Below, one piece after another: positions 1 through 64,000 of a stretch of 64,000 nt of DNA. Each line of letters starts with the position of its first letter. The first letter of the stretch is position 1. The position numbers were made by a program, and so were the translations under genes. Source of the stretch: a bacterium (GTDB taxonomy: Bacteria; Patescibacteriota; Patescibacteriia; JAHIZJ01); NCBI GenBank assembly GCA_030699685.1, contig JAUYLJ010000054.1:309-64308 (forward strand), written 5' to 3'. The notes beneath the pieces were generated by a model. That model was not told the DNA's origin. It saw only the letters and a list, made by a program, of their open reading frames with translations, and did no database searches.

Positions 1-488
1 GTAGCGATCCAAAACGCTACGCACCGTCGATTTACGCGTTGATAAAGAGGGTGGCCAAGGGCGGAGAATTGCCCAGCATTAATCCTCTCGTTGACCTCTA
101 CAACATTGTTTCGCTGAAATACGTTGTTCCCATCGGCGGAGAAGATCTTGACGCCTGTGTTGGAGATATTCGATTGACGCGGGCGGCGGGAAGCGAGCAG
201 TTTATCGAGCTGGGAAAAAGCGAAGCCAGCCCGCCGGAAACAGGCGAAGTCGTCTATCGCGACGATCAGGGAGTATTGTGCCGGAAATTCAACTGGCGGG
301 AGGCGGAACGGACCAAACTGACTGAAAAAACAACCAACGCCGTGATTGTGATTGAAACCCTTCCGCCGGTCAGTTTCGAAGCACTTAGGGAGACGGTTGA
401 AGATCTTGCTCAACTCATTCAAACCCACTGCGGGGGAGTTGTTAAGCATCAGATTCTTGACAATAGCACTCAACAGTTTTCAGAGTAA
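1..488 (+). CDS. B3/4 (tRNA-binding, PheT-like) domain protein, 5-prime truncated by window edge
   Basis: Motif INPLVDLYNIVSL...PIGGEDLD matches the B3/4 domain core; the reading frame is open from the window start. Confidence 0.6.
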   Translation, partial: SDPKRYAPSIYALIKRVAKGGELPSINPLVDLYNIVSLKYVVPIGGEDLDACVGDIRLTRAAGSEQFIELGKSEASPPETGEVVYRDDQGVLCRKFNWREAERTKLTEKTTNAVIVIETLPPVSFEALRETVEDLAQLIQTHCGGVVKHQILDNSTQQFSE

Positions 489-552
489 ACAAAATCCCCA
501 GCCACAGAGCTGCGCAAGCGCAGATGTAGCTGGGGCGAAGATGCGAACCGAC

Positions 553-981
553 TCAGTAGTCGGTGCCGAAGCGGGCGTCGAGTGCGGCCTTCAGATTCTC
601 GAAGGTGACGCTACCTCGTGTGAGGTTTTCCCGAAAGACATACTCGGCGATGTCGGTTCGGGTGTTGAGTGCACCCGCGTAGTTCAGAAGCTCATCCCGC
701 GTGAGCATGAGCATCTGAACGTCGGCCCCGTACCAGACGCAGGCCAGCAAATGGGCATACGCCTTCGTGTCCAGCCCGCCGGAGCGAAGCTGGTCCAACA
801 CCGTGCTGGCCTCGAGAGTGAGGACTGCTCGGAGATTCTCCTCGGCGACCGTGGTGTTGCAGTGATCCTGCTCGACCGTCGAACGCAGGGCACAGCCTTG
901 GCCGAAAAGGATCAAAGAAAGCGCGAAGAGCGTGACCACAGTCCTGACTGCCTTCAGCATGAGACACCTCCCGGAACTCAA
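553..981 (-). CDS. hypothetical secreted/lipoprotein-like protein
   Basis: 142-aa ORF with N-terminal hydrophobic signal (LFGQGC lipobox-like); the antisense long ORF 352..1461 looks non-coding here. Confidence 0.4.
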   Translation of the reverse strand: MSSGRCLMLKAVRTVVTLFALSLILFGQGCALRSTVEQDHCNTTVAEENLRAVLTLEASTVLDQLRSGGLDTKAYAHLLACVWYGADVQMLMLTRDELLNYAGALNTRTDIAEYVFRENLTRGSVTFENLKAALDARFGTDY

Positions 982-1083
982 ACGTCTTTGATTGAAGGCA
1001 CGACAAGCGTGCCTGGTGTGCGATTGTTGCCTTTACATAGCAACCGCGTAGTGTATACTCAAAAAAGACTTTTGTCAAGCTTT

Positions 1084-1461
1084 ATGGGCTCAATCATCGA
1101 AACTAACGATACATTGCAAATCAGCCGGGAACAGGGATTTCCGACAGAATTGGATTACGAGAAACACCTTGAGCAGCCGTACACTGTCGACCAGTTTAAA
1201 GGCCGTGTCTTCGAGTTTCACGGCAAAAAAGACATCCGAATTTACCACGCGCCGCCGGTCCGGAATTTCTTGGCTGAAAACCGTGACGGGAAGTGGCTTT
1301 ACTGGGGTTTGGTGCACATTATCGAAGTAACACACGACATGGTAAAAAAAGAAACATCGGGGAAATTCGTAATCGAATACCTCTATACACCTGAAGAGAT
1401 GGAAAAAGCCCAGAGGTTAATTGATCGGCGGCCGAAGGTGGATTTTTTTTCCAAATCCTAA
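1084..1461 (+). CDS. hypothetical small protein
   Basis: C-terminal 125 aa of the 352..1461 ORF, starting at a Met 30 nt after a TTTACA-16nt-TATACT promoter-like element; protein-like composition. Confidence 0.4.
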   Translation: MGSIIETNDTLQISREQGFPTELDYEKHLEQPYTVDQFKGRVFEFHGKKDIRIYHAPPVRNFLAENRDGKWLYWGLVHIIEVTHDMVKKETSGKFVIEYLYTPEEMEKAQRLIDRRPKVDFFSKS

Positions 1462-1479
1462 ACATATCACAGCCAGCCG

Positions 1480-2442
1480 ATGAAACGCTTCTGGAACGGG
1501 CCATTTCTTATAATGATCGCGGCCACTCTCTGGGCGCTGGACGGCCTGTTACGTTCGCATTTGACCGAACGGATGCCTTCGATGGTAATTGTTTTTTACG
1601 AACACGCAGTTGGTTTTTTGCTGTTGTTGCCTTTCGTTTTCAAGTCGTTCGGTAAGATAAAAAAACTCAGTGGAAACGACTGGAGCAGGCTGGTCATTCT
1701 AGCCTTGGTTAGCAGCGTTCTGGGTACGGCCTTGTTCACGGAAGCGTTTGCCCGCAGCGCGGAATTTTTTGACTTTGCCACGCCGATTCTTCTCCAGAAA
1801 CTTCAGCCGGTCTTCGTCGTGTTCTTTGCCTGGCTGTCGTTGAAAGAGCGAATCACCTGGCGATTTGCGGGATTAGCGATAATCGCGTTACTGGGTAGTT
1901 ATCTGGTCAGCTTCGGCGGGGAGAAAATCGAACTGGATTTTACCGGACGCGAACTCGTGTATATTCTGGCGATTGGGGCGGCTCTAGCCTGGGGCTTGGG
2001 CACTATCCTCAGTAAAAGCATTCTGGAGAAGTTGTCTTTCTCGGAAGCGACTTCACTGCGTTTTTTATTGGCGATCCCCTTGAGCGCGCTTTTCATTACT
2101 GTTCAAGGAGGATGGTACAGTCCGGCGGAACTGGATGGCGGACAGATTTGGCGCTTCCTTGTCATCGGGTTGACCACCGGTATGGGAGCTATCTTGATTT
2201 ACTACCGGGGATTGAAAGTCACCCAGGCCAAAGTTGCAACCTTTGCCGAGCTGATGTTTCCGATAGTCAGCATTGGCATCGCCGTGACCGCGCTCAATCC
2301 TTTCGGCGAAGCTCAGACATTTTCCTTGGCCCAAGGGGCGGGCATTCTCTTGTTACTAGGGTCGATCTTGGCCATTAGCCTGACGGAAAGCATTTCAGCC
2401 CGTGAAAGACGCGGGTCGGATAGCGCATCATCGTATAACTAA
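1480..2442 (+). CDS. EamA/DMT-family transporter (10-TM permease)
   Basis: 320 aa, two repeated ~5-TM halves, typical DMT hydrophobic pattern. Confidence 0.7.
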   Translation: MKRFWNGPFLIMIAATLWALDGLLRSHLTERMPSMVIVFYEHAVGFLLLLPFVFKSFGKIKKLSGNDWSRLVILALVSSVLGTALFTEAFARSAEFFDFATPILLQKLQPVFVVFFAWLSLKERITWRFAGLAIIALLGSYLVSFGGEKIELDFTGRELVYILAIGAALAWGLGTILSKSILEKLSFSEATSLRFLLAIPLSALFITVQGGWYSPAELDGGQIWRFLVIGLTTGMGAILIYYRGLKVTQAKVATFAELMFPIVSIGIAVTALNPFGEAQTFSLAQGAGILLLLGSILAISLTESISARERRGSDSASSYN

Positions 2443-2519
2443 AAGCTCATTTGGAATATCACCGATATTCCTTGTACTGCGAATTTTACCTGGACATAAA
2501 ATGTTGTTAAGACGGCTCT

Positions 2520-2545
2520 AAAAAAACTCCCGGACCAACCGGGAG
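2520..2545 (-). terminator. intrinsic terminator (CTCCCGG-ACCAA-CCGGGAG hairpin, U-tract on minus strand)
   Basis: Perfect 7-bp GC stem followed by TTTTTTT on the minus strand just after the stop of 2554..3246; may also act on the plus strand. Confidence 0.7.
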
Positions 2546-2553
2546 TTTCGCGG

Positions 2554-3246
2554 TTATGCTTTGATTGATTCAAGATTGATGTCCGGCAGTCCCTCGGGCA
2601 GCTCACCCCAGCCATGAGCAGTTTCGGGTTTACCGAGAGTCATTTTCTTGCCATACACTGATTGTTTGTCCGGCGCCCGGTATTCGACTTTCACCGTAAT
2701 GACGGGTTCGGATTCGCCAGGTCTCTCGGCATGACTCGAGACAGGTTTTTCCGCTCGGTTCACGCTTGCGACTTTGACGTGGCCGTTGATCTGTTCGTAA
2801 GTCTTTGTCTCGTCCCATTGCTCGCCTTTTTTCTCGCCTTCGGTATTTTCCCCAAAGAAGCGTGTACAGTTGCCGTCCTCGTCGTATTCATAGTTGTTTT
2901 CCCAAGCGTGTTCCCGGGCCAGATGCTTGCCTATTTCTTTGGTTGGTTTTGTCGGATGACGTTTATCACCGTATTCCAGACGCCGTTGGCTGACTGATTT
3001 CAGTTCCTGTGAGTCTTTCCATTCGCCGTCAAATTGCGCCCGGTGATAGTCCCAGCGCTTCTCTGCCACCGTACGGCCCTCGGTGTCTTTATACGTTTCC
3101 AGTTTCGGATCGCCGTTTTCGTTTTCCTGCCTTTCCCACTGCATCTCCGCCAGCGACGGGTCCGTTTCTAGGGCACTGCGGCCGGGAATTTCTTCAACCA
3201 GCGGCCGAGGTTCGCCATCGATTCCTCCTCGTTCTTTTTCTGCCAT
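2554..3246 (-). CDS. hypothetical highly charged (E/K/D/W-rich) protein
   Basis: 230-aa ORF, low-complexity acidic with recurring W-[ED] motifs; followed by an intrinsic terminator. Confidence 0.5.
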   Translation of the reverse strand: MAEKERGGIDGEPRPLVEEIPGRSALETDPSLAEMQWERQENENGDPKLETYKDTEGRTVAEKRWDYHRAQFDGEWKDSQELKSVSQRRLEYGDKRHPTKPTKEIGKHLAREHAWENNYEYDEDGNCTRFFGENTEGEKKGEQWDETKTYEQINGHVKVASVNRAEKPVSSHAERPGESEPVITVKVEYRAPDKQSVYGKKMTLGKPETAHGWGELPEGLPDINLESIKA

Positions 3247-3308
3247 GGTTGTAAGGCTTAAGAATGATTGTTTCCATCTTATCGTGTATTGGGCCTCGAG
3301 GCAAGTAG

Positions 3309-3336
3309 TTGACTTTTTCAGAGTCTATGGTATGAT
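3309..3336 (+). promoter_or_regulatory. sigma70-like promoter (TTGACT-16nt-TATGAT) for leader ORF / tRNA-Asn
   Basis: -35 TTGACT at 3309-3314, -10 TATGAT at 3331-3336. Confidence 0.5.
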
Positions 3337-3345
3337 GTAGGAAGG

Positions 3346-3393
3346 ATGAAACATTTCGACAACAACTTAACTAACAACAATACCCAGTTCTGA
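3346..3393 (+). CDS. candidate 15-aa Asn-rich leader peptide MKHFDNNLTNNNTQF
   Basis: ATG right after AGGAAGG; 5 of 15 codons are Asn (AAC/AAT); the stop codon overlaps the antiterminator segment GACTGGC (3392-3398). Confidence 0.35.
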   Translation: MKHFDNNLTNNNTQF

Positions 3394-3421
3394 CTGGCAG
3401 CTTTTTGACTTGTTAGTAAGA

Positions 3422-3455
3422 GGCCAGTCGCGAAGAGACTGGTCGTTTTGTTTTT
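3422..3455 (+). terminator. intrinsic terminator / attenuator (8-bp stem, loop GCGAAGA, GTTTTGTTTTT)
   Basis: GGCCAGTC/GACTGGTC stem followed by a T-tract; the upstream GACTGGC can alternatively pair with GCCAGTC (3423-3429). Confidence 0.6.
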
Positions 3456-3548
3456 AGATCATCGTTTCGGGAGTAGTTCGGCCGGTAGAACCCCGTACAA
3501 CTGCTATGTAGTTTATGGGGCAAGCGCTCCGCATTTTGTCCGCCGTAC

Positions 3549-3620
3549 TCCGAGGTAGTTCAATGGTAGAACGCTGCACTGTTAATGCAGATGTTGGAGG
3601 TTCGAATCCTCCCCTCGGAG
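3549..3620 (+). tRNA. tRNA-Asn (anticodon GTT)
   Basis: 72-nt cloverleaf folded by hand: acceptor TCCGAGG/CCTCGGA, D-arm GTTC-AATGGTA-GAAC, anticodon arm CTGCA-CTGTTAA-TGCAG, T-arm GGAGG-TTCGAAT-CCTCC, discriminator G. Confidence 0.93.
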
Positions 3621-3679
3621 CTCGGCGGGAAAGGCTCCGGCGCTTACGTGAAATCTTTAGGCTATGCTACAATGCCAGC

Positions 3680-4432
3680 ATGAACCAGAAAATATTCAAT
3701 TCCAGAAAGGAAAAACTTGATACGCTGGTTGAGGGTCGCAATGGAAATTTGACCATTGTGATGGTCCATGGCTTTGGGACCAGCAAAGACGAGAACGCGA
3801 GAATGTTTATCGACATTTCCAAACGTCTTTCCGCTTACGGGCGGATCGTGCGTTTTGACTTTGCCGGTTACGGCCAGAGTGAAGGTCGTCAGGAGGACGT
3901 CAATCTGAATACTATGGCCGATGACCTGAAGTCAGTACTTGATTGGGTTCGAAAGAAATATGGAGGCCGTATTATGATCCTGGCGCATTCTTTTGGCACG
4001 CTTGTCACTCGCTATCTCTCTCCGGATAGTATTGAGAAGACTATTTTTACCGGTATCACTCCACCTGACGTGAAAGCGCATATGGAGTCAACCATGAAGA
4101 GAATTCAAAGTCGGGTCGGAGGAAGCCTGAGCGAAAACGGGGTAAGCATCTATCCCCGAAAAGATGGAGAAGTACAAAAAATCGGCAGTAGTCATTGGAA
4201 AATTCTTCGAGAAGTCGACCCTCTGAGATTGGCCAAGATACTCGCTCAAAAGACAGACTTAATCATCATTAAGCCCATGCAAGATGAGATTGTCGGCGGT
4301 GAAGCTACGACGGAGCAATATAAAACAATTTCCGGGATCAGATTCATCGAGCTTGACGGAGATCATAACTTTACCTCTCAGCGTGATAGGAGGGGATTGT
4401 TAAATACTCTGGAACGACTGATTGCTGGTTAG
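3680..4432 (+). CDS. alpha/beta-fold hydrolase
   Basis: HGFG oxyanion motif and nucleophile elbow AHSFG; the ORF-track start at 3515 runs through the tRNA and is an artefact; the real start is ATG 3680. Confidence 0.7.
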   Translation: MNQKIFNSRKEKLDTLVEGRNGNLTIVMVHGFGTSKDENARMFIDISKRLSAYGRIVRFDFAGYGQSEGRQEDVNLNTMADDLKSVLDWVRKKYGGRIMILAHSFGTLVTRYLSPDSIEKTIFTGITPPDVKAHMESTMKRIQSRVGGSLSENGVSIYPRKDGEVQKIGSSHWKILREVDPLRLAKILAQKTDLIIIKPMQDEIVGGEATTEQYKTISGIRFIELDGDHNFTSQRDRRGLLNTLERLIAG

Positions 4433-4433
4433 C

Positions 4434-4467
4434 ATAAAAAAAGCGTGTCACTTTTCTTCTGCCACGC
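4434..4467 (-). terminator. putative terminator of the copper operon (AAGCGTG...CACGCTT stem, T7 tract)
   Basis: 7-bp stem overlapping the copZ stop, followed by TTTTTTT on the minus strand; the loop is long (~15 nt). Confidence 0.45.
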
Positions 4468-4684
4468 TTGCCGTGTAGTCCAGTTTTTGTATTTCAGCAA
4501 TAATCGCATCGAGACTTTGCTGTCCAGGATCATAGGCTACGATAGTGGTAGATTTCGCGTAGCTTGTTTCACTTTGGATAACTCCTTCAAGATCCTCTAG
4601 GGCTCCGTCAATATTCATGGCGCAGCTCACGCAATGCATTCCCTGAATGTTCAGCTTCACTCGTTGTTCGTTTGTGTGTTCCAT
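4448..4684 (-). CDS. copZ: copper chaperone CopZ (HMA domain, GMHCVSCA)
   Basis: 78 aa with the MxCxxC heavy-metal-associated motif. Confidence 0.85.
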   Translation of the reverse strand: MEHTNEQRVKLNIQGMHCVSCAMNIDGALEDLEGVIQSETSYAKSTTIVAYDPGQQSLDAIIAEIQKLDYTASVAEEK

Positions 4685-4700
4685 AGATTAATCCAATATT

Positions 4701-5768
4701 TTATATAACCTCGAAGGTTCCCGTGTACATTCCCATCGAACAAGCGAATACATATTGCCCCTTCTTGGTTGGGGTAAAACGGAATGTTTCGCTGTCGGTT
4801 GGTTCCAACAACGCATAGATGCCAAATTGCCGGAAAGTGAAAGCGGAAGCGCAGCTATAAACGTCATTTGTTTCCACGGTGAGCTCTACCGGCACTCCGG
4901 CTTTAACTTTGATACGATTTGGTTTGTATCCATAATCCTGTACTTCAATATGTACTTTTTGGATCTCGGCTATGCTGATATCGGGACTGGAAAAATTCAC
5001 CTCTTCGCCATTGGATGAAGCGGATCCATTCGCGGAAAAAGCCAGCTGTATCCGCTGCCAGGAAATTGGCGCGTCCACTGCTTGCAAAACTCCGTTGAAG
5101 CTGTAGAGGGACATTCCCACCAACAGCAAGGCGGCAAATTTCAAAAATTTCACTTGCAACGATTCACTAAGTTTCGCCGTGGCAATGCCGATAAACCCGA
5201 AAATCGGCGCCGTGCCCAGCACGAAAACCATCATAATCAGCGCTCCCGTGATCGGATTTCCGCTGTTGATCGCCAGGACTTCCATGGCCTGGGTCACCCC
5301 GCAGGGAATAAAAACAGTGAAAACCCCGAGGATGGTCGGCGCGAAGAACGATGACGCCTTGCTGGATTGTCGCACCTTTCTTTGGATAAATTTCGGCGGT
5401 TGAAAAGCCACGAAACGGAAGATCGGGTGGACGTTGAAAAGATTAAGCGCCGTGGTCAGCATAAAGGCGGCGGCCAAAACCTGGAAAAAAATTTTCACGC
5501 CAAAACTGAGGGTGAAAACCGATCCCAAAGCTCCCAAAAGGAAACCAAGTATGCCGTGGACTACGAGTTTTGACCCCAGAAACATGACCACCGGCAGCCA
5601 GTCGCCCTTGTCAAAAGAACGAGACGCCAATTCCGGTGAATCGGGGCTGTCCCGAAAATCCTTTCGTTTTTGATTGGCGATAATGGACGCCAACAATCCT
5701 CCCTGAACGGCCAAGCACGCCAACCCGCCGGTTGTCAGGCCAGTCAGAAAAACAACCCAAAGGTTCAT
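4701..5768 (-). CDS. membrane permease (TauE/SafE-like) fused to a C-terminal cupredoxin-like metal-binding domain
   Basis: N-terminal [17 protein letters not shown] helix motif and multiple TMs; C-terminal ~90 aa beta-sandwich with Cys/Met/His (YSCASAF...[10 protein letters not shown]). Confidence 0.5.
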
Positions 5769-7972
5769 TGTTTTTGCAAGTTAACTTTTTTAAGTCTTAG
5801 CGCGTTTGCCACCACGGAAACGCTTGATAGCGCCATAGCCAGGCTGGCCAGCATGGGATTGAGCTGAGTGCCGGTCAGCGGATACAAGACGCCCATGGCC
5901 ACCGGTATCAAAATGATGTTATAGCTAAATGCCCAGACAAGGTTCTGGCGAATGTTACGCATGGTCGCTTTGGCCAAGGTGATGGACTGGGGAATCAGTG
6001 AAATATCACCTCGCAACAGCGTTATTCCGGCTGTTTCCATGGCGACATCCGTACCTTCTCCCATGGCGATTCCCACGTCAGCCACCGCCAAGGCCGGCGC
6101 GTCATTGATCCCGTCACCGGACATGGCTACGACATTCCCTTTCGATTGAGAATCTTTGATCCAGGCGGCTTTTTCTTCCGGTGAGACGCGGGCTCTCCAG
6201 GTCGTGATGGAAACGGTATTGGCGATCGCTTCAGCTGTTTTTTTATTGTCACCCGTGAGCATCACTGGCTCAATGCCCATCTGACTTAGCCTGGCAACCG
6301 CCGAAGCCGATTTTTCTTTTACCTGATCAAATACGGCGATATACCCCAAATATCTATTTTCTTCAGAAAGTAGCAAGACGCTTTCCCCGAGCGATTCATG
6401 TTCCGTTATCTTTCTCTGCTGTTCTTCAGTGATCTTTCCGTCATGTTGGAGAATAAAATCCAGAGTGCCGAGGCGATATTCTTTTCCCTTGATTGTGCCC
6501 AAGACACCTTTGCCCGACTCCGCGTGAAACGATTCAACGGGCTGAAGCGATAGTTTCATCGCATTTGTCTTTTGTATCACGGCTCCTGCCAGAGGGTGTT
6601 CTGATTGTTGCTCGAGGGAAGCGGCCAGGATCAATACCTCATCGGAAGAGTACGAATTAACCGCGGGTTTTCCTTCCGTCAGCGTGCCGGTTTTATCCAA
6701 CACCACTTGCGTTATGGCTTGAGACCGCTCAAGCGACTCCGCGTTGCGTATCAGGATGCCTTTTTTAGCTCCCCGGCCGATTCCCACGGTGAGCGAGGTG
6801 GGCGTGGCTAGGCCCAGGGCGCAGGGACAGGCGATAATCAAGACGGAAATCATACTAACCAGCGCGCGCGGCAGGCTCGGCTCTGGTCCAAAAATAATCC
6901 AGGCGATAAACGTAATTATCGACAGCGCTATCACGATTGGGACGAAATAGGACGAAATAGTGTCTACGAGTTTTTGGATTGGAGGTCGCGAACCTTGAGC
7001 CTCGCGAACCATTTGGACAATCCGTGAAAGTTTGGTGTTTTCCCCGACTACCGTCGCTCGCATTTCAAACGATCCTGAGGAATTCATCGTCGCCGCGAAG
7101 ACCGCGTCAGATGGCTTTTTTTCTACCGGGATACTTTCTCCCGTTAACATGCTTTCATCTACGGAACTGCCCCCCTTGAATACTATGCCGTCAACGGGAA
7201 TTTTTTCTCCAGGCTTTACCAATATTTCATCGCCAATCATTACGTTTTCGACTGGCTGATCTTGCCATTCTCCGTTTTTTCTGACATGGGCGATAGTTGG
7301 CTGGAGTTCTAATAATTCTTTGATGGCGGCGGAGGCCTGTCCCTTGGCCCTGGTTTCCAGGTATTTTCCCAATAATATTAATGTCAGAATAGTGGCCGAA
7401 GTTTCAAAGTACACGTACTGAGGAAGGCCCGAGTCTCCCAAACTGCCGGAAAAAACCGCGACAACAAGGGAGTAGCCATATGCCACCGAAGTTCCCAGGG
7501 CGACCAGGGTGTCCATATTGGTCGTTTTATTTTTCGCGGCCGACCAGGCGCTTAAGTAAAAATCCTTTCCCAGCCAGAATTGAATTGGAGTGGCCAAGGC
7601 CAGCATGAAGAGGGGATTGGCCATAAACGCGGGAGCGGCCGGGACCATAGCGGCAAAAAGAAGAACGGCTGACAAAATTATTCCGACAAATAATTTTCGC
7701 CGAAGCGAGTTCAGCCGGATAGCGTGATCATGTTCCATGGTCGAGTCGGTATCGCCGTGATCAATATGCGCTTTGTAGCCAAGCTTCCCCACAATATCGG
7801 CAATGCCGTCTGTTTTAATGGCTTTTGAGTCGTACGTGACATGGGCGTGTTCATTGCCATAATTTACCGTTGCTTGCGAAATGCCGTCTGCTTTTAACAA
7901 CTTTCTTTGTATATTGGCAGCGCAGGAGGCGCAATGCATTCCCGAAACGTAGAAATTAATTTTTTCAGACAT
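5765..7972 (-). CDS. copA: copper-translocating P-type ATPase CopA
   Basis: HMA domain [11 protein letters not shown] motif ([13 protein letters not shown]), [15 protein letters not shown]; start taken at MSEKINF, overlapping the regulator stop by 8 nt. Confidence 0.9.
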
Positions 7973-8441
7973 ATTTTTTCGGATGAAGAATAAAATTCTT
8001 TCGGCAGCCTGAAGCGCAAAAGTAGTAGGTAGTGCGTTTATACTCATGGGTAAAGACCGCGTGACGTGGTGAAACTGACATACCGCAAACTGGATCGGTA
8101 ATTTTTGGCACGGATGGAGCACTCAGCTTATGGCGCAAAGGCCGAATGCTTTTTCTATCAGAAAGAACCTCATGGATATTCTCCAGCAGTTTAATGAATG
8201 TCGGATGCGCGAGACGATATAATTTTTCTTTGCCTTGGCGCTTTGTTACCACTATCCCGTTTCTTCGCAAAACCTGAAGATGCTGGCTCACGTTCGACTG
8301 CGACATTCCAGACATGTGGATAAGTTCAGTGACGGTCACTGAGGTATCGCACAAAATACGCAATATCTCAATGCGTTTTTGATTAGCGAGCGCTTTCAAC
8401 AGCCGTGTGTATTGTTGGTACGTTGAAGAAGACATATTCAA
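7965..8441 (-). CDS. ArsR/SmtB-family metalloregulator with C-terminal YHS/TRASH copper-binding domain
   Basis: wHTH ...[12 protein letters not shown]...[18 protein letters not shown]...; C-terminal DPVCGM...YYFCASGCR (TRASH/YHS); TTG or ATG (8435) start. Confidence 0.75.
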
Positions 8442-8453
8442 TATCTTGAATAT
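8434..8453. promoter_or_regulatory. ArsR-type operator: inverted repeat ATATTCAA-gata-TTGAATAT over the regulator start and -10
   Basis: Perfect 8-bp arms with 4-bp spacer, in a 12-2-12-like arrangement typical of ArsR/SmtB operators; overlaps the minus-strand promoter TTGACC-17-TATATT (8449-8477). Confidence 0.55.
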
Positions 8454-8492
8454 ATCATTTCACGTAGAAGAGGTCAACCTGACTCTTGACTT

Positions 8493-8900
8493 CTAAGTGA
8501 AATCCAAGATCAAACCAATTAGCAACGCCAATCCCGAAGTAATAAAGATAAACACGTAGTTCCACTTCTCACGAGTTGTCTTCAGCGTGCGCAAAATGTA
8601 TCCGAGGGAAGCTTTGTCGTCTTCTGAGAGCTGGGTCAGACTGGAAACTTTTTCATCGAGTTTCTGCTCACGAATCAACCGAGCGCGTTTCTCGGAAATC
8701 TGATAGCGATGGATGAAGTAGATGATAAAGCCGATGGTACCGATATACCAGGAAATCGTCACCCAATACGCGCTATAGTTGTTAAGTACGATTATGATAC
8801 GGTAAGCGAGGGTGGCGATGATGCCGGCCCAGAAATAGAAGAGTCGGATGAATTTTGGATGGGCTTTGGGTTCGGGCATGACGAATAGTATAGTTAACAA
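8493..8900 (-). CDS. hypothetical membrane protein
   Basis: 135 aa, 3-4 predicted TM helices. Confidence 0.4.
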   Translation of the reverse strand: MLTILFVMPEPKAHPKFIRLFYFWAGIIATLAYRIIIVLNNYSAYWVTISWYIGTIGFIIYFIHRYQISEKRARLIREQKLDEKVSSLTQLSEDDKASLGYILRTLKTTREKWNYVFIFITSGLALLIGLILDFT

Positions 8901-8940
8901 TCTTGCAAGCTAAGTATAGCAGATTCACAGGAGCAGAGAA

Positions 8941-8971
8941 GCGGGATAGTAAGTCCCGCTATTGTTTTTTG
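8941..8971 (+). terminator. orphan hairpin + T-tract (GCGGGA-tagtaag-TCCCGC tattgttttttg)
   Basis: Stem-loop followed by a T-run with no upstream plus-strand gene; sits in the leader of the UbiA gene; the motif recurs at 12574-12592. Confidence 0.35.
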
Positions 8972-9035
8972 CCATTTTGGCTGTATACTCTTGATATCGC
9001 GTAACAGAAAGATCTTCGAAAAACTCATGAGGTAG

Positions 9036-9917
9036 ATGATGCTGTCAAAACACCCAGTCAACGGCCCAGACCGGCCAACCCGCCGTGTCAACAGCCGGAT
9101 AATGATCCGGGGGATGCTTGATCTGATCCGCTGGTTCAGTCTGTCGGGAATGGCGCTGCTTGCCTTGGTCAGCCTTCGTCTGGCTGGCCACTCTCCGTCC
9201 TCTGCCTGGTCAATCTACTTTGTCAGCGGCATCATCGTGGTAGCCGCCGCGGGATACGTCTGGAATGACTACCTTGATTACCGGATTGACGCAATCAACA
9301 AGCCTTCCCGTCCGCTGGTTCAGGGACTGATCAGCCTGCGTTTCGCCCGGACGATAGCCATTCTTTTGGGAGCGATTGGGTTGGTGCTGTATGTTCAACT
9401 CGGCATTTTTTTCTTCCTCTACAGTCTCTTTGTCGTGGTCGTACTGGCATTCTACAGCCGGGCGCTGAAAGACCGGCATGGAGTAATCGGTAATCTGGCC
9501 GTGGCGTTGCTGCTGGCCAGTATCCCGCTCACCGTCGGGGCCAAGCACGGCTGGACCCTGCCTTTGGCTGTTCTGGCCGGAGTTACGTTCTGTCTGGGCT
9601 TTGCCCACGAAGTGATGAAGGATGCGGAAGACGTGCCCGGTGACCGGAGGGGCGGAAGAAAAACTCTCGCCACCCACTACTCGCGCCTCGCCTTGGAAGG
9701 GGCGATCTCAACATCTCTGGCCTTCACGCTGGCGATTGGCCTCGTGCCGCTTGCTTTGGGATCGGCTCAATCGAAGCTCCTCGTTATTCCTGAAACAATG
9801 CTCGTAGCCAGCTTTGTCTTTTGGAAATTCGGAGGAATGAGGGATGCCGTATTTCGTCACCTGCTCAAGCTTAACGCTTTTGCCTACGTTATTGCCTATT
9901 TCATCGCCGGAGGGTGA
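9036..9917 (+). CDS. UbiA-family prenyltransferase (DGGGP synthase-like)
   Basis: NDYLDYRID (NDxxDxxxD) Mg-binding motif, 8-9 TM helices, second Asp-rich region HEVMKDAEDVPGD. Confidence 0.75.
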   Translation: MMLSKHPVNGPDRPTRRVNSRIMIRGMLDLIRWFSLSGMALLALVSLRLAGHSPSSAWSIYFVSGIIVVAAAGYVWNDYLDYRIDAINKPSRPLVQGLISLRFARTIAILLGAIGLVLYVQLGIFFFLYSLFVVVVLAFYSRALKDRHGVIGNLAVALLLASIPLTVGAKHGWTLPLAVLAGVTFCLGFAHEVMKDAEDVPGDRRGGRKTLATHYSRLALEGAISTSLAFTLAIGLVPLALGSAQSKLLVIPETMLVASFVFWKFGGMRDAVFRHLLKLNAFAYVIAYFIAGG

Positions 9918-10705
9918 CGATGGACAATGTGTGGAATTATCTTGAGCAACGAATCAGGGAATACGGTTGCGGTTTTCTGGCGATTGTTGACCCTGACAAG
10001 TATGTACTGTCGGATCTTTCCCGACTGTGCCGGGCGTTGAGAGCCGCAAACGTTGATGGGGTGCTGGTCGGAGGCACGATTCTAAAAAAAGGTCACGAGC
10101 ACTACGGTAAGATTGTGCTCGCATTGCGCCAGGGGTTGCCGGACGCGCCTGTCATTATCTTCCCTGGCGGTTCGGGCATGTACCGGTCATTGGTGCCGGG
10201 CGCGGACGCTATCTTCTTTCGTCAGCTGATCAGCGGGACGAACCGGAAGTATCTCTACACAGAACAATGCCTGGCTGGTATAAGGGCGAAACGGATGGGA
10301 ATCGAAGCAATCGCGGTGGGATACGTGTTTGTGCGTTCGCGGGCCATTCAAAGAGCGGCGGACATTACCAATACAACCCCGGTGCGTGAAGCAGACACGG
10401 AACGTGCCGTTGGGCTAGCAATACTCTCGGAGTCGACAGGAAAGCGCCTCATTTGGTTCGAGCGGGGAAGCAACGCCGAAGCACCTGTTCCCGAGCCGTT
10501 TATCAAAACCGTCTCGGCCCATCCCTTGGTGGAACTACCCATCATGGTTAGCGGCGGACTTCGCACTGCGGAAAATGTTCGAGCAGTGGTGCGCGCCGGT
10601 GCCAGGCTGACGGGAGTGGGAACGGTGATTGAACAAAGCAAGGATATTGAAGCTACGCTTAGTCCCTTGGTAAGTGCCGCTCATTGGCGCGCGTCGTCGG
10701 CTTGA
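9914..10705 (+). CDS. geranylgeranylglyceryl-/heptaprenylglyceryl-phosphate synthase family (GGGPS/PcrB)
   Basis: FLAIVDPDK, VLVGGT, IFPGG and MVSGGLRTAENV motifs match the PcrB/GGGPS TIM-barrel family; start overlaps the UbiA stop (ATGA). Confidence 0.7.
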   Translation: MTMDNVWNYLEQRIREYGCGFLAIVDPDKYVLSDLSRLCRALRAANVDGVLVGGTILKKGHEHYGKIVLALRQGLPDAPVIIFPGGSGMYRSLVPGADAIFFRQLISGTNRKYLYTEQCLAGIRAKRMGIEAIAVGYVFVRSRAIQRAADITNTTPVREADTERAVGLAILSESTGKRLIWFERGSNAEAPVPEPFIKTVSAHPLVELPIMVSGGLRTAENVRAVVRAGARLTGVGTVIEQSKDIEATLSPLVSAAHWRASSA

Positions 10706-11064
10706 TGCCTGATGATAGCGCGTTTTTATTTTTAGTATAAACACAACTTCTAGTCTTCGCGATTTCAGCGAAGCTTCGTTATTGACCCAGTCCATCAGTA
10801 TGCTACGCTTATCGTAAGCCATTCCAGCCAGTATGCCTTCGTTCCTAAAACGTTCCTGGTTCTTTCGGAGCTTTCGGCATCGTGATGCCGGGACGCGAAA
10901 GACAGCGCGGCCGTCAAGCAAACCGGCAGGCTGGGATGTCCTCCATATCTCATTCCGCAGGGTTTGCGAACGAGAGTAGGCCTGCTTACCATCCCAGGAA
11001 CTAAGGCTGCTGGCTCAGGGATGGCGAAGGATAGGGAGTTAGTTGGTGAATTAGTAATTGGGTA

Positions 11065-11337
11065 ATGATGGTGAACTGGAAGAAAAAAGTATATGTGGCG
11101 TTTTCTATCCTCTTGGGCATACTGCTTAGTCTATTGGCGCACGCTGGTATCGAAGCACTCTACTTGGGCTGGGCCGATGCAAACAATCAAGTAGTGACAT
11201 GGTACGGGGGCTGCTCTCTTCATCCCTTCATTCAGGCCGCAATCTTTGTTCTTGGAGCGGTGGGGGGATTCTTCCTGGGACTGTGGTGGTGGCGGATAGT
11301 CTACATTGAGAAGCGGCATTGGCATAAAAACAAATAA
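11065..11337 (+). CDS. hypothetical small membrane protein
   Basis: 90 aa, two hydrophobic helices. Confidence 0.3.
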   Translation: MMVNWKKKVYVAFSILLGILLSLLAHAGIEALYLGWADANNQVVTWYGGCSLHPFIQAAIFVLGAVGGFFLGLWWWRIVYIEKRHWHKNK

Positions 11338-11373
11338 CAAATTAGAAATAAGAAATAACAAACAACAGGCACT

Positions 11374-12558
11374 GTGGAGCTGAATTCTGACCAGCAGCAA
11401 GCTTTTAATAACGTGGTAGAGTGGATCGCCAAACCCTCAAGTCCTTTTTTGACTTTGGGGGGCTACGCCGGGACGGGAAAAACCACGCTACTCGCCTATA
11501 TTCGGAAACATCTCAAAAACGAGAAGAAGCTGAAAAAGCTCAGCGTCTCTTTTGTTTGTTACACTGGCAAAGCCGCGAACGTCTTAAAGCAGAAACTGGA
11601 CTCGCAAAACGCGCTGGGCCAGGATGACTCTGTTTCAACCATTCATCATTTGATTTACAAACCCGTCGAGGATGAGCAGGGAAATATCGTTGACTGGGTG
11701 CGGAGAGGCATGGAAGACGTCGCCGCCGACCTGATAGTCGTTGATGAAGGTTCAATGATTAATGAAACAATCTGGGGCGACCTGCTTTTCTTTGAAAAAC
11801 CGATTCTTGTGGTAGGCGATCATGGCCAGCTGCCGCCGGTTGAGGGCAGGTTTAACCTCATGGCCAACCCCGAAATCCGGCTGGAAACGATCGTGCGGCA
11901 ACAGGCCGAGAATCCCATCATCCGACTTTCCCAAATGGTCCGGCGAGGCTTACACATCCCCGTAGGGAAGTTTGAAAAGACCGTAGTGAAGCTGCCAAGA
12001 CTATCCCCAGAGGATGAACAAAAGATTTTCGCGAAGTACGATGAAAATTATCTTATTCTTTGCGGAAGAAACGCGACCAGAGTTCGTTTGAACATGGATG
12101 TCAGGCGGGCGCTTGGACACACGGGAGCAGAACCAGAGAAAGGGGAAAGAGTAATCTGCCTGAAAAATGATCGCGAAATCAACGTCTATAATGGTATGCT
12201 CGGCTGGATCCGCGAGCTGAGGCCGTATCGCAAACACTGGTATCGCGGCACGATCAAGCTCGACGGAGAGGAGATGTTTTACCGTGGAAAGTTTCTCAAG
12301 AATCAATTCGGCCTCGAAAAGACCATCCACAGCGATCGCGATCTTGGTATACTTGGCATCAGGACGTCAATGAAAAAAATGGGAAATCTTTTTGACTGGG
12401 GCTACGCGCTAACAGTGCATAAGGCTCAGGGCAGCGAGGCGCCGAACGTGATTGTGTACGAAGAGCGTTTGCCGGTCTACAACGATGAAATATGGCGCCG
12501 CTGGCTCTACACCGCGATTACTCGATCATCGGAAAAACTGGTGATAATAGGAAGCTGA
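11374..12558 (+). CDS. RecD/PIF1/Dda-like SF1B DNA helicase
   Basis: Walker A GYAGTGKTT, Walker B LIVVDEGSM, C-terminal YALTVHKAQGSEAPNVIV motif; GTG start. Confidence 0.75.
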   Translation: MELNSDQQQAFNNVVEWIAKPSSPFLTLGGYAGTGKTTLLAYIRKHLKNEKKLKKLSVSFVCYTGKAANVLKQKLDSQNALGQDDSVSTIHHLIYKPVEDEQGNIVDWVRRGMEDVAADLIVVDEGSMINETIWGDLLFFEKPILVVGDHGQLPPVEGRFNLMANPEIRLETIVRQQAENPIIRLSQMVRRGLHIPVGKFEKTVVKLPRLSPEDEQKIFAKYDENYLILCGRNATRVRLNMDVRRALGHTGAEPEKGERVICLKNDREINVYNGMLGWIRELRPYRKHWYRGTIKLDGEEMFYRGKFLKNQFGLEKTIHSDRDLGILGIRTSMKKMGNLFDWGYALTVHKAQGSEAPNVIVYEERLPVYNDEIWRRWLYTAITRSSEKLVIIGS

Positions 12559-12573
12559 ATTAGATAACAAAAC

Positions 12574-12592
12574 GGGACTCGTAATAAGTCCC
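12574..12592 (-). repeat. hairpin GGGACT-cgtaata-AGTCCC (second copy of the CGGGA...TAAGTCCC motif), T-rich on the minus strand
   Basis: Similar stem/loop to 8941-8959 in the opposite orientation, followed on the minus strand by GTTTTGTTAT. Confidence 0.3.
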
Positions 12593-12871
12593 AGGCTGGA
12601 AGGGCAGCTAACTGGAGCCGGCGTGGTTGTTCGGGCTAACAGTTTGGCGGATAGCAGCATCGCGGTCAGGCCTAAAGTGAAATTCGAAACGCATGATACT
12701 AACAAACACTATTTTTCCACAGAAAATAGTACTAATTTTGGCACTATTAATTGTAATATTCATATTTGCAATTATTTCTCAGAATACAAAACTGTACATA
12801 ATTTGGCACTAATCGTTGATATGAAAGAATCCTGAACGAAAGCGAATTCCATAATTTTACACAGGGCGTGC

Positions 12872-12901
12872 TTGACTAAACACACTACAAGGTGTAGTGT
12901 G
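12872..12901 (+). promoter_or_regulatory. promoter (TTGACT-17-TAGTGT) with embedded 9-bp perfect palindrome CACACTACA-agg-TGTAGTGTG
   Basis: Inverted repeat at 12881-12901 overlaps the -10 region, 20 nt upstream of the first gene of the 12921-16998 operon. Confidence 0.5.
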
Positions 12902-12920
12902 ATAGCAGAAGGCCAAAAAA

Positions 12921-13343
12921 ATGAAAGAAAGAAATTTCAAAACGGGAATAGCAGTACTGGTTATAGCATTTCTTGCCTATTCTGTTGTTGGATACTTAGG
13001 CATGAGTCTTACTCACCACTCGCAAGATAATGGGATGTGCCCGCTGGCGCCATTTTTGAATCAATCATGCGGCGTCACCGATATCGCCTCTGCTACAGGA
13101 TTACATCACTTGCTTGGTGGCAAGGCTTTTTTTCAATCCTGGCTCAGTTTTACCACAATCCTGATTGCTGCCGTACTGATGGTGCTTTCTTTCGCGGTCA
13201 TTAGCTCGACTGGGAACAGGCAGGTGGGAAGTTCTTGGTTTTTTTATTTCCAGCATTTCAAGTCGCAATTCAGACGGAAAGCCAATAAAAACTTTCTTCG
13301 CTGGTTAGTTCGAATACAATACGAATCTGCAGCTCCGATATGA
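12921..13343 (+). CDS. hypothetical membrane protein with Cys motifs (MCP...SCG)
   Basis: 140 aa, N-terminal and central TM helices, His/Cys-containing loop THHSQDNGMCPLAPFLNQSCG. Confidence 0.4.
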   Translation: MKERNFKTGIAVLVIAFLAYSVVGYLGMSLTHHSQDNGMCPLAPFLNQSCGVTDIASATGLHHLLGGKAFFQSWLSFTTILIAAVLMVLSFAVISSTGNRQVGSSWFFYFQHFKSQFRRKANKNFLRWLVRIQYESAAPI

Positions 13344-13420
13344 TGGGGTAGTGATGATTCCTATTCCCTTTGCGGAATAGCGCAATGTGCTGCTGCCCCG
13401 TCCGCTAACTGTCGGGGTTT

Positions 13421-13948
13421 TTGTATTTAACAAATCACATCATTATGAAAAAATTGCTTAATAAATACTTCTGGACCAGCGTGGTAGTCACTGTTGTAGT
13501 CTTACTGCTCATTGTGGCGGGCAATAGCGGTCAGGCTGGCCAGCAATCTACCACCGCGGGAGTGCTCACGGTTGCCGAAGCAATGCATGATTTCGGGACT
13601 ATCTCGATGCAAAACGGTACAGTCAGTTATCAGTATGAATTGGTGAACACGGGAACAGAAGCCGTGGTGATACAAGAGGCATATACCTCCTGCATGTGCA
13701 CGACCGCCACGATCATTGACTCGAAAGGAGAGCGTCATGGTGTTTTTGGCATGACGGGGCACGGTCTTCAGCGCAAGGCATCAATCGAAGTTCCGCCGGG
13801 AAAGTCCGTCACCGTTGAAGCGGTGTTCGATCCTGCCGCCCACGGGCCCAGCGGTGTCGGGACTATTGAGCGCACTGTCACGGTGGAAACAAACTCTGAA
13901 TCAGCGTCCGAAGTCAATCTGGACTTCCGCGCAACGGTAACGCGATAA
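13421..13948 (+). CDS. DUF1573 domain protein (secreted/anchored beta-sandwich)
   Basis: N-terminal TM/signal; HDFGTISMQNGTVSYQYELVNTGTEAVVIQEAYTSCMCT matches the DUF1573 core. Confidence 0.55.
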   Translation: MYLTNHIIMKKLLNKYFWTSVVVTVVVLLLIVAGNSGQAGQQSTTAGVLTVAEAMHDFGTISMQNGTVSYQYELVNTGTEAVVIQEAYTSCMCTTATIIDSKGERHGVFGMTGHGLQRKASIEVPPGKSVTVEAVFDPAAHGPSGVGTIERTVTVETNSESASEVNLDFRATVTR

Positions 13949-13950
13949 CA

Positions 13951-14862
13951 ATGGATATATTACTTACCGCCTCCATTCTCGCGGCGTTTCTAGCCGGAGC
14001 GGTGGCGCTCTTTGCTCCCTGCTGCATTACCGTGTTGCTGCCCGCGTACATGGCTTCCGCCTTTCGGCAAAAGCAGAACATGCTTCGGATGACTTTCGTG
14101 TTTTTTGCGGGCATTTCGGTTATCCTGGTGCCGATCGGAATGGGAGCAGCCGGGCTCGCGGCGGTGTTTGAAAATTACCATCGCGAACTCTACATCATCG
14201 GCGGCAGTCTGATGATTGTCTTTGCCGTGATGTCGGTTCTCGGAAAAGGTGTTAGTTTGCTTCCGTCGGTGAAACAAGCTCCAAAAAACCTGAACAAAAT
14301 GGGAGTGAAATCTGTCTTTGTTCTGGGAATATTTTCCGGTGCGGCCACTTCCTGCTGCGCGCCGGTTCTGGCTGGGGCGATGACGCTGGCTGTTATTTCA
14401 GGAGTATTCTGGAAAGGGGTGATAGTAACCTTTGCCTACGTGTTCGGAATGACGCTTCCGCTCTTTTTGACGGCGTATTTCTACGACCGTTTCCGGATCG
14501 AAAAATCTAAGCTGATCAGGGGAAAAATCTTCGAGTGGCGTATTGGCGGAAAACAGCTCTATGTCCACTCCACTAATCTCTTCTCAGGCTTCATTTTCGC
14601 GCTGATGGGCATAGCGTTGCTGGCCGTTGCGCTTTCCGGCAATCCTTTCTGGGCACCTGAGTATCAAGTGGCCATTGGGGAAAACATCACGGAATGGTCG
14701 AAAGGACTATTCACGGCACTGAGCGTTATTCCCGATATCGTTTGGGGGGCTATCGTGATCGGGCTTTTTATCCTGTTTCTCGTGACGGCTCTCAGAAAAG
14801 GTCCGGCATCCTCAAAAGAAAAGACTGAGGATACGCCATCCTGCTGCCGTGATTCATCATGA
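13951..14862 (+). CDS. CcdA/DsbD(SoxV)-like polytopic membrane protein with two vicinal Cys-Cys motifs
   Basis: FAPCCITVLLP in TM1 and ATSCCAPVLAG in a later TM, resembling the paired Cys-in-TM architecture of DsbD/CcdA (DsbD_2-like). Confidence 0.45.
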   Translation: MDILLTASILAAFLAGAVALFAPCCITVLLPAYMASAFRQKQNMLRMTFVFFAGISVILVPIGMGAAGLAAVFENYHRELYIIGGSLMIVFAVMSVLGKGVSLLPSVKQAPKNLNKMGVKSVFVLGIFSGAATSCCAPVLAGAMTLAVISGVFWKGVIVTFAYVFGMTLPLFLTAYFYDRFRIEKSKLIRGKIFEWRIGGKQLYVHSTNLFSGFIFALMGIALLAVALSGNPFWAPEYQVAIGENITEWSKGLFTALSVIPDIVWGAIVIGLFILFLVTALRKGPASSKEKTEDTPSCCRDSS

Positions 14863-15551
14863 AATTAACCACTAAGAAAAAAACCATGAGTAAGTACAAC
14901 GCATTCAATATCGTCGTGGCGAGCGTGTTAACGCTTGTGTTCGCGTTCAATCAGTCGCAGATAAGCATCATCCACACGTTCATGCATCCAGCGGACGCCG
15001 AGGCCAGCCAAGATTCCGCCGTCGAAACTGAAAAAAAGCCTTTGGCGGTTTCCAGTGGACTGGTTGAAGAAGCGATTGCGGCGGCTGTTCCTACCGGCAC
15101 GCCGTCTGTCGAGGGTTCGCAAGGGGTAATTAATTACGGTGCCGAACTAAAGATCAGCTATGATCAGGCGGCTCAGACGATTCCCGTGTTGGCTCCGCAC
15201 GAGCAGGATACCCGGACAGAAAAACTGACTGGCGAACTTCTGGAAAGATACGTTGATGTGGGGAGTAAAACCAGCTGCGAGTACTGCTGCGGCGCCCGGA
15301 CTATGGTGTTCCCTGACGGAAAAAAAGCCTGTGGCTGCGCTCATTCGGCAGCAATGAGAGGCCTGGCCGCCTATTTGCTCGATAATTATGGAGACCAACT
15401 GAGTACTGAGCAGATACTTGAAGAAGTCAACAAAGTTAAAGCAACGTATTTTCCCCGTCAGTCGGCAGAAAAGGTAATAGCCGCTTCACAGGGAGGATCG
15501 ATTGACACATCAGTATTAAATTCGCTTTCGCCCCAGGTCGGGGGCTGTTAA
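14859..15551 (+). CDS. signal-anchored Cys-rich protein ending in -SPQVGGC-COOH
   Basis: N-terminal basic stretch plus TM; CEYCCGARTMVFPDGKKACGC cluster; last residues QVGGC then stop; start overlaps the upstream stop. Confidence 0.5.
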   Translation: MKLTTKKKTMSKYNAFNIVVASVLTLVFAFNQSQISIIHTFMHPADAEASQDSAVETEKKPLAVSSGLVEEAIAAAVPTGTPSVEGSQGVINYGAELKISYDQAAQTIPVLAPHEQDTRTEKLTGELLERYVDVGSKTSCEYCCGARTMVFPDGKKACGCAHSAAMRGLAAYLLDNYGDQLSTEQILEEVNKVKATYFPRQSAEKVIAASQGGSIDTSVLNSLSPQVGGC

Positions 15552-15592
15552 CAAGCAAAGGTTCGAATAATAATCACAATTAACGCACAACA

Positions 15593-15910
15593 ATGACTGA
15601 CCAAAAACATTTTTGCACGAAGGTTCATCTTGATGACATTCTCCATCAGGAACAGCTCGAAAAAAAAGAAGAGCAAAAACGGAAATTTCGCTGGGATACC
15701 AATAGTATTCTTTCCGGCGTTATGGCCGTCCTGCTGGTAGTGAGTTTGGTTCAGGCGGTTCAGCTGTCCCGAGTTAAAAACATAGTATCGGCGCAGGAAA
15801 CTAATGCAGTAACCAAGGTCGCGCCGTCAGCAAACGCGGGCCAACAGCCAACCGCGCCTTCTTCAGCCAGCGGAACTAAGGCTTTGCCGGCACAAGTAGG
15901 GGGATGTTAA
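15593..15910 (+). CDS. small signal-anchored protein ending in -PAQVGGC-COOH (paralogous C-terminus)
   Basis: 105 aa, single TM, Ala/Ser/Pro-rich tail ending QVGGC then stop, identical to the C-terminus of the preceding gene. Confidence 0.5.
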   Translation: MTDQKHFCTKVHLDDILHQEQLEKKEEQKRKFRWDTNSILSGVMAVLLVVSLVQAVQLSRVKNIVSAQETNAVTKVAPSANAGQQPTAPSSASGTKALPAQVGGC

Positions 15911-16497
15911 GGATGGGCAAAGAAAGAATACTCAGCTGGGTGCTTGTGGTGTTGGCCCTTGCTAGCCTTCTCTGGACCGTCATAAGCTTTATCAATAGCC
16001 CCTCGGACGCAAAAAGTTTTTCCGGCGAAGAGGAGGACTTTGCCCGGGCGCTTGCCGACGAACTGCCAGACAAGTGTCAGACGCCTGAAGGCTACACCGA
16101 TGAAGAATGGCTCGAGCACATGGGCCATCATCCAGATCGTTATCAAGAATGCCTCAATGTTGCGGAAGCTGACGCGGCGGATCCAGGGTACCAGACGATA
16201 TCGGCGGATGATCTTGCCGCCATGATGCCATACAAGGATTTCACCATGATTGACGTCCATGTACCGGAACAGAAGCATATCTCGGGAACGGATGCTGTCA
16301 TACCGTATGACGATATTGCCGGCTACATCGACGAGCTCCCCAGCAATAAAAACGCGAAGATACTGTTATATTGCCGTTCGGGCAGCATGAGCGCCCAGGC
16401 GGCGGAAACTCTCGCTCAGATGGGATACACGAATGTCGCGCACTTGGCCGGAGGAACGAACGCATGGACTAATGCCGGCTATGAACTTGAGGACTAA
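15904..16497 (+). CDS. membrane-anchored rhodanese-domain sulfurtransferase
   Basis: N-terminal TM anchor; C-terminal rhodanese fold with active-site loop LYCRSGSMS and AHLAGG. Confidence 0.75.
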   Translation: MLRMGKERILSWVLVVLALASLLWTVISFINSPSDAKSFSGEEEDFARALADELPDKCQTPEGYTDEEWLEHMGHHPDRYQECLNVAEADAADPGYQTISADDLAAMMPYKDFTMIDVHVPEQKHISGTDAVIPYDDIAGYIDELPSNKNAKILLYCRSGSMSAQAAETLAQMGYTNVAHLAGGTNAWTNAGYELED

Positions 16498-16500
16498 GAA

Positions 16501-16998
16501 GTGATGATTTTTTCCGAAACAAGTCGTCGGAATGTGCCCGCGCGGTCTGTAGCGTGGGGTTCGGTGGCCGCGACAGTATTGTTCGGGCTATTCGCCGGAA
16601 TAGTCAGACTGGCTGAAGGAAACTGGCAGGCGGTGAGGATTCAGCTGGAGGATAACGGCGCATTCATCGTGTTACTGGCACTGGGTTTCGGCGTCCAACT
16701 TGGCCTGTGGTACTATCTGAAAACGGTTCGGAAAAGCCAGTCTGGAAAATACAACAGACTGGCTTCCGGGGCGGGCGCTTCTTCCACCACTTCCATGCTC
16801 GCGTGCTGCAGCCATTATCTCGTTAACGTGTTTCCTTGGCTGGGACTGGCCAGTGTCAGCGCGCAATTTATGCAGTACCAGAGGGAAATTTTGCTGATAG
16901 GAATCAGTATTAATCTCCTCGGTATTGCCTATATGCTTCGACATGTCTCACACTATCACCAGTCTATAAAAGCTTGTCCGAAGATTGAGTCAGCGTGA
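16501..16998 (+). CDS. hypothetical membrane protein with intramembrane Cys-Cys motif (LACCSHY)
   Basis: 165 aa, 4 TM helices, vicinal CC in a helix; last gene of the plus-strand block. Confidence 0.4.
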   Translation: MMIFSETSRRNVPARSVAWGSVAATVLFGLFAGIVRLAEGNWQAVRIQLEDNGAFIVLLALGFGVQLGLWYYLKTVRKSQSGKYNRLASGAGASSTTSMLACCSHYLVNVFPWLGLASVSAQFMQYQREILLIGISINLLGIAYMLRHVSHYHQSIKACPKIESA

Positions 16999-17002
16999 TG
17001 GG

Positions 17003-18295
17003 TTACGCTTCTCTCAAATAGCCCCAGGTATGCAATTTGTCGTTATCTTCGTACCAGCGGTCGCCGATATCCATGCGATAGTACATATTGGGAATCAGTA
17101 TATTCTGAATGCGGTTGTAGGCTTGTTGCTGGGCCTGTTTCATCGTGGTGCCCGTACCGGCGACAATTAATGCCACTCCCGCCGATCCTGTCACAACCCA
17201 TTGATCGTTGGTGAGTTTGACGTCTTCAATATGGATCCCCTCAAGGTTCTTTTTCTTGAAAACCACCGTCGCTCCCTTGGAATACGAATCAAAGGTTTTT
17301 TTATCACGATAGGGGAAAGGCGGAACCACGACGCGAATGCCTATTTGAAAGCCCTTTTTCACCTTCAGGTGAGGGTCGCGTCCATAGGCCAGATCGGCCA
17401 AGAACTCACCGATCGGAGTGATCATCCCTTCTTGCTGAACACTGATGGTCGGATAGCCGAAGCGAGGGGTGAACTCAAGGGGATAAATTCCATTGCCATT
17501 GACGATGCAGTTAAGATCGACATACCCCACGAAGCGCTCTTCGGCCAGCTTACTCTCCATCTTCCCGATCGTTTGATTGAAGAGCCGGTTTGGACCCGAC
17601 CAGAACATCGTCGCTCCCATGTCGCCAGTCGATGGGCCGAGGTTTCCCGGAAACAGCTTCTTAAATTCAAAATTTACGTTGATGGGCTGAACAAACTGCT
17701 TGCCGTTAAAGAATGCTCCTACAGCGATCTCTACGCCGCTCACCCGCTTCTGGATCTGGAAGACTTTTATATGACTACTCCAAACGCGCTTATACGCTTC
17801 TAGGACGCGGATGACATCGCTGCCATCTTCTTCTTGGCCGACAAAAAGGAGCCGTTTGATATTTTGTGCCTCGCCGCTAGGCTTGATAACGTATTTTTCC
17901 GGATGTTCGTGGACGTAACGAATGGCGTCATCAAAGTTCGTAAATTCTTGATAGGAAAGGATGGGAATGCCAAAGCGTTTGAGCTCTTCCTGCCCGAAAG
18001 ACCGGTCTTCTTCAAGTCTGTCAGTGTAAGGTGTGCCGCCGATTACCGCTTTTCCTTGCCGGCGAAGTTTGTCTGCTTTGACCCCCATCCCCAGCGTGTC
18101 GTCAAAGATGATTACATCAGCCCAGTCGACCCGCTTTCGCCAGTCGTCAGTTTTCGGCACGAAACCGTCGGCAATGTCCGCTTCCAGCTTATTCTCAATA
18201 TCATACAGGACGTCGTGGCCCTCTTTATGCGCCTGCCAGGCGATATCGCCGATCAGTCCGTCGTCGGAAACGAAAAGAAATTTGATGGGTTTCAT
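17003..18295 (-). CDS. ATP-grasp enzyme, PurD (phosphoribosylamine-glycine ligase)-like
   Basis: ~430 aa with PurD-like domain order, YVIKPSGEAQ nucleotide-binding strand and C-terminal PurD_C-like region; start taken at MKPIKF (ATG 18295). Confidence 0.55.
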   Translation of the reverse strand: MKPIKFLFVSDDGLIGDIAWQAHKEGHDVLYDIENKLEADIADGFVPKTDDWRKRVDWADVIIFDDTLGMGVKADKLRRQGKAVIGGTPYTDRLEEDRSFGQEELKRFGIPILSYQEFTNFDDAIRYVHEHPEKYVIKPSGEAQNIKRLLFVGQEEDGSDVIRVLEAYKRVWSSHIKVFQIQKRVSGVEIAVGAFFNGKQFVQPINVNFEFKKLFPGNLGPSTGDMGATMFWSGPNRLFNQTIGKMESKLAEERFVGYVDLNCIVNGNGIYPLEFTPRFGYPTISVQQEGMITPIGEFLADLAYGRDPHLKVKKGFQIGIRVVVPPFPYRDKKTFDSYSKGATVVFKKKNLEGIHIEDVKLTNDQWVVTGSAGVALIVAGTGTTMKQAQQQAYNRIQNILIPNMYYRMDIGDRWYEDNDKLHTWGYLREA

Positions 18296-18452
18296 GGCAA
18301 TGAAGTAATACAAAACAAAACCACTGGCGATGATTCGGTGTTTTGTTTAAATTCGTCTGTCATTAATATTGATACTGTTCCCACAGTATACAGCAATCGC
18401 TTATTGAATACCATACTTGTGCGTCCATCATTCCGACGCTATACTTCACCGT

Positions 18453-19490
18453 ATGGATATTCAAGATTTTCTGCGCCAAAAAATTCAGTCGTGCGCCATA
18501 TATTTGTTGACGGATTCTGATCAACGGCGCTTGGCTGAGGAAGGTGTGGAAAAATTCATAGAGCGGGCGTTGTTATCCAAGAAGTTTCGGAAATGGAAAG
18601 TAGGAGAAGAATACCAAGCTGAGATTCGCCAGAATATACATTTTTCCGTCTCGAAAAATTTACCTATTAAATTAACGTTCTTTTTTGGCGGCTACAAGCT
18701 CTGGCGTTTCGAATCGAGTCCTGAGGTTGATTGGGCCGAATTTTTCGCGATTGCCTATTACCTGAGTTACGCGGCGCCAATAGCCGCGGCCTATCAGCCC
18801 GGAGTTGTGCTTCAATTCTGGGCGGCACATCCTTCCATCATGAGTCGACAGAGCAATATCCCCGAAAACGATTGCCAAAAGTACCGTCAGTCGCTTGAAA
18901 AACTGCTTGAACAATTCCGCCCGTATTTGCCGGAAAACATCAAAGCTGAGCTCCATTCATTTGCGGAGCTTTACCCGAATGATGACGAATACACAAAGGA
19001 GCTTGAGTCTTTAATCGCCCAGGTAAACGAAGAATATCTGACAAGCTGGCCCGAGGCGCGGAAAGAAAAGAAAGCCCGCACTTCAAACTTAAACATCCAA
19101 TGGAAGGGCGCGGAAAATTGGGAAGTCCTGTCAGAAGAAGAAAAGAACGAGAAAGTGCGTCTTGGGCCTGTTGTGCATGACGGATACTGCCGATTGTCTC
19201 GGGTGAACAACGCTATCAAAGGAAAGGGCAGATTTAACCTGACAGCCACTCCATTACCGAAAGGAGATTCAATTCCCATTGGGACAACGCGACCATCCGT
19301 GACAAAGTTTTGGACAGGATTTGGCATCCTATCAAAAAAGGGGGATACATACAGCGACAGAATCCTTTCTCCTCAGCAGTTTGAGACAGTGAAGAATCAA
19401 CCGCATGATGTGGTGGCGAGCGATTTGATTCCACTCAAGAATTTCAGGAGGATTTTAGTGTTTCACGAAGAGCCGGACTTCTCTCAATAG
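18453..19490 (+). CDS. hypothetical protein
   Basis: Long ORF with protein-like composition; start at MDIQDFL. Confidence 0.4.
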   Translation: MDIQDFLRQKIQSCAIYLLTDSDQRRLAEEGVEKFIERALLSKKFRKWKVGEEYQAEIRQNIHFSVSKNLPIKLTFFFGGYKLWRFESSPEVDWAEFFAIAYYLSYAAPIAAAYQPGVVLQFWAAHPSIMSRQSNIPENDCQKYRQSLEKLLEQFRPYLPENIKAELHSFAELYPNDDEYTKELESLIAQVNEEYLTSWPEARKEKKARTSNLNIQWKGAENWEVLSEEEKNEKVRLGPVVHDGYCRLSRVNNAIKGKGRFNLTATPLPKGDSIPIGTTRPSVTKFWTGFGILSKKGDTYSDRILSPQQFETVKNQPHDVVASDLIPLKNFRRILVFHEEPDFSQ

Positions 19491-19607
19491 AGAAAATAGT
19501 ACAACCAAGTTTGTGTTTGTATTTTTTTGACATATTGACAAAAGATACTGTAAGAGTAAGATAGTCACGCTCGTGGTTTTTCCCTACACCCGAACCTGGA
19601 GTTACTG

Positions 19608-21125
19608 ATGAACCCTGAAAACGTCGGACAAGCGCTCTTTGAACAATTGATGCAAACCATCCGCCGGCCAGTCGAGCTGCAGGCGGCGTCGTCCCGACTC
19701 TGGTGGGACGGCAAGACGCATGTCCCGCCTAAGGGCCAGGGTGCTCACGGCATCGTCAAATCGAGGCTTGAGCGTGAGGCACACTCGGCCTTGATGGAGG
19801 GTGAGACGGGTGATATCCTCGCGCGGCTAGATGGCCGTATGGACATGCTTTCTGAAAAGCAACGTTTGCTGGTTGAACGGCTGCTCTGCAGTTTCAAACG
19901 GCAGTCGGCCTTGAATGAGGGATTCGTCGGCCGTAGTTCTATCGTGATAGAAGCGGCAGCAGCGGCCTGGGCGCGGGCCAGGGAGAAGCAGGACTTCGCG
20001 ATCTTCCAGCCCCATCTCGAGGCAGTAATCGGAATCCAGCGAGAACAAGCTCGCTTCATGGGAGCCAGCCCCGACAGCGTCTACGAAGTTCTGTTCCAGG
20101 GTTACGAGCCCGGCATGACCGTGACGCGTTTGCGGGAAATCATGGACCTGTCCCTGGACAGACTCCAGGCGCTCTATCACAGACTGGTTGCTTCGGAACG
20201 AGTTCCGAATGCTGGCTTTCTGTCGGGAGACTTCTCGCCGGGCAAACAGCGTAACCTGGGTTTGGCCCTGCTCCACACAATGGGTCTTGACATGGAAGCG
20301 ATCGACTATGACCAGTCGGCCCATCCATTCATGTCGGGACAGTCGCGAGGTGACTGCCGGGTAACTACCCGTTTTGACCCTCGGTATCTGCCAATGGCGC
20401 TTTTCAGTACCATGCATGAGGGTGGTCACGCCATGGTTGAGCAACAGACTGACCCCATGCTGGACTGGACGCAGATCCCGGGATTTGTGTACTCGCTCGG
20501 CCTGCACGAGTCGCAGTCGCGGCTTTGGGAGAATCTGATTGGTCGAAGCTTGGACTTCTGGTCGTACTTCTACCCTCAGCTCCGCGTTCTCTTCCCGCAA
20601 TTCCGCGGGGTACTGATAGGCGACTTCGTTCGCGGAGTGAACGCGGTCAGACGGCAGCCCATCAGAGTGCAAGCCGACGAAGTTTCCTACAACCTCCATG
20701 TCTTGATCCGCACCGAGATCGAGATTGGGCTTCTGTCGGGGGATATCGACGTCGCGGATTTGCCGCAAGTCTTCGCCGACAAGATGGAGGAGTATCTAGG
20801 TGTCCGTCCGGCCAACGTCTCAGAAGGCGCTCTGCAAGACATCCACTGGAGCATTGGCGCTTTCGGGTATTTCCCGACGTACATGCTCGGGAACTTCTGC
20901 AGCGGCCAGCTTTTTCATTCTTTCTGCGAAAAGATTCCAAACTGGCGCCGCGAATTCGATATCGGTGATTTCACCAGTCTGGCGCGGTGGCTCGGTGAGA
21001 ATGTACACCGTTTCCTGCCGGTAGCTACTCTGGATGACCTGCTGGTACGTGTGACCGGCGAACCCCTCAATCCCGACTACTGGTTTGAGTACGTCGAGAA
21101 GAAGATGGACTGGGTTTACCAATGA
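19608..21125 (+). CDS. M32 carboxypeptidase (Taq-type metallocarboxypeptidase)
   Basis: HPF motif (SAHPFMSG), HEGGHAM zinc site, DIHWSIGAFGYFPTYMLG. Confidence 0.85.
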   Translation: MNPENVGQALFEQLMQTIRRPVELQAASSRLWWDGKTHVPPKGQGAHGIVKSRLEREAHSALMEGETGDILARLDGRMDMLSEKQRLLVERLLCSFKRQSALNEGFVGRSSIVIEAAAAAWARAREKQDFAIFQPHLEAVIGIQREQARFMGASPDSVYEVLFQGYEPGMTVTRLREIMDLSLDRLQALYHRLVASERVPNAGFLSGDFSPGKQRNLGLALLHTMGLDMEAIDYDQSAHPFMSGQSRGDCRVTTRFDPRYLPMALFSTMHEGGHAMVEQQTDPMLDWTQIPGFVYSLGLHESQSRLWENLIGRSLDFWSYFYPQLRVLFPQFRGVLIGDFVRGVNAVRRQPIRVQADEVSYNLHVLIRTEIEIGLLSGDIDVADLPQVFADKMEEYLGVRPANVSEGALQDIHWSIGAFGYFPTYMLGNFCSGQLFHSFCEKIPNWRREFDIGDFTSLARWLGENVHRFLPVATLDDLLVRVTGEPLNPDYWFEYVEKKMDWVYQ

Positions 21126-21134
21126 TGGAGGCTA

Positions 21135-21159
21135 CCTCGTTGTCACAACGGGGTTTTTT
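21135..21159 (+). terminator. intrinsic terminator (CCTCGTTG-tca-CAACGGGG + TTTTTT)
   Basis: 8-bp stem with one G-U, followed by a T6 tract 10 nt after the carboxypeptidase stop. Confidence 0.6.
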
Positions 21160-21168
21160 ATTATAAAA

Positions 21169-21193
21169 ACATCCCAATCACTCGGACTGGGAT
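21169..21193 (-). terminator. terminator for ridA (CATCCCA...TGGGATG hairpin + T-tract on minus)
   Basis: 7-bp stem overlapping the ridA stop, followed by TTTTTATAAT on the minus strand. Confidence 0.5.
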
Positions 21194-21609
21194 GAGGGAC
21201 GACAGGCGTGAACTTCGATCTCAACTTGGGCGCCCTTGGGCAGCCAGGCAACGCCGATCATGGTACGGGTCGGCAGGTTGACGATGCCTACCCTTTCCAT
21301 GATCCTTTCATAGAGCCGATTGAAGGCTGCTTCGACCTCTGGTCCCGTGGCAAGGAATACGCGCAGATGGAAGACATCCGTCACATTGAGGCCGGCGACC
21401 TGAAGGCGTCGAGAAATTGCCTCGAAGATCAACGTGACCTGGGCGGCAAAGGCTCTCTCCCTGACGCGCCCATCATCCCCGAGAGGGGCGATGATGCCCG
21501 AGAGCTGTATGATGCCGCATGGAAGCTCAGCGGCGGGAGAAAAAGGCAAGGAACTGTCTTGCTGAAACCCATTCGGAACCTTCCAACAGTCAGTCGTACT
21601 CTTTGTCAT
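21178..21609 (-). CDS. ridA: RidA/YjgF/TdcF-family reactive-intermediate deaminase
   Basis: TDVFHLRVFL...AAFNRLYERIM...PTRTMIGVAWLPKGAQVEIEV signature of the Rid family. Confidence 0.8.
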   Translation of the reverse strand: MTKSTTDCWKVPNGFQQDSSLPFSPAAELPCGIIQLSGIIAPLGDDGRVRERAFAAQVTLIFEAISRRLQVAGLNVTDVFHLRVFLATGPEVEAAFNRLYERIMERVGIVNLPTRTMIGVAWLPKGAQVEIEVHACRPSSQSE

Positions 21610-21734
21610 CTGAAGCTCCTCTGTTTGTGTAACCGTAGATCGGGTATTGGCGGCATCATACTTTATTGATATAGACGTGTCAACAATGTATACTCAAGCC
21701 AAGAAAGATCGTTTCCAAAATCATTTACCGTGGA

Positions 21735-23831
21735 TTGATGGGAAGCCGCAGCAAACTTTTTCTGACTACCGCGTTCGCGCTATATCTCGAACTTATCGCC
21801 ATCCGCTGGCTGGGTTCGGAAATCAGAATTTTTTCCTTCTTGAAAAACATTCCACTGATTGTCAGTTTTTTAGGTTTGGGTTTGGGAGTTATGGCGGCTT
21901 ACCCTCGCTTTGATTTGCGGCGCTGGATTCCCTGGACGCTTTTTGTATTTGTATCGGTCTTGGCTCTGGCGCCGATTATCGGCTTGTCCAGCTTGCCTAT
22001 ACCTTCAGGCGATGATGTGTGGATTTGGGGTTCGTCAGGAAAATATCTTGCTCCGATTCTCCAGAGCCAGACGCTCAGTTTTGCGTTGGCAGTGCTGTTA
22101 TTCGCGGTTGTAATCACTTTTTTTACACTGCTGCTTTTTGTCCTGTTTTTTGGGATTGGACAGATTATTCGTGAACGGTTTTTGCCTTTTCGCCCACTCC
22201 AGGCATATAGTCTCGATTTATTGGGTAGCATGACGGGCGTTGCACTCTTTGGTGTGGTTTCCTTTTTACAGCTTTCCCCATTCTGGTGGTTTTTCATCGC
22301 GATCGCCATGTATTTTGTTGCATTCCCATGTCGAAAATCAACGCTTACTCTCTTCGTGGCAGCGCTAGGGCTGGTGTATGTGGGAACGATGGATACTCGC
22401 TGGTCGCCGTATTATCGGGTTGAGGTTCAGCAGATTACGGAGGAAAATACAAATGAAGTTTCAACCGTGGTTCTTGATGTCAACCACTCATTTTTTCAGC
22501 ATATGGGTAATCACAATGAAGAATTTTTATCCCGAAACCCGGATTCATTACTAAGCAAAACAGCGTTTGATTACAATCTCCCTTACCGATTTGTCACTCG
22601 TCCGGGTGATGTCTTGGTGGTTGGAGCGGGTACGGGCAATGACGTGGCCGCCGCTTTGCGCGCGGGGGCAACGCATGTTGACGCTGTAGAAATTGATCCG
22701 GTTATTCTCGAACTGGGATCCGAGATGCATCCGGAGGATCCATATCATGACCCGCGGGTGACATTAATCAATGATGACGCGAGGAGTTATTTCGAGAAAA
22801 CGGACCGCCGGTATGACACTGTAGTGTATGGGCTGCTGGACTCACACACGTCCGTTTCGGCTTTTTCCAATGTCCGTCTGGATAATTTCGTATATACGCT
22901 TGAAAGTTTTGAAGCGGCAAAAACTCACCTTCAGGATGACGGCAGTCTGATATTCAGCTTCGGTACGGGTAAATCTTGGATACACGAGCGTCTAAGTTCC
23001 ATGCTGTCACGGGTTTTTGGACAGCAGCCTTTTGTGTTTAAACGTTTGATAGGAGGAGACGGTGGAATTTTTGTCTTGGGTAATAATCTTGATCTGGATG
23101 CCTTGGGTGATCCTACGGTCTCTTCCCAGGTTCTGAACATTCCTGGGAACACTTCAAATGTTGTTCCAACCGATGACTGGCCATATTTGTATCTTGAATC
23201 TCGAAAAATACCAACACTGTATCTTGGCACGTTGGGATTAATTCTGGTCATTTTTGTTTTTGTTGTCTGGAAGCTGCTAGGCGCAAAAACATTCACAATA
23301 TTTCGGTCGCGTGACGGCAATGTCTGGCACTTCTTTTTCCTGGGTGCCGCCTTTCTCCTGATAGAAACAAAAAGTATCAACGAGATTGCTTTGCTTTTTG
23401 GTTCAACCTGGGTGGTAAATCTTTCGGTAATTTTGGGAATTTTGTTTATGGCTTTTTTGGCCAACAGTTTGCTACGAACAAGGTTGAGAATTCCACGCTG
23501 GCTTGTCATCGCGGGACTTTTTGGCTCTTTGGTGTTGATGTACCTTGTCCGGGTGAGCAGTTTTTCCGGAGCCAGTTTTGGCATGAAATTCGTTCTGGCC
23601 GGGCTCTTTATCGCTCTGCCGTTGTTTTTTTCCGGTCTTCTCTTTTCTCAATCCTTGAAACACGCCAACAACATGCCTGAAGCCTTTGGCGCTAATCTCT
23701 TCGGCGCTTTTGCCGGTGGGCTGCTCGAAAACACCGCGTTGATTATTGGCATACACGCGCTAGTATTTGTGGCGGCGGCGTTATATTTTACAGCGGTGAT
23801 ATTGAGTCCCAGAACCAGAGAGAGTTCCTAG
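21735..23831 (+). CDS. polytopic membrane protein fused to a spermidine-synthase-like (aminopropyltransferase/MTase fold) domain
   Basis: Many TM helices flank a central domain with VLVVGAGTGNDV...VDAVEIDPVILE (spermidine synthase-like SAM/dcSAM pocket). Confidence 0.55.
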   Translation: MMGSRSKLFLTTAFALYLELIAIRWLGSEIRIFSFLKNIPLIVSFLGLGLGVMAAYPRFDLRRWIPWTLFVFVSVLALAPIIGLSSLPIPSGDDVWIWGSSGKYLAPILQSQTLSFALAVLLFAVVITFFTLLLFVLFFGIGQIIRERFLPFRPLQAYSLDLLGSMTGVALFGVVSFLQLSPFWWFFIAIAMYFVAFPCRKSTLTLFVAALGLVYVGTMDTRWSPYYRVEVQQITEENTNEVSTVVLDVNHSFFQHMGNHNEEFLSRNPDSLLSKTAFDYNLPYRFVTRPGDVLVVGAGTGNDVAAALRAGATHVDAVEIDPVILELGSEMHPEDPYHDPRVTLINDDARSYFEKTDRRYDTVVYGLLDSHTSVSAFSNVRLDNFVYTLESFEAAKTHLQDDGSLIFSFGTGKSWIHERLSSMLSRVFGQQPFVFKRLIGGDGGIFVLGNNLDLDALGDPTVSSQVLNIPGNTSNVVPTDDWPYLYLESRKIPTLYLGTLGLILVIFVFVVWKLLGAKTFTIFRSRDGNVWHFFFLGAAFLLIETKSINEIALLFGSTWVVNLSVILGILFMAFLANSLLRTRLRIPRWLVIAGLFGSLVLMYLVRVSSFSGASFGMKFVLAGLFIALPLFFSGLLFSQSLKHANNMPEAFGANLFGAFAGGLLENTALIIGIHALVFVAAALYFTAVILSPRTRESS

Positions 23832-23846
23832 CCGTACTATTTGTGC

Positions 23847-24644
23847 TTACTTGTGCGGAAGTAATACTCCCAGCTGCCAGAAAATGCCCACTCCGACCAA
23901 CATGCAGACCAACTGAACAAGACTGCGGCTGATTTTGCGCTCATGCTGTATGGTGGGAACTAGATCGGCCAACGCAATATAGATGAAGTTTCCGATAACA
24001 AAACCTAACAGTGGAAGCTCAATGTCCGTGAAGAATTCACTGGAAAAATAGACAATCAGCGCTCCAAGCGGACTGATAGCGGCGCCGATAAAATTCCACC
24101 AGATAACCTTTTTTTTGGACATGCCGCTGTGAATAAGGATGCTGAAATCACCTATTTCTTGTGGTATTTCATGGGCAATGACGGCCAGGGCGGAAATGAA
24201 TCCCAAGCTTGGATCAGCCATAAAAGCGATGGCAATAATCGCCCCATCAAGCAAATTATGAAGCGCGTCGCCAATAATTATTAATGGCCTGGCTGAGGCC
24301 ATTTTGTGGTTATGGATGACAGTTTCGCCTTCTACCTCATCTTCGTGCGAATGATGATGCCAGACAAGCAGCTTTTCAAGTATAAAGAAAACTAATATCC
24401 CAATAAGCATCATCAGTATTACCATGCGGCCGCCGTCTTGATCTGAGTGTTCAAAGGCTTCGGGTAAAAGATTAAGAAAAGTCGCGCCCAGAATACTGCC
24501 CGCCGCGAAACTAATCAAATACCTGGCCCAGCGTTGTACAACAGACTCTTTCCAGATGAGAAAAAAACCGCCCAAGAGTCCGAGAAGACTGACGCCCAAG
24601 GTAATGAGAAGAATGCCGAGAAGAGAGGATGATTCGAATTCCAT
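23847..24644 (-). CDS. zupT: ZIP-family metal (Zn) transporter
   Basis: HEIPQEIGDF signature and His-rich loop HHHSHEDE. Confidence 0.85.
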   Translation of the reverse strand: MEFESSSLLGILLITLGVSLLGLLGGFFLIWKESVVQRWARYLISFAAGSILGATFLNLLPEAFEHSDQDGGRMVILMMLIGILVFFILEKLLVWHHHSHEDEVEGETVIHNHKMASARPLIIIGDALHNLLDGAIIAIAFMADPSLGFISALAVIAHEIPQEIGDFSILIHSGMSKKKVIWWNFIGAAISPLGALIVYFSSEFFTDIELPLLGFVIGNFIYIALADLVPTIQHERKISRSLVQLVCMLVGVGIFWQLGVLLPHK

Positions 24645-24656
24645 ATTCGTTCCTTA

Positions 24657-25076
24657 TTATTGACAATTATTACAATAACCGAAAAATTCCAACGCGTGCC
24701 GTTCTATGGCGAAATTAAATCTCTTGGCCAGGCGAGTTTCTTCCCGACCCAGATCCTGCTTAAGTTTAATATCGGTGATGGAATCACATTTGAGGCAGAC
24801 CAGATGGTGATGATGCTGTTGGGTGATTTCATAGCGTTTTTTTCTGTCGTGAAGTCTGACCTCAACGAGAATATCCTGGTTCATTAGGAAATCGATTTCC
24901 CGATAGAGAGTGGTCTTGTTTGGTTTGAGATTCTGCTGGCTGAGTTTCCCAATGATTTCAGGAACGGACAGGGGAGTGCTTGAATTCGAAAGCAGCTCGA
25001 GTAAACGAAACCGTACCGGCGTTTCTCGGAAGCCTCGCCGCTTTAGATTTTCAATAATTTCCGGGGCATGAACCAT
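24657..25076 (-). CDS. zur: Fur-family regulator (probable Zur)
   Basis: wHTH N-domain; HHHHLVCLKC and CNNC metal sites; operonic with the ZIP transporter. Confidence 0.8.
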   Translation of the reverse strand: MVHAPEIIENLKRRGFRETPVRFRLLELLSNSSTPLSVPEIIGKLSQQNLKPNKTTLYREIDFLMNQDILVEVRLHDRKKRYEITQQHHHHLVCLKCDSITDIKLKQDLGREETRLAKRFNFAIERHALEFFGYCNNCQ

Positions 25077-25252
25077 GCTTGTATATTAATGCAACTTAGT
25101 TGCGTTTGTCAATAATTCCACTGTGGACAACTGCGATACAGGACTTTACAGGCAGCCTTACTTGATTGAACATGGCTTGACGTGAGGGATCGCATAGGAT
25201 ACTGTTTCGAGGAAAATAACCGATCTCGAGGCGCCTTTTCATCGGAAGGAGG

Positions 25253-26431
25253 ATGGCCGTGAAAAAGTTCGGAGGCGGTTCTGAGCAGTGGCTGACGATT
25301 CGTGTCAAAGGAAAACAGCGCCGAATCTTGGTTCGGCTGGGAATCTACGGCCTGAGATGGTTTGGGGTGATCCAGCGTCCGTTGGGACTGGCTGGTCAGA
25401 TTGCTGTTTACAATCATGACAGGCAATGTTGGCAAGTGGTGGCCAGCATCTACCACGCTTACCGGCAGATTTGGCACATTCTTTGGCAGCATGGCGTGGA
25501 TGTTCACACGGGTGAAAAATCGCGTATCCTCAAAGTTATTGAATTGGCCCGTGAGCTGAACGCGGCGGCTTTGGGGGTAAGCGCCGCCACCGTCAGCCAG
25601 GCCGAACTTCGTCAGCAGCTCCGTCCCAAGATTTACGAGGCTTCGCGGCTTCTGGGTCGACCCTTGCGGCCATCGAAACAGAAAGCGAAGCAGCAGCTAG
25701 TAGCGATTGGCGCTGCGCAAGACAGTCGTGGCCGGATCAATCCTACCGTCCAGCAGGTGAGATCCATCTCCGCTGTCAATAGACTATGGGAAAGGCTGGA
25801 GGATGAGATACTGGTGATCGACCCCCAAATGAGACGCCGGCAAGAGGTCGTGGTCACACTGATTCAGTGGGCTGAACTAGTGGTGTGGACCACATATGAA
25901 TTCTTGCTGCTGCTTGTCAGAAATGGGGGAATGGTCCACCCCTTCCTCGACAGTCATCGAAGGGAGGTGGCCAGGTTGGCTATTTTTTACGCCCAAGGCG
26001 TAGAGAGAATCGACTATCTTCCTTTTCGCGGCACTTGCCATGAGACGGCGAGCGACTTGAGGAAGCTCGCGGCGATCATAGAAGCAAATAGAGGAGCCGA
26101 ACTGCAGAAACAGATTCCACCTATCGTTCGGGTCTGTCGGTCAGCGCTGTTGTTGAAGCGGATGCAGTTTCTTCTCGAGGACTGGATTGACGGAGTGGCA
26201 CGGGAATTGGCCGAAGCTGGCTGCAGCCGTTTCCCTTTCACTACGTTACGACGCGATCTCGAAGTGATGAGACGGGAGCTTCGTAAGATAGGTGATCGGG
26301 GATTCCGCAAACCGGTCTGCCAATCCGCGATTGCCGCGTTGGACGAGACTCTCACTCTATTCGTAGAAGATGGCCAACCCGAACTTGGCCGCTTGAAAGA
26401 CTCTCTCAAAGCGATTTCTTTCGTACTTTAA
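25253..26431 (+). CDS. hypothetical protein (Arg/Leu-rich)
   Basis: 392-aa ORF; no recognisable motif. Confidence 0.4.
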   Translation: MAVKKFGGGSEQWLTIRVKGKQRRILVRLGIYGLRWFGVIQRPLGLAGQIAVYNHDRQCWQVVASIYHAYRQIWHILWQHGVDVHTGEKSRILKVIELARELNAAALGVSAATVSQAELRQQLRPKIYEASRLLGRPLRPSKQKAKQQLVAIGAAQDSRGRINPTVQQVRSISAVNRLWERLEDEILVIDPQMRRRQEVVVTLIQWAELVVWTTYEFLLLLVRNGGMVHPFLDSHRREVARLAIFYAQGVERIDYLPFRGTCHETASDLRKLAAIIEANRGAELQKQIPPIVRVCRSALLLKRMQFLLEDWIDGVARELAEAGCSRFPFTTLRRDLEVMRRELRKIGDRGFRKPVCQSAIAALDETLTLFVEDGQPELGRLKDSLKAISFVL

Positions 26432-26434
26432 ACA

Positions 26435-26463
26435 GCCACTGGCAATTCCGGTGGCTTTTTGTA
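26435..26463 (+). terminator. intrinsic terminator (AGCCACTGG-caatt-CCGGTGGCT + TTTTT)
   Basis: 9-bp stem with one G-U, followed by a T5 tract right after the 25253..26431 stop. Confidence 0.7.
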
Positions 26464-26490
26464 ACTCAAAAGCGTCCTGGGAAGGACGCT
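26464..26490 (-). terminator. terminator of the infC-rpmI-rplT operon (AGCGTCC-tgggaa-GGACGCT + T-tract on minus)
   Basis: 7-bp stem downstream of the rplT stop, followed by TTTTGAGTT on the minus strand. Confidence 0.6.
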
Positions 26491-26510
26491 CTGCAAATTT
26501 CTATCGGCCG

Positions 26511-26852
26511 CTATCGTACTTCTTTCACGATTGCTTCAAACACTTTAGGGTGGTTCAGGGCGATTTCTGCCAGTACTTTTCGATCAAGCTCAATTTTCTT
26601 TTTCTTCAGCCCGTCAATAAACGTCGAATACGTCAGTCCATGAGGCCTGACGGCGGCGTTCAACCGAACTTGCCAGAGCTGGCGGACAGCGCGTTTCTTT
26701 ACGCGACGATCTCTATACGCGTAAACTCCTGCCTTCGTTACCGCGGTTTTTGCTTGCTTGATCTTGTTCTTGCGCCCCCATCGGTATCCTTTGGCTTTTT
26801 TGAGCAGATTGCGTCGTCTCTTGACGTGAGTGGTGCCTCTTTTGACTCGCAT
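26511..26852 (-). CDS. rplT: 50S ribosomal protein L20
   Basis: MRVKRGTTHVKRRRNLLKKAKGYRWGR... is canonical L20. Confidence 0.95.
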   Translation of the reverse strand: MRVKRGTTHVKRRRNLLKKAKGYRWGRKNKIKQAKTAVTKAGVYAYRDRRVKKRAVRQLWQVRLNAAVRPHGLTYSTFIDGLKKKKIELDRKVLAEIALNHPKVFEAIVKEVR

Positions 26853-26928
26853 GATTGTAATTCAGAGTTAAGAATCCAGAATTTATGTTTTTACCCTTTC
26901 GCAATTCTGAATTCCAAATTATTAATTC

Positions 26929-27129
26929 CTAATTTGTGTACGGCATCAGGCGTTTAAGCGCACGCGTGTTGCTTTTGTCGGCGGTTTGGTCCCGTCTCTT
27001 ATTCCGCGTAGTTCGTCCGCGTTCACGGGAATTGAAGTGGTCTTGTCCGGCAGTGCGCTGCAGAATTTTTTTCTTGCCGGTCATTTTGAAACGCTTGCGT
27101 GTTCCTTTGTGGGTCTTGAGTTTAGGCAT
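26929..27129 (-). CDS. rpmI: 50S ribosomal protein L35
   Basis: MPKLKTHKGTRKRFKMTGKKK... is canonical L35. Confidence 0.9.
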   Translation of the reverse strand: MPKLKTHKGTRKRFKMTGKKKILQRTAGQDHFNSRERGRTTRNKRRDQTADKSNTRALKRLMPYTN

Positions 27130-27131
27130 TA

Positions 27132-27611
27132 TTATTTTCCAATTATCATCGTATATCTGCGTCCTTGGCGGGACAAAGCTTGTTCCGGCTTGGCATCCCC
27201 GATGCGTTCAATAAATTCTTTAAATTTCTTTTCCGCCAGCTCCTGGTGCTGCATTTCACGCCCTCGTAGCAGCATCTCCACTTTCACCTTATCGCCTCCA
27301 TCAAGGAATTTCTGCGCTTGGTCGACCCGGTGATCAAAATCGTGCTGGCCCATTTTCAGCGAAAGTCTGATTCCTTTCACCTCAACCTTTTTTTGCTTTG
27401 ACTTCGATTTGCGCTCGGCTTTTTCCTGGCGGTATTTAAACGCGCCAAAATCCATCAATCGGCAGACCGGGGGCTGAGCGTTGGGCGCGATCTCAACAAG
27501 ATCAACTCCTCTCTCTTCCGCCATCTTTAAAGCCTCCTGAGTGGAGACAATACCGAGCTGGGTTTGATTTTCGTCAATCAGTCTGACTTGCGGGACGCGA
27601 ATATAATGATT
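27132..27611 (-). CDS. infC: translation initiation factor IF-3 with non-AUG start (AUC/AUU/AUA run)
   Basis: Conserved IF3 N-domain RVPQVRLIDENQTQLGIVSTQEALKMAEERGVDLVEI lies upstream of the first in-frame ATG (27524), so the start must be one of the ATC-ATT-ATA codons at 27603-27611. Confidence 0.8.
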   Translation of the reverse strand, partial: NHYIRVPQVRLIDENQTQLGIVSTQEALKMAEERGVDLVEIAPNAQPPVCRLMDFGAFKYRQEKAERKSKSKQKKVEVKGIRLSLKMGQHDFDHRVDQAQKFLDGGDKVKVEMLLRGREMQHQELAEKKFKEFIERIGDAKPEQALSRQGRRYTMIIGK

Positions 27612-27712
27612 GACGCGGGTACGGTGCTTAGCGATTGTGGACTGATTAGTTTATTAACTTTGTTCTTTATTTAGGGGCGCCCTGTACCATTCGCTGCGCA
27701 CAGTTACAGGGA

Positions 27713-28103
27713 TGGTGGAGATGAGGGGACTTTCACCCCTGTCTGAACAGGTATTTGCCAGCCGTCTACCAATGTAGTCTATTTCTTTGAGTTCGGGCGT
27801 CAAGCATCAAAACAGACAAAAGTGCTTATCGTCCTAGTTTCCGGTTGCCCACGATGATCCTCGGAAACAGCCGGATCATCAGCCCTGAAATGAATGACAC
27901 CCGATGGCCCCCTATCAGGAGTCAGAGGATCGGATGGTTACCGCGATTTAGGCGGCAACAGGAGCGAGATTGAATGACGCAAAAGCGTTCTTCAATTTCG
28001 CGAAATTTGACTTGGCATTTGTCGATTTTCCAGCTTTTTACAGAGCTCTGGTCTCTGATTGGCTAGTTGGCAAAGGTGCTATCCGTCGATTTATAACATC
28101 CCC
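27713..28103 (-). ncRNA. ssrA: tmRNA (ssrA) downstream of smpB
   Basis: 5-prime GGGGAUGUUAUAAAUCGACGGAUAG resembles the tmRNA consensus GGGGCUGAUUCUGGAUUCGACGGGAU. The 3-prime ...AGGGG-UGAAAGU-CCCCU-CAUCUCC-A-CCA pairs with the 5-prime end and includes a G3-U70 wobble. A GUAAAAAGC element and an internal tag-like ORF GCG UCA UUC AAU CUC GCU CCU GUU GCC GCC UAA ((A)ASFNLAPVAA) are present. An ORF-free 390-nt span next to smpB fits a tmRNA. Confidence 0.78.
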
Positions 28104-28168
28104 ATGAATCTACTGCGCTGTTATCGCGGCAAATAACGTCGCTTGGCACCGCAACACATCCATGAGGA

Positions 28169-28621
28169 CTACCTACTTTGTTTCATTGCTCGTTGGATAT
28201 TGCGATCAACTTCACGTTTCTTGATTGATTCGCGCTTGTCAGCCTTGCGTTTTCCGCGGCCAACTCCAATTTTTACTTTAATGAAACTTCCTCGAGTATA
28301 CAAGGATAGCGGCACCAGTGTCAAGCCCTCAGTCAGGCGTTTCCCGATCAGGTTTTTGATTTGATCTGAGCGCAGGAGCAGCCGTCGTTCACGGTCAGGA
28401 TTGTAGTCAGTCTGAGCCCCTTTGGCTTTGGCATAAGGCGAGATATGGCAATTCATGAGGTAGGGGATTTCTTCACGGAGCGTGATATAGCTTCCTTTCA
28501 GATTGATCTGGCCTAGTTTTACGGATTTTACCTCGGCGCCGGATAATACGATCCCAGCCTCGATTTCGTCGAGAATTTCGTAATGAAAACGCACTTCTTT
28601 ATTGTTGGCTAAAGTTGGCAT
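28169..28621 (-). CDS. smpB: SsrA-binding protein SmpB
   Basis: 150 aa; GIVLSGAEVKS...LLLRSDQI and a basic C-terminal tail typical of SmpB. Confidence 0.9.
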   Translation of the reverse strand: MPTLANNKEVRFHYEILDEIEAGIVLSGAEVKSVKLGQINLKGSYITLREEIPYLMNCHISPYAKAKGAQTDYNPDRERRLLLRSDQIKNLIGKRLTEGLTLVPLSLYTRGSFIKVKIGVGRGKRKADKRESIKKREVDRNIQRAMKQSR

Positions 28622-28778
28622 AGGCGGGATCAGTGTATCATGGATGGTGGCAACTGGTAACTGGGAAAGGGAAATTGTTTATCTATGCATAATAGGTTGG
28701 AAACAGACCTTCCTTCCTGAATAATACGACATTCATATTGCATTAATTAGTATACGCTATAAATCGCTCGATTAAGAT

Positions 28779-28809
28779 AAAAAAAGGAGCTGAAATATTT
28801 TTCAGCTCC
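28779..28809 (-). terminator. intrinsic terminator (GGAGCTGAA-atattt-TTCAGCTCC, T7 on minus)
   Basis: 9-bp perfect stem overlapping the stop of 28802..29731, followed by TTTTTTT on the minus strand. Confidence 0.75.
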
Positions 28810-29731
28810 CAAGCCTATCCAGGCTTTTTTGCAGTTCGTCGACAAAGCGTTCTGTTCCAGACGGCAAGCCGACAACCTGGCGTTCCAGGTCACGGCATTG
28901 GACTTCGCGCCCGGAGCATTTCTCGATTTCCCGAAAAAGATCAATGCTGATTTCCAGGCAGGTACGGGAAAAGGAAACCAGATGGCTGTCGGGGATTGAA
29001 GCCCAGTCTCCAGGACGACCGAAGGGAAGGATGTAGGGGAAGCCAGCGTTTCCGTCATGCGCCAGACTGCGGCCGCAAAGTGGTGTGCCGGGGATAAAGT
29101 CGCGTTCGCAGACTTCATCGATGAGGTTTTTGTAGCAGACGGATGCCAATGTCCTGACCTGCTGTTGATGAACGCGTTTCCAGCCCTCGTCAATCCAGAT
29201 TCCGGCAATCATGGCCCGTACCCTGATCTTGTGTCTCTTCAGACCCTCGATCACCTGGCAGGCCTGACCACCCGAGAAGACCACATCGTCGACCAGTACG
29301 ACATCGGTGATGCCTTGCTGAGCCAGGGACTGGTACTGGATATCCAGAGCCGCTGAGCCGGCACGGTGGAAACTGCCGACATCATTTCCTTCCTGATTCA
29401 CGGACCGACTGACATCAATGTGATATTGGCTGGTCCAATGAGACCTGGTCATGGACACGATTGCCATGTTCCCGTAATCGATGAACTCGCAGTCCGGCGG
29501 AACCTCATCGATTGGAAATTCGATTTTGCCAACCAGACCACGAATGGTTGATGAGAGCTTCTCCGCGGAAATCCACTCCACGACGGGAAAGATTCGGCAT
29601 AAAGCGTCGAGCAGACCTTCCCGCTTCTCAGCGAAATGTTCCGTCGGAGGGATCGTGAATCCTTTTTCTTCTGCCCAGCGACCAAGAAGCAATTCGGCGT
29701 CGCCTGACACAACGTAGGGTGGATTACTCAT
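28802..29731 (-). CDS. type-I phosphoribosyltransferase (PRTase)-fold protein of unknown specificity
   Basis: PRPP-binding motif VVLVDDVVFSGGQACQVIEGL; ~200-aa extra N/C regions. Confidence 0.6.
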   Translation of the reverse strand: MSNPPYVVSGDAELLLGRWAEEKGFTIPPTEHFAEKREGLLDALCRIFPVVEWISAEKLSSTIRGLVGKIEFPIDEVPPDCEFIDYGNMAIVSMTRSHWTSQYHIDVSRSVNQEGNDVGSFHRAGSAALDIQYQSLAQQGITDVVLVDDVVFSGGQACQVIEGLKRHKIRVRAMIAGIWIDEGWKRVHQQQVRTLASVCYKNLIDEVCERDFIPGTPLCGRSLAHDGNAGFPYILPFGRPGDWASIPDSHLVSFSRTCLEISIDLFREIEKCSGREVQCRDLERQVVGLPSGTERFVDELQKSLDRLGS

Positions 29732-30279
29732 TCGAAAGCTCCTTTCAGTAGATACCAGTACTCGTGAAGTACATCAGGCTTTAAACTACATGGCACCGTA
29801 ATTCCGGATCGCAGGAAACCCATCGCGTGATTCATCCTGATCATTGACGTATTGTCGTTTCTGATTCTCGTCAGGAAAAGTACCGAGTTTTTTGAAACGC
29901 AATGCTCGATCATCTTTTGTCGCAGCTGATGACCGATTCCTTGACCTTGTCGGTCCGGAAGAACGATCAGATCGCGAATCCAGACCAGTGTGGTGTTCCG
30001 CTCCAGGTGACGAACGGCGAATGCGGCTAGGGCTGTTCCGCGCTCGTTCTTCAGTTCCGAGATTGCCGGCGAATCCCACCAGATTGCTCCAACCAGGCGG
30101 TGGTCTTGCGTGGCAACCAAACAGTGAAATCCCCGGCGGCGCGTGGTCTCCACCCAGCGGGTGGCCGCTTCGGCAAAAGATAGTTCCTCAAACCATGGGT
30201 GACAGGCGAACGCTTCAACAATGCCTGTACAGATGTTGTGCGAATGCCGGAATCTGGCTCGACTGATATGCAATGGCAT
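29728..30279 (-). CDS. GNAT-family N-acetyltransferase
   Basis: VLPDRQGQGIGHQL acetyl-CoA binding motif; 4-nt overlap with the downstream PRTase gene. Confidence 0.75.
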   Translation of the reverse strand: MPLHISRARFRHSHNICTGIVEAFACHPWFEELSFAEAATRWVETTRRRGFHCLVATQDHRLVGAIWWDSPAISELKNERGTALAAFAVRHLERNTTLVWIRDLIVLPDRQGQGIGHQLRQKMIEHCVSKNSVLFLTRIRNDNTSMIRMNHAMGFLRSGITVPCSLKPDVLHEYWYLLKGAFE

Positions 30280-30445
30280 ACCCGTTTTCCTTTCTACGAA
30301 ATTGTTTAAAGGTCGATCCTTTCCTCGAAAAGAAAATCCCTTCTCGGAAGGGATTGACCGTTTTTGTGAACAAGCACAACCAATCTCTTCCTAAAAGAGC
30401 CGGTTGTGATGGTGTAATAGGTAAAATGAAAGTAAGGTCATGTGG

Positions 30446-31750
30446 TTAGTACTGAAATACGTTTTCAAGCTCTACCCGTTTCAGGGCATAGCACCAGTAG
30501 TCGGCATACTGACCGACGATAAAAGGGTACAGTATTTGGCCGTTAATGCTCGTTTTTTGAAAATCTTTCAATTGACGCGCTTCTTCAGGTGAGATGAATT
30601 CCTTTTCCACGCGGCCGTAGACTTGGAAAATGTTCTTTTCTCTCATCATGTTCAGAGTCGGCCTGATTCCTTGACTGACGATCTGATAAACGACTCGATA
30701 CAATTCTTGCTGGACTGCGGGATCGTTTTTCGGGCCGGCCTCAATTTCTACACCGCAAGGGACGAATCTGGTAATCGGACCACGGGCGGCCGATCGTTTC
30801 GACGACCAGATCACAATGTTTTTGACAGGCAACGCAGCGGCCAGAAGGAGGTTTTCAAGCGTCGGGTTGGTTACAATCGTGACGATTCCGGTCTTGGCAC
30901 CGGTGCCGTGCAGGTCGATGACGTAGCGGTAGTTTTGTGACGCCGATACCAGTTCGGCAGCCCGGCGTTCTTCGTAAGCTGGAGAGTTTTTGTCACCGGG
31001 TGCCGAACGGTTTAAGTCGGTGTCAACATATCGGGTGTTATTTTTCACGGCGCGTTCATTACCGATAAGCCAATCGTAATTAATGTTTTGAGTCTCTTGA
31101 CTGACTCGCCGTAATACCTCGGCACCGATAGTTTCATTGCCGTGTGTCGCGGCAATCAGAAGAATTTCTTTTGGGCGCTGGTCTCGAGTTCGGATCAGAG
31201 CCAGTGCCATGGTGACTGCCCGGGCTGGATCGGTCACCGTTTGAATCTTGAAGCGTTTCCGAGAATCAAGATAGTAGCCGGCCAATGAATCGCTCCAGCC
31301 GCCGCTGCCTTTGAGCGCGACCACCGGAATGCCGGCTTGATACGCGATCGTAATTTCGTTGAGCGTCCCGGAGCCCCCACCGATACTAATCACCACGTCG
31401 CAGCTTAAAACCAGCGGCAGTTCGCGCCCGCCACCACGCTCCATGCCGGTGGCTATGATTACATCCGCGTTTGACTCAGCCACGGTTAAGCCTTTCCCGT
31501 ACGTAACCCCGACCGTGAGACCTCCGGCCTTTTTTGCTCCACGGCAAGCCGCTGACGATAAGGAGTCGTAATCTTTTTCAGCGCCAAAGACAAGCGTGGC
31601 ACCATTTTTGGCGATTTCTTCTCCGATTGATTCCGCCAGCGATTCAATCTTTTTCGAATATTGGATATCGCCCATAGTACCAATGACGCCGATTTGAGGA
31701 GTGCGAGGATTGGTTGATTTGTTGGTGAGTGAATTAGTAAATTGTTTCAT
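30446..31750 (-). CDS. fusion protein: LOG/TIGR00725-like (SLOG) Rossmann domain + succinylglutamate desuccinylase/aspartoacylase (AstE/AspA) family domain
   Basis: N-terminal GVIGTMG...ISIGGGSGTLNEITIAYQAGIPVVAL (LOG-like PGGxGT); C-terminal ATHGNETIG...DLHGTG zinc-hydrolase motifs. Confidence 0.5.
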   Translation of the reverse strand: MKQFTNSLTNKSTNPRTPQIGVIGTMGDIQYSKKIESLAESIGEEIAKNGATLVFGAEKDYDSLSSAACRGAKKAGGLTVGVTYGKGLTVAESNADVIIATGMERGGGRELPLVLSCDVVISIGGGSGTLNEITIAYQAGIPVVALKGSGGWSDSLAGYYLDSRKRFKIQTVTDPARAVTMALALIRTRDQRPKEILLIAATHGNETIGAEVLRRVSQETQNINYDWLIGNERAVKNNTRYVDTDLNRSAPGDKNSPAYEERRAAELVSASQNYRYVIDLHGTGAKTGIVTIVTNPTLENLLLAAALPVKNIVIWSSKRSAARGPITRFVPCGVEIEAGPKNDPAVQQELYRVVYQIVSQGIRPTLNMMREKNIFQVYGRVEKEFISPEEARQLKDFQKTSINGQILYPFIVGQYADYWCYALKRVELENVFQY

Positions 31751-31857
31751 TGTGTCAGTGATTAGTAGCTTAGTAATTCAGAGCTGTGCATTATCCATTT
31801 TCAAAACCACCCTCTCTCTTCCGAGAAGGTAGTGGACGGCTTATTGTGACAATAAGA

Positions 31858-32202
31858 CTACTTCTTCCCGGAAGAAAGAGGACGGTGATGCAGTCGATGC
31901 AGCATGAGTCGATAGCCGCCTAAGCCACGATTAAGCCAGCGCGAGATTCGCGCCACGGTAGTTGAGCTTAAGCCTGTTTTCTTGACTATTTCCGAGTAGG
32001 GCACTTCGATATCAAGCATTTTCGCGGCTTGCCAGCGTTTGGCGAATTCGATAATTTCGGCTTCAGTCAAAAGATCTCTGAAAAAACGCTTGGTTTCGTC
32101 CAGATTGCGAAGAGCCAGGATCGTTTTCCAAAGCTCATCGGATTGTTTTGTGTCCCATTTGGCCATAGTTCTTACTTTATCGTAGTAAAGTACTTTAGTC
32201 AA
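31858..32202 (-). CDS. YerC/YecD-family TrpR-like DNA-binding protein
   Basis: ILALRNLDETKRFFRDLLTEAEI...VPYSEIVKKTGLSSTTVARISRWLNRG matches the YerC family. Confidence 0.65.
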   Translation of the reverse strand: MTKVLYYDKVRTMAKWDTKQSDELWKTILALRNLDETKRFFRDLLTEAEIIEFAKRWQAAKMLDIEVPYSEIVKKTGLSSTTVARISRWLNRGLGGYRLMLHRLHHRPLSSGKK

Positions 32203-32452
32203 GTAAAGTATATATCAATTCATAATCCTGTCAAGTGGATAACCCGTCTTGACCGGGAAATCAAAACAGGATACGGTGTTTTCATGCAAGAGACGCAAAA
32301 ACAACACCATAGTCTTTCTCAGAACCGGAATTTTGCCGGCTACTGGTTTTATGGCTTTTCTTATGAAAGCCGGTTTTTGCGTTAAGTAGTCACCAAGACA
32401 TTGACGAAGAAAACTGGCTCCGGCCAGTTTTTTAGTAATTATTTTCTTCAAC

Positions 32453-33382
32453 ATGAAATCACGCAACATAGCAATCGCTGACCTGGGTGGACATGACTTG
32501 TCCCTGCCTATGATTGAACACGGCTCCGGCCGCCCGGAAGTGCTAATTATCAACAATCTTCATGGCAATGAAATAACGGGCTTTTACGTTCTGGATGCCT
32601 TACTCCGTGAATTGCCTAACTCGATTCAGGGCCGGCTCAGGATTATCCCTTGCGCCAATCTATTAGGTTTGGTGGCAAAACAGCGCGCAAATCCGCTTGA
32701 CGGGGCCGATCTGAACAGAGGATTCCCTCCATCGGACAAAGAGCGCGGCGTCCAAGCAGCCATAAAAAGAGTCTTGTTAGAACTGTCGGGTTCAGCCCAA
32801 GTGTTGATCGATCTTCATACTTTCACGCGCCCATCCTTAAGCGCCGTGTTACGTTTGCCGCACCCTCCCAAGCAATCCCGGACATTGGAACGATGCTTGG
32901 CTGTTCTCAACGTGGAAACAGTGATCGACATACCCGACAACTTCGAGGAAAGACCGGTCCAGAGCGCGCTGGGATTTGCTTTGGTCCAAAAAGGAGTAAC
33001 TGTTATTCCGATTGAATTTCCTCCCGCTCATTGCGTAAAGGATAATGCTGAAATTGAATCATTTGCCGCCGGACTTCTGAGCGCGCTGGCTGAACTGGGT
33101 CTGATGAAAAAGATCGTCAAAAGAGAACAACATGTACCGCCATCGTTCCTTCGTCAGCAGGTGATCTCGGACGCGAGCGGATTGTTTTTACCGACAGCGA
33201 CATTGCGGCAAAGCGTGATGGTTGGAGATGTCTTAGGCTTCCTCATTCACCCGCGCAGTGTCACCAAGACGCCGGTAGTGTCGCCGTACAGAGGAATGTT
33301 GTTTGAATTAGCCCAGAGGCAGATGATCGTGTTTGGCGACAAAATAGCAACAGTGGCTCGATCATCAGGCTCAAAAGCTTAA
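32453..33382 (+). CDS. AstE/AspA-family zinc deacylase (succinylglutamate desuccinylase/aspartoacylase-like)
   Basis: LIINNLHGNEITG, DLNRGFP and LIDLHTF zinc-ligand motifs. Confidence 0.6.
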   Translation: MKSRNIAIADLGGHDLSLPMIEHGSGRPEVLIINNLHGNEITGFYVLDALLRELPNSIQGRLRIIPCANLLGLVAKQRANPLDGADLNRGFPPSDKERGVQAAIKRVLLELSGSAQVLIDLHTFTRPSLSAVLRLPHPPKQSRTLERCLAVLNVETVIDIPDNFEERPVQSALGFALVQKGVTVIPIEFPPAHCVKDNAEIESFAAGLLSALAELGLMKKIVKREQHVPPSFLRQQVISDASGLFLPTATLRQSVMVGDVLGFLIHPRSVTKTPVVSPYRGMLFELAQRQMIVFGDKIATVARSSGSKA

Positions 33383-33451
33383 AGCAGGGAGAGATCTTTC
33401 ACAACTCAACGATACCAAAGGCGTATTGTCCATGAAGGGAAAAAGCTTGTC

Positions 33452-34696
33452 ATGACCGCACAGAGTTTTCGATATGAGGTGGCTGGTGAGGAAGAGCACG
33501 GGAACGGGCTGGGATTCGGTGTCCTGCCCTCGGCCGTGCCCTTGAAACCAGACGAATGGGCCCGACTTGAAGAACTGGGACGTTTGAGCTACTCCGTTCT
33601 CAAGAAAGGTAACGCGCTGCTCGCCGAGTCGATTGAACGTCCTCAACAAGCGACTGACTGGCTGGCCAGGCTTTTCCTCGCTTCCGTCTCTCCAGAGCAC
33701 CGGTCGCTGGCCGCTCAGCTGTCTGTTGAAGCCAGTCACCGTTCCGCGCCCTTCGTACGGATGTTTCGCCTCGACGTGTTGCCGGATTTCACTGTTTCGG
33801 AGATTCAGTGTCCTGGAAGTGGCTGGCCTTTTGGCCTCAAATTGGAAGAGCTGTACCTGATCGCTGCAGATCAATCACCGACGCTGTCCGCGTACGCGCG
33901 GTGGATCGGCGGCAACCGCGCCGTTTGGTGGCTCTACAATGAGAGTTTTTCCGGAGCGGTGTCCCATATGGTCAGTCGCTGTCGTTCGGTCGGTTTGGAC
34001 GTCCTTTGCCAATCGGATGGTGAATTCAGCCCGGAAGACACGGCCGTGTCAGCTATCATCAAAAGGCCGCCATTGCCCGATCTCCTTTCCCGTCCTGCCG
34101 GCAGAAAGCTGGCTGAACGATGGCTCGAGGGCCGGGTGGAAATCGACCCCATGCCGTGCCAAGTGCCTGAGACGAAGTTCCTTCTCGCTTTGCTGCATGA
34201 TCCGCGCACGAGGGATCGTTTTACCGATGAGGAAAGGAGCCTGGCCAATCCAACCCATCTGATTGTTTCAGCCGATCAGCCAGTCGAGGTTCGGAACGGA
34301 AACGGACTGGTCACGGTTCCGTTCAGCCGCCTCGCCGAAATGAAAGCGCATTGCGTGGTGAAGTACGGTGGTGCCAGAGCCTGGGATCGTTTCGGCGGCC
34401 ACGCGGTCTACTGCTTGGCCAAAGAGAAGCCTCGAGATCGGCGGGCGGTCCTCGCGAGGGCGCTTCAAGAATGGCATCATGACGAAGAGGGCTGGATCCT
34501 CCAGCCGGCCGTGCTGGAAAAACGGCTATTTCCAGGAGGCGAGGCCAACGAGTACTTTGTTTGGCGTCCGGGATACTCCGTCAGCCAATCCGGTGAAGTG
34601 AGTCTGGTAAACGCGCAGATCAACACCCGTCCTAGCTGGAAAGTGCACGGCGCCACCGATAGCCGATTCGGATTGGGAGCTCTTTTTGGATCGTGA
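33452..34696 (+). CDS. hypothetical ATP-grasp-like protein (GC-rich gene)
   Basis: HCVVKYGGARAWDRFGGHAVY resembles the ATP-grasp VVKP...GG strand; C-terminal LVNAQINTRPSW resembles the E-x-N Mg loop with Q in place of E. GC is visibly higher than in neighbouring genes. Confidence 0.35.
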   Translation: MTAQSFRYEVAGEEEHGNGLGFGVLPSAVPLKPDEWARLEELGRLSYSVLKKGNALLAESIERPQQATDWLARLFLASVSPEHRSLAAQLSVEASHRSAPFVRMFRLDVLPDFTVSEIQCPGSGWPFGLKLEELYLIAADQSPTLSAYARWIGGNRAVWWLYNESFSGAVSHMVSRCRSVGLDVLCQSDGEFSPEDTAVSAIIKRPPLPDLLSRPAGRKLAERWLEGRVEIDPMPCQVPETKFLLALLHDPRTRDRFTDEERSLANPTHLIVSADQPVEVRNGNGLVTVPFSRLAEMKAHCVVKYGGARAWDRFGGHAVYCLAKEKPRDRRAVLARALQEWHHDEEGWILQPAVLEKRLFPGGEANEYFVWRPGYSVSQSGEVSLVNAQINTRPSWKVHGATDSRFGLGALFGS

Positions 34697-34769
34697 TTGA
34701 GGGAGTGGAATTTTCCACTCCTTTTATTTATCAATTGAAATTCCCGTGCACATCGGATATACTTGCCGT

Positions 34770-36419
34770 ATGCTGAAGCAGGAAATAGCTAAACAACTCG
34801 AACGAGTCAGCCGCGAACTCTGGCCCGAATATTCCTCGTCCCTATCGGGAGATTTTTTTATTCGGATGGTGGAATTCACCAAAGATGACAAGTACGGTGA
34901 CGTAACCAGCACGCTGGCTCTGCAACTGGCAAAAGAACTCAAAAGCAATCCGGCCGACGTCGCCGAGAAAATCATTGAGAACCTCAGCCAGAGCTTCCGA
35001 TCGCGCTTCAGTAAAATAGAAACCGTCATGCCGGGTTTCATTAACTTCACTCTGAGCAAGAAATGGTTGACACGACAAGCTGGGCTGATCGCGAACGACA
35101 GCCACTATGGCAAGAACGAAAAAAACGTCAATGAAAAAGTCCAAATTGAATTTATCTCTGCTAATCCCACCGGGCCGATTCACGTCGGCAACGGCCGGGG
35201 AGCCTTTTTGGGAGATACCCTGGCCAGGGTGCTGAGCAGCCAGGGGGCGACCGTGCGGAAAGAATATTATGTAAACGACGCCGGCAACCAAGTCGAATTA
35301 TTAGCTGAATCAGTCATCCGGCGCTATTTTCAGCAGAATGGGCTGTCTGTTGACTATCCTGAGCGTTGTTACCAGGGGGACTATGTCAAGGATTTGGCCA
35401 AGAAAATGCAGCTCGGGAATGTTCGCCTGAATGATATCAACCGAATCAAGCGTCGCGTCAAAACTAAAGTGCTCAAAATGATGGTAGCCGAGCTGGAAAA
35501 AACCGCCAATGAAGTCCTTGGGGTAAAATTCCATCGATGGTTCCATGAAAGTGAGTTGTACGCGGACGGAACCGTTGCCTCTGTGCTCCAGGAATTGAGG
35601 GAGCGGGATTTAGTCCATGAGGAAGGCGGCGCGACTTGGGTGAAGACTAGCCAGTTCGGAGATGAGAAAGATAGAGTGATTATCAAATCGAATAAAGAGT
35701 ACACGTATTTCGTTTCGGACATTGCCTATCATTGGAATAAATTTGTCTCCAGAAAGTTCGACCGGGTGATAAATATCTGGGGCGCTGACCACCAGGGGCA
35801 TGTGGCGAGAATGCAGGCGGTGAAGCAGGGCTTAGGGCTACCGGGCCAGCTTGATATCATTATTGTCCAGCTGGTGAGGCTCGTATCGGGAGGCAAGGAA
35901 GTGCGCATGTCCAAACGATCGGGGACCTTTGTCACTCTTGCGGAGCTGGTGGAAGACGTGGGACTCGACGTGGCGCGTTTTTTCTTCTTGATGCGAGCGG
36001 CCGATACGCACATGGATTTCGACGTTGACCTAGCCAAGGAAAAGTCTGAGAAAAACCCCGTCTATTACGTGCAGTATGCTCACGCTCGGATTTGTAGTAT
36101 ACTGAAACAGCCTGAGTTACGCCGCATACAGTCGTCTCACGCAAATGAGCAATTTGACCATCAGGCTGAAATCGCGCTTATTCGCGAGCTGATCAAATTT
36201 CCAGATCTGCTGGCTGACCTGAGCCAGACCTACGAAATACAAAGACTTCCTTTCTATACCGTACGCCTGGCTGAACTCTTCCACGCTTTCTATGTCCATT
36301 GCCGGGTGATAGACGGAGAAAACGTTCATCTCGCCAGGCTGGATCTGGTCAAGGCAACCCGTAATGTCCTGCGAATGGCGCTCAAATTGATGGGAGTGAC
36401 GGCGCCGAACAGCATGTAG
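34770..36419 (+). CDS. argS: arginine-tRNA ligase
   Basis: HIGH-class motif HVGNGRGAFLGD, anticodon-binding DALR region, KMSK-like RMSKRSG; alternative upstream start at 34746. Confidence 0.9.
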   Translation: MLKQEIAKQLERVSRELWPEYSSSLSGDFFIRMVEFTKDDKYGDVTSTLALQLAKELKSNPADVAEKIIENLSQSFRSRFSKIETVMPGFINFTLSKKWLTRQAGLIANDSHYGKNEKNVNEKVQIEFISANPTGPIHVGNGRGAFLGDTLARVLSSQGATVRKEYYVNDAGNQVELLAESVIRRYFQQNGLSVDYPERCYQGDYVKDLAKKMQLGNVRLNDINRIKRRVKTKVLKMMVAELEKTANEVLGVKFHRWFHESELYADGTVASVLQELRERDLVHEEGGATWVKTSQFGDEKDRVIIKSNKEYTYFVSDIAYHWNKFVSRKFDRVINIWGADHQGHVARMQAVKQGLGLPGQLDIIIVQLVRLVSGGKEVRMSKRSGTFVTLAELVEDVGLDVARFFFLMRAADTHMDFDVDLAKEKSEKNPVYYVQYAHARICSILKQPELRRIQSSHANEQFDHQAEIALIRELIKFPDLLADLSQTYEIQRLPFYTVRLAELFHAFYVHCRVIDGENVHLARLDLVKATRNVLRMALKLMGVTAPNSM

Positions 36420-36552
36420 AAAGCAAGCAACAAATAATAAGTAACAAGTAAGAAGTTAAGAGATGGGGGGATACTTAACATCAACACAGTGAAACGCGCT
36501 ACTTGTTATTTTTTATTTGTTAATTCTTACTTCTTAATTATTAATAAATTGT

Positions 36553-37719
36553 ATGCGTATCGGGATTGATTGTCGGACCATCCTAAACCCGAAGCGCGGA
36601 GAACGCGCCGGCGTAGGTCATTATTCCTACTATTTAGTAAAGACTCTCTTAGCCAAGGATAAGAAGAACTCTTATGTCTTATTTTTTGACTATCGTTTTC
36701 AGGACACGCGGGAATTTGAGCAGTCAAATGTCACGATACGGTACTTTCCGTTTTCGCAGTACAAAAAATTTCTCCCTTTCAGTTATTCCCACATGCTGAT
36801 CGCGGCCTTCCTCGCCCGGGAAAAACTGGATGTGTATCATTCGCCGGCCAACGTGATTCCCTATGGTTATCGGGGTTCTTCGATTGTGACAGTCCATGAC
36901 CTGGCCATCTATAAACACCCAGGTTGGTTTCCCCGAGGACAGAAATTCAGCGTGTCCGTGCTGGTGCCCCGCAGCCTGAACCGGGCGAAGCGAATTATCG
37001 CCGTGTCCGGATCCACAAGGAAAGACATCGTCCGTCTTTTCGACGAGCCTCAAGAAAAGATCAGGGTCATCCATGAAGGGGTGCTCTCGGAGCAATCCAG
37101 CATGACGGATATTGAGATTCGCAAAAAGCACGATATTGACGGACCGTATCTTCTGTACGTGGGTACGATAGAGCCGCGTAAAAATCTCGCCCTGCTTGTC
37201 TCGGCCTACGGCGCGCTAATTAGCAAAAATCCTCGTATGGCCAAATACCGCCTGGTGCTGGCCGGGCACAAGGGCTGGAAGAGCGACGACGTATTCAAAA
37301 CTATCAAAAAGCTCAAGCTGGAGTCTCAGGTTCGCTACCTCGACTATGTATCTCACGAAGACAAAATCGCGCTTCTTTCACACGCTACCTGTTTTGTATT
37401 CCCCACGCTTTACGAAGGCTTCGGCCTGCCGGTGCTAGAAGCCATGAACGTGGGGGCGCCGGTGATCACTTCGAATATCGCGTCGCTGCCGGAGATTACC
37501 GGTCAGGCGGCCTTACTGGTCAATCCCCGAAGCGAGAAGTCGTTGGCCGCCGCCTTGAAGAAGATGCTGAGTTCATCTTCGGTTCGAAAGAGATTTTCTC
37601 TCAAAGGACGGGAACAGGCAAAACAGTTTACTTGGACCAAATGCGCCTCTGAAACCTTGTCCGTGTATCGGGAAGTTGGGGGCAAAACTCGCGCGGCATC
37701 TGTTCGGAAGCAAAAGTAA
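36553..37719 (+). CDS. GT4-family glycosyltransferase
   Basis: EGFGLPVLEAMNVGAPVITS GT-B fold signature. Confidence 0.85.
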   Translation: MRIGIDCRTILNPKRGERAGVGHYSYYLVKTLLAKDKKNSYVLFFDYRFQDTREFEQSNVTIRYFPFSQYKKFLPFSYSHMLIAAFLAREKLDVYHSPANVIPYGYRGSSIVTVHDLAIYKHPGWFPRGQKFSVSVLVPRSLNRAKRIIAVSGSTRKDIVRLFDEPQEKIRVIHEGVLSEQSSMTDIEIRKKHDIDGPYLLYVGTIEPRKNLALLVSAYGALISKNPRMAKYRLVLAGHKGWKSDDVFKTIKKLKLESQVRYLDYVSHEDKIALLSHATCFVFPTLYEGFGLPVLEAMNVGAPVITSNIASLPEITGQAALLVNPRSEKSLAAALKKMLSSSSVRKRFSLKGREQAKQFTWTKCASETLSVYREVGGKTRAASVRKQK

Positions 37720-37796
37720 TAATATTTTTCCTTGATCTTTATGGCGGAATACGTCTGCCCGCTGTCAGCCGCGGCAGAATAGTATCGGCTTTTTCG

Positions 37797-38018
37797 ATGA
37801 TGGCATCTTTTTCGATCCGGGTTATTCCAAAATCTAAAACGCGCTCAGTATCGCGGCGCGGCGATGCTTTGGTTGTTCGTGTCCAAAACGCGCCAGAGAA
37901 AGGCAAAGCCAACAATGAAGCCATAAAGGCATTGGCTGAGTATCTGGGAGTGGCTTCGTCGCGGTTAACGCTGGTATCAGGCAAAGGTTCCCGTCTCAAG
38001 CGGGTGCGTTTCGATTGA
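37797..38018 (+). CDS. DUF167/YggU-family protein
   Basis: 73 aa; ...RGDALVVRVQNAPEKGKANNEAIKALAEYLGV...LVSGKGSRLKRV typical of UPF0235. Confidence 0.6.
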   Translation: MMASFSIRVIPKSKTRSVSRRGDALVVRVQNAPEKGKANNEAIKALAEYLGVASSRLTLVSGKGSRLKRVRFD

Positions 38019-38070
38019 ATCACCCTGTTATTTATGGTATAATTAAGGAACGGAAGATTTTCACGCAACT

Positions 38071-38445
38071 ATGGCTGAAAAAAAGACCATTCTGGTCGTG
38101 GAGGACGAAGAGTCGATCGCCAAATCCTATCTCAAACACTTTCATGATTTGGGCTGGGAGGTTGTAATCGCGATTGATGGAGAGGACGCTTTGGAAAAAC
38201 TCAAGAACGTCACGCCTGATCTGATCCTGCTTGACCTGATTTTGCCGAAGATGCACGGTTTTGAATTCTTAAGCCAGATAAAGCAGGACGAGAAATTGAA
38301 GAATCTGCCGGTGATTATCCTGTCGAACCTTTCGAGCTCTCGAAACAAGGACAAAGCGGTCGCTCTGGGTGCCGAAAAATATTTCGTAAAAACCGAAGTA
38401 ACTATCGGCGATATCGTGGAAATGGTCCAAGAACATTTTCGCTGA
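38071..38445 (+). CDS. stand-alone response-regulator receiver (CheY-like)
   Basis: VVEDEE...LILLDLILP...K receiver motifs with phospho-acceptor Asp; no output domain. Confidence 0.85.
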   Translation: MAEKKTILVVEDEESIAKSYLKHFHDLGWEVVIAIDGEDALEKLKNVTPDLILLDLILPKMHGFEFLSQIKQDEKLKNLPVIILSNLSSSRNKDKAVALGAEKYFVKTEVTIGDIVEMVQEHFR

Positions 38446-38448
38446 TTC

Positions 38449-38814
38449 ATGGCGCAAAAAATACTTATCATCGAAGACGAGCAAACACTGGCCCGTTCTC
38501 TCAAGGCTAAAATGGAGCGGGCGGGGTATGCCGTGGACAGGAAGATTGACGGTGTCCACGGATTGAAGCACGCGACTGACAAAAAGCCCGATTTCATCAT
38601 CCTTGACCTTATCTTGCCTGGTATGGGCGGACTGGAGGTGCTGAATGCGCTCAAGTCAAAAAAGGAGACAAAAATAATACCGGTGTTGGTGCTGAGCAAC
38701 GTTGACGATCCTAAAAGCTCTGACGAGGCTCTGAATTTAGGCGCGGTCAATTACCTGATCAAGACCCAGGTCACGCTCGAAAATATTCTCGAAGAAATCC
38801 GAAAACATATTTAA
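38449..38814 (+). CDS. stand-alone response-regulator receiver (second copy)
   Basis: IIEDEQ...FIILDLILPGMGG...K receiver motifs; 3-nt gap from the previous REC gene. Confidence 0.85.
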   Translation: MAQKILIIEDEQTLARSLKAKMERAGYAVDRKIDGVHGLKHATDKKPDFIILDLILPGMGGLEVLNALKSKKETKIIPVLVLSNVDDPKSSDEALNLGAVNYLIKTQVTLENILEEIRKHI

Positions 38815-39052
38815 TCCGACCGGTAAAATACCGGCCTGCTTGCGTCGGCGTTTCTTTTATTGTTTAGGATAGCGAGTGAAGGAATGTGTACCACGGCAGT
38901 CACTTCCGAGCGACGCAAGACAAAAACAGGGTCCATTTCCCCGTGGCTGGCGGCGTTTACCATCGCCCTGCTATAAATGGGGCTGGGGTTCAGGGCTTGC
39001 CCTGGGGTGTAATACCCTCTATACTCAACGCGTATTTTGCGATAACAAAACC

Positions 39053-41956
39053 ATGGCCACACCACAATTTTCTGAACTGGAGGAAGGGGTTCTTAAACGC
39101 TGGAAAGACAAGTCGATTTTCAAAAAATCCCTTGAGCAAACGGCTCAAGGTAAACGCTTTGTTTTTTTTGAGGGGCCGCCAACAGCCAATGGCCGACCCG
39201 GAATTCATCATGTTTTGGCCCGCGTTTTCAAGGATGTCATCCCTCGGTATAAAACGATGCGTGGTTTTTTTGTCGAGCGCAAGGCCGGCTGGGATACCCA
39301 GGGATTGCCGGTTGAGCTGGAGGTGGAAAAACAAATCGGGGTATCGGGCAAAGCTGACATAGAAAAATTCGGCGTGGAGAAATTCAACGCCGCTTGCCGC
39401 GCCAGCGTCTGGAAATACCAGGAAGAGTGGCAGCGAATGACCGAGCGAATAGGTTTCTGGCTTGATCTCGAACATCCCTACGTCACGTACCATAATGAGT
39501 ATATCGAAACGCTTTGGTGGATTTTTAAGCAATTCCGGGAAAAGGATCTTTTATACCGCGATTACAAGGTGGTGCCGCAATGCCCGCGGTGCGGAACGGC
39601 GCTCTCCTCACATGAAGTGGCTCAGGGCTATCAATCGGTAACCGAAGAATCGGTGTACGTGACTTTCCCCGTCAAAAATCAGCCCGATACCTACATACTG
39701 TCCTGGACTACCACGCCCTGGACCTTGCCTGGCAACGTGGCGCTGGCAGTCGGACCGCGCTTCACTTACGTCAAGATTTTGTTGAACGGGAAGGTGTACA
39801 TACTGGCTGAACAGCGGCTCAGTATCATTGATGGCGAATATGAGGTGCTGGAAAAGATGTCGGGCCAGGATTTGGCCGGGTTGGAATACGAGCCTCTCTT
39901 TGACGGTTTGCAAAAATCACTAAGCTCCAACGACAAGGCATTCTATCTGACGACGGCTGACTTTGTCACGGTGACGGATGGTACTGGCGTGGTGCATACA
40001 GCCGTCATGTATGGGGAAGACGACTATGTTCTGGGACAGAAGATCGGCTTGCCGAAAAAACACACGGTTAATCCCGACGGAACGTTTAACGAACTGGTGT
40101 CTAAGTGGCAAGGGAAATTCGTCAAAGACGTCGAGTCGATGATAATTGACGACCTTAGGACGCGCGATCTTCTTTTCAAAAGCGAAGAATACACTCATGA
40201 CTATCCTTTTTGCTGGCGCTGCCACAGCCCCTTGCTTTATTACGCGAAACATTCCTGGTTCGTAAGGATGTCCTCGCTTCGTGATCAGCTCATCGCCAAT
40301 AATGCAAAGATCAATTGGGTGCCTGAACACATCCGACGCGGACGTTTTGGCGAATGGCTCAGCGAAATAAAAGACTGGGCGATTTCCCGCGAACGCTACT
40401 GGGGAACACCCCTTCCCATCTGGGTCAATACGCAAGATGAAAATGACGTGATAGTTGTTGGCGGCTTCGCGGAGCTCAAATCCCTGGCGAAGGATCCTGC
40501 CGCACTGGGTGATAAATTTGACCCGCACAAGCCCTTCATTGACGAAATAATACTGAAGAAAGACGGACAAGAGTATCGCCGAGTGCCGGAGGTGGCCGAT
40601 ACCTGGTTTGATTCCGGTGCCATGCCCTTTGCCCAATGGCACTATCCATTCGAGAACAAAGAACGCGTCGACAAGGGAATGAGTTTTCCGGCAGACTATA
40701 TCTGTGAAGCGATCGATCAAACCCGTGGTTGGTTCTACACTCTATTGGCGGTGGCAACGGCGCTGGGGTACAAGGAGTCTCCCTATCGCAATGTCATTTG
40801 CTTGGGTCACGTGTTGGACGCCAAGGGCCAGAAAATGAGCAAGCATATCGGCAATGTCGTTGATCCCTGGCAGGTGATAGCAGAGTTTGGTATTGATCCT
40901 GTCCGGTGGTATTTTTACACGGTCAACCAACCGGGAGAATACAAACGTTTTGACCCTGAGGGGTTACGCGAGGTAGTGAAAAAGACTTTCATCATCCTTT
41001 GGAATGTGGTCAATTTTTACACGCTTTTTTCAAGTAAGGAAAACCTGGCTCAGCCGGCGCCTGATTCAAGTAATATCCTTGACCGCTGGATACTGGCGAA
41101 ACTTGATCGTCTGGTCGTCGATGTCACCGGCCGGTTGGAGTCCTATCAGATAACCGAAGGCGGCCGGGCCATCACCGAGTTTATTAACGATCTCTCGACC
41201 TGGTACGTCCGGCGGAGCCGTGACCGTTTCAAATCCAGTGAAGCTTCTGAGGTAAAGCCGGCTCTGCACACGTTGCGAACGATTCTGCTTGAGGTATCAA
41301 AACTGATGGCGCCTTTTGCGCCCTTTATATCCGACGCGGTGTACGAAACCGTCGGCGGCGAAAAAGAAAGTGTCCATCTCGAATCATGGCCTGAGCGTCA
41401 GGCAAATACGGACGATGAGCGTTTGCTGGGTGAGATGGAAGCGGTTCGTCAGGTGGTGGAGCTGGTACATGCCGCCAGGACTGAGCGGGCGGTGAAAGTG
41501 CGCCAACCATTGTCGCAGCTGGTCATTCAATCGAAAGAGTGGCGCACAGAACTCGTTGATATTCTGAAGGCCGAGGTCAACGTCCACGATATTTACTTTC
41601 GTGAAGAGATACCCGAATCATCGGACTGGCAGGTCCAACGGATAGACAAGCTGGCCATCGCGCTGGACGTGACCGTGACGGATGAACTCTATTATCAAGG
41701 GATGATCCGCGAGCTGATCCGGCGGATCAATGTTTTGCGCAAACGCTCGAAGCTGACAATCCAGGACCGCGTCGAATTGTACCTCGATACCCAGGCTGAT
41801 GATTTGCGCGAAGCCGTGAAGCAGCACGAGGAGTGGTTGCGCCGGGAGACGCTGGCTGACGCTGTCGTCCTGCGAACTTTTGACGATACAGTTGGAGAGA
41901 TCGACCAGGCTGAATTTGACGGCAAGTCCATCCGGCTTGGCATCAAGAAGCGCTAA
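39053..41956 (+). CDS. ileS: isoleucine-tRNA ligase
   Basis: HIGH (PTANGRPGIHHVLA), KMSKS (KMSKHIGN), CP1 editing domain, Zn-finger CPRCGT; start at MATPQF (ORF-track start at 38876 is upstream read-through). Confidence 0.95.
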   Translation: MATPQFSELEEGVLKRWKDKSIFKKSLEQTAQGKRFVFFEGPPTANGRPGIHHVLARVFKDVIPRYKTMRGFFVERKAGWDTQGLPVELEVEKQIGVSGKADIEKFGVEKFNAACRASVWKYQEEWQRMTERIGFWLDLEHPYVTYHNEYIETLWWIFKQFREKDLLYRDYKVVPQCPRCGTALSSHEVAQGYQSVTEESVYVTFPVKNQPDTYILSWTTTPWTLPGNVALAVGPRFTYVKILLNGKVYILAEQRLSIIDGEYEVLEKMSGQDLAGLEYEPLFDGLQKSLSSNDKAFYLTTADFVTVTDGTGVVHTAVMYGEDDYVLGQKIGLPKKHTVNPDGTFNELVSKWQGKFVKDVESMIIDDLRTRDLLFKSEEYTHDYPFCWRCHSPLLYYAKHSWFVRMSSLRDQLIANNAKINWVPEHIRRGRFGEWLSEIKDWAISRERYWGTPLPIWVNTQDENDVIVVGGFAELKSLAKDPAALGDKFDPHKPFIDEIILKKDGQEYRRVPEVADTWFDSGAMPFAQWHYPFENKERVDKGMSFPADYICEAIDQTRGWFYTLLAVATALGYKESPYRNVICLGHVLDAKGQKMSKHIGNVVDPWQVIAEFGIDPVRWYFYTVNQPGEYKRFDPEGLREVVKKTFIILWNVVNFYTLFSSKENLAQPAPDSSNILDRWILAKLDRLVVDVTGRLESYQITEGGRAITEFINDLSTWYVRRSRDRFKSSEASEVKPALHTLRTILLEVSKLMAPFAPFISDAVYETVGGEKESVHLESWPERQANTDDERLLGEMEAVRQVVELVHAARTERAVKVRQPLSQLVIQSKEWRTELVDILKAEVNVHDIYFREEIPESSDWQVQRIDKLAIALDVTVTDELYYQGMIRELIRRINVLRKRSKLTIQDRVELYLDTQADDLREAVKQHEEWLRRETLADAVVLRTFDDTVGEIDQAEFDGKSIRLGIKKR

Positions 41957-42756
41957 TGGCCTTCACGTACACGACTGAAGGGGTAATACTTCGGCGTATT
42001 GCCTATCGGGAATCAGACCGGAAGATCGTGCTGCTTTCGCCTGATCACGGCAAATTGGATTTGACGGCTCGAGGCGCGTCAAAAATTGTCAGCAAATTGG
42101 CGCCGCATTTGGAGCCCTATACGTATGTGCGGGTGACTGTCGCGTCGGGGAATATGGAAACCATCACCCATTGCCAGGTTAAAAAACGCTTTAGCACGTT
42201 TACCACGTCGTTAATGAAAAAGGCCTGGGTTGACTATACGGCCGAAGTAGTCGATCAGCTACTACGTACCAGACAAGTTGATCCGTCTGTTTTTCGGCTG
42301 GTGTTTGATACTTGGAACGTAATCGACGAGCTGCCCTCCGTGAAGAAGACGGCGCTGGTTGGCTATGTGGTCGTGGCCGGCTTCGTCTTGAAACTCTTAG
42401 GCTGCCTTGGTTACCGACCAGAGCTGACGCTTTGCGCCAGATGCGGTAAACGGATGGATCCGAGCGGAAACACTTTTGATTCCGTGAACGGAGCACTGAT
42501 TTGCCGGCGATGTAAAAAGCACTTTCCCCAATCTCAGCTCGTTGGCGTTTCCGTTTCCACCATCAAGTTGCTGCGTTTTTTACTTCAGGAAGGGTATCCT
42601 CAGATATTGCGCTTGAAACTGAACGCCAGACAGCTGGCCGAACTGCATTCCGTAGTGCAAAAATATTTAGGGCAACAACTGAATTTTCCGTTGCGGAGCG
42701 TGGAGTTTTGGCGCTGGCTCAATACTCAGCCGTCCTTTCAGCAGTCGATTCGTTGA
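41956..42756 (+). CDS. recO: DNA repair protein RecO
   Basis: OB-fold N-domain and C-terminal zinc finger CARCGK...CRRCKK; start overlaps the ileS stop (TAATG). Confidence 0.85.
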   Translation: MAFTYTTEGVILRRIAYRESDRKIVLLSPDHGKLDLTARGASKIVSKLAPHLEPYTYVRVTVASGNMETITHCQVKKRFSTFTTSLMKKAWVDYTAEVVDQLLRTRQVDPSVFRLVFDTWNVIDELPSVKKTALVGYVVVAGFVLKLLGCLGYRPELTLCARCGKRMDPSGNTFDSVNGALICRRCKKHFPQSQLVGVSVSTIKLLRFLLQEGYPQILRLKLNARQLAELHSVVQKYLGQQLNFPLRSVEFWRWLNTQPSFQQSIR

Positions 42757-42831
42757 GCTCCTAATGCGCGGTTGATGCTATTGACGACCGCATGGAGTTC
42801 GTGATATCCCATGTGAGTGCGTGAGTAAAGA

Positions 42832-43335
42832 TTGGAGGGGAGTTCCATGACAAGCGATGTAGGGGATGTTGGTAAGTTGACTGAGCGGCTTGTGGTAGAG
42901 CTTGGGCACTTAGAGGATGGCGTGCTCCGGGAAGAACTGAAGAACCTGCTGGCGCTGGGTGATCCTGATGGCCGCTGGCCCTATCCAGGTGATCCTTCTC
43001 CGTGTTCCAGGTTCTGGAGTGTCTACCAGGAAGCGAAGCAGATGGGTGAGCCTGGAAGAGCTTTCATTCGCGACTGCGCGCCGGCCTTGACGATTCTGGC
43101 TCGTGACTTCGACCCAGATATGGATCATCCGTCGCTCTTCTTCGAGCTAATCCCTTTGGCGATGTTGATGAGTGATGGCGAATTGCGACGGGCTCTGGCT
43201 GACAGGCGCGATTGCGACAGCTTGGAGTATCGCGGGATGTCTGGCACCGGACAGCTCGATCGGGTGAGGAGAGCTGTCGATCGTAAACTGCTCTCGAGGA
43301 CAGAAGCTCTGGAACGGGAGGAGAATTATGAGTAA
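42832..43335 (+). CDS. hypothetical protein (GC-rich)
   Basis: 167-aa ORF; no motif recognised. Confidence 0.35.
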   Translation: MEGSSMTSDVGDVGKLTERLVVELGHLEDGVLREELKNLLALGDPDGRWPYPGDPSPCSRFWSVYQEAKQMGEPGRAFIRDCAPALTILARDFDPDMDHPSLFFELIPLAMLMSDGELRRALADRRDCDSLEYRGMSGTGQLDRVRRAVDRKLLSRTEALEREENYE

Positions 43336-43483
43336 GAAGGAACGCCAGTTGGCGTTCAGAAGGGCGGCTGAGTACGAGATCAACAGCCAGCGCCTGGTGC
43401 TCAAGCGCTTGGGTGGATTCCTCCTTTTCACCGCCCTTGCCACGTTGGCTCTTTGGTACTTTTCGAATGGCTCCGTTCGTTGA
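43328..43483 (+). CDS. candidate small membrane protein (51 aa), not in the ORF track
   Basis: ATGAGTAA overlap with the upstream stop; MSKKERQLAFRRAAEYEINSQRLVLKRLGGFLLFTALATLALWYFSNGSVR has a basic N-terminus and one TM. Confidence 0.3.
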   Translation: MSKKERQLAFRRAAEYEINSQRLVLKRLGGFLLFTALATLALWYFSNGSVR

Positions 43484-43546
43484 CGACGACGGAGTTTTTG
43501 TTACCTGGTTGCCGAAGCAGTCAAAAAACGCTATACTTAGCTGACT

Positions 43547-46580
<3,034 letters not shown>

Positions 46581-46636
46581 CTGTCGCTTCCAGGAACCTT
46601 GGAAATATGGTATAATAGGGCAATAGGAAAGCCTTC

Positions 46637-46999
46637 ATGAGTTTCATTCTGACATCGTTCAAAATCGTATTCGTCGATATCATCGGCGGTGTCTTGTATT
46701 TTCCGGTCTGGTGGTATTCATCAGGCTTGGTGCTGGTTCTTAATAATATCAGCGCGAAGCTTGGTTCCACCGCGCGGATACTTGCCCTGGGCATATTGTT
46801 CCGGTATTTGTTTAAGCCCATGTATGCGGATTTTAGCAAGGAAGGGAGGGCGATCAGCGTCGTTATTCGCTTTGTGCATCTGATTTTTATGCTGGGCGTG
46901 TTTATCGTAGCGGTTTTCTTTTGGCTGTCGCTTCTTTTTCTCTGGCTCGTGCTGCCGCCGGCAGCGGTGTTTTTTATCTTTCGTAATTTTAGCGGCTAG
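46637..46999 (+). CDS. hypothetical small membrane protein
   Basis: 120 aa, 3 TM helices. Confidence 0.4.
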   Translation: MSFILTSFKIVFVDIIGGVLYFPVWWYSSGLVLVLNNISAKLGSTARILALGILFRYLFKPMYADFSKEGRAISVVIRFVHLIFMLGVFIVAVFFWLSLLFLWLVLPPAAVFFIFRNFSG

Positions 47000-47001
47000 T
47001 C

Positions 47002-49755
47002 ATGAGCGAAACCTCGGAAAAAAATCCATTGCGATTCTTCACCCTGGCGGAGTTATCCGGCGGCGGTCAGGCTCAGGCAGAAACAACTGATGAGCAGGGT
47101 CCGCTCTATGGATTGTATCAGGGGAGGGTATTGTTTTGGAACCGTTCAGTTGACGAAGTAAGTATCTGGTCGTCAACGCTGCGGAAGTGGAGTCAGGTCG
47201 GTTTTGTTCTGCTGTTGCTTTTGTTCGGAGTTTTTGGGCTGCTCCTGGGATTGATAGGTTTGAGCCAGGTTTGGGAAGATAGAATATCGTGGGAAGCGTT
47301 GTGGTCCTCGAGGACTGACCTTTTTGGCGTATTCTGGGTGTCGGTCCTGGTTGATCTGCTCGCTGTTTCTTTCCTGGCTCGTCAAGAGCAAAACAAGCGC
47401 GCGTTGCCAAGGTATCAAGAAGCCCCTTTAGCCGCCACGCAACTGGATGTTCAGCACCTTGCCAGAATTCCCTCCAAAGACTGGATAGACGTCGCACAAT
47501 ATTTTTCAGGTGATGCTATCAAGGCGGTTGAAGAATCAGCCAACCTTGCTTCATCCATGAAGCATGATCACATTGAACCAATTCACTTGCTAGCGGTGAT
47601 AGCCAGGCAGAAAGAGTGTGGATTGGTTTTTGCCAGGCTAGGCGTGAACCCAAGGGACTTTCGGGAACAAGTGGACCGCGCGCTCAAAAGAAAGACACGG
47701 CATCCTTCAACCGGGCCGGTATTGTCGTCAAGCATGTATCGTCTGCTTTTAGACTCGTACGCAGAAGCGTACAGACGAAGGGCGCGAGAAGTGACTACAG
47801 CTGATTTACTGACAGCGGTGATGGTAACGGGCAAGGAAGCGCAGAATATATTATATGACCTGAATATCGAGCTTGAAGAGCTTCGCAACGTTGTTGTTTG
47901 GGTGACTTTGCAGCAGGAGCTGCGTCAGCGGCTGAGCCGATTTCATTCTCTGTCAAGATTCAAACCAAAAGGCACTATGAACCGGGCGATGACGGCAATC
48001 GCCACGCCCTATCTTGATCGCTTCAGCCAAGACTTGACTTTGCTGGCCAGGGCGGGCGCACTAGAGTATTGCGTGAATCGGCACGACGAACACGAATCAA
48101 TTTTTCGCGCGATGGAGTCAGAAGCTTACGGCGTGGTACTGGTGGGGCAGCCCGGAGTTGGACGCAAAACAATCGTCAATGGATTGGCCCAGCGCATGGT
48201 AACCGAGGACGTGCCGCCCATGTTCCATGACAAACGTCTGGTCAGTGTCAGCCTGGGAGCGGTGGCCGCGGGAGCTTCAGCGCCGGGGGTGCTTGAAGAA
48301 CGGCTTTTTCGCCTCTTGTCCGAGGTAGCCCGATCGGGAAACATTATACTTTTCATCGAAGATATTCACAATATGGTAGGCATGAACACTGAGCAAGCCG
48401 AGGGGCTGGATTTCTCGGAAGTGTTCGCCCAGCAGTTGTCTCAACACCAGATATTAGTTATCAGCACGTCCAATCCTCTTGAATATCGTCGATATGTTGA
48501 AACTAGCGCCTTGGGCGACGCTCTCCACAGGATCGAAGTGGCGGAAATGGATGAGCAACAAACCATACACGTGCTGGAATCCAAGGCCGGCTTCATCGAG
48601 GCGCAGCAAAGAGTATTTTTTTCCTATGAAGCCATAGCTGCCGCGTATAGGCTGGCCAAGCGCTATGTGTATGACCGCTTTTTCCCTGACAAGGCTATCA
48701 GGCTTCTCGAAGAAGTGGCGGCCTTTGTCAGACGCACTAGGGGAAAAGACACGATAGTCGAAGCGAATGACGTGGCGCAAGTGATCGCCAGCAAGGTCAG
48801 GGTGCCAGTGACGGATGTGACCGAGAAAGAAAGCGCCAAGCTCATGCATCTTGAAGAGCGGATCCACGAACGTCTGGTTGATCAGGAGCCGGCCGTCAAG
48901 ATGGTGGCCGAAGCACTGCGACGTGCCCGGGCCGAACTGCGCGATGAGAAGCGACCGATTGTCAATCTGCTTTTCCTGGGTCCCACTGGCGTGGGAAAAA
49001 CTGAATTGTCCAAGACGGTGGCGGAAGTATATTTTGGTTCGGAAAACGCCATGATCCGCATCGACATGTCCGAGTATCAAACTAAAGACAGCGTCGACCG
49101 TTTGATTGGTTCACCGAATGAGCAAGCCTTTGGCGCGCGCGGCGGTTATCTGACTGAAGCCGTTCGCCGTAATCCATATTCGCTTATACTGCTTGATGAA
49201 ATAGAAAAAGCGCATCCGGACATCCTTAATATCTTTCTTCAGGTGCTTGATGACGGACGACTCACTGACTCGCTGGGACGGACGATAGACTTTACAAGCG
49301 CCATTATCATTGCCACGTCGAATGCCGGCACCCCGCTCATTCAACGTCGGGTCTTGGAAGGAAGAGAAATCGAAGCAATCAGGGATGAGCTGATCAACGA
49401 AGAGCTAAAAAATCATTTTCGTCCGGAGTTTCTTAATCGTTTTGACGGGGTGATGGTCTTCAGACCCTTAAGTCACGAGGATTTAACAAAGATTGCCAAT
49501 ATTCTATTGCGTAAAGTTGCTGCGCGCTTGCTGGAAAAGGGCATTCAGTTCCGGGCCACCGAAGAAGCGATTGAGGAACTGGTCAATGAAGGGTATGATC
49601 CGGCTTTTGGAGCCAGACCATTGCGCCGCGTCATCCAAAACACAGTCGACACGGCTTTGGCCAACTATCTGCTGTCCGGGAAACTTTCTCGCCGTGATGT
49701 AGCCGTACTTGAGACTGGCGGCAAGATTCGGGTGGAGAAGGCGGAAAGGCTATAA
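47002..49755 (+). CDS. Clp/Hsp100-family AAA+ ATPase with N-terminal membrane anchor and degenerate D1 site
   Basis: Two N-terminal TM helices, Clp_N repeats. D1 P-loop GQPGVGRKT (Lys replaced by Arg-Lys shift) and Walker B ILFIEDIH (ED rather than DE). D2 is canonical (GPTGVGKTELSK, LLDEIEKAH, sensor/arginine finger). Confidence 0.8.
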   Translation: MSETSEKNPLRFFTLAELSGGGQAQAETTDEQGPLYGLYQGRVLFWNRSVDEVSIWSSTLRKWSQVGFVLLLLLFGVFGLLLGLIGLSQVWEDRISWEALWSSRTDLFGVFWVSVLVDLLAVSFLARQEQNKRALPRYQEAPLAATQLDVQHLARIPSKDWIDVAQYFSGDAIKAVEESANLASSMKHDHIEPIHLLAVIARQKECGLVFARLGVNPRDFREQVDRALKRKTRHPSTGPVLSSSMYRLLLDSYAEAYRRRAREVTTADLLTAVMVTGKEAQNILYDLNIELEELRNVVVWVTLQQELRQRLSRFHSLSRFKPKGTMNRAMTAIATPYLDRFSQDLTLLARAGALEYCVNRHDEHESIFRAMESEAYGVVLVGQPGVGRKTIVNGLAQRMVTEDVPPMFHDKRLVSVSLGAVAAGASAPGVLEERLFRLLSEVARSGNIILFIEDIHNMVGMNTEQAEGLDFSEVFAQQLSQHQILVISTSNPLEYRRYVETSALGDALHRIEVAEMDEQQTIHVLESKAGFIEAQQRVFFSYEAIAAAYRLAKRYVYDRFFPDKAIRLLEEVAAFVRRTRGKDTIVEANDVAQVIASKVRVPVTDVTEKESAKLMHLEERIHERLVDQEPAVKMVAEALRRARAELRDEKRPIVNLLFLGPTGVGKTELSKTVAEVYFGSENAMIRIDMSEYQTKDSVDRLIGSPNEQAFGARGGYLTEAVRRNPYSLILLDEIEKAHPDILNIFLQVLDDGRLTDSLGRTIDFTSAIIIATSNAGTPLIQRRVLEGREIEAIRDELINEELKNHFRPEFLNRFDGVMVFRPLSHEDLTKIANILLRKVAARLLEKGIQFRATEEAIEELVNEGYDPAFGARPLRRVIQNTVDTALANYLLSGKLSRRDVAVLETGGKIRVEKAERL

Positions 49756-50064
49756 CAATAGAATAAAGGTAGTTGGTCCAGGATTGTTGCTCGGTCCTGA
49801 CTTCCGCTCGGAATGGAAGACTTAAAGACGCGCAACGACTTTTGTAATAAAGCCCAGTTCGAATCACATTCTCGACAAACTCTTCTCGACAGGCTCGAAC
49901 ATTATAGTAGGGTGTTGATGCTTTTGATAGGTTTTTTTGCAAAAGCATTTTTACATCCTCATTTCGGAGCTGAAATTTTCCGCGTTGACAGTAAAGGCTG
50001 CGTTGAAGTACGATAGCGTTGTCAAAGAGTTCCTTAAATCCGAAACCTCAACCTTGGGGGCAAG

Positions 50065-50913
50065 ATGCTTGGGTATATTACCGGGGCACTTGCCTCGGCT
50101 TTACTGCTGTACATGAACTGGCTGCTTGTCCGATCGTTGAGGTGCTATCCTCCAAACCCGACGCCGGTAACATTGCTGGCTATTTACCTGATCCTCAACG
50201 CGATCACCTATCAGCAATTCTCTTCCTGGGAGGCTCAACTCCATGCCTACACCGCGGTGTTGGCTGGATCATTCACGTGCATCGTCACCTGGCTACGCCT
50301 CAAGCGCCGAAGCTGGCGGTCAGTGAAGGCACTCCTGCGCTTCAACTGGGTTGATGCCATAGTCGCCGTGACCATCTTCATCATCCTGGTAGTCTGGGCA
50401 TTTCTGGATGCCCGATATGCCAACTGGGTCGGGCAGATTACGCTTGTGATCATCTTCATTCCGTTCATTAAGAAGGCATGGTGCAGCCAGGCGTCGATGA
50501 GCGTGAGGCCGTGGGTAGTGGGAATGATATCTTTTTGCCTTCAGGGTTTGGTGACCCTGGGTGGGGAATGGGAATCAATGGTTTATCCCCTCGTCGGCAT
50601 TGTCTGCTATCACAGCATCCTTGGCGTTTTGTTTTCACGGCCGCTGAGGTTCGAAATGGACGGGTGTTCTTTATTTAGATTATCTGAGGCTGATCGAGTC
50701 AGTATGGGAGATGTTCTGGCAACGGAGGTGGAACGCGGACTCGAGCGCTTTGCCGGACATTCGTTCTTCGTCCCGTGTCCGAATCCGGACTGTCAGTTGC
50801 GTGAAAGCGCGGAAGTGATCCCCTTTGGTCCATACGTGAGGATCTTTCACGCTTGCGGATATGAATATCGTTGTCATGCGCGGTTATCTGGGTCACTCTC
50901 AGAAATCATCTGA
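50065..50913 (+). CDS. hypothetical polytopic membrane protein with C-terminal Cys4 zinc-ribbon-like tail
   Basis: ~7 TM helices; C-terminus CPNPDC...CGYEYRC. Confidence 0.4.
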   Translation: MLGYITGALASALLLYMNWLLVRSLRCYPPNPTPVTLLAIYLILNAITYQQFSSWEAQLHAYTAVLAGSFTCIVTWLRLKRRSWRSVKALLRFNWVDAIVAVTIFIILVVWAFLDARYANWVGQITLVIIFIPFIKKAWCSQASMSVRPWVVGMISFCLQGLVTLGGEWESMVYPLVGIVCYHSILGVLFSRPLRFEMDGCSLFRLSEADRVSMGDVLATEVERGLERFAGHSFFVPCPNPDCQLRESAEVIPFGPYVRIFHACGYEYRCHARLSGSLSEII

Positions 50914-50922
50914 GAGTTTTTT
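50896..50922 (+). terminator. intrinsic terminator (CTCTCAGA-aatca-TCTGAGAG + TTTTTT)
   Basis: 8-bp stem overlapping the stop of 50065..50913, followed by a T6 tract. Confidence 0.75.
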
Positions 50923-51160
50923 ATTGGTTTTTTGGACTAGGCGCAGTTTTCGTGGGAAAATCGATTTTTTGCCAACTGCTTCATCCCGGATTTCTGGTTG
51001 ATAGGAACTGCTATTACGTGGATCATTGATTTCCCGTCTTGGGTTTTTTCCCGACGCCCATCAACTTTGATTTGGAACGGGGTAAGTCGTCTTAAAATCG
51101 AACACGCGGCCTCAAACCCAATTGTATCCTACGTTACACGGCATCCATGCCAGGTAAGAT

Positions 51161-51189
51161 TTGTGATCTGGCACTGAAATTGGTATAAT
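51161..51189 (+). promoter_or_regulatory. promoter with extended -10 (TTGTGA-17-TGgTATAAT) for glyQS leader
   Basis: -35 at 51161-51166, TGn at 51181-51183, TATAAT at 51184-51189; ~165-nt structured leader follows. Confidence 0.6.
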
Positions 51190-51356
51190 GGCTTCGATAC
51201 GCTAAGAAAAAAAATGGACCCGGCAGTCTCGCGGGGGTATATCTCGAGAATGGACCGGGCCCTTACTCTCTGCGCTGGGCAGAGAGCGGCGCCTCCTTGC
51301 GCCGACTGGAACTGGGTGATACGGAAGCGTGAAAATGCTAACACGGAAAAATAACC

Positions 51357-52709
51357 ATGTCAACAGATATTACACGAATGGAATCGATTGTTTCACTGGC
51401 TAAACGCCGGGGATTTATCTTTCCGACTGCCGAGAAATACGGCGGGCTAGGCGGATTCTGGGATTGGGGCGCTTTGGGGGTTGAATTCAAAAACAATATC
51501 AAGCAAGCCTGGTGGAAGAAATTCGTTCAGGGCCGGAGGGACGTGGTTGGGCTGGACAGCGCCATTGTCACCAATCCGACAGTTTGGGAGAAGAGCGGGC
51601 ACCTAAAAGGATTTACTGACAGCTTGATTGAGTGCAAGAAATGTCATAAGCGCTACAAAGCGGATGATCTCCATCCGCCGGGCAAAGCTGGACGCTCTTG
51701 CCCAAACTGCGACAGCATGGAATTTTCCGATGAAAGAGCTTTTAATACCATGTTCAAGACTTTTGTCGGGCCGGTGGAAGATTCGGCGTCGATTGCATAC
51801 CTGCGACCTGAAACCGCGCAGAACATTTTTGTGAATTTTGAAAGCGTCCAGACGAGCTCCCGTCTAAAGCTGCCCTTTGGCATTGCCCAGATAGGCAAAG
51901 CATTCCGGAATGAAATTACTCCTGGCAATTTTATTTTTCGGTCGCGAGAGTTTGAACAGATGGAGCTTGAATACTTCGTCAAACCGGGTGAAGACTCCAA
52001 GTGGTTTGAATATTGGGTTGAGGAAGCGTATCAGTGGTTTATTGGCTTGGGCATCAAGAAGGAGCATCTGCGTAAACATCCTCAAAGCAAGGGAGAGTTG
52101 GCCCACTACGCCAAAGCTACGGTTGATTTGGAGTATCGGTGGCCATTTTCCACCTCCGGAGGAGATGAAGGCTGGTCCGAACTGATAGGCGTTGCCAACC
52201 GGGGAGACTTTGACCTGAAGGCGCACGGTTTCAGCGTGAAAGACGAGACGGGCGAATTCGTGCCCTATGTAATAGAGCCGTCTTTTGGCGTCGAGCGTCC
52301 GGCGCTGGCGTTTTTACTCGATTCCTATGACGTGGTCAAGGGCGGGCGGACGACGACTACCGAGAGCAATAAGGAAGAAGAAATAGTACTGCGATTGCAC
52401 AAGAGCCTGGCTCCGGTTAAAGTGGCGGTTCTTCCGCTTTCGAAAAAAGAGCCGTTGGTGAAAGAAGCGGGAAAAATATTTGAGGAGATTGCATCGCGCT
52501 TTGCCTGCGCCTACGATGATACCGCATCTATCGGTCGGCGCTACCGGCGTCAGGATGAGATAGGCACGCCCTACTGTCTGACTGTGGACTTTGAAACCCT
52601 GGAAGACAAGAAGGTTACCATACGCGACCGCGACACAATGGAACAAGAACGGGTGGCGGTTGAAGAATTAACAATCTATTTAACAGAAAAATTCAATGCG
52701 TTTTCGTAA
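51357..52709 (+). CDS. glyQS: glycine-tRNA ligase (alpha2 dimeric type)
   Basis: Class II motifs and N-terminal FPTAEKYGGLGGFWDWGALG signature of GlyRS. Confidence 0.9.
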   Translation: MSTDITRMESIVSLAKRRGFIFPTAEKYGGLGGFWDWGALGVEFKNNIKQAWWKKFVQGRRDVVGLDSAIVTNPTVWEKSGHLKGFTDSLIECKKCHKRYKADDLHPPGKAGRSCPNCDSMEFSDERAFNTMFKTFVGPVEDSASIAYLRPETAQNIFVNFESVQTSSRLKLPFGIAQIGKAFRNEITPGNFIFRSREFEQMELEYFVKPGEDSKWFEYWVEEAYQWFIGLGIKKEHLRKHPQSKGELAHYAKATVDLEYRWPFSTSGGDEGWSELIGVANRGDFDLKAHGFSVKDETGEFVPYVIEPSFGVERPALAFLLDSYDVVKGGRTTTTESNKEEEIVLRLHKSLAPVKVAVLPLSKKEPLVKEAGKIFEEIASRFACAYDDTASIGRRYRRQDEIGTPYCLTVDFETLEDKKVTIRDRDTMEQERVAVEELTIYLTEKFNAFS

Positions 52710-53973
52710 GACTGTCTTGCCGAACGGATTACGCCTAGTCACGGTTCCGCGCACTGACTCTAAAGCCGTCACCGTGCTATTTCTCGTCAAAGTGGGTTCT
52801 CGCCAAGAAAGCTCCTCCATTAACGGTATTTCCCATTTTATAGAACATCTGATGTTTAAAGGGACGGAAAAAAGACCCACTACTCTTGACATCTCAAAGG
52901 CGCTTGATCAGGTAGGCGCCGAATACAATGCCTTTACCGGAAAAGACCACACCGGATATTACATCACTGTCAATAAAGCTAAGACCCGCTTGGCGCTCGA
53001 CATTTTATCGGACATGTTGCAGAACTCAAAATTTGATTCGAAAGAACTGGAGCGCGAGCGCACTGTTATTATCGAAGAGATCAACATGTACGAGGATAAC
53101 CCGATGATGTACGTGGAAGAGATTTTTGAGCAACTGTTTTACGGAAAGAACCATCCGTTGGGCCAGTTGATTGCTGGTCCACGCTCCGTCATCCGCAAAG
53201 TAAGCCGCGCCGACATGATGCGCTACATAGGCAAGCACTATTCAGCTCGGAACTCAGTGCTGGCGGTGGCGGGAGCGATTGACAAAACGCTGATGAAGCA
53301 AGCCAAAGAGCTGTTTGGCGGGATAGGCTCCGGAAGCGCGCCGAAACGTTTCAGCCAGGCGTCTCACCGTCAAACCGCGCCGCGTCTAAAAGTACTAGAG
53401 AAAAAAACTGAACAAATCCAGATTTGCTTAGGGTTCCCGGGACTCTCATATACTAACTCTCAGTATCCGGCGCTTGAATTGCTTAGCGTTATATTAGGCG
53501 GAAACATGAGCTCGCGGCTCTTCATCAATATACGCGAACGGCTGGGTTTGGCGTACTTCGTCAAAGCCAGCGCCAACGCGTATGAAGACAGCGGCACTTT
53601 CGCCATCCAGGCCGGTTTGGACAAGAAGCGCTTTGTCAAGGCAGTGGCGGCCATTTTGAAAGAGGTGACGATGGTGAAGAACGAAGGCGTCACCGAGGAC
53701 GAGCTGAAGAAGGCCCGTGATTTTCTCCGCGGCAAGATGGTGCTGGGATTGGAGGATTCGAGCAGTTTGGCTTCCTGGGCAGGCAAAATGGAAACCTTCG
53801 ACCATGAAATTCTCACTCCCGAACAACGCTATGCCCAGTACAGAAAAGTCACTCCCTCCCAGATTCAAAAGCTGGCCAATCGGCTCTTTTTGCCCAAGTG
53901 GCTGAATGTGGCTGTCATTGGTTCGGCGGGAAATCCCGCAGCTTTGCGTCAAATTATCCGCCAGCCGTTTTAA
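52696..53973 (+). CDS. M16-family zinc peptidase (insulinase-like)
   Basis: Inverted zincin motif HFIEHLMFKGT...E; 14-nt overlap with glyQS. Confidence 0.8.
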   Translation: MRFRKTVLPNGLRLVTVPRTDSKAVTVLFLVKVGSRQESSSINGISHFIEHLMFKGTEKRPTTLDISKALDQVGAEYNAFTGKDHTGYYITVNKAKTRLALDILSDMLQNSKFDSKELERERTVIIEEINMYEDNPMMYVEEIFEQLFYGKNHPLGQLIAGPRSVIRKVSRADMMRYIGKHYSARNSVLAVAGAIDKTLMKQAKELFGGIGSGSAPKRFSQASHRQTAPRLKVLEKKTEQIQICLGFPGLSYTNSQYPALELLSVILGGNMSSRLFINIRERLGLAYFVKASANAYEDSGTFAIQAGLDKKRFVKAVAAILKEVTMVKNEGVTEDELKKARDFLRGKMVLGLEDSSSLASWAGKMETFDHEILTPEQRYAQYRKVTPSQIQKLANRLFLPKWLNVAVIGSAGNPAALRQIIRQPF

Positions 53974-54016
53974 TGTTTGCTAATTTTGTCTTTTCTCGGT
54001 ATACTCAAAAGGCGAA

Positions 54017-55102
54017 ATGTACCACCAGATGAAAGATAAAGAACAAAAAAATTCCACTGTTTCGATCTCTACTGCGACCATTTTCAAGGTGATAGCGATC
54101 GGTTTGGCGATGTGGTTCCTCTACTCGATACTGAATGTGATCGGAATTTTATTTGTGTCACTGATTTTTACAGCTGGTATTGCACCATGGGTAGATTGGC
54201 TTGAAGACAAAAGAATTCCAAGGGTGATTGGGACAACAGTTCTGTATGTGATAACCTTGTCTATTTTCAGCCTGGTTATTATTTTAATCATCCCGCCGGT
54301 GACCGAACAAATCGGCCAGATCACCTCGGTTTTTCCGGAGTATTATAATCGCATTTCGCAGGACGTCGAGGCATTGCGCGAAAGCGGCGGGGACAATGCC
54401 TTTGTGACCACGGTTCAGGAGGCGTTGCGCACTGTTAATGAAAACCTTGGCCGGGCCGCTTCCGGCATCTTCTCCAGCCTGGTTACGATCTTTGGTGGCT
54501 TAGCTTCATTCCTCAGTATTGCCGTGATCACTTTCTACCTTATGTTAGAACGCAATGGCATGAAGAAAATTATCCATGCTCTTGCGCCAGCGCAGTACCA
54601 GCCCTACCTCACCCACCTGGGCAATCGAATCACCTTGAAGTTGGGCTCTTGGCTGCGAGGGCAGCTGATGCTGGGATTGATCATCTTCGTGATTACTTAC
54701 GTTGGTTTGCTGGTCTTGGGAGTGAAGTATGCTCTCGTGCTGGCGTTGATCGCCGGGATCCTGGAATTGATCCCCATCATCGGTCCCATCCTTAGCGCCA
54801 TCCCCGCCCTTTTCCTGAGTTTTGCCGAATCACCGGCCAAGGCGCTGCTGGTACTGATACTCTATGTCGTGATTCAGCAATTGGAAAACCAGATCGTCGT
54901 GCCGAAGGTGATGCAAAAGTCGGTTGGCCTCAACCCCGTGGTGGTCATCGTCGCCATGCTGATTGGAGCTAAGCTTGGCGGCCTGCTAGGAATTATCCTG
55001 GCGATCCCGACGGCTGCGATCATCCAGGTTTTCTCCAGTGATTTTTTCGGGAGTCAGCGTGACAAAGACAATGCACTCGAATCAGAAAGCCAGCCAAGCT
55101 AA
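54017..55102 (+). CDS. AI-2E family transporter (PerM/UPF0118)
   Basis: 8 TM helices and C-terminal VVPKVMQKSVGLNPVVVIVAML...LGIILAIP signature. Confidence 0.8.
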   Translation: MYHQMKDKEQKNSTVSISTATIFKVIAIGLAMWFLYSILNVIGILFVSLIFTAGIAPWVDWLEDKRIPRVIGTTVLYVITLSIFSLVIILIIPPVTEQIGQITSVFPEYYNRISQDVEALRESGGDNAFVTTVQEALRTVNENLGRAASGIFSSLVTIFGGLASFLSIAVITFYLMLERNGMKKIIHALAPAQYQPYLTHLGNRITLKLGSWLRGQLMLGLIIFVITYVGLLVLGVKYALVLALIAGILELIPIIGPILSAIPALFLSFAESPAKALLVLILYVVIQQLENQIVVPKVMQKSVGLNPVVVIVAMLIGAKLGGLLGIILAIPTAAIIQVFSSDFFGSQRDKDNALESESQPS

Positions 55103-55793
55103 ACCACCTGGCTCATTGGCCGTGGTGGCAACACCGATCGGTAATTTAAATGATGTCAGCAGGCGGGCGATCGAAACGCTGAGATCTGCAAACGCAATAA
55201 TCTGCGAAGACACCCGGGTAACACGCAAACTGCTCAGCCATCTTGAAATTTCCGTTCCGCTCATCTCGCTTCATCATCATTCCGGCCGTGAAAAATACGA
55301 AGAAGTCATCGAAAAAATTGCTGATGGCGGAAATTTGGCCATGGTCAGCGATGCCGGTACGCCCGGCGTGTCGGATCCGGGAAATATGCTGATACGAAAA
55401 TTAGTTGATTCGCTCGGTGAACGAGTGCGTATCACCGCTGTTCCTGGGCCGAGTGCGTTAACCGCCGCGCTGAGCATTTCCGGTTTGCCGAGCGACAGGT
55501 TTCTCTTCCTTGGCTTCTTGCCGCATAAGAAGGGAAGAGAAACGTTGTTTCGCAAAATTATTGAGAGCCAGGAAACGGTGGTATTTTTTGAGTCGCCGCA
55601 CAGGATACTCAAAACATTGGAGCGCTTAGATCAGCTGATGACTCCAGAGCGGCCAATGGTAATCGTGCGCGAAGCTACGAAAATGTATGAAGAGCGAGTG
55701 GGCGAGACGGTGAGCGAGTGCCACAATCTTTTTCAGTCCAATCCGCAAAAAGTGAAGGGAGAATTCGTCGTCATAGTCGGTGTGGAGAATTGA
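55071..55793 (+). CDS. rsmI: 16S rRNA (cytidine1402-2'-O)-methyltransferase RsmI
   Basis: LAVVATPIGNLNDVSRRAIETL...ICEDTR tetrapyrrole-methylase-fold signature; start chosen at Met 55071 (overlaps upstream gene). Confidence 0.8.
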   Translation: MHSNQKASQAKPPGSLAVVATPIGNLNDVSRRAIETLRSANAIICEDTRVTRKLLSHLEISVPLISLHHHSGREKYEEVIEKIADGGNLAMVSDAGTPGVSDPGNMLIRKLVDSLGERVRITAVPGPSALTAALSISGLPSDRFLFLGFLPHKKGRETLFRKIIESQETVVFFESPHRILKTLERLDQLMTPERPMVIVREATKMYEERVGETVSECHNLFQSNPQKVKGEFVVIVGVEN

Positions 55794-56018
55794 TAGGGAG
55801 CGGTAGACGGGGGGTGGTATTGCTGATAAGGTGAAATGGAAAGGGTAATGAACTGAGAGCAAATCAGTAAGCGGGTCTGCAGTCAGCGCGAAAACTCACA
55901 TTCAAGAATATGAAAAAGAAGTTCTATATCACCACTCTTATGTACTATATTAACAACTTCGCACAGTGTCCCTGCGCTTCAAGTACGGGGCGAAATTTAG
56001 TTTTAACGGAATTTCTCC

Positions 56019-57452
56019 GTGTCTAAAAGGTTTTACATTACAACACCAATTTACTATGTTAATGACCGGCCGCACGTCGGCACCGCCTATACCACGATTG
56101 CGGCAGACGTAGTCGCCAGATGGCATCGTCAGCGAGGGGATGAGGTGTTTTTTCTGACAGGTACGGATGAGCATGGGGCCAAGGCCGCCGAAAGCGCGGC
56201 TAAAGCCGGAAAATCTCCTGAAGAATTCACCGCTGAAATCGCCCAGCTGTTTCAGCTGGCCTGGAAGAACCTGAATATCAAATACGACGACTTTATCCGT
56301 ACGACGGAAAAAAGACACGCCCGTTCGGTGGAAAAATTTATGCAGCTTTTGAAGGATAACGACGCGATTTACAAAGGAACCTATGAGGGGCTCTACTGCG
56401 TCGGTTGCGAGAAGTTCATTACCGAAAAAGAACTGGTGGATGGCAAATGCCCCCTGCACAACCGCGTACCCGAGAAGATAAAAGAAAAAAACTATTTTTT
56501 TCGTCTGACAAAATACCTCGACACGGTGCGTCGCCTGATCGAAACCGACGAAATTGTGATTGAGCCGGTGGAGCGCAAGAAAGAAGCTCTAGGCCTCTTC
56601 CAGCAGGGTTTGGAGGATTTTTCGGTCTCGCGTGAAAAAGTGAAATGGGGCATTCCGCTTCCATTTGATTCGAAACAAGTGATTTATGTCTGGGTGGAAG
56701 CATTGCAGAATTATGTTTCTGCCATTGGTTACGGCGATGACATTGACCGCTTCCATCGATGGTGGCCGGTCGACGTGCAACTGATGGCCAAAGATATCTT
56801 GAAGTTCCACGCCATTTACTGGCCTGCTATGTTACTGGCGGTAGGGGAGAAAGCACCCAAAAAAGAATTTATTCATGGTTTTTTCTCGATCAACGGGAAG
56901 AAAATGGGCAAATCCTTGGGCAACACTATCGACCCCAACGACATGGTGGAGAAATTCGGGAGCGATGGCGCTCGCTATCTCCTTTTATCACAGTTTCCTT
57001 TCGGGCAGGACGGTGATATCCAGGAGTCGCGTTTTGTTGAGAAATACAATGCAGATCTGGCCAATGGCCTGGGCAATCTAGTCAGCCGCACGGCCAATCT
57101 GATGGAGAAATATGCTGTAGAAAATTCCATGACGGATCCGGGAATTGCCAGTGACAAAATCGAGGAAATTGAGTCGGCGATCCAGGAGCTGTCTTTGGAG
57201 AACGCGTTAAAGAAAATTTTCCAGCTGATAGCCGAAGTCAATAAATATCTCGATGCCGAGTCGCCCTGGAAAATGGACGACAGCCAGGCGGAAAAAAGAG
57301 CGGAGGTTTTACGGGATTGCGCCGCCAGAGTACGAAGGATCGCCCGGCTTGTCTATCCCTTTCTCCCTATCGCCAGTCGCAGAATCGAGCGTCAATTTTC
57401 GGAGTCGCTTGTAAAAAAAGAAGATCCTCTTTTCCCTCGCATTCAAGCATAA
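56019..57452 (+). CDS. metG: methionine-tRNA ligase (short form)
   Basis: PHVGTAYT (HIGH-like), zinc knuckle CVGCEKF...CPLH, KMGKSLGN (KMSKS). Confidence 0.9.
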   Translation: MSKRFYITTPIYYVNDRPHVGTAYTTIAADVVARWHRQRGDEVFFLTGTDEHGAKAAESAAKAGKSPEEFTAEIAQLFQLAWKNLNIKYDDFIRTTEKRHARSVEKFMQLLKDNDAIYKGTYEGLYCVGCEKFITEKELVDGKCPLHNRVPEKIKEKNYFFRLTKYLDTVRRLIETDEIVIEPVERKKEALGLFQQGLEDFSVSREKVKWGIPLPFDSKQVIYVWVEALQNYVSAIGYGDDIDRFHRWWPVDVQLMAKDILKFHAIYWPAMLLAVGEKAPKKEFIHGFFSINGKKMGKSLGNTIDPNDMVEKFGSDGARYLLLSQFPFGQDGDIQESRFVEKYNADLANGLGNLVSRTANLMEKYAVENSMTDPGIASDKIEEIESAIQELSLENALKKIFQLIAEVNKYLDAESPWKMDDSQAEKRAEVLRDCAARVRRIARLVYPFLPIASRRIERQFSESLVKKEDPLFPRIQA

Positions 57453-57455
57453 TCC

Positions 57456-57971
57456 ATGGCTATCTTCGATCTCATACTGCTGATTTTCCTTGGTGGCTTT
57501 ATCGTACTTGGCTTTTTTACGGGTCTGTTTCAGTCGGCCGGAGCGATCATGGGATTGCTGGTCGGGTACTGGTTTGCCAGCCGCTATTATCAGTCGCTCG
57601 GAGATTTCTTTGAGCCGATACTTTTCGGGCATTCGGGACTGTCGAACTTGATCGCTTTTGTCTTTATTCTGATGCTGGTCGTCCATCTGATCGGATTGAT
57701 GGTTTGGTTTTTTGCGAAGACGATGAAAATCTTGGAAAAGCATCCGTATTACCACCTGCTAAACCGGCTCGGAGGGGCGGTGCTGGGATTCGTCGAAGGG
57801 CTGTTTGTCATCGGAATCGTGCTGGTGGCGATAGAACAGATATCGCTTACTCCGGCGTTGGTTTCGGCGATGGCAAATTCCGCCTTGGCTCCTATATTTC
57901 TCCAGACAGCCGGACTGCTGGATTTTGTTTTGCCGGCGGCCTATTATGCTTTTGAGACTTTTGGGCCATGA
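57456..57971 (+). CDS. cvpA: CvpA-family membrane protein
   Basis: 171 aa, 4 TM, N-terminal IFDLILLIFLGGFIVLGFFTGLF typical of CvpA. Confidence 0.65.
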   Translation: MAIFDLILLIFLGGFIVLGFFTGLFQSAGAIMGLLVGYWFASRYYQSLGDFFEPILFGHSGLSNLIAFVFILMLVVHLIGLMVWFFAKTMKILEKHPYYHLLNRLGGAVLGFVEGLFVIGIVLVAIEQISLTPALVSAMANSALAPIFLQTAGLLDFVLPAAYYAFETFGP

Positions 57972-58756
57972 GGTTGATAGACTCGCACGCGCATTTGAAT
58001 TTTCGAGGTTTCCGAAAGAACCGGGAAGAGGTGATCGCTCAATGCATCGAGAGCGATATTCGCGTAGTCAACCCAAGTTCGCAGCTGACTACAAGTGAAG
58101 CGGCGGTAGAGCTGGCAAAGAAATACCCGGACTGGATGTACGCGGCTGTGGGATTTCACCCAGTCCATATCGGCGAACAGGAATACCGGCTGGGAGATTT
58201 TGACCGGCTGATCGCAAACAATCCACTTCTGGTACGGGCGATTGGTGAGATAGGTTTGGATTACTACCGTCTTCCGGAAAATGCCTCCAAGGCGCGGGAA
58301 ATCGTCGCTGACCAAAAGATCGCCTTTCGGGAACTTTTAGGCCTTTGCTTGCAATATGACAAAGCCGCCATTATTCATTGTCGGGAAGCCTACGACGATC
58401 TGGCTGATGAAACAGCCGATCATTTTGAAAAAGGCCGGGGTGTTATCCATTGCTATCTCGGGAACCGCGCTCAGGCACGACGTTTTCTGGACCAGGGATT
58501 TCTGCTCGGTTTTACTGGCATTATCACCTTCACTGACGATGAAGAGCTTATTCAGGTGATACGTGAAACGCCTCTTGATCGCGTGCTGGTTGAAACTGAC
58601 TCACCATATTTGGCGCCAGAGCCTGTCCGCCGGACAAAAAATACCCCGCTTAATCTGCATTATGTAGTGGCAAAGATCGCGGAAGTGAAACAGTTGCCCG
58701 TCGAAGAAGTAGCTCGAGCAACAGTAGAGAATGCCGAGAAGTTGTTTAGCCTGTAG
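57968..58756 (+). CDS. tatD: TatD-family metal-dependent hydrolase/DNase
   Basis: DSHAHL, IGEIGLDY, HCR and ETDSPYL motifs. Confidence 0.9.
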   Translation: MRLIDSHAHLNFRGFRKNREEVIAQCIESDIRVVNPSSQLTTSEAAVELAKKYPDWMYAAVGFHPVHIGEQEYRLGDFDRLIANNPLLVRAIGEIGLDYYRLPENASKAREIVADQKIAFRELLGLCLQYDKAAIIHCREAYDDLADETADHFEKGRGVIHCYLGNRAQARRFLDQGFLLGFTGIITFTDDEELIQVIRETPLDRVLVETDSPYLAPEPVRRTKNTPLNLHYVVAKIAEVKQLPVEEVARATVENAEKLFSL

Positions 58757-58902
58757 TCAAAAATATCCATGTTTGTAGCAACCAAGATGGCTCTGGGTAA
58801 CACCTTGAGCGTTTTCAGAAAATTTCGTGCCACTAGTTATGGCAATCCTTGTCATCACCGCCCAGAGCGAATTGGCGTGCCGGGCGATTAAAAAAACCAC
58901 TC

Positions 58903-59244
58903 CTATGAGGGAGCGGTACTGACAATGATCAAGACGCCATCGCGAAGAAGAAGCTGACGCTTGAGGTCGGAGTCAATGTTGGTTTCAACGACGCGAGCCC
59001 GGACGAAATCTCGGTCAAAGATCACGCTGGCTGGCTTCACCCCTGGACTCGACTTCAAGAAATCCCTGACCTTCTCAGCGTCTTCAGCCGGATTGTCGCC
59101 GGCTTGGAGCCAGATGGTGGCTGTATCCAGCATTCGGTGCTGGAAGACCATCTCAGGTGCGATGTGGTCGGATGTTGTGGTTAACGACGAATATGTTCCT
59201 GCCGCGGTGAGTAGCAGGAACCCCATTAGGACAACCCCCTTCAA
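58903..59244 (-). CDS. hypothetical secreted protein
   Basis: 113 aa with signal peptide. Confidence 0.35.
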   Translation of the reverse strand: MKGVVLMGFLLLTAAGTYSSLTTTSDHIAPEMVFQHRMLDTATIWLQAGDNPAEDAEKVRDFLKSSPGVKPASVIFDRDFVRARVVETNIDSDLKRQLLLRDGVLIIVSTAPS

Positions 59245-59436
59245 GTGCTTGCTCCAATCCTTAAAATGTACGGTACATCAATCCAATTCCCTGATTGATG
59301 CTGACATCCTACACTGTTCGCTTTTTTAACGCAAACGATATTTGCACATCTTCGTGATTTTTCCCCAAGCGCGTTGACTGGAAAGCGTCATTTACAGTAG
59401 AGTAAGAATACTGATGACTCGCGGTGTATTCAAGAA

Positions 59437-59751
59437 GTGAGAGGAACCATGTACATTTTCAGCGGATTGGTCTTCGGGCTTGGTGCCGCGTTTTTTTTCT
59501 GGAACACGGCGGAGTATGCGCTGGCCTTGATTGTCGGCACTTTCATCTTCCTGCTTTGTCTGCTGACACGGAACAGGAAAGGGGTTGGGCGCGCTTTTCT
59601 CATCGCAGGGCTGACTGGTGTCGTTTTCTGGTTTGTTACCAATCCAGCGTCCGCGGCCATCTACATGGCAGTAGTCTATCTCATGACAGTGGCTTTTCAG
59701 AACATGAACTGGGAAGCCGTCTCAGACATAAACCCCTTCGATATGTACTGA
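59437..59751 (+). CDS. hypothetical small membrane protein
   Basis: 104 aa, 3 TM helices. Confidence 0.3.
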   Translation: MRGTMYIFSGLVFGLGAAFFFWNTAEYALALIVGTFIFLLCLLTRNRKGVGRAFLIAGLTGVVFWFVTNPASAAIYMAVVYLMTVAFQNMNWEAVSDINPFDMY

Positions 59752-59916
59752 GGTCGCAAAGCAGAGACCTGGAATATCTAGCCCGGATCGCAAAAGGAGG
59801 GAATTCCATTTTGAACCAGAGGCAGGCAGAAGGACCGCATAGACAATGTGGTCCTATTTTTTTCCGCTTGCCAGTGAAGATGAATGTAGTCATACTGTAC
59901 ATATCTGAATTTTTCT

Positions 59917-60987
59917 ATGTCCACACCCGTTATCATCGCTATTATCGTTCTCATGACACTGGGTTTTGCCGTGGTGATTAGCGTGCTGATTTGGCAGTTC
60001 CGGCGTTTGCAGGATGTCCAGAAGCGCGCCAGCGAAATGCAAAAAGATCCTTTTTCGCTGATCAACCAGAATATCCAGGGTATCCAGCAGCGCATGGATG
60101 AGAGCGCCCGATCCATGCAACAGGCCATGCAGAGTCAGTTTGGCCAAAGCGCGAAAATTATTCAGGACGTGACCGAACGGTTGACCAAGCTTGATGAAAC
60201 CAACAAGCAGGTGCTGAATTTTTCCGGTCAGCTGCAAAACCTCCAGGACTTGCTTAAGAACCCGAAACAGCGAGGCGCGGTCGGGGAATACTATCTTGAG
60301 ACCGTACTGAAAAATGTGCTTCCGCCTGGAAGTTATCAGATGCAGTATCCGTTCAAAGACGGCGAAATTGTCGACGCGGTCGTGAAAGTGAAAAACCTGC
60401 TTATCCCGATCGACTCGAAATTCTCGCTTGAGAATTATAACCGATTGGCTGAAACGCACGAGGAGTTGGAGCGCGAAAGGCTGGAAAAGGCTTTTGTCAA
60501 CGATTTGAAATTGCGGATCCAGGAGACTGCCAAGTATATCCGCCCGGCCGAAGGCACGATGGAGTTTGCCTTCATGTTCATCCCGTCCGAGGCAATTTAC
60601 TACGATCTGCTCATCAATAAAGTCGGCGCGGTCAAGGAAAACACCGAAAACCTGATCCAGCGCGCCGCCGGAAAATACAAGGTCATTATTGTTTCACCGA
60701 CGTCGTTTTTGGCGTATCTGCAGACGGTTCTTCAGGGTTTGCGTGCTTTGCAGATTGAAGAATCGGCCAAGGAAATCCGCAAAAACGTGGAGCAGTTAAC
60801 GCGCCATCTGGCATCGTACGAAAACCACTTCACCCGGGTGGGCAACCATCTTGGCACGACAGTCTCGGCCTATAACACGGCTCGCAAGGAATTTAGCAAA
60901 ATCGATAAGGACGTGATGAGAATTACGGGGAAAGATTCGGGAGCTGAGGGTGTATTGTTGGAGAAGCCGGAGGAGGGGGAGGGGTAG
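59917..60987 (+). CDS. rmuC: DNA recombination protein RmuC
   Basis: N-terminal TM, long coiled coil, C-terminal FAFMFIPSEAIYYDL...VIIVSPTSFLAYL nuclease-like core. Confidence 0.8.
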   Translation: MSTPVIIAIIVLMTLGFAVVISVLIWQFRRLQDVQKRASEMQKDPFSLINQNIQGIQQRMDESARSMQQAMQSQFGQSAKIIQDVTERLTKLDETNKQVLNFSGQLQNLQDLLKNPKQRGAVGEYYLETVLKNVLPPGSYQMQYPFKDGEIVDAVVKVKNLLIPIDSKFSLENYNRLAETHEELERERLEKAFVNDLKLRIQETAKYIRPAEGTMEFAFMFIPSEAIYYDLLINKVGAVKENTENLIQRAAGKYKVIIVSPTSFLAYLQTVLQGLRALQIEESAKEIRKNVEQLTRHLASYENHFTRVGNHLGTTVSAYNTARKEFSKIDKDVMRITGKDSGAEGVLLEKPEEGEG

Positions 60988-61099
60988 TAAGTAGTAGCTA
61001 GTTAATTTGTTATTGGATAATTGGTTGATTGGGCAATAGCGGGCAGTGAGCTTGGGCCAACAATTATTCGTTGGTCTACGAATGACTTAAATACATGAG

Positions 61100-61456
61100 G
61101 TGTTTATGACCAATACAAAGCAGACAACACTCAATCCCAATACCATCCGTCATCTTCAGAATTACATAGCCGCAAAGGCAGAAGAACGCGGTTTTGCTGA
61201 TGAAACATTGCATGAACGGCTGGTGTTGTTGATGGAAGAAGTGGGCGAGTTGGCCAAAGCCTGTCGCAAGGTGTCTCATATGAATGTGGATGTTAATCGT
61301 GAAATTCACAACCATGTCGGTGAGGAGATCGCTGATGTTTTGAACATGATCTTCGCCGTGGGGATTGAATTGGGAGTTGATATTGAAAGTGAATTTCTGG
61401 ACAAAGAATCCGAAGTGGATAAACGGCACTATCAGCGCGTCGAATCTCATCAATAA
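61100..61456 (+). CDS. MazG-like nucleotide pyrophosphohydrolase
   Basis: LMEEVGELAKA...EEIADVLNMIFAVG EExxE/D motifs of the all-alpha NTP-PPase fold. Confidence 0.7.
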   Translation: MFMTNTKQTTLNPNTIRHLQNYIAAKAEERGFADETLHERLVLLMEEVGELAKACRKVSHMNVDVNREIHNHVGEEIADVLNMIFAVGIELGVDIESEFLDKESEVDKRHYQRVESHQ

Positions 61457-61476
61457 CAATCGAGTCATGCCGATAG

Positions 61477-61790
61477 TAAGGATTGATTACGATAACAAGC
61501 TTGTTAAACAGGACGAAGTTGAGAAATTGGCCAGGGCAGTGAAGGCAGTGGTGGCTGATAGTACGGGCATTCCCGAGGTCTATGTTTATGCTGATTGTCA
61601 TGATGTGACCATTGATATCGCTCCCATAGAAATCTTTGTTGAAATGAGCCGGGAAAAGATACTGGATCTGGATGAGCTTTTCACCGCAACGCGAAATAAA
61701 CTTTCTAAGTGGAAGCAGAAGAATAATTTCGAGCATCCAATTTCACTGACAATCATTCCCATGAACTGGAAGTTTGAAGTTGGTATATAA
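61477..61790 (+). CDS. hypothetical protein (Met-Pro N-terminus, possible tautomerase-like)
   Basis: 104 aa starting MPIVRIDYD; function unassigned. Confidence 0.35.
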
Positions 61791-61800
61791 TATACAATCA

Positions 61801-62160
61801 ATGTTTATCAAGACCCTCCAAGACTGTCCGGAATTCACCGCCGGGGATAACACTATCCTGCGCGAGCTTTTACATCCTGACAAAGACGATCTCAAACTTC
61901 GCTACAGTCTGGCTCACGCGGTCGTCAAACCGGGAAAGACGTCCTACGCCCACAAACTCAAAAGCTCCGAAGTGTATTACATTCTCGAGGGAGAGGGGAT
62001 GATGCATATTGGCGATGAATTCGCTGCAGTCGGCTCGGGACAAGCTATCTACATTCCGCCCGATACAAAACAATATATCCAGAATACTGGCGCCAAGGAT
62101 TTGGTTTTCCTTTGCATCGTTGATCCGGCCTGGCGCAAGGAGGATGAGGAGGTGTTATGA
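61801..62160 (+). CDS. cupin-domain protein
   Basis: Conserved cupin barrel with HAVVKPGKTSYAHKL...YYILEGEGMMHIGDE...GQAIYIPPDT. Confidence 0.7.
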   Translation: MFIKTLQDCPEFTAGDNTILRELLHPDKDDLKLRYSLAHAVVKPGKTSYAHKLKSSEVYYILEGEGMMHIGDEFAAVGSGQAIYIPPDTKQYIQNTGAKDLVFLCIVDPAWRKEDEEVL

Positions 62161-62645
62161 CAGATGCCATCATTTGTTTGGGAAACACTTTTCTCAATCA
62201 GCAAAAAATTGAACAGATGAGATTGAGGACTGAAAAGTCGTCTGAGCTTTACAAAAAGCGACAACGGAAAATTATTTTCACGGGTGGGTATAGAACGCGG
62301 AAAGATCTTTCTGAAGCAAAGTTCATGGCGGATTACGCGCTGAGCCTTGGCGTTCGTCCTGAGGATCTCCTTCTAGAAGAGCAAGCCAACACGACCATCG
62401 GAAATGCCGTGTATTCTCGAAAAATCATGGAAAAGCATGGCTTGGATTCAGCCATAGTTGTCACCTCCCCCCATCATTTGAGACGCAGTAGCTTTATTTT
62501 TGAAAAGATAATGCCTGAGAAAAAACTGAGTTTCGAAAGCTGCCGAAGCAACCTGCGCTTTATTGACTATTGGCCAGCCTACTACAAAGAGATACGCTTT
62601 TTAGTAAAAATGAAAATTTTTGGTATTGACATAACAAAAACATAA
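62157..62645 (+). CDS. YdcF/ElyC/SanA (DUF218) family protein
   Basis: IIFTGGY...ANTTIGNAVYS...IVVTSPHHLRRS motifs. Confidence 0.75.
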   Translation: MTDAIICLGNTFLNQQKIEQMRLRTEKSSELYKKRQRKIIFTGGYRTRKDLSEAKFMADYALSLGVRPEDLLLEEQANTTIGNAVYSRKIMEKHGLDSAIVVTSPHHLRRSSFIFEKIMPEKKLSFESCRSNLRFIDYWPAYYKEIRFLVKMKIFGIDITKT

Positions 62646-62689
62646 CCTTTAGCTCTATTCATCAACAAACTCAGTTTTCGTCGCAGGTT

Positions 62690-63169
62690 TTACCCAAATA
62701 ACGAATAGAGATTAATTTTTTCGAGTACAGTATAGAGAAGCGCTCCCATGAAGGAGCTAGCCAGGGTGAACAATGGCCATGCGATCAACTGAGCACCCCT
62801 CTTCCCTTGGCGGTATCGTATTAATCCGGCAATGATTATCGCTGAGTCCGCCAAACCCACTAAACTGAGTAGGACGCCTACTTGCCGTATCCGGAAAGTG
62901 GGCAGCAACAACATAAGAAGAAAAGCCGCTACAATCACTCCACACGCAAACAATAGAGGTTTCCTCAAAAGGTCCTTCCATCCTTTCCCTTTTTGATACG
63001 AATGGAGCCATACGATTGCTACTACGATGTGAAGAATTGTGAGCAGTCGTATAACAGGTTCAGTTATTCCGTCTAAGCCCGATATACCTGAACCCAGGAA
63101 TATAAAAAGCAGCAGACTAATGAACATGCCTATGTAAAAAGCCATTTTTTGAATATTAATACTAAACAC
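62690..63169 (-). CDS. hypothetical membrane protein
   Basis: 159 aa, 5 TM helices. Confidence 0.4.
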   Translation of the reverse strand: MFSINIQKMAFYIGMFISLLLFIFLGSGISGLDGITEPVIRLLTILHIVVAIVWLHSYQKGKGWKDLLRKPLLFACGVIVAAFLLMLLLPTFRIRQVGVLLSLVGLADSAIIIAGLIRYRQGKRGAQLIAWPLFTLASSFMGALLYTVLEKINLYSLFG

Positions 63170-63278
63170 TACTGCATACTATACATAGTACATCAGGTTA
63201 TGCTGATATTCCAGAAACTATGGCTCAATACTTTTGTAACTTCGAAACACAATACTTGCTCTCTGCGCGTCATAGTGT

Positions 63279-63776
63279 ATGATATATGTATATATTTTAA
63301 TAATTTTGCCCATGACTACCCAGGATCTTGAAACCATCGTTACATACATAGTGGATCAAGGGTTGAAAGCGATCCACGCCAATACGGACGAACGTGACCT
63401 GCTCCTGGACTATATGGGGATCTTCACCAAGAACAATGAAGAGTATTTACAGATGGTGAGTGTGGTAAAGACTCTGGGAGTACCGGCTGACAAGGTAGCA
63501 ACGACTTCAGGAGTTACGTATATATTGAATGAGCCGATCGTGACCGTAGCCGGCTCTCTCAAAGCGCTAAAAGTGAGAAAATACGATCCAAGCAGGCTTC
63601 AGCGCGGCGCGCCGGATTTCCAGGTGGAAGACTTCCAAGCGTTTAAGGAAAAATATTTGTCTCAGGGTCATAATTTTACTCTGATGGTGAGGAAGGAATT
63701 CGAAGCGCTGGAGCTCAAAGGGGAAGACGTGTTGGTGTATTTCCCGAATATTTTGTTTGAAGAGAGACAGCGCTAG
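63279..63776 (+). CDS. hypothetical protein
   Basis: 165-aa ORF (likely start MTTQDL at 63312); no motif recognised. Confidence 0.4.
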   Translation: MIYVYILIILPMTTQDLETIVTYIVDQGLKAIHANTDERDLLLDYMGIFTKNNEEYLQMVSVVKTLGVPADKVATTSGVTYILNEPIVTVAGSLKALKVRKYDPSRLQRGAPDFQVEDFQAFKEKYLSQGHNFTLMVRKEFEALELKGEDVLVYFPNILFEERQR

Positions 63777-64000
63777 AATTGAGCATAAGCCAGGAAAAAC
63801 AACCATTTTATTTTTTTGAAGACGCAAATTGAGTTTTGACGGAATTGACCTTCGCGCGGATTTACCGATCTTCTGATAACTAGCGATGACTTGTCCTTAT
63901 AATTGGTTTCACAAAATAAGGCAGTGGAATATTGCTGAATCTGGTTATATAGTAACCACAGAAATCAAATATTTTGTTTAATATTAGCCATTATTTGACA

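Follow-up and report, generated by a model that had tools for sequence, protein, structure and literature searches.

A shared Gly-Gly-Cys terminus in paired membrane-anchored proteins of CPR bacteria and DPANN archaea: candidate extracytoplasmic cysteine arms in a copper and thiol-redox gene neighbourhood

Two adjacent genes in a 64,000-nucleotide stretch of a Patescibacteriota contig (assembly GCA_030699685.1, contig JAUYLJ010000054.1, positions 309 to 64,308; hereafter, the window) raise the question of why two different proteins should end in the same pentapeptide, QVGGC, directly before the stop codon. A preliminary description, made from the letters alone, had pointed out this pair, and its observation was confirmed: (i) ORF 14859–15551 (+) encodes 230 aa ending in LSPQVGGC, and ORF 15593–15910 (+) encodes 105 aa ending in LPAQVGGC; (ii) these two are the only ORFs of the window that end in GGC; and (iii) when the 355 window ORFs of at least 50 aa were compared, QVGGC was the sole terminal 5-mer, and VGGC the sole terminal 4-mer, common to any two of them. 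The shared end is real and far from chance. The frameshift or assembly artefact envisaged in the preliminary description is excluded because the same two proteins are found in a second, independent Logan assembly (L087) of this locus, and a recent DNA duplication of the tails is excluded because 3 of the 5 codons differ (CAG GTC GGG GGC TGT versus CAA GTA GGG GGA TGT). NCBI and an independent gene call place the start of the larger gene at 14886, which gives 221 aa; the choice between 14886 and 14859 has no effect on the tail finding. We designate the two products the large and small partners.

The large partner consists of an N-in TM anchor with a juxtamembrane NQSQI, a linker, an extracytoplasmic core, a short arm, and the tail. 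The core, predicted to be mostly helical (AF2 model, mean pLDDT 91.5), contains an invariant Cys cluster, and the same model places the tail with a pLDDT of about 92. The small partner has a cytoplasmic N-terminus with His and Cys and a single TM helix ending in VQAVQL, which is followed by about 40 flexible residues of low-complexity Ala/Ser/Pro/Gln linker and then by LPAQVGGC. Charge bias assigns the N-in/C-out topology to both. The two proteins had been said to differ throughout except for this topology and the tail; both common features hold, but the difference is less complete than was claimed, since in both proteins the TM helix also ends in a juxtamembrane (N)Q-x-x-Q-[LI] motif. The features of the locus are listed in Table 1.

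Table 1. Coordinates of the paired genes, their motifs, and the neighbouring genes in the window
Feature	Position	Strand	Remarks
Copper genes	4448..8122	-	5-8 kb upstream
HMA protein	4448-4684	-	
DsbD_2-cupredoxin fusion	4701-5768	-	C...CSMGM motif
P1B-1 Cu(I) ATPase	5765-8122	-	Motifs CPC / YNx4P / Mx2SS
Membrane protein with HH...C...C...HH segment	12921..13343	+	First gene of the same-strand cluster
Anchored DUF1573 Ig-like protein	13445..13948	+	CxC motif (SCMC)
CcdA/DsbD_TM-type membrane protein	13951..14862	+	Vicinal Cys in APCC and TSCCAP; C-terminal SCC
Large partner	14886..15551	+	221 aa, or 230 aa from start 14859
CxxCC motif (CEYCC) of large partner	15276..15290	+	3/3 Cys invariant in 116 homologues
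CGCAHS motif of large partner	15330..15347	+	Both Cys and the His invariant
Tail LSPQVGGC and TAA stop of large partner	15525..15551	+	
Small partner ("bare arm")	15593..15910	+	105 aa
Tail LPAQVGGC and TAA stop of small partner	15884..15910	+	
Anchored C-tP-GYt-W-eHmsHHPD-Y-CL module and PspE/GlpE-type rhodanese	15913..16497	+	Rhodanese motif CRSGSMS
g7, four-helix membrane protein	16504..16998	+	Invariant CC-x-H in third helix (MLACCSHY)

Relatives are encoded in 425 species genomes of CPR and DPANN. Alignment of orthologues, which the preliminary description had suggested as a check on the C-terminus, placed GGC at the very end in 110 of 120 database homologues of the large protein; extensions beyond the Cys, which were to count against the idea, occur in 3 of the 120 and amount to one extra residue each (GGCS, GGCS, and GGCK), and 4 have G[NQR]C at the tail. 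The tail consensus of the family is [L][P]x[QM]VGGC, with Gly at -3 and Cys at -1 in 184/184 sequences of a set that was itself retained because its members end in G-x-C. The Gly-Gly-Cys end, proposed earlier as functional, is under functional constraint: its Cys does not vary between bacteria and archaea and is almost always the last residue. Likewise, the CxxCC...CGC cluster, regarded earlier as a candidate for a metal or Fe-S site, proved to be an invariant CxxCC...CGC(A)H, which fits a metal or redox centre. Two large ORFs lack the terminal Cys; that of L033 is a likely frameshift and that of L081 a genuinely tail-less paralogue, and we found no evidence for selenocysteine at the terminal position. 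In L081, a bare-arm gene directly follows the tail-less core, so that the arm is supplied in trans.

Neither protein has a sequence match to Pfam, NCBIfam, or PDB, no Pfam match recurs among 116 large homologues even at E<=1, and a literature search for QVGGC/MVGGC returned nothing relevant. Judged by sequence, the pair belongs to no described family. A word-indexed whole-sequence search with the small partner returned only itself, and its family was recovered by gene context next to the large gene instead. The small partner adjoins the large gene in 68 of the 74 loci with an intact large ORF, and in some loci two or three small partners accompany one large partner. Members of the small family are built from a TM helix, an 18–68-aa low-complexity linker of Ala/Ser/Gly/Gln/Pro, and [Q/M]VGGC; in all of 71 small partners, the terminal Cys is the sole Cys after the TM helix. 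Across CPR bacteria and DPANN archaea, the large and small genes are conserved together as a two-gene module.

The two tails vary together. They are identical within a genome in 65 of 71 pairs, where shuffling gives an expectation of 35, and rare variants are common to both partners (QQGGC/QQGGC in L039 and MAGGC/MAGGC in L059). The same codon is used at tail positions with the same residue at a frequency of 0.48 between partners and 0.33 between non-partners. Because partner codons match at only 48% of these positions, selection on the peptide maintains the tails, and gene conversion as a general cause of their identity was rejected; L059, in which both tails are identical at the DNA level, is an exception. 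The mutual information between tail and core gave weak signals that are inseparable from phylogeny. A metagenome scan bore out the specificity of the tail: besides a few unclassified matches of 40–63 aa, it gave 55 matches classified as sizeable ORFs, of which 54 are large or small partners, and the remaining one is a Tyw1-like enzyme judged to be a chance match. The tail is essentially confined to the two families.

The preliminary description had missed that the pair sits inside a copper and thiol-redox gene neighbourhood. The CcdA-type gene lies directly upstream of the large gene and is probably translationally coupled to it. A DsbD-superfamily membrane protein is encoded in 63 of 80 related loci (26 of the 32 loci with full flanks), DUF1573 in 58 of the 80, and a thioredoxin-like (repeat) protein in 36–37 of the 80, with none in the window operon. 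A selenoprotein form of DUF1573 has UGC at the CxC motif (PMC9312934). The C-tP...HHPD module, which contains two Cys plus H..HH, is found in 33/80 related loci, mostly in a small gene of its own, and a rhodanese in 11/80; the module-rhodanese fusion of the window recurs in L010 and L059. An exhaustive HMMER search showed g7 to belong to a family of 692 representative clusters. Of its longer relatives, 10 were tested; 7 of these carry a fused HMA domain and 2 a fused YHS domain. Whether the 12921–13343 gene belongs to the system is uncertain; its protein has no relative in the 80 loci (Phmmer and jackhmmer), and an L001 protein similar to it recurs in only 3 loci. No Pfam family was found for the C-tP...HHPD module or for window genes 12921–13343, 8493–8900, and 11065–11337.

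M48/M56-type membrane proteases are encoded in 36 of the 80 related loci; the M56 proteases pair with BlaI-type repressors and are therefore taken to be sensors. The regulators near related loci are CsoR-family, BlaI-type, or DUF7343 proteins, and BlaI/BlaR1-type regulators, which are common in these loci, are absent from the window. The CsoR-family neighbours have metal-type fingerprints (x-C-H-C and H-C-H-H), not those of the two-Cys persulfide-sensor type. A CopA-type ATPase lies within 6 kb in 26/80 related loci and in 15/32 with full flanks, against our own estimate of about 1–2% for a single-copy gene in a genome of about 1 Mb. The copper and thiol-redox neighbourhood therefore favours Cu(I) or thiol exchange over sulfur oxidation.

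We tentatively prefer, at rather less than even confidence, to regard the pair as cysteine swinging arms outside the cytoplasm, with Cu(I) or another soft metal as the relayed cargo. The large protein would display its CxxCC...CxC-H domain outside the cell and end in a short arm, and the small protein would be a bare arm in which some 40 flexible residues join a TM anchor to a single thiol. Both arms share [LP]x[Q/M]VGGC-COOH and therefore should dock into the same partner site. The terminal thiolate would take up and pass on the metal by ligand exchange, on the membrane side with the vicinal-Cys sites of g7 (CC-x-H), of the CC-type CcdA, and possibly of the exit of the Cu(I) ATPase, and on the other side with the Cys cluster of the large protein. 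The DsbD/CcdA-family and thioredoxin-like proteins would keep the exposed arm thiols reduced. The analysis directly shows conservation, pairing, tail co-variation, charge-bias topology, gene neighbourhood, and domain fusions; that the arms bind metal, which way it is transferred, and which partner they dock with are inferences.

A swinging arm fits the near-invariant, strictly terminal tail and a small partner reduced to an anchor, a flexible linker, and one Cys. A soft metal as the cargo is suggested by the HMA/YHS fusions of g7, the P1B-1 ATPase, the CxMxM cupredoxin, the CopA genes nearby, and the CsoR fingerprints. In addition, 10% of large and 24% of small partners have cytoplasmic N-termini with CC/CxxC or at least 3 His, and some arms contain Met/His inserts, such as GETYEQMMARMHPDQ; these residues look like metal ligands. 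Thiol maintenance is suggested by the frequent DsbD-superfamily and thioredoxin-like genes.

Two known systems offer partial parallels for metal transfer. The Mer relay, which comprises MerP/MerT/MerF, NmerA, and the C-terminal Cys pair of MerA, passes a soft metal from cysteine to cysteine by ligand exchange; its sites are HMA domains, vicinal Cys pairs within TM helices, and a C-terminal cysteine arm that is flexible. Similarly, one TM helix of g7 contains an invariant CC, HMA fusions are frequent in the g7 family, the CcdA-type protein has its APCC and TSCCAP motifs, and the window encodes an HMA protein. Unlike in Mer, the pair is linked to a Cu(I)-type ATPase; no protein homologous to MerT or MerF was detected, MerA, MerB, and MerR are not encoded nearby, and the recurrent neighbours included no recognisable flavoprotein disulfide reductase. 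The second parallel is CupA of Streptococcus pneumoniae, a membrane-anchored cupredoxin Cu(I) chaperone that faces the cytoplasm and works with the P1B-1 ATPase CopA. The C...CxMxM motif of the neighbouring DsbD_2-cupredoxin protein is CupA-like, whereas the paired proteins are directed outwards and have no sequence in common with CupA.

Several points weigh against Cu(I) as the cargo: (i) extracytoplasmic Cu(I) sites in oxic organisms usually consist of Met and His, not Cys; (ii) the alternation of Gln and Met at -5 does not look like that of a conserved metal ligand; (iii) thiol-redox genes are at least as frequent as copper genes, and more than half of the loci have no copper gene within 6 kb; (iv) copper could be the mere inducing stress of a thiol-repair system; and (v) one relative carries an FKBP-type prolyl isomerase fused to the core, a hint of a link to protein folding.

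The main rival, which we consider possible but doubtful, is that the arms are thiol-disulfide shuttles whose terminal Cys would carry reducing equivalents rather than metal. Mixed or inter-arm disulfides would be reduced by the CcdA/DsbD-type protein, and electrons would pass to the Cys-cluster core, DUF1573, and thioredoxin-like proteins, much as cysteines at the C-terminus act as shuttles in ribonucleotide reductase or MsrA. A parallel is the Scs system (ScsB/ScsC/ScsD) and CueP of Salmonella, where Cu(I)-binding thiol proteins receive reductant from a DsbD-like membrane protein (PMC10907172; PMC8900818). By analogy with Scs, copper might be only the stress that makes repair necessary, and the DsbD_TM protein in the operon and the copper-linked envelope thiol setting are similar. 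The Scs proteins have a thioredoxin fold with CxxC and reside in the periplasm of a Gram-negative cell, whereas the present system has a single terminal Cys on tethered arms, a new Cys-cluster domain, and hosts without an outer membrane.

A resemblance of the large protein to CcmH would help the shuttle. It was not reproduced by Foldseek or by hhalign (probability 1%), no Pfam model matches (CcmH included), and the CcmH motif LRCxxC is absent, the large partner having SCEYCC; ccm genes and c-type cytochromes were not recognised among the recurrent neighbour families inspected. CcmH identity by sequence was rejected, and the resemblance is kept as a weak, fold-level lead. In addition, the CcdA/DsbD partners known so far are thioredoxin folds, not linear peptides, and metal handling, more than electron transfer, is what the fusion of g7 to HMA and YHS domains, the CC/His-rich cytoplasmic N-termini, and the vicinal CC motifs indicate.

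It is improbable that the arms are sulfane-sulfur carriers in the manner of SoxY or DsrC, with persulfide or polysulfide held on the terminal Cys and loaded by the adjacent extracytoplasmic rhodanese. The rhodanese fused in the next window gene, and again in L010 and L059, speaks for this possibility, but a rhodanese is missing from most loci. SoxY is a soluble Ig-like β-sandwich with a GGCGG end. Its single reactive Cys, adjacent to Gly-Gly, sits on a mobile, extracytoplasmic C-terminal peptide that is offered to several partners (PMC5336275), and the Gly-Gly-Cys arm resembles this carrier arm. The SoxY-like swinging arm suggested in the preliminary description therefore survives in its anatomy, that is, a reactive-type Cys on an extracytoplasmic C-terminal arm, with a low-complexity linker in the small partner, but not in its family. 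Unlike SoxY, which works with SoxZ and the Sox enzymes, the paired proteins are membrane-anchored, have a predicted mostly helical core, and end in GGC with the Cys as the last residue. No SoxY domain was found in either protein (Pfam and NCBIfam) or in the 116 homologues at E<=1; no SoxZ, SoxAX, or SoxB gene occurs in the window operon, and neither these nor Dsr or sulfide-oxidation genes occur among the recurrent neighbour families inspected in the 80 loci. We regard the pair as analogous to SoxY and not as a member of its family. The nearby CsoR-family regulators are likewise of the metal type, not the persulfide-sensor type, and CPR and DPANN are not known as lithotrophic sulfur oxidisers. 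Ubiquitin-like sulfur carriers, which the preliminary description already doubted, are excluded: ThiS, MoaD, and CysO are cytoplasmic β-grasp proteins with a Gly-Gly end and an E1-like partner, whereas the pair shares none of these features, having a mostly helical model, a Cys end, and a TM anchor with the C-terminus outside, and no ThiF/MoeB-type neighbour was seen in the window operon or among the recurrent neighbours.

Slightly less probable still is a purely covalent coupling, in which a permanent, non-catalytic inter-chain disulfide ties the small partner to the large one or to another surface component. One Cys per arm and matching tails within a genome would suit such a bond, and the shared juxtamembrane Q-x-x-Q-[LI] could pair the two TM helices; however, a structural disulfide needs neither an invariant eight-residue recognition peptide nor a free carboxylate end, one large partner is accompanied by two or three small ones in some loci, and the neighbourhood is built around reductant-exporting proteins.

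The lipobox pattern is [LVI][ASTVI][GAS]C, which (M)VGGC fits loosely, and M48/M56-type proteases are frequent nearby; nevertheless, it is very unlikely that the tail is a modification or sorting signal, with its Cys lipidated, ligated to the envelope, or processed, as had been proposed, because a lipobox Cys follows an N-terminal hydrophobic region whereas VGGC ends a hydrophilic linker at the extreme C-terminus, the LPXTG, PEP-CTERM, PGF-CTERM, and GlyGly-CTERM signals differ in that here the Cys is the last residue with no TM segment or basic tail beyond it, true sorting signals decorate many different proteins whereas this tail is limited to two families, the recurrent neighbours included neither a recognisable transferase nor a sortase, and the M56 proteases are marked as sensors by their BlaI-type partners.

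Beyond the cargo of the arms, it is possible, though doubtful, that the small partner is an encoded, membrane-tethered single thiol that replaces a low-molecular-weight thiol and that, together with the large partner, the CC-type CcdA, and g7, it constitutes a previously unrecognised extracytoplasmic carrier system. The arm would then be a "fishing line" cast beyond the membrane by cells that lack a periplasm and in which soluble thiol buffer is probably scarce, and Cu(I) and/or reducing equivalents would be moved on co-evolving terminal-cysteine arms common to CPR and DPANN. A large part of microbial diversity belongs to these two groups, and for most of the surface proteins conserved in them no function has been assigned. 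The module described here is compact and present in at least 425 species genomes, with a clear chemical handle, a partner that is nearly the handle only, and defined companion genes. If the arms carry Cu(I) or reducing equivalents, they would represent a new way for cells without a periplasm to achieve metal and thiol homeostasis, and roles would be given to the large core, the small arm, the 692 representative clusters of g7, the CQTP-HHPD module, and perhaps DUF1573.

The preliminary description reported QVGGC directly before the stop codon of two adjacent ORFs, and the coordinates, the translations, and the uniqueness of this ending in the window bear it out. NCBI and an independent gene call place the start of the large gene at 14886, giving a protein of 221 residues. 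Only these two ORFs end in GGC in the 64-kb window, and QVGGC is the sole terminal pentapeptide common to any two of the 355 window ORFs of at least 50 residues. The codons of the two tails differ at 3 of the 5 positions, and the same two proteins are encoded in a separate Logan assembly (locus L087). Assembly error and fresh DNA duplication can thus be dismissed as the origin of the shared ending, and the Logan copy rules out a frameshift, initially considered as a source of the shared stop context.

Positions of the QVGGC operon and other features in the window
Feature	Position	Strand	Remarks
HMA protein, DsbD_2-cupredoxin fusion, CopA	4448-8122	-	Upstream of the operon
UbiA-family prenyltransferase	9036-9917	+	Overlaps the next gene
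PcrB/GGGP-synthase-family gene	9914-10705	+	
Operon gene 1	12921		Membrane protein
Operon gene 2	13445		DUF1573 with CxC motif
Operon gene 3	13951		CcdA/DsbD_TM with vicinal CC pairs
Operon gene 4, large partner	14859-15551	+	230 aa, ends ...LSPQVGGC
Operon gene 5, small partner	15593-15910	+	105 aa, ends ...LPAQVGGC
Operon gene 6	15913		CQTP-HHPD module fused to rhodanese
Operon gene 7, g7	16504		Four-helix membrane protein, invariant CC-x-H
PurD-like ATP-grasp protein	17003-18313	-	118 bits (equivalog cut-off 288); convergent with the operon end

The search with the large protein matched 309 clusters, which belong to CPR bacteria (Buchananbacteria, Kerfeldbacteria, and others) and DPANN archaea, and a relative was present in 425 genomes when each species was represented by a single genome. 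Among the best 120 of the 309 clusters, 110 end in GGC, mostly as ...LPSQVGGC or ...LPDMVGGC; 4 end in G[NQR]C, and the C-terminal extension found in 3 is a single residue beyond the cysteine. In 184 large proteins, kept because they end in G-x-C, the tails share the pattern [L][P]x[Q/M]VGGC as their consensus, with Gly at -3 invariant, Val at -4 in 179, and Gly at -2 in 176. Alignment of 116 homologues revealed 5 invariant core cysteines and 1 histidine, arranged as CxxCC ... CxC-x-H. Neither protein matched Pfam or NCBIfam, no recurrent Pfam signal appeared among the 116 homologues even at E<=1, and the large-family profile had no match in the PDB. In 3 Hydrothermarchaeota loci (L021, L022, and L028), the large protein has lost the second glycine and terminates in MVG[RDS]C, and there is no small partner closer than 1.5 kb to the large gene. 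In a Desulfobacterales MAG (locus L084, 5062-6477), an N-terminal leader, an FKBP-type prolyl isomerase (Pfam FKBP_C, E 2e-12), the core, and an MVGGC tail form one fusion without a small partner.

The 105-aa small protein is orphan-like by whole-sequence search. At every related locus inspected, however, a small gene built like it adjoins the large gene. Small partners have a variable N-terminus, one transmembrane helix, a low-complexity linker, and a terminal [Q/M]VGGC. The large ORF is intact in 74 of the 80 genome loci, with at least 1 small partner within 1.5 kb in 68 of the 74 and 2 or 3 at some loci. The terminal cysteine is the only one after the helix in each of the 71 small partners, and the stretch from helix to tail comprises 18-68 residues (median 40) rich in Ala, Ser, Gly, Gln, and Pro. 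In both families, Lys and Arg are commoner before than after the helix, which indicates an N-in/C-out topology. The pair had been described as alike in topology and tail, which stands, and as differing throughout otherwise, which does not fully hold, since a juxtamembrane (N)Q-x-x-Q-[LI] motif is also common to the two families. In effect, the large protein stripped of its globular core would be the small one. Within 76-1542, locus L081 encodes a 412-aa large paralogue without the VGGC tail (ending ...LLEAQV) and, directly after it, a tail-bearing small partner (1333-1542), as though the tail-less core received its arm in trans; the locus also carries a normal large gene with 2 small partners. 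Among large partners 10%, and among small partners 24%, have CC/CxxC or at least 3 His in the cytoplasmic N-terminus. Some small-partner arms have Met/His inserts, e.g., GETYEQMMARMHPDQ, which are similar to the W-eHmsHHPD motif found in the separate CQTP-HHPD module; such inserts ('GETYEQMMARMHPDQV' and 'GWTxNExMNYEMHGTIPAR') occur in loci L008, L056, L067, and L077 and in L055 and L074.

The last 5 residues are identical in 65 of the 71 large/small pairs, against 35 expected from partner shuffling, and rare tails are matched within a genome (QQGGC on both proteins in L039 and MAGGC on both in L059). Same-residue tail positions share a codon in 48% of cases between partners and in 33% between non-partners. 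Because partners share just 48%, selection at the peptide level, not recent gene conversion, in general keeps the tails alike; the exception is L059, where the two tails have the same DNA sequence. Most simply, both tails would be read by one common binding site. In 86 related loci, the tail is carried by large and small partners only. When metagenomes were scanned with a degenerate P-x-Q-V-G-G-C-stop pattern, 130 matches emerged, including 15 large partners, 39 small partners, and 6 cut by contig ends; the other 70 were nearly all wrong-frame ORFs of a few residues, with a handful of unclassified products of 40-63 aa. The one long exception, a 323-aa Tyw1-like enzyme, was judged coincidental. 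Many unrelated proteins would be expected to carry a general sorting or modification signal, and the confinement of the tail to two families thus argues against the processing or lipidation signal proposed earlier. Many contigs from soil metagenomes (L100, L104, L123, L132, and many others) repeatedly encode the very short peptides 'MQKPTQVGGC' and 'MRQRLQKPTQVGGC', which probably come from a conserved stretch of DNA translated in an unrelated frame.

Genes 2-7 of the operon keep the window's order in L059. Neighbours were counted by simple ORF calling within 6-kb flanks, in all 80 loci and in the 32 with full flanks. DsbD-superfamily membrane proteins of three subtypes occur at 63 loci (26 of the 32), DUF1573 at 58, g7 at 38 (20), thioredoxin-like repeat proteins at 36-37 (17), the CQTP-HHPD module at 33 (18), CopA-type ATPases at 26 (15), and rhodanese at 11 (5). 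BlaI-type repressors were counted at 44 of the 80, in a cluster contaminated by some antisense ORFs, and BlaR1-type M56/M48 membrane proteases at 36. The two are paired in about half of the loci (L029, L040, L042, L053, L080, and others), and the window has no such pair. Predicted outer (extracytoplasmic) loops of the proteases bear CGC or GC..GC motifs, and the proteases may therefore be thiol or metal stress sensors. Elsewhere in the window, the UbiA/PcrB pair is reminiscent of ether-lipid synthesis, in an apparent CPR bacterium, and the PurD-like product is a divergent GARS-like enzyme.

The motifs CPC / YNx4P / Mx2SS give the window CopA the signature of a P1B-1 Cu(I) ATPase, and C...CSMGM stands at the end of the cupredoxin domain. 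CsoR-family neighbours carry metal-type ligand fingerprints; regulators of the H-C-H-H (RcnR-like) pattern lie directly upstream of the QVGGC operon in L007, L009, and L010, and the x-C-H-C (CsoR-like) type adjoins CopA. The g7 family comprises 692 representative clusters, and no Pfam or PDB relative was found. Among 10 longer members tested, 7 are fused to HMA and 2 to YHS, both of which are soft-metal binding modules; like the MerT/MerP-type thiolate relay, g7 pairs vicinal cysteines in a transmembrane helix with HMA. Many g7 proteins (P0133, P0135, P0208, P0246, and ORFs in L020, L056, and L067) have a C-terminal extracytoplasmic domain with the signature '...GDPxGGHHRxG.L.F...ER.F.W', which no Pfam model matched. 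A 28-residue g7 segment (query residues 48-75) matched 24 separate stretches of the 4538-aa P0124, which is probably repetitive and has nothing to do with the system.

The two genes form a conserved module whose invariant, co-varying, strictly terminal cysteine tails face outward amid thiol-redox and Cu(I) genes. We infer that the terminal thiolate is both reactive and mobile. In the leading mechanism, which we favor tentatively, it would exchange Cu(I) or a soft metal between the membrane CC sites and the Cys-cluster core, and DsbD/CcdA and thioredoxin-like proteins would hold the arm thiols reduced. The main rival, possible though doubtful, is that the arms shuttle reducing equivalents and that copper is merely the inducing stress, for which the Scs system is a precedent (PMC10907172); the occurrence of UGC at the DUF1573 motif in its selenoprotein form (PMC9312934) and the FKBP fusion in one relative speak for it. 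A sulfane-sulfur carrier, to which the rhodanese link in a minority of loci is the sole pointer, is improbable, a purely structural disulfide slightly more so, and a C-terminal modification signal, given the confinement of the tail, highly improbable.

SoxY, DsrC, and the C-terminus of MerA already exemplify the principle of a swinging-arm cysteine, and neither the motif nor either family is described in the literature searched or in Pfam/NCBIfam models. What is new is the architecture, in which two membrane-tethered arms form a pair, each with Cys-COOH at its end, and one of the two is a bare arm; this architecture might conceivably represent a new class of tethered-thiol carrier system.
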